From assembly GCA_948470605.1 (NCBI GenBank), contig CAOKPI010000002.1, forward strand, positions 19,015 through 83,014: a stretch of DNA of 64,000 nt, read 5' to 3'. Below are positions 1 to 64,000 of the stretch, piece after piece. The notes beneath the pieces were generated by a model. The model was not told the DNA's origin. It saw nothing but the letters and a program-made list of their open reading frames with translations, and made no database searches. The DNA comes from an uncultured Clostridium sp. GTDB lineage: Bacteria > Bacillota > Clostridia > TANB77 > CAG-508. The position numbers were made by a program, and so were the translations under genes. How positions within the stretch are numbered: the first letter of the stretch is position 1; the number at the start of each line of letters is the position of its first letter.

Positions 1-273
1 GAAAGAATTAAACCATCTGAAATAAAGGATGAATTTGTAAATGGAAATAAAAAAGCAATCCTGATAACGGCTATTACTTGGCCAATTGCTATTATTACCC
101 AGTTAAGAGCTTATCAATTAGGAAATGTAACCATTGTTGCTCCCCTATGTGCCTTGTCAGTCATGTTAAATGTTCTTGTAGGATATTTATTTTTGAAGGA
201 AAAGGATAATTTATGGAGAAAGATTATTTCAGCTATTTTGATTATCATTAGTATTATACTAATTAAAATATAG
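1..273 (+). CDS. EamA/DMT-family transporter, C-terminal fragment; the 5' end lies outside the window
   Basis: Frame 1 is open from nt 1 to the TAG at 271-273. It encodes hydrophobic helices (..APLCALSVMLNVLVGYLFLKEK..) typical of EamA C-termini. Confidence 0.45.
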   Translation, partial: ERIKPSEIKDEFVNGNKKAILITAITWPIAIITQLRAYQLGNVTIVAPLCALSVMLNVLVGYLFLKEKDNLWRKIISAILIIISIILIKI

Positions 274-291
274 TAGGAGGAGAGATAGAAA

Positions 292-546
292 ATGGAAAAT
301 AAAGAGTTAGAGAAAGAAATTGAACAAATCAAACAAAGAAATCAAAAAGTAGAATTAGATAAAAAATGGGAGACAAGTGGAACAAGGAAAATATGTATTT
401 GTATATTAACTTATATGGTAGTTATTATCTATTCGTATTTAATTAATAAAATTAATAATATATTTTTAAGTTCTTTGGTGCCAGTTATTGGTTTTACATT
501 ATCTACTATATCTTTAAATTTTATTAGAAAGATATGGGAGAAATAG
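292..546 (+). CDS. hypothetical small membrane protein with a coiled-coil N-terminus and two TM helices
   Basis: 84-aa ORF preceded by a GGAGG RBS 8 nt upstream. It has a hydrophobic C-terminal half. Confidence 0.4.
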   Translation: MENKELEKEIEQIKQRNQKVELDKKWETSGTRKICICILTYMVVIIYSYLINKINNIFLSSLVPVIGFTLSTISLNFIRKIWEK

Positions 547-563
547 GAAAGGAGAATAGGGAT

Positions 564-962
564 ATGTTCAATATCAATCATATTGCTATTAGTGTAAGCA
601 ATAAAAAAGCAAGTGTAGAATTTTACAAAAAATTTGGATTTCAAGAATTTAAATCATAGGAAGCAGAAGATGGAAGTATAAAAATAGAAATGTTAAAGCT
701 AGAAAATACTGTATTAGAAATATTCTGTTATCAAGAACATACAAAATTACCAGAAACAGCTAAAAAGATAGCAACCGATTTACCAGTAATCGGAACTAAA
801 CATTTTGCACTTGGCGTAGAAGATATAGAAGAAGCTAAAAAATTTGTAATAGAAAATAATATTTGTAACGATGTTGAGCTAAAAGTAGGTAGATTAGGAA
901 AACCTTACTTTTTTATAGCTGACCCAGATGGAATTTTAGTTGAAATCATTGAAAATGGTTAA
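564..962 (+). pseudogene. VOC-family (glyoxalase/bleomycin-resistance fold) protein interrupted by an in-frame TAG at 657-659
   Basis: The ATG at 564 encodes MFNINHIAISVSNKKASVEFYKKFGFQEFKS, followed by TAG. The same frame then continues EAEDGSIKIEMLKLEN..HFALGVEDIEEAKKF..GILVEIIENG, giving about 132 aa in total, which is typical VOC domain size. Confidence 0.55.
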
Positions 963-974
963 AGGAGAAAAATC

Positions 975-1333
975 ATGAAATTAGTAAAAGAGTGTCAAGC
1001 ACGAAAAGTTCAAAATAGTGATAAATGTGAAGTTTTAGAGTATCCATTAGGAGATGAAGAGATTGATATAGCAATAGCAAATTTAAAAGGAAGATACCCA
1101 GATAGTGGCTATTGTGTAAATCAAGAGTGTAAGAATTAGTCTATGTGATAGAGGGAAAAGGAACATTAAACAAAAGAGAAGAAAAAGTCGAGTTTCAAAA
1201 GGGCGATGTTATATTGATAGACAAGGGAGAAGCTTTTTATTGGGAGGCCTATTGTACAATTGCAATGCCTTGCACGCCTGCTTGGTATAAAGAACAATAT
1301 AAATTAATAGAGGAACAAAGGAGACGATTATGA
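975..1333 (+). pseudogene. cupin-domain protein with a -1 frameshift near 1130-1139
   Basis: Frame 3 runs MKLVKECQ..GYCVNQECKN to a TAG at 1137. Frame 2 resumes with ELVYVIEGKGTL..GDVILIDKGEAFYW, the cupin G-x5-(H)-x-(H)-x3-E...G motif region. Joining the two frames needs one extra G (AAG GAA). Confidence 0.5.
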
Positions 1334-1854
1334 AAGTATTTTTGGTAAGACATGGACAGACAGATACCAACATAAATAATTTATATAATTTTAGAGGGGA
1401 AGATATCAATCAGAAAGGAATACAACAGGCCGAAGACCTAAGAGAAAAAATCAAAGATATGGATTTTGACATCATTTATTGTTCCCCATTATTAAGAGCT
1501 AGACATACAGCAGAAATAATAAATTCAAAGAATAAGGAAATCATAATAGATGATAGATTAGAAGAAAGAAAACATGGAAATCTTGAAGGAAAACCAATTG
1601 AATGCACGGAACGAGAGATTTACTGGAGCTATCCTACTAATGTTAGATATGGAACAGAAGAAACGGTTCAGAGCTTATTTGAAAGAGTAAACGATTTTCT
1701 AAAGGAATTAAAAAAGAAGGATTATGATAAAGTATTAGTGGTTGCTCACAAAGGAATTTCTAGGGCATTCCATGCCTATTTTGAGGGAATTCCAGAGGAT
1801 GGTAAATTATTATTAGGACTAGAAAATGCACATATAAAAGAATATCAATTGTAA
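1330..1854 (+). CDS. histidine phosphatase family protein (phosphoglycerate mutase-like; cobC/alpha-ribazole phosphatase-like)
   Basis: It has the N-terminal LVRHGQTDTN motif (RHG catalytic histidine) and the sequence CSPLLRARHTAEII. It is 174 aa. Confidence 0.8.
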   Translation: MKVFLVRHGQTDTNINNLYNFRGEDINQKGIQQAEDLREKIKDMDFDIIYCSPLLRARHTAEIINSKNKEIIIDDRLEERKHGNLEGKPIECTEREIYWSYPTNVRYGTEETVQSLFERVNDFLKELKKKDYDKVLVVAHKGISRAFHAYFEGIPEDGKLLLGLENAHIKEYQL

Positions 1855-1874
1855 TGATAGGAGGAAATTTTAAA

Positions 1875-2966
1875 ATGAACGAAAATGAAATCACAAGACC
1901 AACCGTAATGGAAATTAGCATAGATAATTTTAGATACAATATAGAACAAATCAAAAAGAGACTAAGTCCGAATACTACTATTATGCCAATCATCAAAGCC
2001 AATGCCTATGGAACCTATATCAATACCAGATTAGATGTTATCAAAGAGTTTGAAATAGTAGGTGTAGCAACCGTAGATGAGGGAGTTCAAATAAGAAAGC
2101 TTGGCTATCAAAAGGATATTTTTATTTTAAATCAACCAGCAATCAGTGAAATGAATAAAATTATAGAAAATGATTTAGTCATCGGTTTATCATCGAATAG
2201 ATTTATAGAAGCAATTGGAGAAAGAAATGAAAATATAAATGTTCATATTGAAATAGGAACAGGTATGGGAAGAACAGGAGTACATCCTTATAGAGTTGGT
2301 AATTATTTAAAAAAACTACCTAAAAATGTATCTGTTAAAGGAATTTATACTCATCTTTCGGTAGCTGATATAGATGATGAATATACTAAAAAACAATTAG
2401 ACTCATTTAATCATGCTGTAAAAGATACGAAAGATATATTAGGAGATGTAAAATATATTCATGCAGCTGCCTCAAATGCAATTATCAATTATCCAGAAGC
2501 ACAGTATAATTTAGTAAGACCAGGTATGATAATGTATGGTTATGAGTCAGGAGAAGGAATACAAGAAAAAATAACATTAAAACCAGTTGCCAAATTAAAA
2601 TCAAAAATAACGCTATTAAAAACAGTAGAAAAAGGAACTAGCATTGGTTATGGTAGAAGCTTTATGACGGCAAGAGAAAGTAAAATAGCAACGATTCCAA
2701 TTGGATATGCAGATGGTTTTCGACGAACCTTGTCTAACAATGGGCATGTAGTTATTCGTGGACACAAGGTTCCTATTGTTGGCAAAATTTGTATGGATGG
2801 ATTTATGGCAGATGTAACCGATTTGGAAGAGGTAGAGGTAGGAGATGATGTGTGGATTTGGGATAATGAACACATAACTTTAGATGAGGTGGCTCATAGA
2901 TGTAATACCATTAATTATGAGATAATAAGTACCATTTCGAATAGGGTTCCGAGAATATTTGTATAA
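1875..2966 (+). CDS. alr: alanine racemase
   Basis: It has the PLP-lysine motif IIKANAYGT, a GYGRSFM.. region, IPIGYADGF, and a C-terminal NYEIISTISNRVPRIFV. A GGAGG RBS lies 11 nt upstream of the ATG at 1875. Confidence 0.9.
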   Translation: MNENEITRPTVMEISIDNFRYNIEQIKKRLSPNTTIMPIIKANAYGTYINTRLDVIKEFEIVGVATVDEGVQIRKLGYQKDIFILNQPAISEMNKIIENDLVIGLSSNRFIEAIGERNENINVHIEIGTGMGRTGVHPYRVGNYLKKLPKNVSVKGIYTHLSVADIDDEYTKKQLDSFNHAVKDTKDILGDVKYIHAAASNAIINYPEAQYNLVRPGMIMYGYESGEGIQEKITLKPVAKLKSKITLLKTVEKGTSIGYGRSFMTARESKIATIPIGYADGFRRTLSNNGHVVIRGHKVPIVGKICMDGFMADVTDLEEVEVGDDVWIWDNEHITLDEVAHRCNTINYEIISTISNRVPRIFV

Positions 2967-2996
2967 ATGAGATAAGAGGGATAATACAATATAAAA

Positions 2997-3040
2997 AATG
3001 TCAAGTAATATACAATTATACTTGACATTCTTTTATATTT
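2997..3040 (+). terminator. rho-independent terminator downstream of alr
   Basis: An 11-bp perfect stem aatgtcaagta/tacttgacatt is followed by a T-rich tract. Confidence 0.7.
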
Positions 3041-3072
3041 TGAGACAATTAAGAGCTGTCCCTCTTGTCTCA
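3041..3072. repeat. solo TGAGACAA..TTGTCTCA hairpin of the CTGTCCC orientation; its last three nt are the SPFH stop codon on the minus strand
   Basis: The sequence is tgagacaattaagagctgtccctcttgtctca followed by TTTTTT. It belongs to the same family as the elements at 28981-29100 and 38295-38416. Confidence 0.6.
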
Positions 3073-3972
3073 TTTTTTATCATCTTTTACAATTTCCTTC
3101 ATGGCACCTAGTGAACTTAAAGCATTGGTTGCTTCAAAAGGAATAAATACTTTATTAGCATCGCCTTTAGCCACTTCTTCTAAAGCCTCTAAAGATTTTA
3201 GTTGAACTAGTTTATCATTTGGGTCTGCCTTTTTCATAGCATCATAAACCATTTGAATTTCTTTTGCTTTTGCATCAGCCACTTCTCTAATTGCCTGTGC
3301 TTCACCGGCAGCTCTTCTAATTCTAGCTTCTTTATCTGCTTCAGCCTCTAAAATAGCAGCTTGTTTTTTACCTTCAGCAATGGTAATTGCTGATTGTCTT
3401 TGGGCTTCTGATTCTAGAATCAAAGCTCTTTTATTTCTTTCGGCATTCATTTCTTTTTCCATGGCATCTCTAATATCAGCAGGTGGCGTAATATCTTTAA
3501 TTTCTACTCGGTCGATTTTACAACCCCATCGATCGGTTGCCTCATCAAGAACCACTCTTAATTGATTATTAATACCATCTCTTGAACTGAAAGTTTCATC
3601 TAAATCCATTTTACCGATAATATCACGAATCGTTGTAATTGCTAAGTATTCAATACCTTTCTTTAAACTTTGAATTTCATACACTGCTTTCGCAGGGTCT
3701 GTTATTTGGTAGAATACAACCGTATCAATTGTAATGGTAACATTATCTTTTGTAATAACGCCTTGAGGTGGAATGTCCATCGTTTGTTGTTTTAAACTAA
3801 CCACACTTCTTACATGGTCAAAAAATGGAATGATAATGGTAAGACCAGCATCTGCTACTTTGTAGAACTTACCTAACCTTTCAATAATATACACCTCAGA
3901 TTGTTTAACGATTTTGATAGACATAAATGCTATTACTAGAATAATAACAAGTAAAACTAATAAAAACCACAT
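3070..3972 (-). CDS. SPFH/band-7 (stomatin/prohibitin-like, QmcA/YqfA-type) membrane protein
   Basis: It has an N-terminal TM helix followed by an SPFH domain (IIERLGKFYKVADAGLTIIIPF..DTVVFYQITDPAKAVYEI). The C-terminal coiled coil is Ala/Glu/Lys-rich. Confidence 0.85.
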   Translation of the reverse strand: MWFLLVLLVIILVIAFMSIKIVKQSEVYIIERLGKFYKVADAGLTIIIPFFDHVRSVVSLKQQTMDIPPQGVITKDNVTITIDTVVFYQITDPAKAVYEIQSLKKGIEYLAITTIRDIIGKMDLDETFSSRDGINNQLRVVLDEATDRWGCKIDRVEIKDITPPADIRDAMEKEMNAERNKRALILESEAQRQSAITIAEGKKQAAILEAEADKEARIRRAAGEAQAIREVADAKAKEIQMVYDAMKKADPNDKLVQLKSLEALEEVAKGDANKVFIPFEATNALSSLGAMKEIVKDDKK

Positions 3973-4017
3973 AAATTTTCCTCCTTATCAAATTTATATC
4001 AAATTAATTATCTTCTG

Positions 4018-4455
4018 TTAATTTAGTTTTTGAAGGGGTGCAACAATTGCTTTGACACCTTTTATTTCCTTAATTTCTACTTCTGTACCTTGAGGAATAT
4101 TCATATCATCTAGTCCAATGGCAGACCAAATTTCTCCACCAACTTTCACTTGGCCAAGAGATTGAAGAGAATCAATGTCTTTTGTCACAATTCCTATTTT
4201 CCCAACCGTAGAATATACATTGGTTTGAATGGCATTTTTATTGTTGGCAAATTTTTTGACAAATGGTTTGGTTGCAAAAATTAAAATGGTGGAAGATATG
4301 ACGAACACAGAGGTTTGCATGATTATATTGTTAGTAAAGAAACTAACAACCATAGCTAATAAGGCTCCTATTGCAAACCAAAAAATTAGAAATCCTACTG
4401 TCATGATTTCAATGATTAGACAGATACCTGCTATAATTAACCAGATTTGCCACAT
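4018..4455 (-). CDS. NfeD-family membrane protein, the partner of the SPFH protein
   Basis: It has three N-terminal TM segments and a C-terminal OB-fold-like region (VGKIGIVTKDI..GQVKVGGEIWSA). It sits directly upstream of the SPFH gene in the same operon, which is the classic NfeD-SPFH arrangement. Confidence 0.75.
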   Translation of the reverse strand: MWQIWLIIAGICLIIEIMTVGFLIFWFAIGALLAMVVSFFTNNIIMQTSVFVISSTILIFATKPFVKKFANNKNAIQTNVYSTVGKIGIVTKDIDSLQSLGQVKVGGEIWSAIGLDDMNIPQGTEVEIKEIKGVKAIVAPLQKLN

Positions 4456-4731
4456 GAAAAATTCCTCCTTTGATGATAACTGTTACTATTATAGCATATA
4501 TTGGTAAAAAAGGGAATACTTTTATGTTAATTTTGGGAAATTCATGGAAAAAGTATTGACTTTTATGGATAACCATATTATCATAGTTTTATAAATTTAT
4601 TCAGATAATTTAAAATTCTAATATAATGCAGTTTGCATTAGTTTGCCAATCAAGAAAATCCCAAAATTAAAAAATAAAAAAGAAGAGTTTGGTATCTAAA
4701 TCATATACATCAATTTACTTTTTGATAAATA

Positions 4732-4760
4732 TTGACATATCAATAAAAATAAATTATAAT
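4732..4760 (+). promoter_or_regulatory. consensus sigma-A promoter for the Rpn-family gene
   Basis: TTGACA, a 17-nt spacer, then TATAAT. Confidence 0.6.
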
Positions 4761-4776
4761 AAAGGAGAAGTGATAG

Positions 4777-5784
4777 ATGAAAGAATTTAATTATCAAGAT
4801 TATTTAAAGTATCAAAAATTGAAAGCTAAAGAAAACAATAGTCTGTATGAATTACGAGAACCAGAGGAGAAATATCATGTACATCAACCACATGATAAAA
4901 TTTTTAAAACAGTGCTAAATGAAAAAAGGGAAATGGTGGAATTAATAAATAGAGTATTAGAGTTGAAAACAAAATTAAAGGAAGAAGAGATAGAAATATT
5001 TAATAATGAACATATCAGTTATATGTTTGAAGGTAGTGTATCAGATATCGTTTATAAAATGAAGGAAAAAGAAATATTTTTTTTAATTGAACATCAACAA
5101 AAAATTGACTATGATATGCCAAAAAGAATTTTAGAGTATGAAGTAGAAATTATAAAACAAGCAACGAGAGGAAAGAAGATGACAAAACAAGAACATAAGT
5201 TACCAAGAGTCATACCAATTGTTATCTATACTGGTAGTGGGAAATGGAATGTCGAGAAATATATAGAAGAGTGTCAAGAGATATTATCAAAGGCAGATTG
5301 CGTGAGGTTAGGAGAGTATTATGTATTAGATGTTAATAATTATACAAAGGAAGAATTGGAGAAAGATAATTTGTTTTTGTCTAAAATGTTGTTGCTAGAA
5401 AAATTAAAAACAGGAGAGGAAATATATCATATGTTAAATACTGCGATTGAGAAGGAAAATGACGAGAGAAATAAAGCTATTTTAAAAAGAATTATTGCTT
5501 TTATTTTAGATGAAAAGTTAAGTTTAGAAAATAGAGAAAAATTATTAAAAAAATTAGAAGGAGGAAAGAAAGATATGGTTTTAGAAGTGATTAGGAAAGA
5601 AAATGAAAGATTAATAAAAAAAGGAAAAGTAGAAGGGAAAATAGAAGGAGAAATAGAAATTTTAAAACGAGCGGTTAAAAATATGTTACAATTTGGAGAA
5701 GACGAAGAAAAAATTATGAAATATATCGGTATCAACAAAGAAGAATTAGGAAGAATAAAAAGAATGTTAAAAACAATTATTTGA
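4777..5784 (+). CDS. Rpn-family recombination-promoting nuclease/putative transposase (YhgA-like, PD-(D/E)XK)
   Basis: It has N-terminal HDKIFKTVL and FFLIEHQQKIDYDMPKRILEY motifs characteristic of Rpn/YhgA proteins. The C-terminus is a charged coiled coil. Confidence 0.7.
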   Translation: MKEFNYQDYLKYQKLKAKENNSLYELREPEEKYHVHQPHDKIFKTVLNEKREMVELINRVLELKTKLKEEEIEIFNNEHISYMFEGSVSDIVYKMKEKEIFFLIEHQQKIDYDMPKRILEYEVEIIKQATRGKKMTKQEHKLPRVIPIVIYTGSGKWNVEKYIEECQEILSKADCVRLGEYYVLDVNNYTKEELEKDNLFLSKMLLLEKLKTGEEIYHMLNTAIEKENDERNKAILKRIIAFILDEKLSLENREKLLKKLEGGKKDMVLEVIRKENERLIKKGKVEGKIEGEIEILKRAVKNMLQFGEDEEKIMKYIGINKEELGRIKRMLKTII

Positions 5785-5859
5785 TAAGTGAATAAAACCC
5801 AAAAAAATGTACATAACAATAAAAAGATAAATAACAGATAGAAAGAGAGTGCATTTTTT

Positions 5860-6054
5860 ATGGAAGATAAAACAAAAAAACAAGAAAAAGAGAAACAAGT
5901 AGAATATGGGATTGCAGAAGTAGGGGAGGATGCCACTAAATATGGAGAATTTATATCTTCCTACTTTGCTTGGGTATCGTTACCAGAACAAAAAGAAAAG
6001 GTAGAGGAATTACAAGATATTACCAAACAAAAACAAGATGAGACTGAAAAATAA
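5860..6054 (+). CDS. hypothetical small acidic protein
   Basis: 64-aa ORF with a weak RBS and no recognisable domain. Confidence 0.2.
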   Translation: MEDKTKKQEKEKQVEYGIAEVGEDATKYGEFISSYFAWVSLPEQKEKVEELQDITKQKQDETEK

Positions 6055-6123
6055 TTAAAACATAGCGAAAAAGAGAGAAAAAATAAGAAAAGAAATTGAA
6101 AATAAAATAAAAAGAAAGAAAAA

Positions 6124-6208
6124 GGTCAAAGAAGGTCAGAAAATAGTCTTGCAAAAATAAATAGGAGGAGTATAATATAGATTATAGGTCAAAGAAAGTC
6201 AAAGTCAG
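6124..6208 (+). promoter_or_regulatory. ctsR promoter region with two CtsR operator direct repeats, indicating autoregulation
   Basis: GGTCAAAGAAGGTCAGA lies at 6124-6140 and GGTCAAAGAAAGTCAAAGTCAG at 6187-6208. They flank TTGCAA at 6149-6154, a 16-nt spacer, and TATAAT at 6171-6176. Confidence 0.75.
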
Positions 6209-6249
6209 TTTAAAAATAAAAAATAAGACAAAACTAGGAAAAATGGGAG

Positions 6250-6702
6250 ATGAGAAAGTTGAGAATGTCAGATATGATAGAAGAATTCATCAAAGAACTT
6301 TTTGATGCAGAAGATAGCATAGAAATACAAAGAAATGAACTAGCAGAACAATTCAAATGTGTACCATCGCAAATCAACTATGTGATAGCAACGAGATTTA
6401 AACCATCACAGGGGTACTATGTAGAAAGTAGAAGAGGTGGAGGAGGTCATATCACTATTAAAAAAGTAAACAACACAAAATCTGACTATATCATGCATAT
6501 TATAAATAATATAGGAAATGAAATAACATCCAATGAAATAGATATATTGATTAGTGATTTTCTAACTTATGATGTCATAGAAGCCAAAGAAGCGAAACTG
6601 ATAAAAGTAGCAACCAGTGACAATGTCTTACAATTAGACAAAGATACAAAAGATAGCGTAAGAGCAAGAATCTTTAAGAATATGCTACTAAATCTAAGTT
6701 AG
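6250..6702 (+). CDS. ctsR: class III stress gene repressor CtsR
   Basis: It has the DNA-binding region CVPSQINYVIATRF and the glycine-rich ESRRGGGGHITIKKV motif. An alternative start lies at 6265. Confidence 0.9.
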   Translation: MRKLRMSDMIEEFIKELFDAEDSIEIQRNELAEQFKCVPSQINYVIATRFKPSQGYYVESRRGGGGHITIKKVNNTKSDYIMHIINNIGNEITSNEIDILISDFLTYDVIEAKEAKLIKVATSDNVLQLDKDTKDSVRARIFKNMLLNLS

Positions 6703-6738
6703 CTGTTCGAACGAAGTGAGTTACAGATAACTTATGCA
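6700..6738 (+). repeat. 39-41-nt conserved motif TAGCTGTTYGAA..GAGTTACAGATAACTTATGCA, copy 1, beginning with the ctsR stop codon
   Basis: A 22-nt core is identical to that at 40738-40759. The flanks are similar. Confidence 0.5.
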
Positions 6739-6795
6739 ATCGAATGAAAAGAGATTGTAAACCGTAAATGAATGGAAAAGAAGGAGGAATTCAAA

Positions 6796-7371
6796 ATGTT
6801 ATGTGATAATTGTGGAAAAAGAGAAGCAAATGTGAGATATTCAGAAAATATAAACGGAAGAAGAAAAGAATTAAATTTATGCGAAGAATGTAGTAAAAAA
6901 TTAGGAATTAACCATATGGATTTTAATATGCCAATTGATTTTTCTAGTTTTTTTGGGGAATTTTTAGAGGATTTTGCAACACCAGAATTCATGCCATTGC
7001 TTCATGAGATAAAAGCATTAAAATGTAATCAATGTGGTTCAACTTTTGAAGATATAGCTAATACAGGAAAATTAGGATGTGGTAATTGTTATGATGTGTT
7101 TGAAGAAAGATTAGACCCAATTATTCGAAGAATACAAGGAGCCAATCGACATGTGGGAAGAGTTGGAAAAGTGATTGATAGTAAAATAGAGGAAAAAATG
7201 GCGAAAGAAACGAATGTAAAAGAGGAAAAGGCAAACCAGCCAAAGGAAAGTAAGAAAGAAAAACAGTTAGAAAAATTACAAGAACAGCTGAAACAAGTGA
7301 TTAAAGAGGAAAAATATGAAGAGGCAGCTAAAATAAGGGATGAAATTAAAAAAATAGAAAAAGAAAATTAA
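6796..7371 (+). CDS. mcsA: McsA, activator of the protein-arginine kinase McsB (zinc-finger/UVR domain)
   Basis: CxxC pairs occur at CDNCGK, CEEC, CNQCG and CGNC. The C-terminal UVR motif is EEAAKIRDEIKKIE. A GGAGG RBS is present. Confidence 0.85.
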   Translation: MLCDNCGKREANVRYSENINGRRKELNLCEECSKKLGINHMDFNMPIDFSSFFGEFLEDFATPEFMPLLHEIKALKCNQCGSTFEDIANTGKLGCGNCYDVFEERLDPIIRRIQGANRHVGRVGKVIDSKIEEKMAKETNVKEEKANQPKESKKEKQLEKLQEQLKQVIKEEKYEEAAKIRDEIKKIEKEN

Positions 7372-7418
7372 AAAATTGCCAAAATGAATAACATTTAATC
7401 CAAAAAGGAGGTAGGAGA

Positions 7419-8432
7419 ATGAATTGGTATTTGCAAAGTAATGAAAATTCAGATGTAGCCCAAAGTACAAGAGTAAGGTTCGCTAGAAATTTACATGATG
7501 TTAGGTTTAATCTAACCAAAAAAGAAGAGATACAAGCCTTAGAAAATAAAGTAAAAGAAAATCTATATAACATAGGATATGGCTTACAATTTTTTCGATT
7601 ACAAGATATGGATGATATTACAAAAATGAGTTTAGTGGAAAAGAATCTGATTAGTCCCAATTTTGTTTTAAAAAAGAATGAGACAGGTAGTATTTTAATC
7701 AATGACGAAGAAAATATCTGCATTATGGTAGGAAATGAAGACCATTTGGAAATACAGGTATTTAGTTGTGGAATGGATTTAGAAAATACTTTGAATTTAG
7801 CCATTGAATTAGATGAGAAAATAGAAGAACTATTGGGATATGCGATTAGTAAAAAATATGGTTATTTGACAGCTTGTCCCAATAATGTGGGAACTGGTTT
7901 AAGGGCTTCTGTTATGGTACATTTACCAGCTCTTTCCAAAACAAAGAATACCAAAAAAGTGCTAGAAGCCATTAATAGTTTTGGTGTTAATATTAGAGGA
8001 GTATATGGCGAAAATACAGAGAGTACAGGAGATATGTATCAAATTTCAAATAAACAGACATTAGGAATGACAGAAAAAGAAATTGTGCAAAATCTGAAGG
8101 TGATTGTGGATAAGATTATCAAACAAGAGAGACAAGCAAGAAAAATTTTGGCAAAAGATGATATTGCTTTAGAGGATTTGATTTATCGTAGTTATGGAAT
8201 TTTAAGTAATTGCAAAAAGATTTCTTCTGAGGAGATGAGGTCACTGTTGTCTAATATTAAGTTAGGTACCGATTTGGGAATTTTGAAAGAATTGACGGAT
8301 TTAAAGGTACAAAAATTGTATTTGTATACAAAGCCTGCTAATTTGCAAAAGTTTGTGGGTGAACAGTATGAACCAATTGAACGTGATATTAAGAGGGCAG
8401 AGGTAGTTCAAGAGATTTTGAGGGAAAAATAA
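7419..8432 (+). CDS. mcsB: protein-arginine kinase McsB
   Basis: It has the guanidino-kinase active-site motif CPNNVGTGLRASVMVHLP. The gene order ctsR-mcsA-mcsB-clpC is as expected. Confidence 0.9.
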   Translation: MNWYLQSNENSDVAQSTRVRFARNLHDVRFNLTKKEEIQALENKVKENLYNIGYGLQFFRLQDMDDITKMSLVEKNLISPNFVLKKNETGSILINDEENICIMVGNEDHLEIQVFSCGMDLENTLNLAIELDEKIEELLGYAISKKYGYLTACPNNVGTGLRASVMVHLPALSKTKNTKKVLEAINSFGVNIRGVYGENTESTGDMYQISNKQTLGMTEKEIVQNLKVIVDKIIKQERQARKILAKDDIALEDLIYRSYGILSNCKKISSEEMRSLLSNIKLGTDLGILKELTDLKVQKLYLYTKPANLQKFVGEQYEPIERDIKRAEVVQEILREK

Positions 8433-8481
8433 ACGAACCTCACAAGGAGGTTCGTTGGTATTGGTAGTTATTTCAAGATTT

Positions 8482-8676
8482 CTAGTCGTTCCGTTCATTA
8501 GATAAATCTGATACAAACAAAGAAATCGAAAGAGTGGAAAACATAATGCATAAACAGATACAATACGTATCATTAGAAACCACAAATTGATCATGGAAGA
8601 GTCCAAGACCTACTATAAATATTAGTAGTGGCATGATATTCCACAGTTTCTTATTAAAAAATTTCAGTTTCTTCAT
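8482..8676 (-). CDS. hypothetical small membrane protein, antisense within the mcsB-clpC gap
   Basis: 64-aa ORF with an AAGGAGG RBS 9 nt upstream. It has two hydrophobic segments. Confidence 0.35.
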   Translation of the reverse strand: MKKLKFFNKKLWNIMPLLIFIVGLGLFHDQFVVSNDTYCICLCIMFSTLSISLFVSDLSNERND

Positions 8677-8832
8677 AATAGTTATACCTCCTTGTAAGTC
8701 TTCACCTAAAAAGGTGAGTTGAGAGGCACAGCCTCTGTTATTAGTTACTATAGCTAAAAGCTATACTTATATTATACCAAAATTAACATAAAAAATCAAA
8801 TATTGTCAGAAACACGAAAGGAGTGATAAAAA

Positions 8833-11283
8833 ATGACATATAAATTTACCAACAGAGCCAAAAAGGCAATCGAATTGGCAAACGAAGCAGCCATTGAATT
8901 AGGACACAACTATATAGGAACAGAACATGTTCTATATGGTCTAACAAAAGAAGGAAGCGGAGTGGCTTCCAAAGTATTAGGAAATCAAGAGGTGACACCA
9001 GATGGGGTAATTGATAAAATTGTAGAATTAATTGGACAAGAAGAGCCAATCACAGAAACTTTAGGTTTTACCCCAAGAACCAAGAGAGTCATTGAAAATG
9101 CTTTTATCGAAGCAAGAAAATTAGGCTATAACTATATTGGAACAGAACATTTATTAATCGGGATTTTAAGAGAAGGAGACTGTATTGCAGCCAGAATTTT
9201 ATTAGAACTAAATGTGAATATTCCAAGACTATACAATGAAATTGTCAAAGTCATCAATGAAGGGGAAGACTTACAAGGAGAAGAAAGAGACGGAAATGTC
9301 GAAAGAAAAACGGGAAGCTATAACCAAACCACTACTTTAAATCAATTTGGAGAAGACTTAACCAAAAAAGCAACAGAAGGCAAATTAGACCCTATCATAG
9401 GAAGAAAAGAAGAAATTGAAAGAGTCATTCAAATTTTATCTAGAAGAACCAAAAATAATCCTTGTCTCATTGGTGAGCCAGGTGTTGGAAAAACAGCAGT
9501 AGTAGAAGGATTGGCTCAAAAAATTATAGCAGGCGATGTGCCAGAAATTCTAAAAGACAAAAGAGTTGTTAGTATGGACATTTCAGGTATGGTAGCAGGA
9601 GCAAAATATAGAGGTGATTTTGAGGAAAGAATCAAAAAAGCATTGGCAGAAGTAAAAAAGGCAGGAGATATTATCTTATTTATTGATGAAATGCATACCA
9701 TTGTTGGGGCAGGAGCAGCAGAAGGAGCAATTGATGCCGCTAATATCTTAAAACCAATGTTAGCAAGAGGAGAAATTCAGCTAGTAGGAGCCACTACGTT
9801 AAATGAATATCGAAAATATATTGAAAAAGATGCTGCTTTAGAAAGAAGATTTAGTCCCGTTAATGTCAATGAGCCAAGTGAAAAAGATAGTATGCAAATA
9901 TTAAAAGGAATTCGAGATAAATACGAAGCTCATCATGGTGTAAAGATTACAGACGATGCCATTGAAGCAGCAGTAACGATGTCAGTTCGTTATATCAATG
10001 ATAGATTTTTACCAGACAAAGCCATTGATTTAATTGATGAGGCAGCATCAAAAGCAAAATTAAAAACTTTTACAGAGCCAGATAGTTTAAAGGAATTAGA
10101 AGAAAAAATAGAAGAAGCCCAGAAAGATAAAGAAGAAGCCGTTAGAACACAAAAATTTGAAAAGGCGGCAACTTTAAGAGACAAAGAAAAAGAATTAAAA
10201 GAAAAATATGAAAAAGAACAAAAGAAATGGAAAAATAAAAATACCAAACAAGTAACCGACATAGCAGAGGAAAACATAGCAGAGGTTATCAGCAATTGGA
10301 CAGGAATTCCAGCTAGCAAAATCACAGAAGATGAAAATGTTAGATTAAAAAACTTGGAAAAAAATCTACATGAAAGGGTAATTGGTCAAAATGAAGCAGT
10401 GGAAGCAGTAGCGAAAGCCATTCGTAGAGGAAGAGTTGGCTTAAAAGACCCGAAAAGACCAATCGGTTCCTTCCTATTTTTAGGACCAACAGGTGTGGGA
10501 AAAACGGAATTATCCAAAGCCTTAGCAGAAAGCTTATTTGGTGATGAAAATGCTATGATAAGAGTCGATATGTCAGAATTTATGGAACCACATTCGGTAT
10601 CCAAATTAATAGGTTCACCTCCTGGCTATGTTGGTTTTGATGAAGGCGGTCAATTAACCGAGAAAATAAGAAGAAAACCGTATTCTGTCATTCTATTTGA
10701 CGAAATAGAAAAAGCACATCCAGATGTCATGAATATGTTATTACAAATTTTAGAAGATGGACGTTTAACCGATAGTCAAGGAAGAACGGTAAACTTTAAA
10801 AATACAGTTATCATTATGACTTCTAATATTGGAGCTAGACTAATTACCGATAAAAAAGCATTAGGTTTTAGTCAAGTTAGAAGTGCAGAAGAAGATGCGA
10901 AAAAGGAATACGAAGAAACGAAAAGAGAAGTAATGGATACCTTAAAGAGAGAATTAAGACCAGAGTTTATTAATCGTATTGATGAGATTATTGTGTTCCA
11001 TAAGTTAACCGATACAGAAATTAGTGATATTATTGATATTATGCTAAAAGAGGTAACCAATCGATTGGCATTACAGAAGATAAAGATTGAACTAGAACCA
11101 GAAGTAAAAGAACTGATTGCTAGTAAAGGAATTGATAAAAATTTTGGAGCAAGACCTCTTAGAAGAACGATTCAAAGTTTGCTAGAGGATAAGTTGGCAG
11201 AGGAGATTTTGGATGGTAATTTGAAGAAGAATAAACTAGCTAAGGTTGGTGTAAAAGAAGAAAAAGTTGTTGTGAAAAAGTAA
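8833..11283 (+). CDS. clpC: ATP-dependent Clp protease ATP-binding subunit ClpC
   Basis: It has two N-terminal Clp-N repeats, two AAA+ modules (GEPGVGKTA and GPTGVGKTE), a UVR linker, and the sensor-2 motif GARPLRR. Confidence 0.95.
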   Translation: MTYKFTNRAKKAIELANEAAIELGHNYIGTEHVLYGLTKEGSGVASKVLGNQEVTPDGVIDKIVELIGQEEPITETLGFTPRTKRVIENAFIEARKLGYNYIGTEHLLIGILREGDCIAARILLELNVNIPRLYNEIVKVINEGEDLQGEERDGNVERKTGSYNQTTTLNQFGEDLTKKATEGKLDPIIGRKEEIERVIQILSRRTKNNPCLIGEPGVGKTAVVEGLAQKIIAGDVPEILKDKRVVSMDISGMVAGAKYRGDFEERIKKALAEVKKAGDIILFIDEMHTIVGAGAAEGAIDAANILKPMLARGEIQLVGATTLNEYRKYIEKDAALERRFSPVNVNEPSEKDSMQILKGIRDKYEAHHGVKITDDAIEAAVTMSVRYINDRFLPDKAIDLIDEAASKAKLKTFTEPDSLKELEEKIEEAQKDKEEAVRTQKFEKAATLRDKEKELKEKYEKEQKKWKNKNTKQVTDIAEENIAEVISNWTGIPASKITEDENVRLKNLEKNLHERVIGQNEAVEAVAKAIRRGRVGLKDPKRPIGSFLFLGPTGVGKTELSKALAESLFGDENAMIRVDMSEFMEPHSVSKLIGSPPGYVGFDEGGQLTEKIRRKPYSVILFDEIEKAHPDVMNMLLQILEDGRLTDSQGRTVNFKNTVIIMTSNIGARLITDKKALGFSQVRSAEEDAKKEYEETKREVMDTLKRELRPEFINRIDEIIVFHKLTDTEISDIIDIMLKEVTNRLALQKIKIELEPEVKELIASKGIDKNFGARPLRRTIQSLLEDKLAEEILDGNLKKNKLAKVGVKEEKVVVKK

Positions 11284-11287
11284 AAAA

Positions 11288-11325
11288 AGGGGAGACCTCA
11301 TATCAAGGTCTCTTCCCGATTTTGA
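11288..11325. terminator. bidirectional terminator after clpC
   Basis: The stem is gggagacct..aggtctc, followed by TTCCCGATTTT. Confidence 0.6.
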
Positions 11326-11605
11326 TGGACAGAATGCTCCACCAACTATTCTTATGGCCTGTAGGACCAAAAAGATAGTGTCTCATTTTAGGGGGATAAA
11401 TTGCTAATAAAATTCCCCATCCTAATCTGAGAACAATTTCCAGTTCATGCGGATGATCGTGATATTTCACAATGCTGCCTACACGGAAACGTTGTAAGCG
11501 TATCCGCAAGTACTTGGTGTCAATAAGAAGCAATTCTTTTCCTTCGGCTTCATCGCTATTAACAAATGTAGTGGAAGGAATGGATGTCCATTTTTCTTTA
11601 AACAT
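11303..11605 (-). CDS. cupin-domain protein with atypical GC-rich codon usage, including an in-frame CGG
   Basis: The cupin motif G-SIVKY-H-D-H-PHELE-IVLRLGWG is present. An AAAGGAG RBS lies 7 nt upstream of the ATG. Codons such as CGC, CTG, GGC and CGG are uncommon elsewhere in the window. Confidence 0.45.
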   Translation of the reverse strand: MFKEKWTSIPSTTFVNSDEAEGKELLLIDTKYLRIRLQRFRVGSIVKYHDHPHELEIVLRLGWGILLAIYPPKMRHYLFGPTGHKNSWWSILSIKIGKRP

Positions 11606-11859
11606 AAGTTGCTCCTTTCTGCCAGAAGAACTGGCAAATGCTACCAACAGTTGATTCATTATCATAATAACATATATTTACATAAAAATCAAACAGCGAA
11701 AATAGTTAATAATTTAAGGAATAGAGAGGTTCGTAAGAATTGTTGCAAAAAAGCAACTAATAGCGAAAAAAAAGGAAAAGAAAACAATAGAGTCACAAAA
11801 GAGCAATTTATGCGATGAAAAGTATCAAAAAAAGCTTGAAATTCAAAGAAAAATATTAT

Positions 11860-11897
11860 AAAATGCAAATACAGTTTAATTGTATTTGCATTTTTTC
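11860..11897. terminator. bidirectional terminator
   Basis: The stem is aaatgcaaataca..tgtatttgcattt, followed by a T run. Confidence 0.6.
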
Positions 11898-11914
11898 AAA
11901 TCTAAATCATTTTA

Positions 11915-12148
11915 TTATTTTTCATCCGAAAAACCAGCTAACCATGCAGGAGAAACCCCAAAGAAATTAGCCAATTTACGAATACCAGTTGGACCAATTT
12001 TGGTAATTTGCCCATTTGCATATTTAAAAATAGTACTTTTTGATTTAAAACCTAAACCTTCAGCCATTTGATTATAAGTAAGTTTAGATTCTTTTATTAA
12101 ATCTTTTAATCTTTCAATAAAAATTTCATCCAATATAAAAACCTCCAT
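11915..12148 (-). CDS. XRE-family HTH transcriptional regulator
   Basis: It has the HTH region LTYNQMAEGLGFKSKSTIFKYANG and the FGVSPAWLAG motif typical of Cro/C1-type regulators. Confidence 0.7.
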   Translation of the reverse strand: MEVFILDEIFIERLKDLIKESKLTYNQMAEGLGFKSKSTIFKYANGQITKIGPTGIRKLANFFGVSPAWLAGFSDEK

Positions 12149-12391
12149 AATTCATCATAGTAAAATTATAACATTTATTTTTATTTTTGTAAATAAAAAG
12201 TCGAAAAAAAGGATAAAAGGATATTACTATTGGATTTTATTCGGTTTATAAAAAGGTTTGTTCATTTGTTTTCTGTAAGATTATGATTATTATATTTCAA
12301 TCACATTATTTTTTATTAATTACAAAGAATATAAGAAAAAGATTTTTATATCAGGTATCACAAAAAATGAGACAAAAAAATCATCTAAAGA

Positions 12392-12420
12392 TTGACAAAA
12401 GACGAAAGATGTAGTAAAAT
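12392..12420 (+). promoter_or_regulatory. sigma-A-type promoter for the divergent small HTH gene
   Basis: TTGACA, a 17-nt spacer, then TAAAAT. Confidence 0.5.
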
Positions 12421-12451
12421 GTTTTCTAATAACAAACGAAAAGGAGGAAAA

Positions 12452-12691
12452 ATGATGGAACCAGAAATAGTAGGAAAAAGAATTAGGCAACTAATGGAAA
12501 AAAATGAAATAGAGGTAGAACAACTAGCTGATAAAATGAAATTAAATGTAACAGATTTAAAAAACAAATTAGATGGTAAAGAAGAATTTTATATTGATGA
12601 AATGATGAAAATAAAAACGATATTTCAATTAAGTAGTAGCGATTGTGACCAATTATTCTTTCAAGAAGAGATAGAAACAGAAAAAATTTAG
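12452..12691 (+). CDS. small XRE-like HTH protein
   Basis: A GGAGG RBS is present. The sequence VGKRIRQLMEKNEIEVEQLADKMKLNVTDL is HTH-like. It is divergent from the XRE gene at 11915-12148. Confidence 0.5.
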   Translation: MMEPEIVGKRIRQLMEKNEIEVEQLADKMKLNVTDLKNKLDGKEEFYIDEMMKIKTIFQLSSSDCDQLFFQEEIETEKI

Positions 12692-12762
12692 AGAAAACAA
12701 ATTTTGTAAAAAGCAACATTACAAAAAGATTGCAACAGAAAATATATTTAACGAAAACACCG

Positions 12763-12800
12763 AAAACTTAAAATACGTAAATTTAAGTTTCGGTGTTTTT
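12763..12800 (+). terminator. strong rho-independent terminator
   Basis: The stem is acaccgaaaacttaaa..tttaagtttcggtgt, followed by TTTTT. Confidence 0.7.
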
Positions 12801-12898
12801 AGATGATTTATTGATACAAAAGTTATCTTAAAAATATACATAAGGTTGCAAAACCCAAAAAACATGATATAATAGGACTACAAAAAAATAAAAAATGG

Positions 12899-14782
12899 GT
12901 GACAAACATGTTAGAAAAGATAAACTCGTCAAAAGATATAAAAAAGCTAAACATAGAACAAAAGAAACAATTAGCAGAAGAGATGAGAAAATACATATTA
13001 GAAATTGTATCCGAAAATGGAGGACATCTAGCTTCTAACTTAGGTGTGGTAGAATTGACGATTGCACTACACAGTGTATTTGACGTGCCAAAAGACAAAA
13101 TCGTATGGGATGTAGGACACCAGACATATGTACACAAAATCATAACAGGAAGAAGAGAAGAACTAAAAACCTTAAGAAAATTAAATGGATTGGCAGGGTT
13201 TCCAAAAAGTAAAGAATCAGATGCGGATTGTTTTAATACAGGACACAGTAGTACCTCTATTTCTGCTGCTCTTGGCATGGCAAGGGCAAGGGATATCAAA
13301 GGAGAGGACAACTCCGTATTAGCTGTTATAGGAGATGGCGCATTAACAGGAGGCATGGCTTTAGAAGCTCTTAATGATACTGGATGGAGTAAGACAAAGA
13401 TGACAGTTATCTTAAATGATAATGAGATGAGTATCTCTAAAAATATTGGTGGTATGAGTATGTTGCTTAGTAAATTACGAACCAAGAGGTCTTACAACAA
13501 ATCCAGTGATGCCGTTAAAAAGATGATTTTGAAGATTCCAAAAATAGGAGATGCTATTGTCAAAATAGTTATCAGAGTGAAAAGAAGTATTAAACAATTG
13601 GTGATTCCAAAGATGTTTTTTGAAGATATTGGTTTTCGCTATTTAGGACCAGTGGATGGGCATGATATAGCAGAATTAGAAAGAATGTTGAAGATTAGTA
13701 AGCGATTAAATGAACCAGTTTTGCTTCATGTTTTGACGAAAAAAGGAAAAGGCTATTCAATTGCAGAAAAGAATCCAGACAGATTCCATGCTACTGGACC
13801 ATTTGATTTAGAAACAGGAAAAAGTAAAAAAGAAAAGAAAAAAGATTATTCAAAAGTATTAGGAGAAAAATTAGTAGAGTTAGCTAAAAAAAATGATAAA
13901 ATTGTTGCTATTACAGCTTCTATGAAAGATGGGACAGGTCTTACTGAATTTGCTAAAGAGTTTCCAGATAGGTTTTTTGATATCGGAATTGCAGAACAAC
14001 ATGCCGTTGGAGTAGCGGCGGGTATGGCAAAAGAAGGAACTATACCAGTTGTGCCAATTTATGCTTCTTTTTACCAAAGAGCTTATGACCAAGTAATCCA
14101 TGATGTGGCAATGCAAGATTTGCCAGTCGTGATGTGTGTTGATCGAGCAGGCGTAATAGGAGCAGATGGAGAAACCCATCAAGGAACATTAGATATGTCA
14201 TTTTTTCGATTAGTTCCTAATTTGACCATTATGGCACCAAAGAATTTTAGAGAATTAGAAAAAATGTTAGAATTTGCGATTGACTTAAATAAACCAGTTG
14301 TTATTCGATACCCAAGAGGTGGAGAAGATGAATATAAAATGGAAAAACTGGAAAAATTAAATTTTGGAAAAGCAGAGATATTAAAAGAAGGAAAAGATGT
14401 AACCATCATAGCCATCGGAAAGACAGTAGCAAGAGCTATGAAAGTAGCAGAAAAAATTGAAAAAGAACAAAAGGGCATTTCAGTTGAGGTCATTAATACT
14501 AGATTTTTGAAACCGATTGATAAAGAAACAATCAAACAGTCAATTAAGAAAACGAAAAATGTGATAACGATGGAAGATGGAACTATTATGAATGGACTAG
14601 CTACAGCTGTAGAAGAAATTATACAGGAAGAAAAATTACAAGGAGTCAAAATGAAACATTATGCATATCCTGACCAGTATATTGAACATGGTAGTGTAGA
14701 GGAATTAGAAAAGATTTATGGAATGGATGAAGAAACAGTCATAAGGAATTTTAGGAAACAATTCGAAGAAGTTACTGTTTAG
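12899..14782 (+). CDS. dxs: 1-deoxy-D-xylulose-5-phosphate synthase
   Basis: It has TPP-binding motifs (GHSSTSISAALGMA and GDGALTGGMALEALN) and a transketolase-like C-terminus. The start is either GTG at 12899 or ATG at 12908. Confidence 0.95.
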   Translation: MTNMLEKINSSKDIKKLNIEQKKQLAEEMRKYILEIVSENGGHLASNLGVVELTIALHSVFDVPKDKIVWDVGHQTYVHKIITGRREELKTLRKLNGLAGFPKSKESDADCFNTGHSSTSISAALGMARARDIKGEDNSVLAVIGDGALTGGMALEALNDTGWSKTKMTVILNDNEMSISKNIGGMSMLLSKLRTKRSYNKSSDAVKKMILKIPKIGDAIVKIVIRVKRSIKQLVIPKMFFEDIGFRYLGPVDGHDIAELERMLKISKRLNEPVLLHVLTKKGKGYSIAEKNPDRFHATGPFDLETGKSKKEKKKDYSKVLGEKLVELAKKNDKIVAITASMKDGTGLTEFAKEFPDRFFDIGIAEQHAVGVAAGMAKEGTIPVVPIYASFYQRAYDQVIHDVAMQDLPVVMCVDRAGVIGADGETHQGTLDMSFFRLVPNLTIMAPKNFRELEKMLEFAIDLNKPVVIRYPRGGEDEYKMEKLEKLNFGKAEILKEGKDVTIIAIGKTVARAMKVAEKIEKEQKGISVEVINTRFLKPIDKETIKQSIKKTKNVITMEDGTIMNGLATAVEEIIQEEKLQGVKMKHYAYPDQYIEHGSVEELEKIYGMDEETVIRNFRKQFEEVTV

Positions 14783-14876
14783 TTCTTAGTACTTTTTATC
14801 AGAAAATTGATAATGAATAGTAATACTAGTCAGATGTGTTAATCTGGATATAATAAAGAAAGGAAACAGGAAAAAG

Positions 14877-15680
14877 ATGGATAAACAGCAACTATTAAAA
14901 GATTATAAAAAACAAGAAGATAAAATGTGCTTATCGCAAATATTAGATAAGATAGAATTTTCTAAAATGAGAGGAAAAATAGAATATACTGATTTTTTAG
15001 ACATGTATCAAATTTCTTTGGTAGAAAATTTCTTACGAAAAATCAAATTTGAAAATTATCAGTTATATGGGGGATATGAGGAAGCAGAAAGAAAAATTTT
15101 CATTGTTTTCCCAGATAAATATGATAAAAAGATGTTGGAAAAAAATTATCATAAAATGGTAAAAATAGTAAGAATTGAGCTGCCAGAAGAGGAACAAGGA
15201 AAATATTCTCATAGAAACTATTTAGGAGGCATTGTTAAACTAGGGTTAAAGAGAGAAAAGGTAGGAGATATTATAGTCAGTCAACAAGGGGCAGATATAA
15301 TTACAGTAGAAGATTTTGCAGATATATTAAAACAACAATTGCCATCACTGACAAGATTTGAAAATAGTTGTGTAACCATAGAAGAAATTTCCCAATTGAG
15401 GCAAAGAGAAATAAAAGTGGAACAAGTAAAAATTATAGTTCCTTCTTTAAGATTGGATAATTTTGTATCGGATTTAGCAAAAACCTCTAGGAGTAAAGCT
15501 TGTCAAATCATTGACCAAGAAAGAGTTTTTATAAATGGACAAAATGAGACAAAAGCTTCGAAACCATTAAAATTAAAGGATGTGATTACCATTAGGGGAA
15601 AAGGTAGGTTCATGATACAAGAATTTGCTGGCACAACGAGAAGTGGAAGAACGGTTGTCATAGTTGAAAAATATGTGTAA
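14877..15680 (+). CDS. YlmH-like RNA-binding protein with a C-terminal S4 domain
   Basis: The C-terminal S4 region is LRLDNFVSDLAKTSRSKACQIIDQERVFINGQ. The size of 267 aa matches YlmH. Confidence 0.65.
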   Translation: MDKQQLLKDYKKQEDKMCLSQILDKIEFSKMRGKIEYTDFLDMYQISLVENFLRKIKFENYQLYGGYEEAERKIFIVFPDKYDKKMLEKNYHKMVKIVRIELPEEEQGKYSHRNYLGGIVKLGLKREKVGDIIVSQQGADIITVEDFADILKQQLPSLTRFENSCVTIEEISQLRQREIKVEQVKIIVPSLRLDNFVSDLAKTSRSKACQIIDQERVFINGQNETKASKPLKLKDVITIRGKGRFMIQEFAGTTRSGRTVVIVEKYV

Positions 15681-15721
15681 AATGGAATTGTATATTGTCG
15701 AAAAAATACGATGAAATTTTC

Positions 15722-15750
15722 TTGACAAATGTTTTTATGGGATATATAAT
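15722..15750 (+). promoter_or_regulatory. consensus sigma-A promoter
   Basis: TTGACA, a 17-nt spacer, then TATAAT. Confidence 0.55.
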
Positions 15751-15806
15751 CTGGGTATTAGCTGTAGATAATACATGAAAATTGTAGAACGAAAGGAGGT
15801 AGAAAT

Positions 15807-16151
15807 ATGAAGCAAGAAGAAAGAGATGAACTGTTAATTAAGATAGTAAATGGACAAGAGGAATTATATAAAAGACAAGAAGAATTATTTAAAGGGCAGA
15901 AAGAATTAGTTAAAGGGCAAGAAGACTTATCTAACAATCAAAAAGAAATGAAAGAAGAATTAACAAGACTTGGAAATACAGTAGCAAAAATAGAATATGA
16001 GCATGGAACCAAAATAGACTTGATATTGGACGTCATAACAGGACATGGAGAAAGATTAGAGGAATACAGCAAGAGATTTGAAAAAGACGAAAAAATCATA
16101 GAAATGCAAGGATATAAGATTTTTGGAATAGAACAAAAAAACAAGACCTAA
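15807..16151 (+). CDS. hypothetical coiled-coil protein with repeated QEEL/KGQ heptads
   Basis: 114-aa ORF with an RBS. It is followed immediately by a terminator hairpin at 16151-16189. Confidence 0.45.
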   Translation: MKQEERDELLIKIVNGQEELYKRQEELFKGQKELVKGQEDLSNNQKEMKEELTRLGNTVAKIEYEHGTKIDLILDVITGHGERLEEYSKRFEKDEKIIEMQGYKIFGIEQKNKT

Positions 16152-16261
16152 AAGCCTATTTTATACACTGTACCAAAATAGGCTTTTTATCACTAAATTA
16201 TTTTAATTCTACAACGGTAACACCAGTTTCTCCCTCGCCAAAAGTTCCCAAGCGGAAAGAT

Positions 16262-18578
16262 TTAACATGAGGATTTCCTTTTAAAAATTGATGAATACCG
16301 ATTTCTTAATTTTCCAGTACCCTTACCATGAACAATTCTGACTGTTTGAAGCTTACTAAGAGAAGCATCATCTAAAAATTTATCAATCACAAAAATAGAT
16401 TCTTCCACATGTAATCCAATCACATTTATTTCTGATTTTATCATTCTGGTTTTTGAAATAGAAGAAACACTCGTATTATTTACAGCAGAAGAACTGGTAT
16501 TTTTATTCGTTTTATGGGGTAATGTTAGGAATGCAACTGACACATTCATTTTTAAATTTCCCACTTGTACTTGAACCTCATTGGATTTAGAAACATGAGA
16601 AAGCACGATACCATTTTGACCAAAACTTGTTATAAATACTTCCATATTTGGTTTAATATCCTTTGCTTCTAAAGCATTTTTTGAATTGGTTAAAGGATGG
16701 ATAGTATTTGTCATAGCAGTGAGAGGAATCTCTTTAATCTTAACATTTAATGTATTCCTAGCATTTTCTAAATCTTTTCTATTTGTAGAAGAAGACATTT
16801 CTTTTATCATGTGATTGGCATCTTCTTTTGCTTGTATCAAAATATTCCTAGCTTCTATTTTAGCATGTTGGATGATATCTTGTTCTTGTTGTTTTAATTC
16901 TTTATTTTCTTTTTCTAAAGATTTTCTTAAATTAGAAATACGTTCTAACTCCTGCGAAATTTGTAATTTTTCTTTTTCTAGGGAAGATTTGTTATCATAA
17001 ATATTTTTTAATAAGTTTTCGATATCAATTTGATTCGATGTCATAAAAGATTGGGCTTTTGCAACAATAGCTTCATCTAATCCCAATTTTCGACTAATGG
17101 CAAAAGCATTACTTTTTCCAGGAATACCAACTAGTAGTTTATAAGTAGGGCTTAGTGTGGAAAGATTAAATTCAACAGAAGCATTTTCAAAACCATCTGT
17201 TACTAAAGCATATTGTTTTAATTCCTGATAATGAGTGGTAGCAATTGTCAAGCTTCCCATTTCTTTAAAATAGTCTAATAAACTAATAGCAAGATTAGCT
17301 CCTTCTAAAGGGTCAGTACCAGAACCCAATTCATCTACTAAAATTAAGGAATTTTCAGTAGCTTGTTTTGTAATTTCTACGATATTTAGCATATGAGAAG
17401 AAAAAGTGCTCAAAGAATCAAGAATACTTTGGTCATCTCCAATATCAGCAAAAATTTGGTCAAAAACATAAACGCTAGAATTTTCATCACAGGGAATATT
17501 AAGACCACAGCATGCCATACAAGTTAAAAGACCGACGGTTTTTAGCGTAACCGTTTTACCACCTGTGTTGGGACCTGTGATTAATAATACAGAAAAATCA
17601 TTGCCTAAATCGATTGAAATAGGAACTACTTTTTCTTTATCAATAAAAGGATGCCTAGCATTTTTAAAATGGATTTCTTTTTTGGTAGTAATGATTGGTG
17701 TAGTAGCTTTTAGCGAGTTTGAGAATTTTGCTTTGGCAAAGATAAAGTCTAATTGGGCAATTAAAGTAACATCTAATTCTAATTCTTCACGATAAGGAGA
17801 AAATAATTCTGTTAATTCTTGCAGAATTTTTTCTATTTCTAATGTTTCTTCTTTTTTCAAACCATTTAATTCATTATTCATTTCAAAAACAGAAATAGGC
17901 TCGATAAAAACAGTAGAACCAGCATTAGAAATATCATGAATAAACCCTTTTATTTGAGAACGATATTCCTCTTTTATAGGAATGACAAATCTGTCATTTC
18001 GAAGGGTAACAATATTTTCTTGGATATATTTTGAATAAGTAGATGAGTGAAGCATGTCATTTAGTTTCGCTCGAATGTCTTGTTCTAATTTTTTTTGTTT
18101 TTTTCGTAAGGATTGTAATGTTTTGGAGGCTCTGTCATCGATGGTATCTTCATCCAAAATGCATTTTGATATTCTATCTGTTATACTTTTATTAGTATAT
18201 AGTTTTGAAAACAGATTAGCCAAAATGGGGTAGTCCGAGTTATCTAAAAAATCTTTCTTAAAATAATCTTTTAATTCTTGTGATAGCTGAAAAATATGAG
18301 CTAGATTTAAAAGAGATTTAGCAGATAAAGGATGATGGCTCTCTATTTTTTTTAATGCTATGGTAATGTCAGCAATTTCAAAAAAGGAAGGAGTGGTATT
18401 ACGGTAGGATAAATTAACAGCTTCACCGCGTTTCTTGTAACAGCTGTTCAACTTTTGCTTTTTCAATGCTAGGTACTAGGGTAGAAGCAAGTTGTTTTCC
18501 TTGTTTGGTAATACAAAAATTGCTTACCATTTCTACGATTTTATAAAATTCTAATTTTTCTAAAAAGTTTGTATTCAT
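16262..18578 (-). pseudogene. mutS2: endonuclease MutS2, disrupted by two +1 frameshifts near 18426-18428 and 16298-16300
   Basis: The true N-terminus MNTNFLEKLEFYKIVE..LLQET, with an AGGAGA RBS, runs into TGA right after CGG. The 734-aa central frame carries the MutS ATPase motif GPNTGGKTV. The Smr C-terminus ([23 protein letters not shown]) lies in a third frame. Each junction reads NNN-CGG-stop or continues as NNN-(C)GGT. Confidence 0.85.
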
Positions 18579-18652
18579 GATTCATCTCCTAAAAATTGAT
18601 AGTAGTATTATACCTAGATTTCTGATAATAGTCAATGTCAATTAACAGGTTT

Positions 18653-19043
18653 GTGACAAGAGGGGCGCCCTTTTTTGTCACACAAAATAATTCAAAAAAG
18701 GTTATTATGATTTTTTATTTGCAACTCCCAACATCACACAGTCTGTAAATTTTTAACAGACTGTAGTTCGTCGGTCCCCACGAATTGTTGCTTCATAAAA
18801 AATATAATAACCTTTGTGAGAAATAAAGGAAATGTGACAAGAGGGGAGTCCTTTTTTGTCACATAAAATAATTCAAAAAAGGTTATTATGATTTTTTATT
18901 TGCAACTCCCAACATCACACAGTCTGTAAATTTTTAACAGACTGTAGTTCGTTGGTCCCCGCGAATTGTTGCTTCATAAAAAATATAATAACCTTTGTGA
19001 GAAATAAAAGAAATGTGACAAAAAAGGGCGCCCCTCTTGTCAC
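18653..19043. repeat. tandem array of 2.15 copies of a 181-bp unit; each unit begins with a GTGACAA..GGGCGCCC..TTGTCAC hairpin and contains the ~110-bp core repeat
   Basis: Units start at 18653, 18834 and 19015, with about 95% identity between them. The terminal hairpin is inverted. The core matches the repeats at 25786-26007 (reverse complement) and 28104-28222. Confidence 0.8.
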
Positions 19044-19141
19044 AACCTATTAATTATGCACTTGCAAAAAAGACGAACTTATGATATAAAGGAAACAGAG
19101 AAAAGATAGAAAGAAAAACATCAGGAAAATGAGGTGAAAAA

Positions 19142-19876
19142 ATGATAAAGGCATATGCAAAATCAGATGTAGGCAGAATAAGAGAAGTGAATCAAGATTA
19201 CTATTATCTATCTGATTCATTAGACAAAGTACAGTTATACATGTTAGCAGATGGAATGGGAGGATATAATGGCGGAGAAATTGCTAGTGAATTAGCCATA
19301 CAGACGGCAAAGAGTTATATTGAGAATAATTTCGAAGAAGTAAGCAAAGATAAAGATAGTATTATTCAACTAGTTGCCAGTAGTATGGAATATGCTAATA
19401 TGGTGGTATATGAAAAGTCAAAAGAAAGTAAAGAATTAGAAGGAATGGGTACTACTTTAGAAATTTGTTTAATATATAATAACAGAGCATTTATCGGACA
19501 TATAGGGGATAGTAGAATTTACAGAATTCGAAAAGGATTTATGAGAAAATTAACACAAGACCATAGTTATGTTCAAAAGTTAGTAAAAGATGGAACCATT
19601 ACACAAGAAGAGGCAATTCATCATCCACAAAAAAACATGTTAATGAAAGCCTTAGGATGTAATGCATTTGTAGAGCCTGATGTTATGGTAAAGGGATTTT
19701 TAAAAGATGATATTATTGTAATGGGGTCAGATGGATTAACCAATATGGTTCCACAAGAAGAAATTTTTCGTTTAGCTAAAAAAGATATAGAACAAGCACC
19801 AAAAGAATTGGTAGAAATGGCAAATCAAAATGGTGGATATGACAATATAACAGTTGTTATTATAAAAAATATATAG
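19142..19876 (+). CDS. stp: PP2C-family Ser/Thr protein phosphatase (Stp/PrpC)
   Basis: It has the motifs GRIREVNQD, LADGMGGYNGGEIAS and GSDGL. Confidence 0.9.
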   Translation: MIKAYAKSDVGRIREVNQDYYYLSDSLDKVQLYMLADGMGGYNGGEIASELAIQTAKSYIENNFEEVSKDKDSIIQLVASSMEYANMVVYEKSKESKELEGMGTTLEICLIYNNRAFIGHIGDSRIYRIRKGFMRKLTQDHSYVQKLVKDGTITQEEAIHHPQKNMLMKALGCNAFVEPDVMVKGFLKDDIIVMGSDGLTNMVPQEEIFRLAKKDIEQAPKELVEMANQNGGYDNITVVIIKNI

Positions 19877-19914
19877 ACAGTCTACACACAAACATGATTT
19901 AAGGAGAGATAAAT

Positions 19915-21915
19915 ATGAATTTAGAAGGAAAACTATTAGGAAGTCGATATGAATTAGTAGAGAAAATCGGAAATGGTGGGATGTCTACTGTATATAAAGC
20001 GACAGATAAAGTTTTAAAAAGGGATGTAGCCGTTAAAATATTAAGAGATGAGTTCACAACCGATGAGGAATTTATCAAGAGATTTGAAGCAGAAGCACAA
20101 TCGGCAGCAAGATTAACACATCCTAATATTGTTTCTATTTATGATGTAGGAGCAGAGGGCAATTTATATTATATCGTAATGGAGTTAATTCAAGGAAAGA
20201 CATTGAAAGAAATTATTATAGAAGAAAGAGGACCACTACCTTGGAAATGGTCTGTTAATATAGCCATTCAGATTGCTTCCGCTTTGGAAACAGCCCACAG
20301 AAACAATATTGTTCATAGAGATATTAAACCACATAATATCATTATTACGGAAGATGGTATTGGAAAAGTTACGGATTTTGGAATAGCAAAAGCAGTTTCT
20401 AATTCTACAATTACAGCGTTTGGAACTACCATAGGTTCTGTCCATTATTTCTCGCCAGAACATGCGAGAGGTGGATTTACGGATGCAAAATCTGATTTAT
20501 ATTCGTTAGGTGTTGTTATGTATGAAATGGTAACAGGGAAAGTTCCATTTGATGCTGATACGCCAGTATCAGTAGCTTTGAAGCATATGCAAGAAGAACC
20601 AGAAGAACCAATTGTTATCAATCCTAATGTACCAACTGCTATTAATAAAATGATAATGAAAGCATTACAAAAAGATGCGACTTTAAGATATCAATCAGCA
20701 TCAGAAATGTTAGCGGATTTGAAAAGGTCTTTAAAAAATCCAGATGGAGATTTTGTCGAAGAATTAGAATACGATGCCACCGCTAGAACACAGAAAATTA
20801 ATACAGATATGTATGGTGAGATAGATGATAGACCAAATAGCAGAAATAAAAAAGGAAAAAAAGAAGGTAAATTCAAACAATTTATTAAAAATCATAAAGC
20901 CATTAGTGTAGTAGTAGGATTAATTGTATTGTTTGCATTGAGTTTAGGTGGGACATTAGCAGTATTAAATGTAACCAATCCTGCTGAAGTAGAAATGCCA
21001 AATGTAGTTGGATTATCCAAAGAAGAAGCACAAAAACAGATTGAGGCAGCTAAATTGGTATTTGAGATAGAAAAAGAAGAATACAATAAAGATGTACCAG
21101 AGGGATATGTTATTTCACAAGACCCAACTTATATGGAAAGATTTAATAAAGTAAAAGAGAAGAGTATAGTAAGTGTTATTATTAGTAAAGGACAAGAAAA
21201 AGCAAAAGTACCAAATGTAAAAGGAAAAGAAAAAGAAGAAGCAATTAAACTAATAGAAGATGCTAAGTTAAAAGCAGAGGTAGTAGAGGAAAATAGTAAG
21301 ACAGTAAAAGAAGGATATGTGATTAGCCAGGAAACAGACCCAGATGCAGAGGTTTTTGCAGGAGATACAGTTATCATTCATGTTAGTACAGGCGTAGAAA
21401 AGGCAACTGTTCCAGATGTTGTGGGAAAGACACAAGCAGAAGCAAAAAAAGCATTGGAAGCACAAGGCTTTGTGGTAAGTGTAACCAATTCAGAAGATAG
21501 TTCAAAAGCGAAAGATGTTGTGTTAAAACAAAGTTTAGATGCTGGGAAGACAGTAGAAAAAGGAAGTGCGATAACTTTAACAATTAATAATGTAAAGCAA
21601 ACAAAAGATTTATCTGTTAATATCAATGTAAAGGCTATTACAGGAGGATATACAGAAGATGAGAAGAAAAATGAAAATGGAAATACAACAACGACAAGTA
21701 AAAAAAGTAAGACGGTAACTGTTAAAGTAAATAATGAAACTAGAACGGGAATTAGTAAAAATGAATCAAATTTTTCCATTACTTTATCAGGAAAAGAAGA
21801 GGAAGAAATTACAGTAAAAGTTGTGATTACTGAACCAGATGGAAATGTAATACATAGTTCGGAAAGAAAAGTGACTTTTGGAAAACAAGATTCAATATCA
21901 TTTAGTAAAAAATAA
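19915..21915 (+). CDS. prkC: Ser/Thr protein kinase with extracellular PASTA repeats (PrkC/StkP)
   Basis: The kinase subdomains are GNGGMSTVY, VAVK, HRDIKPHN and DFG. A TM helix follows, then three PASTA-like repeats (PNVVGLSKEEA, VPNVKGKEKEEA, VPDVVGKTQAEA). Confidence 0.9.
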   Translation: MNLEGKLLGSRYELVEKIGNGGMSTVYKATDKVLKRDVAVKILRDEFTTDEEFIKRFEAEAQSAARLTHPNIVSIYDVGAEGNLYYIVMELIQGKTLKEIIIEERGPLPWKWSVNIAIQIASALETAHRNNIVHRDIKPHNIIITEDGIGKVTDFGIAKAVSNSTITAFGTTIGSVHYFSPEHARGGFTDAKSDLYSLGVVMYEMVTGKVPFDADTPVSVALKHMQEEPEEPIVINPNVPTAINKMIMKALQKDATLRYQSASEMLADLKRSLKNPDGDFVEELEYDATARTQKINTDMYGEIDDRPNSRNKKGKKEGKFKQFIKNHKAISVVVGLIVLFALSLGGTLAVLNVTNPAEVEMPNVVGLSKEEAQKQIEAAKLVFEIEKEEYNKDVPEGYVISQDPTYMERFNKVKEKSIVSVIISKGQEKAKVPNVKGKEKEEAIKLIEDAKLKAEVVEENSKTVKEGYVISQETDPDAEVFAGDTVIIHVSTGVEKATVPDVVGKTQAEAKKALEAQGFVVSVTNSEDSSKAKDVVLKQSLDAGKTVEKGSAITLTINNVKQTKDLSVNINVKAITGGYTEDEKKNENGNTTTTSKKSKTVTVKVNNETRTGISKNESNFSITLSGKEEEEITVKVVITEPDGNVIHSSERKVTFGKQDSISFSKK

Positions 21916-22008
21916 AAAGTAGAAAAAAGTTCCAGTTAGATAATTACTAATTGGACTTTTTATATATAAAATAGTATAATAGAATTGCTTTAATCAAAAG
22001 GAGGGTTC

Positions 22009-22911
22009 ATGCAAGGAATTATCATAGAAAATATCGCTAATTTATATCGAGTTTCCCCACTTACTCCCGGAACCAGTGGGGACAAAATCTATGAAGCAAC
22101 GGCGAGAGGAAAATTCAAAAAAGAAGAAATCTCACCTGTTGTAGGGGACTTTGTTGAATTTGAAATCACAGATGAGGTAAACAAAAAGGCAGTTATCAAC
22201 CAAATATTAGATAGAAAAGTGTATGTAAAAAGACCTAAACTTGCTAATATTACACAAATTGTATTTGTTGTTTCTAGCAAAGACCCTAAGCCAGATTTAT
22301 TGATGTTAGATAAACAATTAGCATTTGCTGAGTTCTTGGGAATTAAATCATTAATTGTATTAAATAAAACAGATTTAGATAGTAAAAAAGAATTTAAAGC
22401 AATTCGAGAAATATATGAGAACATAGGCTATGATGTTATAGAAACAGAAGCAAAAAATCAAAAGGGAATTGACCAACTAAAACATAAATTAAAAAATAAT
22501 GTCAACGCATTTTCTGGCAATTCAGGAGTGGGAAAATCTACTTTGATAAATGGTATTTTTGGACAAGATATGACATTAGAGGGAGAAATTAGTCAAAGGA
22601 ATAAAAGAGGAAAAAATACAACAACAGCTATTAAGTTATATCAAATAGATGATAATACTTATATTGCTGATACACCTGGATTTTCAACATTTTCTATGGA
22701 AGAAATTAAAAGGAAAGAATTAGCCAATTACTTTGTGGAATTTAAAAGTAAGATTGCAAATTGTGAGTTTGTGGGTTGTACTCATATTAAAGAGGAGAAT
22801 TGTGGTATCAAAAAAGCAATACAAAATGGAGAAATTTATCCAGCAAGATATGAAAGATTTTGTAAAATACAACAACAATTAAAAGAAAGAGAGGAAAAAA
22901 AGAAATGGTAG
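22009..22911 (+). CDS. rsgA: ribosome small-subunit-dependent GTPase A
   Basis: It has the circularly permuted GTPase motifs VLNKTDL, GNSGVGKSTLIN and DTPGF, and the zinc finger CEFVGCTHIKEENC. Codons 16-24 (nt 22054-22080) are a GC-rich hairpin homologous to the MITE terminal inverted repeats. Confidence 0.9.
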   Translation: MQGIIIENIANLYRVSPLTPGTSGDKIYEATARGKFKKEEISPVVGDFVEFEITDEVNKKAVINQILDRKVYVKRPKLANITQIVFVVSSKDPKPDLLMLDKQLAFAEFLGIKSLIVLNKTDLDSKKEFKAIREIYENIGYDVIETEAKNQKGIDQLKHKLKNNVNAFSGNSGVGKSTLINGIFGQDMTLEGEISQRNKRGKNTTTAIKLYQIDDNTYIADTPGFSTFSMEEIKRKELANYFVEFKSKIANCEFVGCTHIKEENCGIKKAIQNGEIYPARYERFCKIQQQLKEREEKKKW

Positions 22912-23573
22912 AAATTTCAACATCTATATTATCCATTCAAGAGGGAAAAGAAGCAGAAAGTTTTTTTCAATTGGAGGCAGCAAAAACAGATTATTTTCAT
23001 ATTGATGTTATGGACGGGAAATTTGTGGAAAAAAATACCTATGAAAAAATGTTAAATCATGCATCTTATATTAAAAGGATTTCTAATTTGCCACTAGATG
23101 TACATCTAATGGTAGAGGATATAAAAACAGCAATAGATGACTTTTTAGCAGTAGAACCTAATATTATTACCTTTCATTTAGAGGCTTGTAAAAATAAAGA
23201 AGAGGTCTTTGAAATGATTCGCTATATAAAAGAAAATAATGGTAAAGTAGGAATTGCCATAAAACCAAATACTAAAATAGAAGAAGTGTATGAGTTTTTA
23301 CCTTATATTCATATGTGTTTGATTATGACAGTAGAGCCTGGAAAGGGAGGACAAAGTTTATTGCCAGATACATTAATTAAGATAGCCACTTTGAAAAAGT
23401 ATGAAGAAGAACAAAATTTGGAATTGGATATACAAGCAGATGGAGGTATTAATTTAAAGACGGCTCCAGATGTGAAAAACGCAGGTGCTAATGTTTTGGT
23501 AGCAGGAACGGCCATTGTTATGGCAAGAGATTTTAAAGTGATTATAGATGAATTAAAAACAACAAAAAAATGA
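22905..23573 (+). CDS. rpe: ribulose-phosphate 3-epimerase
   Basis: It has the motifs HIDVMDGKFV and VEPGKGGQS and follows rsgA, which is the conserved gene order. Confidence 0.85.
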   Translation: MVEISTSILSIQEGKEAESFFQLEAAKTDYFHIDVMDGKFVEKNTYEKMLNHASYIKRISNLPLDVHLMVEDIKTAIDDFLAVEPNIITFHLEACKNKEEVFEMIRYIKENNGKVGIAIKPNTKIEEVYEFLPYIHMCLIMTVEPGKGGQSLLPDTLIKIATLKKYEEEQNLELDIQADGGINLKTAPDVKNAGANVLVAGTAIVMARDFKVIIDELKTTKK

Positions 23574-23600
23574 TAAATTTTTAAATTTATCATTTTTTTG
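23571..23600 (+). terminator. rho-independent terminator after rpe
   Basis: The stem is tgataaattt..aaatttatca, followed by T7. Confidence 0.6.
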
Positions 23601-23614
23601 TTCTATAAAAATAG

Positions 23615-24769
23615 TTATTCTGCCTTTTTTTCTTTTAAAACAATATTAGAAACTATCATTCCTAATCCTAAGACATTGGCTACAAATCCAACAAGAGAAC
23701 CAACAAAAGGAATTAGGTTAATAGCCCATAAGATAAGACTTGCTAGAACTAATATACCAAACCTAACATTTCTTTTTTCAATCTTTAATTGTTGACAAAC
23801 GATATTGTTTATCGCAAGGATAAAGATGGAACTACTAATCATCATTAAAATAACTAATGTTACAAGTAGTAATAATGCTAGCTTAGAAGTTAATCCTAAC
23901 ATAAATAATAGAATAGCCACTATAATACTAGCAATTGGTGTTAAGATTCCAAATCCAATAACAGGTAAGATTTTCTTGGTTGTTAATAAAGAAACGGTAT
24001 TTTCCAAGAATTTAGGTGCACGCCATAAGCATAATAGCCAAATAACGATGACAGTAACAAGGAAAGTTCCTAAAGACATAATTTGCTTTTGAAAAGTATT
24101 ATTATCAAAAGACATTTCTTTTTCAAAGGTAGTTTCTCCTGCAACGACTCCTTCTGGAATAGAAATCTCTTGCTTTACTGAATAGGTTAAATTACCATTA
24201 ATAACACCTTGTGTATCAGTATCTTGTGAAAAATTAACGTTTTCACAATCTACATAAGCATTTCTTCCAATTGTACCGAAGATATTAACAGTATTAGAGC
24301 CTACTCGAATGTCTCTATACACCTCTCCGTTAATGGTAGTGTTTTCAGATGCTGCATATAAATCATAAACAGCTCCTGTTATAGTAACATTTTTAGAGAA
24401 AGTAAATAAGTTACTAAAAATATAGCCATCTTCTTCAATAGTAACTGTATTAGCACAGATAAAAGCATCTCCGCCAACTTGTGATTTAATAGTAACGTGA
24501 TTTGCTACGACAAATAAATTTCCATCAATAATATAATCAATGGTGACATCGTCGCCAGTTAGGTAAACATCAGACCTTTTAAAATTTTCATCACTTGTAT
24601 CAGTGGCATCAAGTTCAGAATTGTTGTTGGTCAAATCCACGGGTTGAGTTGCTTCATTTGGGGTTGCTGTATCATCAGCAGTTTCATTTTCTGCTCTTAC
24701 AATAGGAAAAGTAAGGGCTACCATAATTACCATTAAAATAGCAATTATTTTAAATTTGTTTTTTAACAT
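23615..24769 (-). CDS. hypothetical exported/membrane protein with an N-terminal signal peptide, a beta-rich repetitive extracellular domain and a C-terminal 4-TM region
   Basis: The signal peptide is MLKNKFKIIAILMVIMVALTFPIVRA. Repeats of the form VTI..G..V are present. Four TM helices occupy the last 150 aa. Confidence 0.55.
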   Translation of the reverse strand: MLKNKFKIIAILMVIMVALTFPIVRAENETADDTATPNEATQPVDLTNNNSELDATDTSDENFKRSDVYLTGDDVTIDYIIDGNLFVVANHVTIKSQVGGDAFICANTVTIEEDGYIFSNLFTFSKNVTITGAVYDLYAASENTTINGEVYRDIRVGSNTVNIFGTIGRNAYVDCENVNFSQDTDTQGVINGNLTYSVKQEISIPEGVVAGETTFEKEMSFDNNTFQKQIMSLGTFLVTVIVIWLLCLWRAPKFLENTVSLLTTKKILPVIGFGILTPIASIIVAILLFMLGLTSKLALLLLVTLVILMMISSSIFILAINNIVCQQLKIEKRNVRFGILVLASLILWAINLIPFVGSLVGFVANVLGLGMIVSNIVLKEKKAE

Positions 24770-24840
24770 GTAAATTCCTCCTTAAAATTTTATATATGAT
24801 ATGTAAAAAATATATATCTTTATTGTCTTTTTGTCAATGG

Positions 24841-25100
24841 ATTACAATTTTAAGTTTCGACTTTTTGCAAGTGAGGGTGGTCATATATCATTTTTGCAAC
24901 ACTGCGTAAGCGACCAGCTAACGCATACTGCCACTGTAATAAGCAAGCTTTAACAGTGGACAGCAAAACGAGCGAAACGAGTGCGATTGGAGCAACGTAC
25001 AGACTAGTATATTTTATTTTGGAAGTTGCGACACACAAAGTGTAAAAAAATGATATATGACCACCCTCACTTGCAAAAAGTCGAAACTTGAAATTACAAT
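24841..25100. mobile_element. 260-bp non-coding element with 55-bp near-perfect terminal inverted repeats and a GC-rich ~150-bp core, abutting the nth stop codon
   Basis: 24841-24895 is the reverse complement of 25046-25100 with 2-3 mismatches. The core GC content is well above the local background. No credible ORF is present: the 115-aa ORF at 24850-25197 is a palindrome artefact. Confidence 0.6.
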
Positions 25101-25735
25101 TATTTTTTAGCTTGATAAAACTTGCAAAGTTGATTGACAACACAAGTATCACATTTTGGCTTTCGTGCGCTACAAGTATTTCTTCCATGCCATACAAAAA
25201 TATGATTGATATCTTTTAAATATTCTTTTGGGAAAATTTTTAATAAATCCTGTTCTACCTTTTCAGGTTGTTTTTCTTTGGATAAACCAATTAGATTTGC
25301 TATTCTTTTTGCGTGCGTATCTACTGCAATTCCTTCTGCTATCCCAAACACTTCCAATAAAATAACATTGGCACTTTTTCTTCCAACACCAGCTAAACTG
25401 GTTAATTCATCCATCGTATGAGGAACTTGACCATCAAAATTTTCTAGAACTTGTTTGGCACATAATTTGATGTTTTTCGCTTTGTTTTTATAAAATCCAC
25501 AGGGATGGATGAGTTGCTCTAATTCATGAATGTCAATGTCTGCAAAGTCTTGAATGGTTTGACAACGTGAGAAGAGAGCAGGTGTTGTTAGGTTGACTCT
25601 TTCATCTGTACATTGGGCAGAAAGCATGACGGCAACGACTAATTCGAAAGGCGTTTTGAAATCTAGACTACAAGTGGCATCTGGGTATCTTTCTTTTAAT
25701 TGCTTAATTAAAGTAATGGCATCTTGTTTTTTCAT
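25100..25735 (-). CDS. nth: endonuclease III
   Basis: It has the HhH-GPD motif LTSLAGVGRKSANVIL and the 4Fe-4S cluster C-x6-C-x2-C-x5-C at the C-terminus (CSARKPKCDTCVVNQLC). Confidence 0.9.
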   Translation of the reverse strand: MKKQDAITLIKQLKERYPDATCSLDFKTPFELVVAVMLSAQCTDERVNLTTPALFSRCQTIQDFADIDIHELEQLIHPCGFYKNKAKNIKLCAKQVLENFDGQVPHTMDELTSLAGVGRKSANVILLEVFGIAEGIAVDTHAKRIANLIGLSKEKQPEKVEQDLLKIFPKEYLKDINHIFVWHGRNTCSARKPKCDTCVVNQLCKFYQAKK

Positions 25736-25785
25736 AACATCATCTCCTCGTATGTATTTTACAAAATAAAAGAGAATTCTTCAAT

Positions 25786-26007
25786 GTCCCCACTGGTTCC
25801 GGGTTTAAATGGGGATGCAATTGTAATTATATTTTAAATTAAAAGTTTATTCTATTTTTTATACAGTAACAATTCGGGGGGACCAGCAAGCGTACAGTCT
25901 GTTAAAGATTTACAGACTGTGCGATGCTGGGAGTTACAAATAAAAACTAGAATAAACTTTTTTATAAAAATTAATGCATCCCATTTAAACCCGGAACCAG
26001 TGGGGAC
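25786..26007. mobile_element. 222-bp MITE-like element with nested inverted repeats: an outer ~32-bp repeat GTCCCCACTGGTTCCGGGTTTAAATGGGGATG and an inner ~15-bp repeat, surrounding the conserved ~110-bp core in reverse orientation
   Basis: 25786-25820 is the reverse complement of 25973-26007. The core at 25861-25975 matches the reverse complement of 18706-18810. There is no ORF. Confidence 0.75.
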
Positions 26008-26087
26008 ATTTTCTAATTCTACATAAAGAGGAACAAATAAAGAGAAAAAATAATATAATATACAAAAACAAGGGAGGTAATAATCGT

Positions 26088-26237
26088 ATGGTAAGATTAT
26101 TTAGGAAAACATTAGCTATTTGTTTAATTGGTTTAGGATTAGGAATTTTATTAGTATTATTACTTCCGATAACAGGTTGGCTATTTATCATTGGAGTTGC
26201 TGTAATTTGTGTTGGTTTTATGTGGCTAGCATGTTAA
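26088..26237 (+). CDS. hypothetical 49-aa two-TM small membrane protein
   Basis: A GGGAGG RBS lies 8 nt upstream. The sequence is MVRLFRKTLAICLIGLGLGILLVLLLPITGWLFIIGVAVICVGFMWLAC. Confidence 0.35.
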   Translation: MVRLFRKTLAICLIGLGLGILLVLLLPITGWLFIIGVAVICVGFMWLAC

Positions 26238-26257
26238 GTAAAAAAGGAGGTATACAT

Positions 26258-26332
26258 ATGACAGTAGTTGTAAAAAAAGTTCCTAAGTTTTTAAGGGGAT
26301 TTGTTAAATTTATATTTGGGATTAAAGATTAA
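26258..26332 (+). CDS. hypothetical 24-aa cationic amphipathic peptide
   Basis: An AAGGAGG RBS lies 8 nt upstream. The sequence is MTVVVKKVPKFLRGFVKFIFGIKD. A terminator follows. Confidence 0.3.
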   Translation: MTVVVKKVPKFLRGFVKFIFGIKD

Positions 26333-26368
26333 TAAAAATCAGCTTTCGTTACAAACAAAAAAAGAGCT

Positions 26369-26566
26369 TTAGGCTCTTTTTACTTTACCATCTTTCAAAC
26401 ATTTTGCACATACATAAATTCTTTTTGTTTGACCATTTATCTCAGCTTTCACTCTTCTTAAATTAGGTTTCCAAGTACGAGGAGACCTTTTACTGATATG
26501 AGAACGAGTGATGCTAAGTTTATTTCCATGACTTGCTGTCTTTTGACAAAGTTCACATACTGCCAT
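26369..26566 (-). CDS. rpmB: 50S ribosomal protein L28
   Basis: The sequence MAVCELCQKTASHGNKLSITRSHISKRSPRTWKPNLRRV.. matches the L28 family, with the C-x2-C..C-x2-C zinc ribbon. An AGGAGG RBS is present. Confidence 0.85.
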   Translation of the reverse strand: MAVCELCQKTASHGNKLSITRSHISKRSPRTWKPNLRRVKAEINGQTKRIYVCAKCLKDGKVKRA

Positions 26567-26669
26567 TCTTAATTGCACCTCCTAAATCTTCTTAATAAAT
26601 TGACTAGTAACAAGTTTAACACAAATTTTCAGAAAAAACAAGTATTTTTTGAAAAATATCAAAAATTCC

Positions 26670-26697
26670 TTGCAAAATAGGAAAAATGTGGTATAAT
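26670..26697 (+). promoter_or_regulatory. tig promoter with an extended -10
   Basis: TTGCAA, a 16-nt spacer, then TGgTATAAT. Confidence 0.5.
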
Positions 26698-26784
26698 AAA
26701 TAAGTTGTTATTGCTCAATTACATTAAAAATAGAATGAAAGAGCGGAGCAATCAATCAACTGATAAAAGAAAGGATTGAAAAGG

Positions 26785-28071
26785 ATGAATTGTAAAGTAG
26801 AAAAAACAAAAAACGCAAATGAAGTAAAATTAGAAATAACAGTGGAAGCTGAAAAATTTGATGAAGCCATTAAAAAAGTATATTTTAAAAGTGCAAAATA
26901 TTTCAACATACCAGGATTTAGAAAAGGAAAGGCGCCAATGCAAATCGTAGAAAAATATTATGGAAAAGAAATCTTCTACGAGGATGCCTTTAATGAAATA
27001 GTACAAGATGCTTTAGAAGAAGCAGTGGAAGAAAATAAATTAGAAATCGTTAGTAGACCTGACATAGAGGTAACACAAATTGAAAAGGGAAAAGACTTAA
27101 TTTTTGAAGCAATCATGCAAACGAAGCCAGAAATTAAGCTTGGAAAATATAAAGGTATAGAAATTAAAAAAGTTGAGTATAATGTAACGGATGAAGACAT
27201 TGAACATGAATTAGGACATATGCAAGAACACAATTCAAGACTTATCTCAATCGAAGATAGACCAGTAGAAAGTGGAGATATTGCAACCATCGATTTCGAG
27301 GGATTTGCAGATGGGAAAGCATTTGAAGGTGGAAAAGCAGAAGGTCATGAATTAGAAATTGGAAGCAATAGTTTCATTCCAGGATTTGAAGACCAAGTGA
27401 TTGGAATGAAAATTGAAGAAGAAAAAGACATCCAAGTAAAATTCCCAGAGGAATATTTTTCAAAAGATTTAGCGGGAAAAGATGCAATCTTTAAAGTAAA
27501 AGTTCATGAAATTAAGAAAAAAGAATTACCAGAATTAGATGATGAATTTGCGAAAGACGTGAGTGAATTTGATACCTTAAAAGAATTAAAAGAAAGTATC
27601 AAAGAAAAACAACAAAAACAAAATGACGAAAAAGCAAAATACGAAACACAAGAAGCGATTATAAAAGCTGTTTGTGAAGATATTCAAGTAGAAATTCCAT
27701 CTGGAATGGTAGAATCAGAAATTGATAATATGTTAAAAGACATTGAACAAAGATTGTTTTATCAAGGTTTGAAATTAGAACAATATCTTCAAATGATGGG
27801 TAAAACCGAAGAAGAGATGAAAAAAGAATATGAACCTCAAGCAATAGAAGGAATTAAATCAAGATTGGCTTTAGAGGCAGTTATTAAAGCTGAAAAAATA
27901 GAGGCAACAGATGAAGAAATAGATGAAAAATTAAAAGAAATGGCTAAGAACTACGGAAAAGAAAATGATGAAGAATTCTTGAAAAATGAAAATGTAAGAA
28001 ATTATTTGAAACAAGGATTAGCATCAGAAAAAGCAATTGATTTCTTAGTGGAAAATGCAAAAATAAAATAA
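26785..28071 (+). CDS. tig: trigger factor
   Basis: The N-terminal ribosome-binding signature is GFRKGKAP. A central FKBP-type PPIase region is present. It is 429 aa. Confidence 0.95.
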   Translation: MNCKVEKTKNANEVKLEITVEAEKFDEAIKKVYFKSAKYFNIPGFRKGKAPMQIVEKYYGKEIFYEDAFNEIVQDALEEAVEENKLEIVSRPDIEVTQIEKGKDLIFEAIMQTKPEIKLGKYKGIEIKKVEYNVTDEDIEHELGHMQEHNSRLISIEDRPVESGDIATIDFEGFADGKAFEGGKAEGHELEIGSNSFIPGFEDQVIGMKIEEEKDIQVKFPEEYFSKDLAGKDAIFKVKVHEIKKKELPELDDEFAKDVSEFDTLKELKESIKEKQQKQNDEKAKYETQEAIIKAVCEDIQVEIPSGMVESEIDNMLKDIEQRLFYQGLKLEQYLQMMGKTEEEMKKEYEPQAIEGIKSRLALEAVIKAEKIEATDEEIDEKLKEMAKNYGKENDEEFLKNENVRNYLKQGLASEKAIDFLVENAKIK

Positions 28072-28103
28072 CTAATTAATAATTTTATAAAAGTTTATTA
28101 TAT

Positions 28104-28222
28104 TTTTATTTGTAACTCCCAACTGCATAACAGACTGTAAACAAAATTTCTAAAAATTTTGTACAGTCTATAATTTGTCGGTCCCCCCGAATTGTTACTA
28201 CATAAAAATATAATAAATTTTA
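28104..28222 (+). repeat. solo copy of the ~110-bp core repeat (variant with an extended central hairpin)
   Basis: The sequence is TTTATTTGTAACTCCCAAC..ACAGACTGT..ACAGTCT..GTCGGTCCCCCCGAATTGTTACTACATAAAAATATAATAA. Confidence 0.7.
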
Positions 28223-28364
28223 CAAAAAATATTACAAGTAATAAGATGAAAGGTTGGGGTATAAATTAAGAGGTTAAATTTTAATCCCAGCTTTTTGGAT
28301 TTTATGCTTTTTTATCATTAAAATGTATCTTAATGGATTGATACAAAAAACAAGGAGGAAAATT

Positions 28365-28970
28365 ATGTTAGAAAAAAATAGTTTAGTACCTTATGTAATT
28401 GAGCAAACAAGTAAAGGAGAGAGGTCTTATGATATTTTCTCAAGATTATTAAAAGACAGAATTATATTTTTAGGAGAAGATGTAAATCCAACTACATCTA
28501 GTTTAATCATTGCACAATTATTATTTTTGGAATCAGAAGACCCAGACAAAGACATTAATTTATATATTAATTCACCAGGAGGTTCTATTACAGATGGAAT
28601 GGGAATTATAGACACGATGAATTATATCAAATGTCCAGTTTCTACGATATGTGTAGGAATGGCGGCCAGTATGGGAGCAGCGCTTTTAGCAGCTGGGGAA
28701 AAAGGAAAGAGATTTGCCACACCAAATGCTGAAATTCTAATTCATCAACCATTAATTGGTGGTGGTGGAATTTCAGGGCAAACAACTGAAGTAAAAATTC
28801 ATGCAGACCACTTAGTAAAAACCAGAGATAAATTAAATAAATTCTTAAGTGATAGAACAGGTCAAACTATAGAAACGATCCAAAAAGATACAGAAAGAGA
28901 TAACTATATGACAGCAGAAGAAGCCTTAAAGTATGGCTTGATAGATGGTATTATGGATAAGAGAAAATAG
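28365..28970 (+). CDS. clpP: ATP-dependent Clp protease proteolytic subunit
   Basis: The catalytic-triad context is GMAASMGA (Ser), HQP (His) and a downstream Asp. A GGAGG RBS is present. Confidence 0.95.
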
Positions 28971-28980
28971 AAAGAAAAAT

Positions 28981-29100
28981 GAGACAAGAGGGACAGATTT
29001 CTTTTGTCTCATAAATTTGGATAGAAAAATGTCGAATAAAGAAAATGATAAAAAACGACAAAAAATGTGAGACAAAAGAAACCTGTCCCTATTGTCTCAA
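28981..29100. repeat. 120-bp MITE-like element made of two 32-nt TGAGACAA..GGGACAG../..CTGTCCC..TTGTCTCA hairpins in mutually inverted orientation around a conserved 56-nt spacer, directly upstream of clpX
   Basis: Hairpin A lies at 28981-29012 and hairpin B at 29069-29100. The copy at 38295-38416 has about 90% similarity. Confidence 0.75.
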
Positions 29101-29121
29101 AGGAGAAAGGAAAAATAGAAA

Positions 29122-30447
29122 ATGGCGAAAAATGATACACCAAAAAGTGTGAGATGCTCTTTTTGTGGAAAAGCACAAGAAAATGTTAGAAAAATAGTCG
29201 CTGGACCAGGCGTATATATTTGTGATGAATGTGTAGAACTTTGTACCAGTATTATAGAAACAGAATTATATGATGACGAAAAAGCAGGATATACATTAAA
29301 TGAATTGAATGATATTCCTAGTCCTAAGGAGATTAAACAAGTATTGGATGATTATGTAATAGGGCAAGAAGAGGCGAAAAAGACGTTGTCAGTAGCTGTG
29401 TATAATCATTATAAAAGGGTTGCTCATGAGGAAAATGCTGCTAAAGATGATGTGGAAATTCAGAAAAGTAATATTTTGCTTTTGGGACCAACTGGTTGTG
29501 GAAAGACTTTATTGGCAAGAACTTTGGCTAAAATCTTAAATGTACCATTTGCTATAGCAGATGCGACTACCCTAACAGAAGCAGGGTATGTGGGAGAAGA
29601 TGTAGAAAACATCTTATTAAAGTTGATTCAAGCAGCGGATGGTGACATTGAAAAAGCGGAAAAAGGAATTATTTATATTGATGAAATTGATAAAATAACA
29701 AGAAAATCTGAAAATCCATCGATTACTAGGGATGTCAGCGGAGAGGGGGTGCAGCAAGCACTATTAAAAATTATTGAAGGAACCGTTGCATCTGTTCCAC
29801 CACAAGGGGGAAGAAAACATCCGAATCAAGAATTGCTTCAAATTAATACAGAAAATATATTAATTATTTGTGGAGGAGCTTTTGAAGGATTAGAAGACAT
29901 CATAAAAGATAGAACAGGAGAAAAAGCGATTGGATTTGGAAGCCAAATTAAGAGTAAAAAAGAAATCAAACAATATGAAATTTTCCAAGAATTATTGCCA
30001 CAAGATTTATTGAAATTTGGTTTGATACCAGAGTTTATAGGAAGATTACCAATTATTGCAACATTAAAAGAATTGGATAAAGAGGCTTTGGTTAAAATAT
30101 TGGTAGAACCTAAAAATGCATTAGTAAAACAATATCAAAAGTTATTCCAAATTGATGATGTGGAATTAAACTTTGAGCAAGAAGCCATTGAAGCAATTGT
30201 AGAAAAGGCAATTGAAAGAAAGACAGGAGCAAGGGGACTTCGTTCAATCATAGAGGAGATTATGAGAGATATTATGTATGAAATACCTTCTAATCCAAAT
30301 ATTGAGAAGTGTACTATAACAAAGGATACGGTTTTAAATCGAAAAGGACCAGAAACGGTTATTAATAAAGAAAAAACGGTTCGTAAACCAATGGTGAAAA
30401 AGAAAAGACAAGTGCCAGATAAACAGGATGAAAAAGAAACAGCGTAA
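29122..30447 (+). CDS. clpX: ATP-dependent Clp protease ATP-binding subunit ClpX
   Basis: The N-terminal zinc finger is CSFCGK..CDEC. The Walker A motif is GPTGCGKT. The IGF-like loop is GFG. Confidence 0.95.
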
Positions 30448-30492
30448 GGCTGTTTTTTGTATATAAAAATTCTTGTTCAAAAAAAAGAATGA

Positions 30493-30521
30493 TTTGACAT
30501 TATGTAAAACAAATGATATAA
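30493..30521 (+). promoter_or_regulatory. consensus sigma-A promoter
   Basis: TTGACA, a 17-nt spacer, then TATAAT. Confidence 0.55.
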
Positions 30522-30567
30522 TAGGTATATCTTAAAAACTAACAACACTAGAAAGTGAGGTAGAAAA

Positions 30568-31182
30568 ATGGATAAAACATCAAAGAAAGTAACATCAAAC
30601 AAGTGGCGGATTGTCACAAATATAAGTTTTGGGGTGATTTTACTTGTATTATTTGTACTTACGTGCAAAATGGAATGTATCAATCAGCAATTGAAAAATA
30701 ACAATGCATTAATACAAGAAAATACAAGTGCATTGTTACAAGTAAGGAATGACACTATAAGAGCAGACTGTTACTGTGAACTAATTCACTATGCCAATGA
30801 CGAGGAAGATGAGAAAAGAGGAATACCTAAGTATGATTATTTCACAACGGAGTATGGTACACTTAATATAAATCCATCTGACAATGTGTATGAAGCAAAA
30901 AAAAGAAAAAATTTGCTATATACATCAGAAGAGGTTCCTTCAGAGATTAAATTTCGTTTTACAAATGAACTTCTTGGTTTTTATGAGAATTATCAGTTTG
31001 TCGCCATTTCACCTAATGGTGAAGAGCAGATAATTAAACCCGTCAAACTCGAATGGGATCATGGTCCTGGTACAGGTTTTAGAATATGGCAATTTAAATT
31101 ATGCGAACGAGGGACATATATCATCGACTTGAGAAATTTAGATGATACGACTCAACACCAATACTTTTCCTTAATTTGGTAA
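30568..31182 (+). CDS. hypothetical membrane-anchored protein (N-terminal TM, ~170-aa extracytoplasmic domain); uses an in-frame CGG Arg codon
   Basis: 204-aa ORF with an RBS and a TM helix at residues 14-33. No known domain was recognised. Confidence 0.5.
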   Translation: MDKTSKKVTSNKWRIVTNISFGVILLVLFVLTCKMECINQQLKNNNALIQENTSALLQVRNDTIRADCYCELIHYANDEEDEKRGIPKYDYFTTEYGTLNINPSDNVYEAKKRKNLLYTSEEVPSEIKFRFTNELLGFYENYQFVAISPNGEEQIIKPVKLEWDHGPGTGFRIWQFKLCERGTYIIDLRNLDDTTQHQYFSLIW

Positions 31183-31443
31183 ATTTATTGCAAACATGAG
31201 AAAAGGCTACATACAAATGTATGGAGTCTTTTTCTCTTACCAACTATTTTTGATTTTAGCGGAATTAGAAAAAATGAAAGAGAATACAGAAGAATATTCT
31301 CATCAAGATGAAATAGGTGTAGATACAAATCCATTTTCTAGCGATTATGAAGATGCGAATACATAAATAAATTACAAAAAGATAAAAAGAAGTTATCTAA
31401 ATTAGATAAAACAGAATATATTAAATCAAAGGAGGAATCCACC

Positions 31444-31938
31444 ATGAAATATATTCCATACAACAGACCAGCAGTCGTAAACTATGCACAAAAATGGGCC
31501 TTTTCACGAAATCCTAAATACTATAATTTTGACAATGTAGGAGGAGACTGCACCAGTTTTGCTTCCCAATGCATTTATGCAGGAAGTCAAAAAATGAATT
31601 ACACAAAAGATTTCGGTTGGTATTACATCAATGGCAATAACAAATCGCCATCCTGGAGTGGAGTTGAATACTTACATCAATTTTTAATAAACAATAAAGG
31701 GATTGGACCGCAAGCAATTGAAACCGCTCAAAATAAAATAGAAATAGGAGACATTGCACAATTATTATTTGAAGGAGAACAATTTGGTCATACTTTAGTC
31801 ATTGTTGCTATTCAAAATAAGTTTACATTACAAGGTATTAAAATTGCTTCTCATACATTAGATAGTTTTGATAAACCAATAGCAGAGTACAATTTCCAAA
31901 AAATTAGATGGCTCCATATTGAAAAAATAGGTGTTTAA
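31444..31938 (+). CDS. putative amidase-domain protein (papain-like Cys/His fold related to NlpC/P60/CHAP; 'Amidase_6'-like)
   Basis: The Cys motif is GGDCTSFASQCIYAG. The His context is FGHTLVIVAI. A GGAGG RBS is present. Confidence 0.55.
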   Translation: MKYIPYNRPAVVNYAQKWAFSRNPKYYNFDNVGGDCTSFASQCIYAGSQKMNYTKDFGWYYINGNNKSPSWSGVEYLHQFLINNKGIGPQAIETAQNKIEIGDIAQLLFEGEQFGHTLVIVAIQNKFTLQGIKIASHTLDSFDKPIAEYNFQKIRWLHIEKIGV

Positions 31939-32014
31939 GAGAAAATTAATATTTTCTCTATTTTTTATTCATAAAGTTTGTGATATACTTAAGACAACAA
32001 AGGGGAAATGAAAA

Positions 32015-32710
32015 ATGTATAATATATTAGTTGTAGATGATGATAAAGAAATTGTAGGAGCCATTGAAATTTACTTAAAAAAAGAAGGATATAACATATT
32101 AAAAGCATACAATGGAAAGCAAGCACTAAAAGTCATACAAGAAAATGAAATTCATCTTGTTATATTAGATATCATGATGCCAGAAAAAGATGGAATTGAA
32201 ACATTAGAAGAAATCAGAAAAGATAAAAGCATACCAGTTATTTTGTTATCTGCCAAATCAGAAGATTATGACAAAATAGGAGGATTGAATTCAGGAGCAG
32301 ATGATTATATTACGAAACCATTTAATCCATTAGAATTAATTGCCAGAGTCAATTCCCATTTAAGGAGATATGTCAGTTTAGGTTCGCTAGAAAAAAGAGA
32401 TAGTAGCAAAATTTATCAAACTGGTGAATTAATCATCAATGATGAAACTAAAATCGTAACAGTAGATGGAAAAGAAGTTAAATTGACAGCAACCGAATTT
32501 AATATTTTAAAATTTTTATTGGAAAACAAAGGCAAAGTATATTCGATACCAGAAATTTATGAAAATGTGTGGAAAGAAGAAGGTTTTGGAGCAGAAAATA
32601 TTATTGCAGTTCATATTAGACATATTCGAGAAAAGATAGAAATTAATCCCAAAGACCCGAAATATCTAAAGGTGATTTGGGGAGTTGGCTATAAAATAGA
32701 AAATATTTAG
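32015..32710 (+). CDS. OmpR/PhoB-family response regulator
   Basis: The receiver domain has VVDDD.. and LDIMMP. The winged-helix output domain has LTATEFNILKFLLENKGKVYS and VHIRHIREKIE. Confidence 0.9.
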   Translation: MYNILVVDDDKEIVGAIEIYLKKEGYNILKAYNGKQALKVIQENEIHLVILDIMMPEKDGIETLEEIRKDKSIPVILLSAKSEDYDKIGGLNSGADDYITKPFNPLELIARVNSHLRRYVSLGSLEKRDSSKIYQTGELIINDETKIVTVDGKEVKLTATEFNILKFLLENKGKVYSIPEIYENVWKEEGFGAENIIAVHIRHIREKIEINPKDPKYLKVIWGVGYKIENI

Positions 32711-32713
32711 GAA

Positions 32714-32746
32714 ATGTGGGACATTATCTACGTCCCCATGTCCCAA
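32714..32746. repeat. REP-like hairpin TGGGACAT-TATCTACGTCCCC-ATGTCCCA between the response regulator and the kinase
   Basis: It contains the reverse complement of GGGGACGTAGATA, the same core as the elements at 51877-51904 and 53414-53448. Confidence 0.65.
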
Positions 32747-32757
32747 AGGAGGTAGTA

Positions 32758-34801
32758 ATGGAAAAAGCGAGAGAATCCAGTGTATTAAAAATTTTGTGTT
32801 ATATTCTTATCCCAATATTAGTAGCAATATTAGGGCTTAGTATATTGCATATGACATTTTTAAGTGAATTTGAAATTACAGAAGGACAAACGCAGTATTC
32901 AGAAACAGAAAATTTTGCTAATAATTATTTGTATTTTTTTATCAATAAAATACAACAGTGTCAAAATGTAGAACAATTAGATGATGAGGTAGAACAATAT
33001 AGTAATTTTTTGAACTTAGAAGACTCACAAGGCAATACCTTTTATTATTTGAATAATCAAAGAAATTTTAACTATTATAATGGAATAGATGCTTATATTA
33101 ATTATGTAATTATTGATAGACAGACGCGGAAAAATGTTTACCAACATAAAGAGTAATAATTATGAAGAAGTAAAAAACAACATGAAACATCAAGAGATAT
33201 ATTGGAATTGTGTCAATCATAAAATAGAAACAAATTTAACTTATATCAATGAAGATAACATCAAATATAATTATAATTATCGTAATTCTAGTTATGGTAG
33301 TAACCATTCACAAAAAACCAAAGAATTCGGAGATTATGATATTTATAGTTCTTATCAAGAAGATAAAACACTACAAGCAACTAATTTTTTATTCAATAAA
33401 AATGTGTATGATTTTATGTTACAGCATAATCAATTACCAATTTTTAGTTGCTTGATAAGTGTTATAGGATTGATTGTTATAGCGATTTATCTTTTTTGGG
33501 CAATTGGGTATCAAAAAGGAGAAAAAGGAATTAGTTTAAATTCTATTGACAAAGTACCTTATGAAATAATTTGTATCATCAGTTTTAATGTTTTAGCGAT
33601 AGCAATTACCGTTCTTGTAAATGCTTTTGATATATATACGTATTACGTAGTGGCAATCTTTTATCTAATAGCTTATGTAATCGGATATCTAGCATGTGCT
33701 ATATGGGGAATTACCACCATAAAAAGAATCAAAGCAAAAACATTTTGGAAAAGTTTTATAAGTTATAAGGTGATAAAGTGGCTTTATCAAAAGATAAAGA
33801 AATGTATCAGTGAAATGGAACAAAAAACATCTTCTAGTAAAAAAGTTTTCTGGTATTATTGGGGATTTGTTGTTATTAGTGTTGTTTTAGCTACTATGAT
33901 AGGAACTGGCATCAGTCTGATTTTATTAGGAGGATTTTGGCTTTGGGTATTTTATCGACTAAGAAGATATAACAGACAGCAAGGGGAAATAAAAGAAGCT
34001 TTAGAAAAAATTTATGAAGGAAAAACCGATATTTATTTAGATAAGGAAGAAATGGAAGGTATTTTAAAAGAAATGACAGTCTATATCAATGATATAGCAG
34101 GTGGTTTCTCAAATGCAATTGAAGAAAGCTTGCAATCAGAAAGATTAAAAACCGAATTGATTACCAATGTATCACATGATATCAAAACACCATTAACGTC
34201 TATTATTAACTATGTGGATTTATTGAAAAAGGAAGAGATTCCAAACGAAAAAGTAAAAGAATACATTGACATTTTAGATAAGAAATCTTACCGATTAAAG
34301 AAACTAACAGAAGATTTAGTAGAAGCCTCTAAGGTATCTTCTGGTAATGTGAAATTAAATATCGAAGAAATTAATTTAAAAGAACTGATTCATCAAAGCA
34401 TCGGGGAGTTCAAAGACCGATTGGAAGCAAAAGATTTACAAATAGAAATCAGTATGCCAGAGGAAGATATTAAAATACAAGCCGATAATCGTTATATGTA
34501 TCGTGTGATTGAGAATTTATTGAGTAATATTACCAAATATGCATTAGATGGTTCCAGAGTGTATATTGATTTGAAAAAGGAAAAAAACAAGATAGAAGTT
34601 AGTATGAAAAATATTTCAAAAGATAAGTTAAATATTAGTAGTGATGAGTTAATGCAAAGATTTGTGAGAGGTGATAAGTCAAGATATACAGAGGGTAGTG
34701 GTTTGGGATTATCTATTGCTAAGAGTTTGACAGAATTACAAGATGGCAAGTTTATGATTCATATTGATGGGGATTTGTTTAAGGTGGTTATGGAATGGTG
34801 A
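32758..34801 (+). pseudogene. sensor histidine kinase (TM1, extracytoplasmic domain, 5 TM, HisKA, HATPase_c) disrupted by a +1 frameshift at CGG 33127-33129
   Basis: Frame 1 (MEKARESS..IIDRQTRKN..*) overlaps frame 2 (..IDRRGKMFTNIK..) by 44 nt. The H-box is SHDIKTPL and the N/G boxes are NLLSNITKYA and GSGLGLSIAK. Reading CAG ACG (C)GGA AAA restores ..RQTGKMFTNIK... Confidence 0.8.
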
Positions 34802-34957
34802 CATGATATAAAATTATTTTGACCAATTTGATAATAATAATCCAAAAACCTTGAAAGAAAAAACAAAAGTATGATAGAATAAAAAATGGTAAAAGAGTAG
34901 ATGCTAAAATAATTCTTTTCCGACCAGATTTGTGACTAGGAAGGAATGAAATAAACC

Positions 34958-35638
34958 ATGAAAAAATTAATTGCCATTATCATAATTTTAGTAATCATTT
35001 TTGTGGGTATGGTTGTATACAAAAACGTTGCTATCAATACTAGCAATAACATTAGTATACAAGAAATCAGCCAAATAGAAACTTATATAACCAAAATTTA
35101 TATGTGGAAAGAAATAACAGGACAAGCACTACCAAACTTTGAGGATATTAATCAAGCAGAAGATGTATGGATATGGGAAGTAGTCAAAAAAAACTTAGAA
35201 GATTATGAATTTTTTTACGAAGAGATACAAGAAAAAGCAAAAGACCTATTTGGAGAAAGATTGACAAAGGAATTTCCAAAAGAAGGAACCGAATATATTA
35301 TCTATGATGAAAAAAACGATAAATATTATGCCGTGGGAATGGGATTAGACCAATTAGAGGATTTGTTTTTATTAAATGAAATTCAAAAAACACCAAATGG
35401 ATACGAGGTGGAAATCATTGAGTATTTAGAAGACTATTCACAGACATTAAATGAAGAAGATGATTTTGTTATTATTAGAAATATAAAGGAAGAAGAAATT
35501 GGGAGAGTTAATAGTACAGAGGAAGAAAAAGTAAAAGAAATGGTTAAGAATCATATAGATAAATTGAGTAAAAAAAAGATAGTTTTAAAATTAGAGAATG
35601 AAAAGTTACAGGTAGAGAAAGTTTATGAAATAGAATGA
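34958..35638 (+). CDS. hypothetical membrane-anchored protein
   Basis: 226-aa ORF with an N-terminal TM helix. The remainder is acidic. Confidence 0.45.
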   Translation: MKKLIAIIIILVIIFVGMVVYKNVAINTSNNISIQEISQIETYITKIYMWKEITGQALPNFEDINQAEDVWIWEVVKKNLEDYEFFYEEIQEKAKDLFGERLTKEFPKEGTEYIIYDEKNDKYYAVGMGLDQLEDLFLLNEIQKTPNGYEVEIIEYLEDYSQTLNEEDDFVIIRNIKEEEIGRVNSTEEEKVKEMVKNHIDKLSKKKIVLKLENEKLQVEKVYEIE

Positions 35639-35661
35639 TTTTGGGGACGGAGGAAAAAATC

Positions 35662-36573
35662 ATGATGGGAGATGGAATGTTACAAGGATTAGAAAAATGC
35701 AAAATATGCCCACATGAATGTCAAGTCAATCGAAATAAGGAGAAGGTGGGAAGATGTAGAGCAACAGACAAAGTACGAATTGCTTTATATAGTACACATG
35801 ATTTTGAGGAACCATGTATTAGTGGAGAAAAAGGCTCTGGGACAGTCTTTTTTTCAAATTGCAATTTGAATTGTATTTATTGTCAAAATTATGAAATCAG
35901 TCAATTAGGTAAAGGAAAAGATATTACCATAGAAGAATTAGCTGATATTTTTTTAAAGCAACAAGAAAATGGAGTAGAAAATATTAATTTGGTAACACCT
36001 ACTAGTTATGTGTTGCAAATCATAGAAGCAATAAAAATAGCAAAACGAAAAGGATTGATTATCCCTATTGTATACAATACAAATGCTTACGAGAAAGTCG
36101 AAACACTAAAATTATTAGAAGGATATATCGATATTTATTTACCGGATTTAAAATATGCAGAAGACAGTTTAGGAGTGGAATATTCTAACATAAATGATTA
36201 TTTTGAGATAGCGACAGAAGCAATTCAAGAAATGATTCGACAAGTGGGAATACCAAAATTGAATGAAAAGGGTATCATGCAAAAAGGCGTTATGGTTAGG
36301 CATTTAGTTCTGCCCAATTATCTTGAAAACAGTAAAAAAGTTTTAAAATGGATAAAAGAAGATTTGCCAAGTAAAATATATGTTAGCATTATGGCTCAAT
36401 ATTTTCCAACTTATCAGGCTAAAAAAGTGAAAAAGCTAAATCGAAAATTATCAAAACAGGAATGGCAAGAAATACAAGAGTACATAGAAGAATTAGGAAT
36501 TGATAATGGTTATGTGCAAGAACTGGGAGAACATGAGGAGGAATATGTGCCAAAATGGGAATTTGATAAGTAA
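35662..36573 (+). CDS. radical SAM protein, PflX-like (pyruvate formate-lyase activating enzyme homologue family)
   Basis: An N-terminal Cys cluster is present at CKICPHEC..GRC. The radical SAM motif is CNLNCIYCQN. Confidence 0.65.
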   Translation: MMGDGMLQGLEKCKICPHECQVNRNKEKVGRCRATDKVRIALYSTHDFEEPCISGEKGSGTVFFSNCNLNCIYCQNYEISQLGKGKDITIEELADIFLKQQENGVENINLVTPTSYVLQIIEAIKIAKRKGLIIPIVYNTNAYEKVETLKLLEGYIDIYLPDLKYAEDSLGVEYSNINDYFEIATEAIQEMIRQVGIPKLNEKGIMQKGVMVRHLVLPNYLENSKKVLKWIKEDLPSKIYVSIMAQYFPTYQAKKVKKLNRKLSKQEWQEIQEYIEELGIDNGYVQELGEHEEEYVPKWEFDK

Positions 36574-36864
36574 TGTCGAAAATTGCGATGAAAATAAATT
36601 GAATTTGCTTGCAGTTGGAGATAATTGTTTGTATAATAGAAATAAGTTTTATCAATTAGGGGGTTTTTAAGCTTTAGTAGAAGCATGATTCCCTTTTTTA
36701 TGTCAAATTTTAAATCGTTGTAGTTCAGTCATAGTAACTTTTATAAGAATTTGTTTTTGTAGTTAGAACAGACTGGAACTTTAAATCGAAATAAAAATCA
36801 AAAAAGTGTAAAAATAATTGACAATACGTATCATACGTAGTAAAATAAGAAAGAAGGCGATTCA

Positions 36865-36948
36865 TTGAAATTTAAACAAATAGAAAAACTCTTATTAAAA
36901 GATGGTTGGTATCTATATAAAATTAAAGCAAGTAGGCTTAAAAGATAA
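36865..36948 (+). pseudogene. hicA: truncated hicA toxin remnant (27 codons)
   Basis: LKFKQIEKLLLKDGWYLYKIKAS matches the HicA N-terminal dsRBD-like region but stops before the catalytic GSHH region. An RBS is present. It lies immediately upstream of hicB. Confidence 0.35.
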
Positions 36949-36966
36949 AGTGAAGGAGTGTAAAAT

Positions 36967-37377
36967 ATGAAATTAGTTTATCCAGCAAATTTTTATTATG
37001 AAGAAGATGGAGGATATAGTGTAGAAATACCAGATTTATTAGGGTGTGTAACACAAGGAGAAAATTTAGAAGAAGCTATGGAAATGGCACAAGATGCGGC
37101 ATTAGGATGGATATTAACAGCTATTGAAGCAGAAGAAGAAATACCAAAACCATCACAAATAGAACAAATCAAATTAGAAGGAAATGGATTTAAGACATTA
37201 CTTTTATTAGATATTGACCAATATACCGAAAAATATGGAACAAAAAAATCGATTAAGAAAACATTGACAATTCCAGAATGGCTAAATAAAAGAGCGGAGA
37301 AAATAGGAATTAATTTTTCACAAGTATTACAAGAGTCTCTATTAAATAAAATTGTAAAAACAGAACGAAAAAAGTAG
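36967..37377 (+). CDS. hicB: HicB-family antitoxin (UPF0150 N-domain plus C-terminal DNA-binding tail)
   Basis: The HicB fold signature is YPANFYYEEDGGYSVEIPDLLGCVTQGENLEEAMEMAQDAL. Confidence 0.7.
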   Translation: MKLVYPANFYYEEDGGYSVEIPDLLGCVTQGENLEEAMEMAQDAALGWILTAIEAEEEIPKPSQIEQIKLEGNGFKTLLLLDIDQYTEKYGTKKSIKKTLTIPEWLNKRAEKIGINFSQVLQESLLNKIVKTERKK

Positions 37378-37435
37378 AAATTTAAATCATAATATGATAT
37401 ACTTTGAAAAACAGCAAATAAAGGGAGGAATAAAA

Positions 37436-38293
37436 GTGACACAAGCAGACAAGCATTTTATAGAAACCTGTAAAGAAATTATTGAAAATGGTTATTCATC
37501 AGAAGGAACCAATGTACGTACTAGATGGGAAGATGGAACCGAAGCAAATTATGTATCCATCTTAGGAGTGTCCAATCAATACGATGTGGGAAAAGAATTT
37601 CCCATGATTACTTTAAGAAACAATACCAATACCGTAAAAAGAGCAATTGATGAAGTATTATGGATATGGCAAAAAAAATCCAATAAAATTGAAGAATTAA
37701 ATTCACATATCTGGGACCAATGGGCAGATAGTGAAGGAACCATCGGAAAAGCCTATGGTTATCAAATGGGAAAAAAGTACGAATTTAAGACAAAAGAAGG
37801 AATCCAAGAAATGGACCAAGTAGATTATGTCTTATATTTATTAAAAAACGACCCATCGAGTCGTAGAATTATGACTAACATATTTAATCATGCAGAATTA
37901 AAAGATATGAATTTAGAACCATGTGTATATGGCACACAATGGTTAGTAAAACAAGGAAAATTACACCTAATTTTAAATCAACGTTCACAAGATATGCTAG
38001 CAGCAAATGGCTGGAATGTCATGCAATATGCAGCAATACAATATATGTTCGCACAAGTAGCAGAATTAGAGATGGGAACTTTAACCCACAATATAGGAGA
38101 TTGTCATATTTATGATAGACATATACCTTTAGTAAAAAAATTAATAGAAGCAGAAAGTATGGACGCTCATCCAAAACTAATCATAAAAAATCCAACGAAA
38201 AATTTCTATGATTTTAAAGTAGAGGATTTCGAAATAGAAGGATATGCTTATAATAAAACAGTTAAATTAGGAAAAATTCCAGTAGCGGAATAA
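37436..38293 (+). CDS. thyA: thymidylate synthase (ThyA, long form)
   Basis: The active-site Cys lies in LEPCVYGTQWL. Further motifs are LNQRSQDMLAANGWN and GDCHIYDRH. The start is GTG with a GGGAGG RBS. Confidence 0.9.
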   Translation: MTQADKHFIETCKEIIENGYSSEGTNVRTRWEDGTEANYVSILGVSNQYDVGKEFPMITLRNNTNTVKRAIDEVLWIWQKKSNKIEELNSHIWDQWADSEGTIGKAYGYQMGKKYEFKTKEGIQEMDQVDYVLYLLKNDPSSRRIMTNIFNHAELKDMNLEPCVYGTQWLVKQGKLHLILNQRSQDMLAANGWNVMQYAAIQYMFAQVAELEMGTLTHNIGDCHIYDRHIPLVKKLIEAESMDAHPKLIIKNPTKNFYDFKVEDFEIEGYAYNKTVKLGKIPVAE

Positions 38294-38294
38294 A

Positions 38295-38416
38295 ATGAGA
38301 CAATGGGGACAGGTTTGAATTGTCTCATAAATTAAGTAGAAAAATGTCAAAATAAGAAGAAGACACAAAAAGTGACAAAAAAAGTGAGACAATTGAAACC
38401 TGTCCCTATTGTCTCA
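38295..38416. repeat. second full copy of the 120-bp double-hairpin TGAGACAA element, between thyA and folA
   Basis: Hairpin A lies at 38295-38327 and hairpin B at 38385-38416. The spacer is about 85% identical to the copy at 28981-29100. Confidence 0.75.
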
Positions 38417-38436
38417 AAAAGGGAGGAAAGTAACAG

Positions 38437-38931
38437 ATGTTAAGTATCGTAGTAGCAAAAGCAAAAAATAATATTATAGGAAGAGAAAATAAATTAGTAT
38501 GGAAATTACCAGCAGATTTACAACATTTTAAAGAATTAACAACTGGACATGTTATCATTATGGGAAGAAAAACGTTTGAATCATTAGGAAGAGTATTACC
38601 CAATAGAAAACATATTGTTTTTAGTCAAAATCCTGATTTTAAGGTAAATGATGAAAATGTACAAGTGGTTCATTCGATGTTAGAAATACAACAATATATA
38701 GAAGATGAAAAGGAGAATTTTGTTATTGGTGGTGCCATGATTTATAATTTGTTGATGCCACATATAACGAAAATGTATGTAACAGAAATTGAGGAAGAAT
38801 TTGAAGGAGATGCTTTTTTTCCAAGAATTAATACAGAAATTTGGCAAGAAACCAGTAGAGAGAAAGGTCCAAAAGATGAAAAAAATAATTTAGATTATGA
38901 CTACGTAACCTATGAGAAAATAGTAAAATAG
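38437..38931 (+). CDS. folA: dihydrofolate reductase
   Basis: It has the motifs IVAKAKNNIIGRENKLVWKLPADLQHFK and GRKTFES. It is 164 aa. Confidence 0.9.
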   Translation: MLSIVVAKAKNNIIGRENKLVWKLPADLQHFKELTTGHVIIMGRKTFESLGRVLPNRKHIVFSQNPDFKVNDENVQVVHSMLEIQQYIEDEKENFVIGGAMIYNLLMPHITKMYVTEIEEEFEGDAFFPRINTEIWQETSREKGPKDEKNNLDYDYVTYEKIVK

Positions 38932-38991
38932 AGAGAACTACATGTTGCAAGCAAACAAATATCTTGTTCATGGGGAAGGACTGATAGAAAA

Positions 38992-39561
38992 GTGAAAATA
39001 ATTGGCATAACAGGGAAATCTGGTAGTGGAAAGTCTACTTTGACAGATTTACTGTCAAAAGAAATGCAATGTAACAGTGTTAATATTGACAAAATAGGAC
39101 ATAAAGCAACAAATAATCAAGAGATTGCCCAAAAATTGTGTGCTATTTTTGGCAATGAGATATTAGGGGAAGATGGCAATATTGATAGAAAAAAGTTAGG
39201 AAATATTGTTTTTTCGAGTAAAGAAAAGATGGCTATTTTGACGGATATGACTTGGGATTATATGCAAGTAATGATGGATGATATATTAGAAAAAGAGACA
39301 GGAGATGTGATTATCTTAGAATGGGCTTTATTGCCAATCAGTAAATATTGGGAAAAATGTGATATCAAAATATTAATGCAATCAAATGATGATGAAAGAA
39401 AGAACAAAGTAATGCAAAGAGACCATATATCAGAAGAGTATTTTCTGAAACGAGAGGAAGGTTGCATTGATTATGCACCATATGATTTTGATTTGATTTT
39501 TGAAAATGATTATCAGTTACAAACGATGGAGAAAAAAGTTGAAATAGTAATGAAAAAATAG
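38992..39561 (+). CDS. coaE: dephospho-CoA kinase
   Basis: The P-loop is IGITGKSGSGKST. Other CoaE-like segments are GNEILGEDGNIDRKKLGNIVF. The start is GTG. Confidence 0.75.
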   Translation: MKIIGITGKSGSGKSTLTDLLSKEMQCNSVNIDKIGHKATNNQEIAQKLCAIFGNEILGEDGNIDRKKLGNIVFSSKEKMAILTDMTWDYMQVMMDDILEKETGDVIILEWALLPISKYWEKCDIKILMQSNDDERKNKVMQRDHISEEYFLKREEGCIDYAPYDFDLIFENDYQLQTMEKKVEIVMKK

Positions 39562-39691
39562 ATAAGAAGAAATAATATTTTCTGTGCGATTCATTAACTA
39601 CAGAAATCATACAGAATAGTAAAAAGAAAGATAAAAAAGAATAGTAAAAAAGCTTTTGGTTAGAATAAATTTATCAAGGGAGGATAAAAAG

Positions 39692-40690
39692 ATGTTCAAA
39701 CCAAAAGCTATTTATTTTGAAAAAGAAATCATAAACTATCCATTAGGAAAAGAATTAATGGAAAAATATCAAGACATCCCAAAAGTGGAAATTGAGAACC
39801 ATAACAATATTGAGGAAATGAGAAAAAATTCAAACAAAGAATTTGCTAATATGAAAAAAAATCTAATTATAGGAGTTAGAAAAACACATAAATTTGTAGA
39901 AAATCATAAAACATCAGATTACTTAGTACCCTATACTTCATCAGGTTGTACAGCAGCATGTATGTATTGCTATTTGGTGTGTAATTACAACAAATGTGCT
40001 TATTTGCGTTTGTTTGTGAATCGAGAACAAATGCTAGAAAAAATCATCAAAACCTCTGAAAAGGCAGAAAAAGAGTTGACTTTCGAAATTGGAAGTAATA
40101 GTGATTTGATTTTAGAAAATACGATTACGAATAATTTAGTTTGGACGATTGAAAATTTTCAAAATGCCAAACAAGGAAAATTAACCTTTCCAACTAAATT
40201 TGATATGGTAGATTCCATTTTACCACTCAATCATCAAGGAAAAGTTACTATTAGAATGAGTGTAAATCCAGAGGAAATCATTAACAAAGTAGAGTTTGGA
40301 ACTTCTCGATTAAAGGGGAGAATAGAGGCAATTAATAAGCTAAAAGAAGCGGGGTATCCCATTGGGATTTTGATTGCTCCTGTTATTTTGGTAGAAAATT
40401 GGAGAGAATTATATTTACAGTTAATTCAAACCTTATATGAAGAATTGTCTGAGAAAGTAAAAAAAGATGCGTTTTTTGAAATTATTTTTATGACTTATAG
40501 TTATGTGCATACGAAAATAAATGAGGAGGCTTTTCCAAATGCTATTAATTTGTATGATAAGCAAATGATGACAGGTCGAGGGCGTGGTAAGTATTGGTAT
40601 AAGAACGATATACGAAGCAATGCAGAATTGTTTTTGCGAGAACAAATGAAAAAGTATTTTCCTAATAATAAGATTGAATATATTGTTTAA
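39692..40690 (+). CDS. splB: spore photoproduct lyase (radical SAM)
   Basis: It has the motif VPYTSSGCTAACMYCYL (CxxxCxxC) and the SplB-specific cysteines. A GGGAGG RBS is present. Confidence 0.85.
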   Translation: MFKPKAIYFEKEIINYPLGKELMEKYQDIPKVEIENHNNIEEMRKNSNKEFANMKKNLIIGVRKTHKFVENHKTSDYLVPYTSSGCTAACMYCYLVCNYNKCAYLRLFVNREQMLEKIIKTSEKAEKELTFEIGSNSDLILENTITNNLVWTIENFQNAKQGKLTFPTKFDMVDSILPLNHQGKVTIRMSVNPEEIINKVEFGTSRLKGRIEAINKLKEAGYPIGILIAPVILVENWRELYLQLIQTLYEELSEKVKKDAFFEIIFMTYSYVHTKINEEAFPNAINLYDKQMMTGRGRGKYWYKNDIRSNAELFLREQMKKYFPNNKIEYIV

Positions 40691-40718
40691 TGATTTTGAA
40701 CATGATTTTGGAGATGAG

Positions 40719-40759
40719 TAGCTGTTTGAAGCAAAGCTGAGTTACAGATAACTTATGCA
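40719..40759 (+). repeat. second copy of the TAGCTGTTYGAA..GAGTTACAGATAACTTATGCA motif
   Basis: A 22-nt core is identical to that at 6717-6738. It lies 30 nt after the splB stop. Confidence 0.5.
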
Positions 40760-40961
40760 GAGGCTCGGAGAAAAAAATCATGATAGAGATAGAGTTAAAT
40801 GTAAAAATTTTTGCATTTTTTAAATTACTAATTTATAAATTTCATGAATTAGTAATCCTCGATAATTAAGAATCACATATAATTTATGTGATTTTTATTA
40901 TAGGATAAGAATGTTCTAGAATTTCCTATCATAAAAATTTTGGTGATTTTTTAGGAATCGG

Positions 40962-41089
40962 TTGACAAATCTGATTTTTTATAATATAATACTTTCGCTT
41001 ATGAATAAATCTTAAACTTCTCCCCGGTAGTTTTAGAATGAATTCATAAAAACAAAAACCAAAAAAGAAATAGGAGGGTAAGTATTACC
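40962..41089 (+). promoter_or_regulatory. rplM promoter (TTGACA-17-TATAAT) plus a ~95-nt 5' leader, a candidate r-protein L13 autoregulatory leader
   Basis: The hexamers are consensus. The leader is long and untranslated before a GGAGGG RBS. The L13-leader assignment rests on position only. Confidence 0.4.
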
Positions 41090-41527
41090 ATGAATAATAC
41101 TACATATAGTGCAAAACGTGGCGAAATTGAAAGTAAGTGGTATATTATCGATGCAACAAATAAACCACTTGGTAGAGTAGCAACAGAAGCTGCAAAATTA
41201 TTAAGAGGAAAACACAAACCAACATATACACCTAATATTGATACAGGTGACCATGTTATTATATTAAATTGTAAGGATGTTATTTTAACAGGAAACAAAT
41301 TAAATCAAAAAATTTATAGACATCACTCAGGTTATATTGGAGGAATGAAAGAAGTTCCTGCCAAAGTAATGCTTGAAAAAAATCCAGAAAAAGCAATGAC
41401 TTTAGCTGTTAAAGGAATGTTACCTCATAACTCTTTAGGAAGAGCACAGGCTAAAAAATTAAGAGTGTATGCTGGAGCAGAACATGAAAATCAAGCACAA
41501 AAACCAGAAGTATGGGAGGTAAAGTAA
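41090..41527 (+). CDS. rplM: 50S ribosomal protein L13
   Basis: It contains [29 protein letters not shown] and follows the L13 signature. Confidence 0.95.
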
Positions 41528-41528
41528 A

Positions 41529-41930
41529 ATGGCTAAAAAAGAAAATATAGTTTTCTATGGTACAGGTAGAAGAAAAAGTTCTATTGCTAGAGTAAGGCTA
41601 GTTGAAGGAACTGGAAAGATAACAATTAATGGAAAAGATATTGACGAATTTTTCGGATTAGAAACTTTAAAAGTTATCGTTAGACAACCATTAACTGTTA
41701 CAAATACAACTGCAAAATATGATGTGATTGCAACTGTTAAAGGTGGCGGATTTACAGGTCAAGCAGGAGCGATTCGTCATGGTATAGCTAGAGCTTTAAA
41801 TGAAGCTAATTCAGAATATAGACCAGCTTTAAAATCAAATGGATTCTTAACAAGAGATTCTCGTATGAAAGAAAGAAAGAAATATGGTCTTAAAAAAGCT
41901 CGTAAAGCTCCACAATTTTCAAAAAGATAG
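41529..41930 (+). CDS. rpsI: 30S ribosomal protein S9
   Basis: It contains [19 protein letters not shown] and the C-terminal tail [17 protein letters not shown]. Confidence 0.95.
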
Positions 41931-41935
41931 AATTT

Positions 41936-41977
41936 ATAAAAAACCTCAGAAGTTCAAAATTTCCGAGGTTTTTTATT
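41936..41977 (+). terminator. rho-independent terminator after rpsI
   Basis: The stem is cctcagaa..ttccgagg, followed by TTTTTT. Confidence 0.65.
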
Positions 41978-41989
41978 AGTGTTATATAG

Positions 41990-42542
41990 TTATATTTTAT
42001 TAATTGCAAAACATTTCTTTCCTAAATCTTTTATAGAAGCTCCTAAATGGTACATTTCTTTATTATCAATAATCATAAATCTATCATGAAATTTATCCGT
42101 TTTAGCAACCTTTAATGTTGAATATTCTTTATTGAATTTTTTAATATCTATATTTTGTATATTATTTTTTTCTGATGTTAATATTGAAACTGCTACATTT
42201 TTATTTTTCTTTACTAACATTTTTAAAATGCTATCATCAATATAATTATTTATAATTAAAATTTTCTTTTTTGCTTTTTTGATAATATCAACTATTAAAC
42301 TATAAGCAGCATATATTTGTCCTTGAAAAAATACTTTTTGTTTTATATTTTCTTCTTGTTGTAATTGATTAAATATCTCATCGAATTTTTTTATCATGTT
42401 CTAATATCTTATATTCCATATTAGTAAGTCTTTCAAACATTTGCCTATTAGAAGATATGAATTTTCTCATTTCTATAAAAGTATTTACAATTCTTATACT
42501 AGCATTAACTGCAATTTCGCTTTTTAACAATCCTGCTAGCAT
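41990..42542 (-). pseudogene. N-terminally truncated and frameshifted remnant of an ORF6N-domain (phage Rha/KilA-N-related) family gene
   Basis: The upstream frame (MLAGLLKSEIAVNASIRIVNTFIEMRKF..ILEHDKKIR*) and the 135-aa ORF (MIKKFDEIFNQL..HDRFMIIDN..GASIKDLGKKCFA) join across an A7 run at 42386-42392. Similarity to the C-terminal two-thirds of ORF6N-family proteins is from memory. The N-terminal DNA-binding domain is absent. Confidence 0.45.
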
Positions 42543-42720
42543 CGTTATTCCATATTAGTAAAAACATATTTTTTTATTTTATTTTCCATAATTTTCACAT
42601 CCTTGTTTTAAACTATATACAGCATAAAATATTTGTTTGCAATTGTCAATTCTTTTATTTAATTTTTTACAATTAAAAATATAAAGATAAAGAGTTAAGC
42701 ATCTCTTCTATAACAAAAAA

Positions 42721-42760
42721 AGCGAATACCTACTTTAGAAATTTCTTGTAGGTGCTCGCT
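42721..42760. terminator. bidirectional terminator
   Basis: The stem is agcgaatacctac..gtaggtgctcgct, flanked by A7 and a T run. Confidence 0.6.
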
Positions 42761-42796
42761 TTTCTTACTTTGGGTTAAACATGATTTTCGCTCGTA

Positions 42797-43285
42797 TCAG
42801 ATGATGTCTGAGATTAATTTCGACAACACGTCTGCCATTATATTTGCCCTTTCGTTTTTGTCGATTTTCATACGAGTCATTAGTCCTTCGCAATTTATTT
42901 CTAACTGTTTCCTTTCCGCATCAGTAAAGGGCGAAACAAAATGAAGCTCAATACGTTTACATCCCCAGACAGTAACAATGTGGATGTCTATTTCCCCGTA
43001 TTTTTCCACATATATAGTTATGGAACTATAGTCTGCAGGATAGTACTTCCTTTCATCTCTTATGTTGGCATTTTGCCAACGATAAAGTTGCACACATGGT
43101 GCTGGTTGCTCTAACTTTGCATATCCCTGATACTTTGTCTCTTGCATATTCTCAAAAATTTCACTCAATTTCCGTGATAACTTTTTGAGTTCTTTAGCAG
43201 ACATATGTACCTGTGCCTCAGGAAACTGCGTTGTAAGTTGCTTGAAGATTTCTTCTAATGTAGGATATTTAATTTGTGTGTTCAT
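42797..43285 (-). CDS. hypothetical protein (162 aa) with GC-richer codon usage and an in-frame CGG
   Basis: A GGAGG RBS is present. No recognisable domain was found. Codon usage is atypical. Confidence 0.45.
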   Translation of the reverse strand: MNTQIKYPTLEEIFKQLTTQFPEAQVHMSAKELKKLSRKLSEIFENMQETKYQGYAKLEQPAPCVQLYRWQNANIRDERKYYPADYSSITIYVEKYGEIDIHIVTVWGCKRIELHFVSPFTDAERKQLEINCEGLMTRMKIDKNERANIMADVLSKLISDII

Positions 43286-43424
43286 GTTTTACCTCCTTGC
43301 CTTTACTAGGCTCTGAAAAAATTGTTATAAGCTACCATACATATATTATAAAACATTTTACATAATATTGCAAGTTTTAATGGAAAATGAAAAAACTCCT
43401 AATTTTATAGGAGTTCTCTTTAAA

Positions 43425-43595
43425 TTAATAATTGTTATTTCTTTGTTGTTTTCTAGCTCTTCTGCAATCTGCACATCTTACTGGTTGATTTTCAAAACCT
43501 TTTTCAGCATAAAATTGTTGTTCTCCAGCTGTAAAAGTAAATTCTGAACCACAATCTCTGCAAGTAAGAGAAATATCTTCATAATTTGTTTCCAT
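43425..43595 (-). CDS. small zinc-ribbon protein (CxxC..CxxC, 'probable zinc-ribbon' family)
   Basis: An AAAGGAGG RBS is present. The sequence is METNYEDISLTCRDCGSEFTFTAGEQQFYAEKGFENQPVRCADCRRARK... A terminator follows. Confidence 0.5.
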   Translation of the reverse strand: METNYEDISLTCRDCGSEFTFTAGEQQFYAEKGFENQPVRCADCRRARKQQRNNNY

Positions 43596-43753
43596 TATAT
43601 AAACCTCCTTTTTAGAATGATTTGAATTATTTTTTTACTTAACCAATCTAAAGAGAAGGGAAATAACTTAAAATAAATTCATATGAGTTTCTTTTTTGAA
43701 ACTTAACTAACTATATCATAATAAAGCAAGAAATACAAGCAAAATGTATCATT

Positions 43754-44495
43754 TTATTCAATTATTTCTAAAGCATCACTATTTCCATTGATACCTTCTA
43801 AATTATAATAAGTATTAGGAATATTGCCAACAATTACATTTTCCATTAATAAGACTTGATTGGTAATTTCTCGTGAAATATTATCAAATGGTGTTAAGAT
43901 ATTCACATTACATTTTACTTGTAAATATACTCTATGTAAGGTCTGATTGATTCCTTGTGCTGTAAATTCACTTCTTAAATCTGTTTCAACATCGCCAACA
44001 GAGGTTATTGTTATTTTGACGCCAGGACCTCTTCCTGCCAACATTTTAAAACCAGTAAAACTACCGAATGGCAATCTCTATATGCTCTCTACCTTTGTGA
44101 TCGATTTCTTCTTGAATTTTATTAGCCACGTCAGAAATAATTTCATTTATGGGTATGACATTTGACCTTATCATCGTAATATTGCCATTGTTGTCTTTAT
44201 CAATTGAAAATAGTTCATCATAAGTATGCTGTTTCATTACATTAGTTGCCTGTTCGTTAGATACCATAGTGGCTATTGACTTTGCTCTATTTTCGCATAG
44301 TGTATCAAAAATAGGTAATACAGCATCCAAAATAAGTTTCATGGTAGCAAAAGCTATGACTAAAATAATGAATAGTGTAGACATCTTTTTAGCTTTTTCA
44401 CTTTGCATTTTTTTTCTAGAGTGTACGATAATTTTAGGGATTCTAATTCTTGGTCTAGAATAAATCTTATGCATAAGTAATTCCTGTTTTAACAT
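43754..44495 (-). pseudogene. yunB: sporulation protein YunB with a +1 frameshift at CGG (plus-strand CCG 44064-44066)
   Basis: The N-ORF ends ..GREHIEIAIR* with ATT CGG TAG. The C-ORF resumes PFGSFTGFKMLAGRGPGVKITITSVGDV..GINQT.., which is the YunB family signature. Skipping the C gives ..IAIGSFTG... Confidence 0.7.
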
Positions 44496-46014
44496 AGCGA
44501 GGAATAAATAGTTTTTGCCCTATATCAATTCTGTTTTCGTCCTCAATACCATTGGTTCTTACAATATCATCCACAGTACTGCCATATCTTTTAGCAATTT
44601 GCCATAAGGTATCTCCTTTTTTAACAAGATAAAGAATTAGGCTATAATCTTCGGCTTCTCTTTCACCATTTGTTTGAATTTCATTCATAATATTCATATT
44701 GGTATTTCGATACATATCTGTATGCATCATTAAATCTATGTTGCTAGAAACCATTCCGCCATCTTGAAGGATAAAATCTTGATTAGCAACTTCTACATCT
44801 AATTTGCAATTAATATTTTCAGAATCCTCTACACCATCAAGGGTATATTCAAATGGTATTTTTGAATTTCGTATCTCCATTTGTAGGTCTTGATTGGATA
44901 GCATAAAGTTAATTTCTAATGTACCAGTATATACAATTCGATTGGCTAAATTATCTTGTTTTTCGATAATAGGATTAACATCTACGTCAATTATATTTTT
45001 ATTTTCTATGCCATCTATTTCTACTTTTTCTCTGATTTGCTTCATTTCCTTACGAGTTTGCTTATTGGTTATGGTGGTTATTTTCTTTTTGTTGAACTCA
45101 AGATTTTCGCAAGGACTATATAGGTCTTGAATGAGATTAATTTGTTTTTCTTCATATACAATAGCAACAACTCCCATTTCTAATTCAATATAAATGGAAT
45201 GTTCTTCAGGTGCATTTGGTTTGATAATCATATTTTTGATTTCATAATCTAAATCACAGATATTTTCTTCTGTTACATTTGGTATATCAACAAAACCAAC
45301 AATTGGTATTTTGGTATCAATAGAGTTGACTCTATTATCCTCTGTTAAATACATTATTTTTATTTTTGCTTCTGCTTTGGCTAAAATTTTGTTGTAACTT
45401 ACTTTGACATCTTTGTCGACAATCGCAATATCTGTTTTTAATATCTCGGCTAAGTTGTCAATTGTATCAATAGAAATATTGTCTTTTGTATAAATTTTAT
45501 TTTCGCCCATTCCCACCAAAGAATTAACACGTAAATCCTCTTTTAACATTTGTATGCCTTCTGCATTTTGGATATTGTTTACAATTTCTACCTCTTCTTT
45601 TGCATATATCTTGATGTCTATTTCTAAAGTGGCTTTGATTCCTATTTTTCTTCCATTGATTACTTTACATTCGATGGATTTTAATTTCGTTTGTACGACA
45701 GATTCCATTCCTTCTCCTGCATTGGAAACAGGAATTATCTCTGAAAAGTCTAGACTGGTATTAATTCCTCTAACCTTGTCTTGGGAGTCATCTGCTAAAT
45801 ACATAATATTGGTATTAATATTTCCGTCAATTCTGACTTTTTCATCTAATACGTCTTTTTTATAGATACATACAACCCCACTTGTACAAATTGTGTTTAA
45901 AATATCTGGCTTAGAATCTGGAACTATCATATCTCCTTCTACCATTATGATGTCCTTTTTAGAAGCGATTAATTTATTTACACATAAGTTTTCGTTTACT
46001 GTTTCTAAAACCAT
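44467..46014 (-). CDS. DUF3794/SPOCS-repeat protein with a C-terminal LysM domain (SpoVID-like spore morphogenesis protein)
   Basis: The C-terminal LysM is YLVKKGDTLWQIAKRYGSTVDDIVRTNGI. The N-terminus has repeated beta-rich SPOCS-like modules. Confidence 0.6.
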   Translation of the reverse strand: MVLETVNENLCVNKLIASKKDIIMVEGDMIVPDSKPDILNTICTSGVVCIYKKDVLDEKVRIDGNINTNIMYLADDSQDKVRGINTSLDFSEIIPVSNAGEGMESVVQTKLKSIECKVINGRKIGIKATLEIDIKIYAKEEVEIVNNIQNAEGIQMLKEDLRVNSLVGMGENKIYTKDNISIDTIDNLAEILKTDIAIVDKDVKVSYNKILAKAEAKIKIMYLTEDNRVNSIDTKIPIVGFVDIPNVTEENICDLDYEIKNMIIKPNAPEEHSIYIELEMGVVAIVYEEKQINLIQDLYSPCENLEFNKKKITTITNKQTRKEMKQIREKVEIDGIENKNIIDVDVNPIIEKQDNLANRIVYTGTLEINFMLSNQDLQMEIRNSKIPFEYTLDGVEDSENINCKLDVEVANQDFILQDGGMVSSNIDLMMHTDMYRNTNMNIMNEIQTNGEREAEDYSLILYLVKKGDTLWQIAKRYGSTVDDIVRTNGIEDENRIDIGQKLFIPRYVKTGITYA

Positions 46015-46081
46015 TTGGTTTACCTCCTTTTTTTTTCTTTATAACATGTATATTAGGAGGTAGATAAGTTTATGACAAAAA

Positions 46082-46113
46082 TCTGTGACAACAGGGGCGT
46101 CCCTTTTTGTCAC
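46082..46113. repeat. GTGACAA..GGGGCGTCCC..TTGTCAC hairpin, the same family as the 18653 array hairpins
   Basis: tgtgacaacaggggcgtccctttttgtcacat. Confidence 0.6.
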
Positions 46114-46282
46114 ATTCAAATTATTGATAAAAGGTTATTATAGTAAAAAAAAACAGAGAGAACTCTGTTTTTTATATTGTAGGAAAGTTCTCCTAGTAGG
46201 AGGGCTTTCTGTACAAGATAAATATGGGAATTTATAGAATTTCTTTGCGGTTGCCACCGCTTAGAAATTCTTAAATTCGTTT

Positions 46283-46579
46283 TTATAAAACTGTTTTTTT
46301 TCTTTTGTTTTCCACTGCTGGAGGAATTAATGGGGAATAGGAGTCTCCATCAAAAACCTCAACTTCAACGGTTCTAGTTAATACATCTGTATAACTATAA
46401 GTAACATTTCTATCATTTTCTTCATATTTTACAATGAAAATATTTGGATAGGCTTTTTCTATTGTAGCTTCTTTTTCAAAGGCTTTACTTCTTCCTAAAG
46501 AGCCTTTTACGATTATCTTTTGACCCACTTTATCTAAGATGTCTGTTTTTAGATTTGTTATATCTGTACGACAAATCAT
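46283..46579 (-). CDS. veg: Veg (biofilm formation stimulator, DUF1021)
   Basis: The sequence KIIVKGSLGRSKAFEKEATIEKAYPNIFIVKYEE..VTYSYTDVLTRTVEV matches the B. subtilis Veg family. Confidence 0.8.
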   Translation of the reverse strand: MICRTDITNLKTDILDKVGQKIIVKGSLGRSKAFEKEATIEKAYPNIFIVKYEENDRNVTYSYTDVLTRTVEVEVFDGDSYSPLIPPAVENKRKKTVL

Positions 46580-46772
46580 GTAATCACCTCTCCCTTAAGA
46601 TGGCTTGATTATAGCATTTTCTACCCAAATTGTCAAAAAAGACAAAGTTTTGTCAAATACCTTTATCTAACTGATTTCAAGGGATTTAGCGTTTTTAGAC
46701 TTGTAATTTACAGTTATATTACAATTATATTACAGAAACATTAAGTTGGGTTATATTTATTTATAAATTGAA

Positions 46773-47628
46773 TTAATTTAATTCTTTTATCATCTTTCCA
46801 TTGGCTCCTATTCCACTTACACCTTTCTTTCCATCTCTTAGTTCTTTGGCAATATCATCTATTGTGACATATTTATATTTTTCGGTGAATGCAATTTTTT
46901 CTGCAATTACTAAAGGATCTAGAAAATCAATTAATATTCTGGCAGGGGAAGAGGCAAAATTTGCTCCAGCTGAAATAATGGCTTCAAAATAACTTTGACA
47001 AGCACCGAGCAAAGATAACGAGATGATTGTTAGTTTCTTGGTCAAATTTTCTTGCTTCTTTAACAGTTTGAATAAAATATTTGGAATTTCTATAATTGTA
47101 GATATTGTTATAGTCTCTTCCTTTTTTTATCATGCCATCATGTCCAGTTATAACAAGTATATCAGGATTGTATTTTTGTAATAGACGATAGATGACTCTT
47201 GGTTGTCGATATTCGGGTATGTTTTTTACAATGGCATTTAAGCCTAATTTTTTATAATAATAATAGGATTTTTGACTATATTTTCTATCGCCATCTAAGT
47301 GTAGTATTTTTCCTGTTATGATTTTTTCTTTATTTCTACTATTTTGACTGAGTATTCCGATTTTGTATTCATCTGTATTCCTTTTTTCTTTTGTTTCTGT
47401 TATTTTACTGTTCATTTTAGAATGGAAAGTTTCTATCTTTCTATTTACGGTTTGTTTGTCAACTATTTCTAAATCTTCTATATCACTATCTACTTCAATT
47501 CTGTCAACAAGTCCTTTTAAGATGGCAATTTTTTTGGGGGGTGTATTGATAATATTTTTTACCATAAATAAAATATCTTTTTCATAAGATTTTCTTGCTA
47601 CAATATCTCCTTTTTTAATTTGATTCAT
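46773..47628 (-). pseudogene. yabG: sporulation-specific protease YabG with a +1 frameshift at CGG (plus-strand CCG 47005-47007)
   Basis: The N-ORF ends ..NNHLVIFARCLSKLF* with GCT CGG TGC. The C-ORF contains GACQSYFEAIISAGANFASSPARILIDFLDP. Skipping the C restores the conserved YabG active-site region VIFAGACQSY. yabG-veg adjacency matches B. subtilis. Confidence 0.8.
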
Positions 47629-47743
47629 GTTATCACCTCTTAATATGAGATATTATATTCTATGTCAGATTTTGTCGATTAGTGAATAAAAGATAAACGG
47701 CATATGAAAAAGTTATTTCAATTTAGCGAAATAACTTTATAAT

Positions 47744-48163
47744 TTACTTATCTAATTTTAAAGTAACAAATTTATCATAAAAATCAGGAATTTGTTTTTG
47801 TAGACGAATTGGTCTTAAATTTAAATCTGTAAAGCAATGTTTGGTTTCACCTATTAAAATTAAATTACCAGTATTTTTATTTGTTATATGATAACCCATC
47901 GTCAAACGAACGCCATTAAATTCTTTTACAAAAGGTTGAATTGTTATCAAATCATCAAATGTAACATGTGATTTATAATCACAATTAACACCTAAAACAG
48001 GAATCATAACACCTTGCGCCTCAAAAGCAGAATAAGGCATATTATGGGCAGCTAACATTTCACATCTAGCTTCTTCTAAAAAACGAATATAATTGGAGTG
48101 GTGAACAACTCCCATTCTATCTGTTTCGTAATAATTAATTTTTCTTTCAAAAGTAAAGTTCAT
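47744..48163 (-). CDS. acyl-CoA thioesterase (hotdog fold, YbgC/4HBT family)
   Basis: The sequence YYETDRMGVVHHSNYIRFLEEAR is the typical 4HBT N-terminus. Confidence 0.7.
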   Translation of the reverse strand: MNFTFERKINYYETDRMGVVHHSNYIRFLEEARCEMLAAHNMPYSAFEAQGVMIPVLGVNCDYKSHVTFDDLITIQPFVKEFNGVRLTMGYHITNKNTGNLILIGETKHCFTDLNLRPIRLQKQIPDFYDKFVTLKLDK

Positions 48164-48312
48164 AGTAATTAAATCCTTTCAATTTTTATTCATTTTTACT
48201 ATATTGTAGTATATCATAAAAAAGATTTCGTGTAAAACTGAAACTTAAATCTGAAAAATAATAGATATTTAATTAGAAACGTGATATAATCGAGAAAAGA
48301 GAGGAGAAAATC

Positions 48313-51300
48313 ATGTCAAAATTTGTGCATTTACATATCCACAGTGAATTCAGTTTACTAGATGGAGCCAATCGAATCAAAGACTTACCAGTACGAGCCA
48401 AAGAATTAGGAATGGAGGCCATAGCCATCACTGACCATGGAGCGATGTATGGAGCCATTGATTTTTATAAAGCTTGTAAAAAAGAAGGCATCAAGCCAAT
48501 CATTGGATGTGAGGTCTATGTAGCACCAAGAAGCCGTTTTGATAAAGAGCCAAATATCGATAATCGATACAATCACTTAATCTTATTGGCAAAAAATCAG
48601 CAAGGATATCAAAATTTGAGTAAACTAGTCTCCATTGGATTTGTAGATGGTTATTATTATAAACCTCGTATCGACATAGAGGTATTAGAAAAATACCACG
48701 AAGGATTAATATGCTTAAGTGCTTGTTTAGCAGGTTCTGTCAATCAATCCTTATTAAAGGGAGACAATGAAAAGGCAGAAGAAATTGCACTTTGGCATAA
48801 AAAAGTATTTGGAGAAGATTATTATATTGAAATTCAAAACAATGGGATAAAAGAACAAGTTTTGGCTAACCAAAAATTAATTGCTTTAGCTAGAAAATTA
48901 GAGATTCCACTAGTAGCCACCAATGATGCCCATTATCTAAAAAGGGAAGATGCCTATAATCACGAAGTTTTACTTTGTATTCAAACAGGTAAAAGAATGA
49001 GTGATATGGACCGAATGCGTTTTGAAACAGATGAATTATATGTGAAATCACCAGAAGAAATGATAGAGTATTTCAAATCCTTTCCAGATGCGATTGAGAA
49101 TACCGTTAAAATTGCAGAAAAATGTAATGTGGAATTTGAATTTGGTCATACCATTTTGCCAAATTACGATGTGCCAGAAGAATTTCCAACTCATTATGAT
49201 TATTTTAAAAAATTATGTGATGATGGTATTAAAAATAGATATGGGGAAAATCCTTCTCAAGAAATATTAGATAGGATGGAATATGAACTTGGTGTCATTC
49301 AAAAGATGGGATATGTCGATTATTTCCTAATTGTATGGGACTTTATTCATTATGCCAAAACACATGGGATACCAGTAGGACCAGGAAGAGGTTCAGGAGC
49401 AGGTTCCATTATTGCCTATGCTATTGAAATTACAGATATTGACCCTATGAAATATGGTCTTCTTTTTGAAAGATTTTTAAATCCAGAAAGAATTAGTATG
49501 CCTGACTTTGACGTAGATTTTTGTTATGAACATAGACAAGATGTAATTGACTACGTATCTGAAAAATATGGACATGACCATGTGTCTCAGATTATCACAT
49601 TTGGAACGATGGCAGCTAAAATGGTTATCCGAGATGTAGCAAGGGTGCTAGATGTAGCTTATGCAGAAGCAGATAGTTTGGCAAAAATGATACCAAATGA
49701 ATTGCATATTACCATTCAAAAGGCATTAGAACAAAATAAAGAACTAAAAGAACGATATGAAACAGATGAAACGGTAAAAAAAGTATTAGATATTGCGATG
49801 GCATTAGAAGGAATGCCAAGACAGGCATCCACACACGCTTGCGGAGTGGTCATCACCAAAGAACCAGTTGATACTTATGTGCCATTGTATGTTCGAGATG
49901 ACCAAATTTCAACCCAATACATCATGACAACTTTAGAGGAATTGGGCTTATTAAAAATGGACTTTTTAGGATTAAGAACCTTGACTGTTATTCAAGATAC
50001 CATTGATTTAGTGAAAGAAAATAGGGGAATTGATGTCGAATTTGACAAAGAAATGGCAGACCCAAAGGTATATAAACTATGGCAAGAGGGAAAATCCTGT
50101 GGCATATTCCAATTTGAGTCACAAGGTATGACAAATTTCATGAAGGAACTAAAACCAGACTGTTTAGAAGACTTGATAGCAGGAGTATCTCTATACAGAC
50201 CAGGGCCAATGGACCAAATTCCAAGATATGTAAAAGGAAAACTAAATCCGGGACACAATGAATATACCCATCCACGATTAGAGCCAATCCTAAATGTAAC
50301 TTATGGTTGTATGGTTTATCAAGAACAAGTTATGCAGATTGTACGTGATTTAGCTGGCTATTCACTAGGAAGAGCTGACTTAGTAAGAAGAGCCATGGGA
50401 AAGAAAAAGCTAGACGTCATGGCAAAAGAAAGAGAAGTATTTATCCATGGACAAGTAGACGACGAAGGCAATGTAGTTGTGCCAGGATGTGTTAGAAATG
50501 GAATTGACGAAGCATCCGCCAATAAAATATTTGATGAAATGGCAGAATTTGCGAAATATGCCTTCAATAAATCACATGCAGCTTGTTATGCTGTCATTGC
50601 TTACCGAACTGCTTACTTAAAAGCTTATTACCCAGCAGAATTCATGGCAGCTACCCTAAATAGCTTTTTAGGAAACTTAGACAAAATACCACAATATATT
50701 GATGAATGCAAATTACTTGGCATCGAAATATTGAAACCAGAAATCAACAAAAGTGATGCTAAATTTACCACTGAATATGATGGCGAGTTTGGCGAGTCAG
50801 ACCCAAAGTTGCCAATAAGCAAAAAACAATCAACCACAGAATTATTATCACAGTCAAAAGCTAAGATTCGTTTTGGTTTAGGAAGTATTAAAAATGTGGG
50901 AACTGTGCCAGTTAATAGCGTTGTCAAAGAAAGAAGAGAAAATGGACCTTATAAGAGTTTCACCGATTTTTGTGAGAGAATAGCAGATGAAGCGGTTAAT
51001 AAAAAATGTATCGAAAGTTTAATAAAAGCAGGGGCTTTTGACGAATTTGAACAGACAAGAAGTACTTTATTAGCTTCTTTTGAAGGAATTATCGATTCGA
51101 TTCAAAGTAGTAAGAAAAGAGGTTTAGCGGGACAAGTTTCCATGTTTGATTTAGGCTCTGAACAAGAAAAAGAAGAAATGAATGAGGTTAAATATAAGTT
51201 TTATGAACAAGAAGAAATGTCAAATAAAGAGTTGTTGTCCATTGAAAAAGAAATGCTGGGAATTTATATTTCTGGTCACCCATTGGAAAAATTGAGAAGT

Positions 51301-51894
51301 CAAATTGATGCACAAGCAACTATTAATACTATGCAATTACGAGAGTTAGATGAGCAGATGAGTTCACAAATGTTAATGGAAGAAGGAGTAAGAAATGAGA
51401 AACCAAAATTTGTGGATGGGCAAAAAATAAAATATATAGGAATTATTACTTCGATTAAAAAGAAATATACAAAAAATAATAAGATTATGGCTTTTGTTAC
51501 GATAGAAGATTTATATGGTACAGCTGAAATCATTGTATTTGAGAATGCTTACTTAACAGCAGGTAAGAGTTTAGTGGAAGAAAATATTGTTGTGGTCCAT
51601 GGTCGTTTGAGCATTCGAGAAGATGATACGACTACTATTATTGCTAATGAATTAAAAGATTTTGGCAATCAAAAACAGAAGATTTTTACCCTTGATATTA
51701 CAAATGCTAATGACGAACAAAAGGAAAAGTTAAGAGGGGCTTTGCGATATTTTAATGGGGATAGAAATAATATGAATGTGCAAATTAGGATAGAAGAAGA
51801 ACTAAAACCATGTGGACAGATTTATTGGACAGAGCAGATTCAAGGAGTGTTTGAAGATATTTTGGGAAAAGAAAATGTGGACATGGGGACGTAG
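48313..51894 (+). CDS. dnaE: DNA polymerase III alpha subunit (DnaE-type)
   Basis: The PHP domain is HLHIHSEFSLLDGA. The polymerase core motifs are GPGRGSGAGS and PDFDVDF. An OB-fold C-terminus is present. It is 1193 aa. The last 5 codons and the stop lie inside a REP-like hairpin. Confidence 0.95.
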   Translation: MSKFVHLHIHSEFSLLDGANRIKDLPVRAKELGMEAIAITDHGAMYGAIDFYKACKKEGIKPIIGCEVYVAPRSRFDKEPNIDNRYNHLILLAKNQQGYQNLSKLVSIGFVDGYYYKPRIDIEVLEKYHEGLICLSACLAGSVNQSLLKGDNEKAEEIALWHKKVFGEDYYIEIQNNGIKEQVLANQKLIALARKLEIPLVATNDAHYLKREDAYNHEVLLCIQTGKRMSDMDRMRFETDELYVKSPEEMIEYFKSFPDAIENTVKIAEKCNVEFEFGHTILPNYDVPEEFPTHYDYFKKLCDDGIKNRYGENPSQEILDRMEYELGVIQKMGYVDYFLIVWDFIHYAKTHGIPVGPGRGSGAGSIIAYAIEITDIDPMKYGLLFERFLNPERISMPDFDVDFCYEHRQDVIDYVSEKYGHDHVSQIITFGTMAAKMVIRDVARVLDVAYAEADSLAKMIPNELHITIQKALEQNKELKERYETDETVKKVLDIAMALEGMPRQASTHACGVVITKEPVDTYVPLYVRDDQISTQYIMTTLEELGLLKMDFLGLRTLTVIQDTIDLVKENRGIDVEFDKEMADPKVYKLWQEGKSCGIFQFESQGMTNFMKELKPDCLEDLIAGVSLYRPGPMDQIPRYVKGKLNPGHNEYTHPRLEPILNVTYGCMVYQEQVMQIVRDLAGYSLGRADLVRRAMGKKKLDVMAKEREVFIHGQVDDEGNVVVPGCVRNGIDEASANKIFDEMAEFAKYAFNKSHAACYAVIAYRTAYLKAYYPAEFMAATLNSFLGNLDKIPQYIDECKLLGIEILKPEINKSDAKFTTEYDGEFGESDPKLPISKKQSTTELLSQSKAKIRFGLGSIKNVGTVPVNSVVKERRENGPYKSFTDFCERIADEAVNKKCIESLIKAGAFDEFEQTRSTLLASFEGIIDSIQSSKKRGLAGQVSMFDLGSEQEKEEMNEVKYKFYEQEEMSNKELLSIEKEMLGIYISGHPLEKLRSQIDAQATINTMQLRELDEQMSSQMLMEEGVRNEKPKFVDGQKIKYIGIITSIKKKYTKNNKIMAFVTIEDLYGTAEIIVFENAYLTAGKSLVEENIVVVHGRLSIREDDTTTIIANELKDFGNQKQKIFTLDITNANDEQKEKLRGALRYFNGDRNNMNVQIRIEEELKPCGQIYWTEQIQGVFEDILGKENVDMGT

Positions 51895-51904
51895 ATGATG
51901 TCCC
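51877..51904. repeat. REP-like hairpin GTGGACATGGGGACGTAGATGATGTCCC overlapping the dnaE stop
   Basis: It carries the GGGGACGTAGAT core in plus orientation and is inverted relative to the copy at 53414-53448. Confidence 0.65.
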
Positions 51905-52011
51905 TATTTGTGCCTTTTTCTATAAAAAATTATGAGAAATAGTGTTGAGGTGAAATTTTTTGTTAATGAAATAAGTAATAAATGATAAGAATTTTGAAAG
52001 AGGAAACGATT

Positions 52012-52350
52012 ATGGAAAAAATTGAAATGTTAGAAGGAATTTTGAATAGTTATCCATATCCTATTGTTTTTGTAGATAATGATTATAGGATTAGATTTAT
52101 GAATAAAAATGCACAATACCATTATCGCAAAAAGGGAAAAAATCTAATAGGAAAGAGCATATTTGATTGTCATAATGAAAAATCTATTGGAAAAATAAAA
52201 AACACTTATGAAGAAATTAAAAAAACTGAAAAAGATGTATTTATATTTGTAAATTCTAGAAATCAAAGAGTTTATATGCAAGGTGTCAAAAATCAAAAAG
52301 GCGAATGGATAGGATTTATAGAAAGATTTGAATTAAACTTGCAAATGTAA
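52012..52350 (+). CDS. small PAS-domain protein
   Basis: The sequence YPIVFVDNDYRIRFMNKNAQ..GKSIFDCH is a PAS-fold signature. It is 113 aa. Confidence 0.5.
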   Translation: MEKIEMLEGILNSYPYPIVFVDNDYRIRFMNKNAQYHYRKKGKNLIGKSIFDCHNEKSIGKIKNTYEEIKKTEKDVFIFVNSRNQRVYMQGVKNQKGEWIGFIERFELNLQM

Positions 52351-52364
52351 ATAAAATAAGATTG

Positions 52365-52425
52365 CTACACTGCAATGGTTTCATTTATTTGTGAGAAAGT
52401 AAAATGAAACCATTGTAGTGTAGTA
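52365..52425 (+). terminator. very long hairpin (22-bp stem, 1 mismatch) after the PAS gene; a terminator or structured RNA
   Basis: ctacactgcaatggtttcattt..aaatgaaaccattgtagtgtag. Confidence 0.5.
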
Positions 52426-52574
52426 ATTTCTATCACTTATTATACTATGCTATTAAACAAAGCTTTTCAAAATATTTAAACATAGGATATTTAAAAATTC
52501 ACAAAAAAGCGTGCAATTTTATGGGAAATGTGATACCATAATTATACGAAAATCATTTTAATAATTTTATCAAG

Positions 52575-53414
52575 TTGTTTTATTCAAATAATTTTAATCA
52601 TGAACTAAATCCAATCATTAAAAAACAAAAAGAGGAGGTGAATGCCATACCGAGAGTAGCAAGAAAAAATCATATAAGTCAATATTTTCATATTGTTGTT
52701 AAGGGAATAAATGCAGAATATATATTTAGAAAAAAAGAGTATATGGAAAAATATAAGAATTTATTGAAAAAGAATGCAAAGAATCATCAAATCAATATAC
52801 TTGCTTACTGTATTATGAATAATCATGCCCATATATTATTATATACAAAAGAAAAAACTGAAATGGCTAGTTTTATGCAAAAAACCAATACTAGCTATGC
52901 TAAATATTATAATTTTTATGAAGATAGAGAGGGATATGTTTTTAAAGGACGATATTATACACAAAATATTTTATCATTAAAACAATTATATAATTGTTTG
53001 GTTTATATCCATAAAAATCCAATAAAGGCAAATTTAGTAACCAAAATGGAAGATTATCCGTTTTCAAGTTATCACGAATTCTTTAAAGATAAAGAGATAA
53101 TAGATGAACAAAGTATAAAATTGTTAGAATTAAAATTAGATAATTATTATAATGATTTAATAAAAATACATAGAATGGAAGATATTACAGATATATTTGA
53201 TATAAAAGAATACATAGATGCCCAACAAATCTTAAGAGAATATGAAAATAATTACAAGCAACCAATTAAAAAATTGAAGGAACAAAACGAAATTTTAGAA
53301 AAGATAATTGTTGATTTAAATGAAAAGGCAGGAATGCCAATTAGAAAGATAGCAGAAAAGATAAGTGTTAATAAAAACAAAGTGAATAAAATTTTAAAAG
53401 AAAAAAGAAAATAG
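52575..53414 (+). CDS. Y1 HUH transposase-family protein (IS200/RAYT-like REP-associated tyrosine transposase) with a C-terminal HTH-like extension
   Basis: The HUH motif is NNHAHILL. The catalytic Tyr context is FKGRYYTQNI. The N-terminal FHIVVKG is typical of the Y1_Tnp fold. The gene is flanked by inverted GGGGACGTA[G/C]AT hairpins. Confidence 0.65.
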   Translation: MFYSNNFNHELNPIIKKQKEEVNAIPRVARKNHISQYFHIVVKGINAEYIFRKKEYMEKYKNLLKKNAKNHQINILAYCIMNNHAHILLYTKEKTEMASFMQKTNTSYAKYYNFYEDREGYVFKGRYYTQNILSLKQLYNCLVYIHKNPIKANLVTKMEDYPFSSYHEFFKDKEIIDEQSIKLLELKLDNYYNDLIKIHRMEDITDIFDIKEYIDAQQILREYENNYKQPIKKLKEQNEILEKIIVDLNEKAGMPIRKIAEKISVNKNKVNKILKEKRK

Positions 53415-53448
53415 GGGACAAAATGTACGTCCCCATGTCCTCCATGTC
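53414..53448. repeat. REP-like hairpin GGGGACAAAATGTACGTCCCC plus ATGTCC repeats between the transposase stop and the mgtA stop
   Basis: The reverse-complement core is GGGGACGTACAT, inverted relative to the copy at 51877-51904. Confidence 0.65.
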
Positions 53449-56109
53449 CTAAATCCATTCACCATATTTTTTCATATAAATCTTTTTAGCAAAAATGGCC
53501 ACAAAGCAATAAAGAAGAGTAATTGCAAAAATCAAGAAAATATATTTTGTAGCAATTGGTACAAATCCAAGTAAATTTCCTAAACCAGTAAAAGGAACCA
53601 AAATTCCAATAATAATTAAAGAAATAGAGGAAATATAAACAGCTTTATGGGCATTACTTTGTACAAATGGCAATTTAGCGGTACGAATGATATGCATGCC
53701 TACTAAATTGGAGGTGATGCTATAACTAAACCAAATGGTTTGGAAAGTAGCGACATCTCTTACTTGGAAAATGAACCAAAGAGAGGCAAATACAAGCATA
53801 TCAAAGGCAGAGCTAAGTGGTCCCATAAAAAACATAAATTCTTTTAGACTCTTGATGGAAAATGTTTTTGGCTTCTGTAAAGATTCTTTGTCTACATGGT
53901 CAAAAGGTAAAGTCAATTGTCCAAAATCATATAATAAACCTTCTACTAATAATTGAATAGGTGTTTCTGGTAAAAAAGGTAGCAAAGCACTAGCAATGAC
54001 GACAGAAACGACTTCTCCAAAGTTGAAACTAGTTGCTAATTTAATATATTTCATAAGATTCACATAGGTACGTCTTCCTTCTGTGACACCATCTAGTAAT
54101 ACATTTAAGTCTTTTTCTAATAAGATAATATCAGCAGCTTCTTTGGCAATATCAACTGCGGTATCAACAGAAATTCCAACATCGGAATTGGTAAGGGAAG
54201 GGCTATCATTAATGCCATCTCCCATATAGCCTACGACATTTCCGGATTCTCTTAAAAGCCTTACAATTCTAGCTTTTTGAATTGGAGAAAGTTTGGCGAA
54301 TATATTGGTTTTCTTCAATAATCGTAAAACAGCAACATCGGTTAATTTATCCAGTTTACTTCCTAATACAATATTTTTAGAGTTAATACCGACTTTATTA
54401 CAAATACATCTTGTAACTTCTGCATTATCTCCTGTTAAAACCATGACACGAATGCCAGCACGATTTAATTTTTCGATGGACTCTTTGGCACTTTCCTTTG
54501 GAGGGTCTAAAAATCCAATAAATCCTAATAATATCATATTTTTTTCGTCAGCCACTGAAAAGTTTTCGATGTTAGTAATATCATTTTTTTGACATACAGC
54601 TACGACTCTTAGTCCATCTTCATTTAATTTCTTGCTAATTTGTCTGATATTTTCTTTGATTTCTTTCGTGATAGGAGAAACTTTTCCTTTATAATCAATC
54701 ATGGTACAAATGCTTAGAATTTCTTCCACAGCACCTTTGGTGATTAATTGCTTTTTTGTACCATCACTTACGACAACAGATAAACGCCTACGAGAAAAGT
54801 CAAAAGGAATTTCATCTATTTTTTTATATTTTTCTGAAATCTCTTTCATGTTATTTTCAAAAGCTCTTTGGATAACAGCTTCATCAATATTTCCTTTTAA
54901 TCCAGTTTGAAAGTAGGAATTTAAAAAGGCATGTTTTAAAACTCTAGTATCTTCTTCTCCTTGAACATCTAGATATTTTTCTAATACAATTTTATCCTCT
55001 GTTAAGGTTCCTGTTTTATCGGTACATAAGATGTTCATAGCACCAAAATTCTGAATGGAATCTAGCTTTTTCACAATGGTTTTTTTCTTAGACATTCGGA
55101 TAGCACCTTTGGACAAGCTAGAGGACAAAATAACAGGTAATAGGAGAGGGGTAATCCCAATGGCGATTGCCACAGCAAAAGTAAATGCTGTAATGATATC
55201 ATGTTTCCAAGCGTTTAGTAAAAAGACGATAGGAATCATGATTAACATGAAACGAATTAACAATCTACTAATGCTTTCAATTCCTTTTTGGAAAGCGGTT
55301 TTAGGTTTTCCAAGAGTTAGGGTGTGAGCTACTTTACCAAAGTAAGTAGAGTCAGCTGTTTTGATGACAATTCCTTTGGCACTTCCTGAAATAACATTAG
55401 TTCCCATGAAACAAATGGTGTCTAAGTCTGCAATACTATCTAAATTTTCTATCGATGTTTCGGTTTCCACAAGCTTTTTAACACTATCGGATTCACCAGT
55501 TAAAGAGGATTGTCCAACATATAAATCTTTTGCCTCAATTACTCTTAAGTCAGCTGGAATCATACTACCAGCAGAAAGAAATACGACATCTCCTAAGGTG
55601 ATTTCACGAATGGGAATTTCAATTTTTTCTCCATTACGAAGCACAGTGGTTGTGGTTGCTACCAGCTGTTTTAATTCTTCTGCTGCTTTATTAGAACGAT
55701 ATTCCTCGAAAAAGTCTAATAAAGTGCTTGCTGTGACTAAGATAGCAATTACAATAATATTGGCATAACTTGGCGTGGGTGGCAAATAAATATCGGTATA
55801 AATTAAAATAGCTACAATCCCAAGTAAAATACAATTAAAAGGGGTAAATAGGCTTTCTAAAAAATAGTGATACCACTTTTTGGGTTTGGCTTGCTTAATT
55901 TCATTCAATCCTAAATTACGAAGCCTTTCTTCTGCTTCACTAGAGGAAAGTCCTTCTTCTTTTACTTTGTATTTTTTAATAAAATCTTCTTTGGGCAATG
56001 TGGCTTCTTGCCCATATAATTTAGTAACATTTACTTCGTCTTTGGTTGTATTGTTTGACAAATTAATCATCTCCATTTTTCTTAGTTCTAGGAAAGTGCA
56101 TTTATGCAC
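53449..56109 (-). CDS. mgtA: magnesium-translocating P-type ATPase
   Basis: The phosphorylation site is CTDKTGTLT. Other motifs are MLTGD and GDGINDSPSL. Ten TM segments are present. The start is GTG at 56109 or ATG at 56076. Confidence 0.9.
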   Translation of the reverse strand: MHKCTFLELRKMEMINLSNNTTKDEVNVTKLYGQEATLPKEDFIKKYKVKEEGLSSSEAEERLRNLGLNEIKQAKPKKWYHYFLESLFTPFNCILLGIVAILIYTDIYLPPTPSYANIIVIAILVTASTLLDFFEEYRSNKAAEELKQLVATTTTVLRNGEKIEIPIREITLGDVVFLSAGSMIPADLRVIEAKDLYVGQSSLTGESDSVKKLVETETSIENLDSIADLDTICFMGTNVISGSAKGIVIKTADSTYFGKVAHTLTLGKPKTAFQKGIESISRLLIRFMLIMIPIVFLLNAWKHDIITAFTFAVAIAIGITPLLLPVILSSSLSKGAIRMSKKKTIVKKLDSIQNFGAMNILCTDKTGTLTEDKIVLEKYLDVQGEEDTRVLKHAFLNSYFQTGLKGNIDEAVIQRAFENNMKEISEKYKKIDEIPFDFSRRRLSVVVSDGTKKQLITKGAVEEILSICTMIDYKGKVSPITKEIKENIRQISKKLNEDGLRVVAVCQKNDITNIENFSVADEKNMILLGFIGFLDPPKESAKESIEKLNRAGIRVMVLTGDNAEVTRCICNKVGINSKNIVLGSKLDKLTDVAVLRLLKKTNIFAKLSPIQKARIVRLLRESGNVVGYMGDGINDSPSLTNSDVGISVDTAVDIAKEAADIILLEKDLNVLLDGVTEGRRTYVNLMKYIKLATSFNFGEVVSVVIASALLPFLPETPIQLLVEGLLYDFGQLTLPFDHVDKESLQKPKTFSIKSLKEFMFFMGPLSSAFDMLVFASLWFIFQVRDVATFQTIWFSYSITSNLVGMHIIRTAKLPFVQSNAHKAVYISSISLIIIGILVPFTGLGNLLGFVPIATKYIFLIFAITLLYCFVAIFAKKIYMKKYGEWI

Positions 56110-56252
56110 TTGACATAGAAATAAATTATGCGAAGGTTAGATTTTCTTACCATTTTATGGCTTAGAAAATCTTAGCTCCGTTTTTTATTTATAAAGATTA
56201 TACCACTATTTTCAAAAGATTACACAAAAATATAGAAAAAAATATAAAAATA

Positions 56253-56284
56253 TGAGACAATGGGGACAGGTATTAGTTGTCTCA
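56253..56284. repeat. solo TGAGACAATGGGGACAGG..TTGTCTCA hairpin (A orientation) 27 nt upstream of the aminopeptidase start
   Basis: It is near-identical to hairpin A at 38295-38327. Confidence 0.7.
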
Positions 56285-56310
56285 TAAATTGAGAAGAAAA
56301 GAGAGGTATT

Positions 56311-57417
56311 ATGAAAGATACAAGAATTGAAAAATTAGCGAATCAGTTATTAACCTATTCCATTCAGATAAAACAAGGGGAAAATGTTTTAATTGAATTA
56401 TTGGGAGAAGATGGCAGTCCTTTAGCAAAAGAATTGATAAAAAAAGCGGAAGAGTTAGGAGCCAAACCATATTTTAATATTGTAAATTATGAAATTTTAC
56501 GAGTGATGTTAGAAAAAGCCACAGAGGAACAAATAAAATTATATGCCAAGCATGACCAAATGAGAATGAAAGATATGGATGCCTATATAGGAATAAGAGC
56601 TAATTCAAATAGTAGTGAATTAAGTGGAATACCAAAAGATAGGATAGAATTATATAATAAGTACTATACGGTTCCCGTTCATTTTGAAGAGAGAGTGAAA
56701 AATACAAGATGGTGTATTTTAAGATATCCAAATGCTTCCATGGCACAAATGGCAAAAATGAATCAAGATGAATTGGAAGATTTTTATTTTAAAGTATGTA
56801 ATATAGATTATGCTAAGATGTCAAAAGCAATGGAGGCATTGAAAGATTTAATGAATCGTACAGATAAGGTGCATATTTTAGGAGATGGAACAGATTTAAC
56901 ATTTAGTATCAAAGGAATTCCAGCAGAGAAATATGTGGGGACATTTAATATTCCAGATGGCGAAGTAGCAACTGCACCAGTTAAGACAAGTGTGAATGGC
57001 TATATTTCCTATAATACAGAAACAACGTATAATGGAATTACTTTTCATAATATTAGGTTTGAATTTAAAGAGGGTAAAATTGTAAAGGCAACTTCTAATA
57101 AGACAAAAGAATTAAATGAGATATTGGATGTAGATGAGGGAGCAAGATATATTGGAGAGTTTGCCTTGGGATTGAATCCATATATGGAAAAACCAATAGG
57201 GGATACGTTATTTGATGAGAAGATTAAAGGTAGCTTTCATTTTACACCAGGTGATAGTTTAGAAGAGAGTGATAATGGCAATCGTTCTAGCATTCATTGG
57301 GATATTGTGAATATACAAACTCCTGAACATGGCGGAGGAGAGATTTATTTTGATGGCGTATTGGTTAGAAAAGATGGTAGATTTGTTTTACAAGAATTGG
57401 AGAATTTAAATCCATAG
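56311..57417 (+). CDS. aminopeptidase, M29 family (AmpS/PepS-like)
   Basis: M29-like segments occur throughout (..GENVLIE.., ..EFALGLNP.., ..HFTPGDS..). It is 368 aa. Confidence 0.8.
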   Translation: MKDTRIEKLANQLLTYSIQIKQGENVLIELLGEDGSPLAKELIKKAEELGAKPYFNIVNYEILRVMLEKATEEQIKLYAKHDQMRMKDMDAYIGIRANSNSSELSGIPKDRIELYNKYYTVPVHFEERVKNTRWCILRYPNASMAQMAKMNQDELEDFYFKVCNIDYAKMSKAMEALKDLMNRTDKVHILGDGTDLTFSIKGIPAEKYVGTFNIPDGEVATAPVKTSVNGYISYNTETTYNGITFHNIRFEFKEGKIVKATSNKTKELNEILDVDEGARYIGEFALGLNPYMEKPIGDTLFDEKIKGSFHFTPGDSLEESDNGNRSSIHWDIVNIQTPEHGGGEIYFDGVLVRKDGRFVLQELENLNP

Positions 57418-57477
57418 ATTGACATAATAAAAATAAGAGGATATAATATTACTATCATACATAAAGGAGGTAACGAA

Positions 57478-57975
57478 ATGACTACTAGAACAGAAAATAT
57501 AGAACGGCTAATGAAGGAATATAGTAGCCAACTTATCAGGTTTTGGGAAGAAGGTGAACTAGAGTTTTCAGACTATAATAAGTGGATTGAGTTTATAGCT
57601 GTGTATTTTACACGGCACTATAAAGACCACTTGGAGTATTGGAAAGCAACAGCTGTCGATGACAAAGATGAGTACCGATACTGGGAAAGAAAGATAGCCA
57701 CAGAGTTGGAGACAATGTACCATGTAGTTAAAGGTGCAATTGAAGAACAGTACAACATATGTACAAAAAAGCAATCATGGCTGGCAAAATTGGGAATTCG
57801 GAAAGATAGAATTCTCATGGACACAAGGAAAAATACAGAGGTATATAGAAAGATATTAGAAAATATAGGAGAAAGTCATCTATCTCCTAATAATATGTTT
57901 TTTTCTAATGTTAGATATATACTGGAGTTTGATGAAGGCAAAAGCAGTTACCGAATGTCTAGAGAATTTTTGTAA
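57478..57975 (+). CDS. hypothetical protein with GC-richer codon usage (three in-frame CGG codons)
   Basis: 165-aa ORF with an RBS and no recognised domain. Its codon usage differs from the core genes. Confidence 0.45.
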   Translation: MTTRTENIERLMKEYSSQLIRFWEEGELEFSDYNKWIEFIAVYFTRHYKDHLEYWKATAVDDKDEYRYWERKIATELETMYHVVKGAIEEQYNICTKKQSWLAKLGIRKDRILMDTRKNTEVYRKILENIGESHLSPNNMFFSNVRYILEFDEGKSSYRMSREFL

Positions 57976-58115
57976 TCTATAACCTGAATTTGATAAAAAT
58001 AAAAGGAGAGGGGCGATAAGTAGAGCCTTTCTCCTTTTAAACTAATAAGAAAATCATATATGAATAAAGTGAAATCATATGATATAGTATATGATTTTAG
58101 AAGGAAGTGATTTTT

Positions 58116-58931
58116 ATGTTTTATATTCCATCTAGTGATAATGCTAATATAGCGGTATATGAATTGAATCCAAGAGCCGATAAAACAATAGTATTAGTGC
58201 ATGGTTGGCCACTATCCCATAAGATGTTTGAGTATCAATTGCCAGATTTAATACAAGCTGGATATAGAGTAATAAGCATTGATTTAAGAGGATTTGGTGC
58301 TTCCGATGTAACAAGCAATGGATATGATTACAATCAATTTGCAACAGATTTATATTATGTTATTTATGCATTAAATCTAATGAATTTTGATTTATTGGGA
58401 TTTTCTATGGGAGGCGCTATCGTTACTAGGTATATGAAATTATATAGAGGTTATGGTGTGAGGAAATTGTGTTTATGTGATGCAGCTGTTCCGTCCTATT
58501 GTAAATCCATGAATAATCCGTATGGTCAAACGATAGAAGCGACGAATCAGTTAATAGAATTGGCATATAAAGATAGACCAGCTCTGAATGAATATTTTGG
58601 AGGTATATTTTTTTATAAACAGCCTTCCAAACCTTTTAAAGATTGGATGCAAAATTTGAATAATAGTGCTTCTGGATTAGGAGAAATGAATTCATTAATT
58701 GAGTTAAGAGATGAAAATACATTTAATGATTTAAAATATATTTCTGTGCCAACTGGGATTTTTCATGGAAAAGAAGACAAAATATGTCCTTTTCCTATGG
58801 CAGAGATTATGCATAAACAGATTCAGAATTCAACGGTATTTCCTTTTGAGCGTTCTGGACATGGAGCTTTTTATGATGATAAAGAGAATTTTAATAAAAC
58901 TTTGATACAATTTTTGGAGGAAAAAAGATAA
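58116..58931 (+). CDS. alpha/beta hydrolase
   Basis: The nucleophile elbow is GFSMGG. The motif HGWPLS is present. The C-terminal His context is SGHGAFYD. Confidence 0.8.
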   Translation: MFYIPSSDNANIAVYELNPRADKTIVLVHGWPLSHKMFEYQLPDLIQAGYRVISIDLRGFGASDVTSNGYDYNQFATDLYYVIYALNLMNFDLLGFSMGGAIVTRYMKLYRGYGVRKLCLCDAAVPSYCKSMNNPYGQTIEATNQLIELAYKDRPALNEYFGGIFFYKQPSKPFKDWMQNLNNSASGLGEMNSLIELRDENTFNDLKYISVPTGIFHGKEDKICPFPMAEIMHKQIQNSTVFPFERSGHGAFYDDKENFNKTLIQFLEEKR

Positions 58932-59050
58932 GCATAACAAATATATTATGAAAAGTCTTCATAAAACATTGACAAATCTATCAATAAATTAGATAATCTG
59001 TTAAGACAAAGAAGTTATCATACAATTGGTGAAATAGGAGGAAAAATAAT

Positions 59051-64000: not shown

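Follow-up and report, generated by a model that had tools for sequence, protein, structure and literature searches.

The Y1 HUH nuclease gene of this stretch of Clostridial DNA (64 kb in all, hereafter the window) and the hairpins on its two sides probably form a TIRtron/REPtron-type arrangement, in which a chromosomal, single-copy, vertically inherited nuclease of the TIRYT clade, extended by a C-terminal helix-turn-helix (HTH) domain, is bracketed by inverted copies of its cognate hairpin. The TIRYT clade is class 2 of the TnpA-Y1 superfamily, and the locus is a Clostridial member of this known class and not a new system.

The locus and its repeats

The window contains the word GGGGACGTASAT at three positions (51885-51896 on the plus strand, 53423-53434 and 32726-32737 on the minus strand), compared with 0.03 occurrences in shuffles, and the copies have in common a longer unit, GGACATGGGGACGTA.AT..TGTCCC. 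Inverted copies of this unit (A and C in Table 1) bracket the Y1 gene, as had been proposed in a preliminary description of this DNA, and the additional copy which it placed between the response-regulator and histidine-kinase genes was recovered as unit B. The first repeat had also been said to provide the end of dnaE; unit A does encode the TAG stop of this gene together with its final five codons (...D M G T *; ORF 48313-51894). Unit C occupies the entire 37-bp gap from the Y1 stop, which it adjoins, to the stop of a convergent P-type ATPase gene, which it overlaps. More generally, the claim that these repeats commonly overlap stop codons agrees with the dispersed copies, which frequently supply replacement stops at gene boundaries. 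Their suggested role as terminators suits copy C, which is terminator-like for the minus-strand ATPase gene (with a T-rich tail and a 7-bp stem, 5 of whose pairs are G-C), and does not extend to the single units, which fold weakly (as DNA, -5 to -6 kcal/mol with z about -2) and lack T tails, while inverted doublets fold as long hairpins. The cognate repeat is rare in this genome, with 3-4 units in the 64 kb of the window, and the site of unit B is occupied by a 283-bp doublet in the sister genome CAOKVW01. Over the whole window, no Rfam matches were obtained at gathering thresholds and no tRNAs were found; relaxing the Rfam search to E up to 1 over 24800-26050 gave long-hairpin artefacts only.

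Table 1. Positions of the features discussed, numbered from the first nucleotide of the window
Feature	Position	Strand	Remarks
REP unit A, GGACATGGGGACGTAGATGATGTCCC	51879..51904	+	Upstream half of inverted pair; same arrangement in orthologues L024 and L103
REP unit C, GGACATGGGGACGTACATTTTGTCCCC	53440 to 53414	-	Downstream half of inverted pair
Partial duplicate preceding REP unit C, GGACATGGA	53449 to 53441	-	Whole feature 53414..53449
REP unit B, TGGGACATGGGGACGTAGATAATGTCCCA	32717..32745	-	Singlet, between response-regulator gene and ribosome-binding site of kinase gene
Y1 HUH nuclease with C-terminal HTH (TIRYT-like)	52647..53414	+	About 255 aa
Small PAS-domain gene	51982..52350	+	122 aa; Pfam PAS_10, E 3.6e-10; alternative start ATG 52012
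Perfect hairpin downstream of PAS gene	52361..52427	+	26-bp stem; -21.8 kcal/mol as DNA, z -9.4
Outer arm of composite palindrome, GGGACAATTGGGGACGTTTCCTTTT	63976..64000	+	Truncated by window edge; brackets GGGACAT-type doublet in L086
Third-family hairpin, ATGATTTT / GGGGACGGAGGAA / AAAATCAT	35635..35663	+	At gene junction
121-bp inverted doublet, second family (TGAGACAA stem, GGGACAG loop)	28979..29099	.	Units 28979-29012 + / 29068-29099 -
122-bp inverted doublet, GAGACAA family	38295..38416	.	Units 38295-38328 + / 38385-38416 -
GAGACAA-family singlet	3041..3072	-	
GAGACAA-family singlet	56251..56286	+	

The window holds one copy of the Y1 gene, whose dnaE/P-type ATPase neighbourhood is kept in L001-L008, L024 and L103, and which is under purifying selection (dN/dS 0.15-0.19 for three orthologues, with dS of 0.5-0.7 across three species). 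Distant homologues are also single and set among housekeeping genes. The pair of inverted repeats in L024 encloses Y1 alone, with no PAS gene. In the window, a PAS gene and a hairpin do lie between unit A and the nuclease gene, as had been described, the stem of the latter being of 26 bp rather than 22. The PAS gene is part of an about 575-bp species-specific insertion, located between unit A and the Y1 promoter and absent from L024 and L103, and a pattern search with the hairpin matched only the same-locus contigs L001-L008 and no other fetched locus. This hairpin was considered as an IS200-type end and rejected, as it came with the insertion and the orthologues lack it; it had been asked whether the Y1 gene might carry IS200-type hairpins of its own, and none was found. 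An apparent 4-aa difference in dnaE length in L001 was not taken for a repeat polymorphism, because the start had been called differently.

The Y1 HUH protein

The protein matches Pfam Y1_Tnp (E 1.2e-9), and the HUH motif initially recognized in it (H60-A-H62, numbering from 52647) lies within NNHAHIL, which is invariant across 44 homologues. The catalytic tyrosine, which had been assigned to GRYYTQ, must be sought elsewhere, since the tyrosines of that stretch vary; it is Y120 in the equally invariant YIHKNP. Within LVYIHKNPIKA, the invariant Y-I-H-x-N-P lines up with Tyr115 of TnpA-REP from E. coli, whose structure (4ER8) is the best sequence match in the PDB, with YIHKNP aligned to YIYINP and the HUH to the HMH motif. 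The same structure is the top Foldseek match (E 3.4e-8, TM 0.76 on the target) of the AlphaFold model of the protein (pLDDT 91), the IS608 and ISDra2 transposases ranking lower. The best NCBIfam match is REP_Tyr_transpos (NF047646), at 70.4 bits under an 80-bit cut-off. The HTH-like tail that had been noted at the C-terminus is corroborated by the helices predicted for residues 192-254 of the model and by weak HTH_24, HTH_11 and HTH_3 matches in 5-9 of the 44 family members, while a domain search of the family gave no Bac_DnaA_C match in this C-terminal domain.

As regards the length of the gene, the 279-aa ORF originally taken to start at TTG 52575 is probably over-extended. The homologues have about 255 aa and their starts align with ATA 52647, located 8 nt after GGAGG, with GTG 52638 as an in-frame alternative; to judge from the alignment, one of these two codons would be the true start. 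In three orthologues, the likely start is a non-ATG codon (ATA or ATT). A promoter scan performed no better on the sequence than on its shuffles. The protein family is very large: at 50% identity, it comprises about 1,600 clusters.

Cognate hairpins across the family

Among 53 distant homologue loci, the gene is flanked by an inverted hairpin pair in 38; none of 133 control intervals has such a pair, which was defined by an inverted repeat score of at least 14, the presence of GGGAC and an orientation reading towards the gene. The repeat is composed of a lineage-specific stem of 7-8 bp and a loop of about 13 nt which opens with the family-wide GGGGAC(G/A). The stem is under selection as a hairpin: 86% of the cells are paired, compared with 47% after shuffling (a value as high as the observed one was attained in 0/500 shuffles) and 37-50% when the partners were slid; changes have occurred on both sides at 8/8 stem pairs; and the stems formed by a lineage's own arms average 7.5 bp, as against 3.7 bp when arms are swapped between lineages. 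Moreover, the covarying stem contains few G-U pairs, and this speaks for a structure formed in DNA that can be read from either strand. No conserved GT[AG]G foot was found 5' of the stem in the family, the positions following GGGAC(G/A) are variable, and the GTAG present in the loop of the window's copies is not family-conserved. The repeat of the Y1 gene reads GGGGACGT, a 6/8 match to the TIR consensus GGGGWSAS given in PMC3733652, and related hairpin families read GGGGACAG or GGGGACAC, both full matches to it.

Other hairpin families share the window with the cognate one, and two of the further copies initially reported, at 63976-63996 and, weakly, at 35643-35650, turned out to belong to them. 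The former is the outer arm GGGACAATTGGGGACGTTTCC of a different unit, and the latter is part of a complete third-family hairpin of a type which also flanks a Y1 homologue in L133. The two inverted doublets at 28979-29099 and 38295-38416 each take up an entire intergenic gap. The GAGACAA-stem family, with six copies, is commoner in the window than the cognate family, and no Y1 gene matching it is visible there; for this reason, and because the cognate family is rare, a strict pairing of one enzyme with one repeat is unproven.

Dispersal and turnover of the repeats

The preliminary description had considered that the repeats might be absent from the rest of the genome; at least 124 units were found in four sister uncultured-Clostridium MAGs (the repeat-rich ones including CAOKVW01, CAOJZE01 and CAOKEO01), at sites dispersed independently of the gene. 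Among the matches listed, every one of the 49 neighbouring pairs has the +/- orientation, 5' ends pointing outward, the doublets fall into size classes of 66, about 90 and about 235 bp, and all 78 repeat elements are extragenic. Near-identical units and 85%-identical interiors recur at dozens of unrelated loci, some interiors being long (about 180 nt) and having a separate conserved core. The elements sit tight at gene ends, inside operons and next to ribosome-binding sites and, in L070, a repeat pair brackets an about 700-bp ORF. Matches to an 18-mer in records from outside the Clostridia (Acidobacteria, Planctomycetes, Actinobacteria and others), among those listed, lack the 3' arm and were rejected. 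Several of these non-Clostridial matches share a longer conserved sequence, which is probably coding.

The doublets lack a target-site duplication, since the junctions of 44 of them show direct repeats of 3 nt or more in 6.8% of cases, compared with 5.9% under the null. In addition, orthologous sites vary, both in size and between singlet and doublet, and the same orthologous intergenic sites hold different hairpin families in different species. The indels which separate singlets from doublets are bounded by short direct repeats, and a similar indel of an arm plus centre is seen at a non-REP palindrome (24899-25071 of the window, compared with L021); Y1-catalysed excision and replication slippage between the 7-nt arm repeats explain the singlets equally well. 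The sole candidate for a truly empty orthologous site (L068, compared with L028 and L094) is too diverged for the insertion point to be placed.

Relation to known systems and alternative explanations

The HTH-extended class has already been described under the name of TIRYT/TIRtron (Di Nocera et al. 2013, PMC3733652) and was later equated with subclass 2.1 of TnpA-Y1, next to whose genes no REP-like secondary structures were reported (Quentin et al. 2018, PMC6006769). When compared with 13 sequences from Additional file 5 of PMC3733652, the family profile gave 50-118 bits for the nine published TIRYTs (eight of them at 66-118) and 21-40 bits for the four RAYTs. As TIRYTs fit the profile far better than RAYTs, the enzyme is not the uncharacterised variant suggested at the outset. 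It shares with TIRYTs a length greater than that of RAYTs, the N-terminal MPRxAR, AYCLMxNHxH, Y---NP and WSS/SSY motifs, a C-terminal extension of DNA-binding type, flanking inverted repeats with a G-rich motif, and repeat families of moderate abundance, often present as dimers. There are, however, differences: the flanking "TIR" is here a stem-loop whose stem covaries and whose loop contains the conserved motif, a structure that subclass 2.1 was reported to lack (PMC6006769), the C-terminus matches generic HTH families and not Bac_DnaA_C, and BLAST similarity to the published TIRYTs ends at about residue 170-210. The present hosts also differ, being uncultured gut-type Clostridia. One published TIRYT, dau 2153, apparently comes from Desulforudis audaxviator (class Clostridia), to judge from its species abbreviation.

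To our knowledge, REP/RAYT systems have been studied almost exclusively in Proteobacteria. The resemblance to their organization, which had been put forward from the beginning, stands as regards the inverted cognate pairs, the lineage-specific hairpins and their conservation: TnpA-REP provides the nearest solved fold, a single-copy, vertically inherited gene is bracketed by inverted cognate hairpins in both cases, and several repeat families per genome are found in both. As with REPINs (Bertels and Rainey 2011, PMC3116915), most of the dispersed extragenic copies form inverted doublets, which fold as long hairpins. Nevertheless, the enzyme is not a canonical RAYT, since its NCBIfam score remains below the RAYT cut-off and the repeat lacks the conserved 5' GT[AG]G foot. 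The additional HTH domain and the doublet interiors of up to about 180 nt with a conserved core of their own are further differences.

With the IS200/IS605 transposases TnpA of IS608 and ISDra2, the protein shares the catalytic fold and presumably the chemistry, in which single-stranded DNA is cut and rejoined without target-site duplication. The Y1_Tnp domain, the structured ends on either side of the gene and these structural neighbours would thus fit an autonomous IS200/IS605-type insertion sequence, the gene and its two hairpins moving as a unit. Such an explanation is largely refuted and retains hardly any probability. The gene is not multi-copy but single, in one conserved neighbourhood across three species, its distant homologues also being single amid housekeeping genes; a single unit, present in inverted copies, makes up both ends, in place of left-end and right-end hairpins that differ and lie on one strand; the tyrosine motif is of class 2 (Y---NP) and not of class 1 (Y----Q); the NCBIfam IS200 model (NF033573) yields 21 bits against a cut-off of 55; there is no tnpB gene; and the repeats spread without the nuclease gene. 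It is also very improbable that the doublets are ordinary MITEs of an unseen DDE transposase recognising terminal inverted repeats of 25-27 nt, their association with Y1 being incidental. The elements do have terminal inverted repeats and conserved interiors and fall into discrete size classes, but the absence of target-site duplications speaks against it, as does a flanking inverted repeat that varies with the Y1 lineage and is not found in the controls; moreover, the arm is itself a covarying hairpin, which a DDE end would not need.

A different view would regard the hairpins mainly as regulatory elements of the host, at the RNA or DNA level (terminators, stabilisers of mRNA or protein-binding sites), and the Y1-HTH protein as a nuclease or binding protein domesticated for housekeeping or autoregulation, changes in copy number being due to slippage and recombination instead of transposition. 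The terminator-like copy C, the location of the elements tight at gene ends and within operons, a protein under purifying selection and fixed in place, and indels bounded by short direct repeats, as expected of slippage, all accord with this. Slippage, however, is unable to seed new sites, and near-identical units with well-conserved interiors are found at dozens of unrelated loci; the single units fold weakly and have no T tails, the rarity of G-U pairs favours structure at the DNA level, and the orientation rule obeyed by 49 of 49 pairs among the matches listed points to a defined mobile unit. On balance, this explanation appears unlikely.

Proposed mechanism and implications

Under the preferred TIRtron/REPtron-type reading, the repeat unit would fold on single-stranded DNA, for instance at the replication fork, and would be bound by the enzyme in the manner of TnpA-REP on the REP hairpin. 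By homology with TnpA-REP, the enzyme may be expected to cut and join these hairpins and so to mobilise the repeats: Tyr120 and the HUH metal site would cleave and then rejoin the strand, and non-coding inverted doublets (REPIN-like, with their 5' ends outward) would be excised from and inserted into intergenic DNA in trans. Singlets would mostly represent decayed doublets, after deletions between the 7-nt stem arms, and the non-ATG start (ATA/ATT) may keep expression low. Effects on host genes would be secondary, including new stops (DMGT* tails), the terminator-like hairpin of the ATPase gene and elements abutting ribosome-binding sites.

It can be proposed, tentatively, that the hairpins constitute an addressable code, with an invariant GGGGAC(R) loop serving catalysis and a freely evolving stem giving each Y1-HTH lineage its private repeats. 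This possibility, doubtful as it is, is kept open by the size of the family (about 1,600 clusters), by the several hairpin families per genome and the different ones at the same orthologous sites, and by the fact that repeat pairs bracket, and perhaps move, genes (Y1, PAS and the ORF of L070). If true, subclass 2.1/TIRYT proteins would be true REP-type mobilisers, contrary to their published lack of REP-like structures, and a tractable system for the engineering of hairpin specificity would be available.

A large Clostridial branch of the TIRYTs thus shows a clean rule, in that the loop motif is invariant, the stem covaries and the 5' ends of the doublets point outward, and its repeats are concrete substrates for a first biochemical test of a TIRYT. 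The system also accounts for some of the repeats that uncultured gut Clostridia contain, and with them for changes in stop codons and intergenic regions.

The Y1 locus and its repeats

The Y1 HUH nuclease gene lies between two inverted copies (A and C) of a short hairpin repeat, the REP unit, and a further copy (B) follows a response-regulator gene, as the preliminary description had proposed; the arrangement is real, and the analogy drawn there with REP/RAYT organisation is right in kind. The 12-mer GGGGACGTASAT occurs three times in the window, at 51885 (+), 53423 (-) and 32726 (-), against 0.03 expected from dinucleotide-preserving shuffles, and the full unit common to the copies is (G)GGACAT-GGGGACGTAGATA-ATGTCC(C), with a 7-bp stem and a 13-nt loop. 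Taken by themselves as DNA hairpins, the units have little stability (-5 to -6 kcal/mol, z about -2). Copy C occupies the entire gap between the Y1 gene and the P-type ATPase gene convergent with it, from stop codon to stop codon, and is terminator-like. It is the only such site in the region, and the suggested role of REPs as terminators fits this copy alone.

Coordinates of the features (L-numbers are loci fetched from other genomes or metagenome contigs)
Feature	Location	Strand	Remarks
Y1 gene	52647-53414	+	
PAS gene	51982-52350	+	
Copy A	51879-51904	+	encodes last five codons and stop of dnaE
Copy C	53414-53440	-	plus 9-nt partial duplicate out to 53449
Copy B	32717-32745	-	between response-regulator gene and ribosome-binding site of next gene
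ATGATTTT-type hairpin	35635-35663		same kind as flank of L133 Y1 homologue
Composite, outer arm	63976-64000 (window end)		complete version in L086
~110-nt core	24899-25071; L021 7488-7770; L052 1784-2067		also 16 MAG doublets of 232-239 bp
~125-nt repeat	18700-18815; 18880-18996; 25840-25960; 28090-28215		internal hairpin ACAGTCTGT..ACAGACTGT
Intergenic site 1	L068 2927-3015; L094 3784-3815		GGGACAT doublet; GAGACAA-GGGGACAGG singlet
Intergenic site 2	L094 2319-2414; L068 1522-1563		GGGACAT doublet; GGGTGTTTTT-CGGGACGGGG hairpin

The identical protein was seen only in the context dnaE - PAS - Y1 - ATPase (eight metagenome contigs). In two related species, L024 (MAG CALXCE01) and L103, with Y1 protein identities of 83% and 76%, the gene adjoins the same ATPase gene and both repeats are present (in L024 the dnaE end likewise lies upstream), while the PAS gene is absent. 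Because these orthologues lack it, the PAS gene, together with a hairpin whose stem measures 26 bp and not the 22 bp reported earlier, constitutes an insertion (~575 bp) peculiar to the species of the window, which rules out this hairpin as an IS end. Among the three Y1 orthologues dN/dS was 0.15-0.19 at a dS of 0.5-0.7. The window holds one Y1 gene, and distant homologues (~45% identity) are also single genes amid housekeeping genes (U32 peptidase - Y1 - rimP/nusA; NFACT - Y1 - pgi).

The Y1 protein

As called from TTG 52575, the ORF would encode the 279 aa first described, whereas about 190 homologues measure some 255 aa; their N-terminal MPRxAR falls at ATA 52647, 8 nt after GGAGG, which is an ideal spacing. 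Since the two closest orthologues carry ATA and ATT (L103) at this position, where distant homologues have ATG, and an in-frame GTG is kept inside the Shine-Dalgarno sequence of all three orthologues (window 52634-52649, L024, L103), the start looks, on sequence grounds, like a conserved weak or non-canonical one, and is probably weak.

Pfam returned Y1_Tnp (E 1e-9) and a weak C-terminal HTH_24, in keeping with the HTH-like tail noticed previously. The best NCBIfam model was REP_Tyr_transpos (70.4 bits, below its cut-off of 80), the IS200 score being 21 bits. Invariant residues in a 44-sequence alignment include N59-H60-x-H62, the expected HUH motif, and Y120-I-H-x-N-P; the tyrosines of GRYYTQ, initially read as the catalytic motif, are variable. 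Among solved structures, the family profile matched solely 4ER8 (E. coli TnpA-REP), with YIHKNP aligned to YIYINP, whose first tyrosine, counted on the profile alignment, is residue 115, the catalytic tyrosine of TnpA-REP. The AlphaFold model (pLDDT 91) also matched 4ER8 best (E 3.4e-8), with the transposases of IS608 and ISDra2 next. In the literature, Y---NP marks proteins of class 2 (TnpA-REP-like).

Lineage-specific stems and a shared loop motif

In a motif-free search at 53 metagenome loci (Y1 protein identity 32-51%), the 450 bp preceding the Y1 gene were compared with the 400 bp following it, and the best inverted repeat shared by the two flanks was taken. A repeat scoring at least 14 was found at 40 loci, in 38 of which an arm carried GGGAC reading towards the gene; of 133 control intervals from these loci, a single one reached that score, and its repeat lacked the motif. 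Nearly all stems differ by lineage (37 distinct 7-mers among 38 hairpin sequences analysed), and they average 7.5 bp with their own arms vs 3.7 bp when arms are swapped between lineages.

Covariation was assessed in an ungapped alignment of 30 lineages. In the 8-pair helix 86% of cells were paired, compared with 47% in shuffles (none of 500 reached 86%) and 37-50% with slid partners; all eight pairs had changed on both sides, with few G-U pairs. Conservation falls on the loop, at its 5' side, which reads (N)GGGGAC(G/A); the invariance of GGGAC there is by construction, since GGGAC anchored the alignment; the independent support for the motif is the motif-free flank search.

REP units in sister genomes

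The scan for GGACATGGGGACGTASAT used one genome per species, and all resulting counts are lower bounds. The matches listed cluster in four MAGs of uncultured Clostridium/Clostridia, namely CAOKVW01 (over 8 kb, 93-95% identity with the window), CAOJZE01, CAOKEO01 and CALXCE01, whose fetched stretches hold at least 124 units (at least 81, 24, 9 and 10 per MAG). The repeats are present elsewhere and paired in orientation: all 49 neighbouring pairs less than 400 bp apart read + then -, 5' ends outward, which is the geometry of the pair around the Y1 gene. Such doublets cluster at total lengths of ~66, 88-99, 232-239 and 283 bp and fold to long hairpins of about -30 kcal/mol; ~20% lie inside a further palindrome, and no target-site duplication was found at doublets.

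None of 78 elements lies within a long ORF, and many span the whole gap between two genes. The frequent overlap with stop codons was borne out in this survey: a 16-nt gene overlap recurs, in which the gene takes its DMGT* tail from the unit, dnaE being one example. Flanking genes were co-directional in 52 cases, convergent in 5 and divergent in 7, close to the expectation from gene order alone in Firmicutes. Matches of the 18-mer query in Acidobacteria MAGs (L012, L019, L027, L067) were rejected, as they belong to a longer common sequence (GGACATGGGGACGTAGATGTCCTCGAAGATGCGGCG), probably coding, without the 3' arm of the hairpin. In L067 a distant Y1 homologue lies 6 kb from the match.

Turnover at orthologous sites

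Orthologous sites were compared in genomes with flanks 84-98% identical. Singlets (one unit) faced doublets at window B/L021, L091/L034, L079/L045, L051/L065 and L043/L063, and short faced long doublets in L018 vs L010 and L055 vs L066. Furthermore, a singlet in L057 (6811-6835, CAOKVW01) corresponds to an inverted pair in L070 (3733-4492, CAOJZE01) bracketing a ~700-bp segment with one ORF. This ORF parallels the Y1 and PAS genes, REP-bracketed in the window. The 7-nt arm repeat GGGACAT/ATGTCCC marks the boundaries of every one of these indels, a pattern compatible with replication slippage and equally with the enzyme acting at corresponding positions of two hairpins. At two sites, the same intergenic gap holds different stem families in different species, which suggests hot spots or replacement.

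Other hairpins and small elements

A generic scan found 11 GGGAC-loop hairpins in the window vs 1.8 in shuffles. Three are of the GGGACAT type and six have a TGAGACAA stem and GGGACAG loop, including two doublets of ~121 bp, each filling an intergenic gap. Another is the ATGATTTT-type hairpin, to which 35643-35650, formerly taken for a weak cognate copy, belongs; likewise, 63976-63996 is not a REP copy but the outer arm of a composite. The ATGATTTT-type loop (GGGGACGGAGGAA, 35635-35665) supplies a GGAGG with 8 nt between it and an ATG at ~35662, and translation of the downstream gene may in fact begin at this ATG. In the family, many loops have the sequence GGGGACGGAG, resembling a Shine-Dalgarno sequence. 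Hairpins TGTGACAA-gaggggcgccctt-TTTGTCACA (18650-18680, 18833-18863, 19014-19030) have REP-unit geometry, but with GGGGCG or GGGGAG, not GGGGAC, in the loop; they alternate with the ~125-nt repeats.

An asymmetric conserved ~110-nt core, GCAACACCGCGTAAGCGACC...GCGATTGGAGCAACC-N18-GGTTGCGACACACAAGGTGT, is always framed by a long palindrome, in whose middle it lies. In the MAGs the frame is a REP doublet, which encloses the core by way of an inner inverted repeat AACTTAATGTGTTATCTATTATTTTT; in the window it is an unrelated 29-nt palindrome, at a site where L021 lacks the core. Doublets of 97-103 bp share the outer spacer of the core-bearing ones but lack the core. The core has no Rfam match and appears to be a small element in its own right, or an RNA gene, inhabiting hairpin centres. 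The ~125-nt repeat, also found in many MAG loci, is not a tRNA and belongs to no Rfam family; one copy (25790-26010) lies within a ~35-nt palindrome (ccactggttccgggtttaaatggggatgca / reverse complement).

Relation to known systems

The name TIRYT/TIRtron was given to RAYT-like genes with long inverted repeats on either side (Di Nocera et al. 2013, PMC3733652); many of these repeats carry GGGGWSAS, and some families are moderately abundant and dimer-forming. Quentin et al. 2018 (PMC6006769) equated them with TnpA-Y1 subclass 2.1, noted HTH-type domains at the C terminus, and reported that the genes have no adjacent REP-like secondary structures. Bertels et al. 2017 described Group 1 RAYTs from Clostridia, whose association with repeats was only modest. 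Our family profile, which covers ~1,600 clusters at 50% identity (E <=1e-30), scored eight of the nine TIRYTs of the PMC3733652 supplement at 66-118 bits and the ninth at 50, whereas its RAYTs scored 21-40 bits. Hence, the enzyme is not the uncharacterised variant supposed at first; no paper found in the literature searched describes the Clostridial branch of this family or its hairpins, and the Y1 gene with its repeats is a new, well-resolved Clostridial member of the already named TIRYT/TIRtron class. New in detail are the strict geometry of the doublets, the many copies in sister genomes, and the nature of the "TIR" as a stem-loop whose loop carries the conserved motif. The Y1 enzyme would mobilise these repeats, which may, in turn, play a regulatory role.
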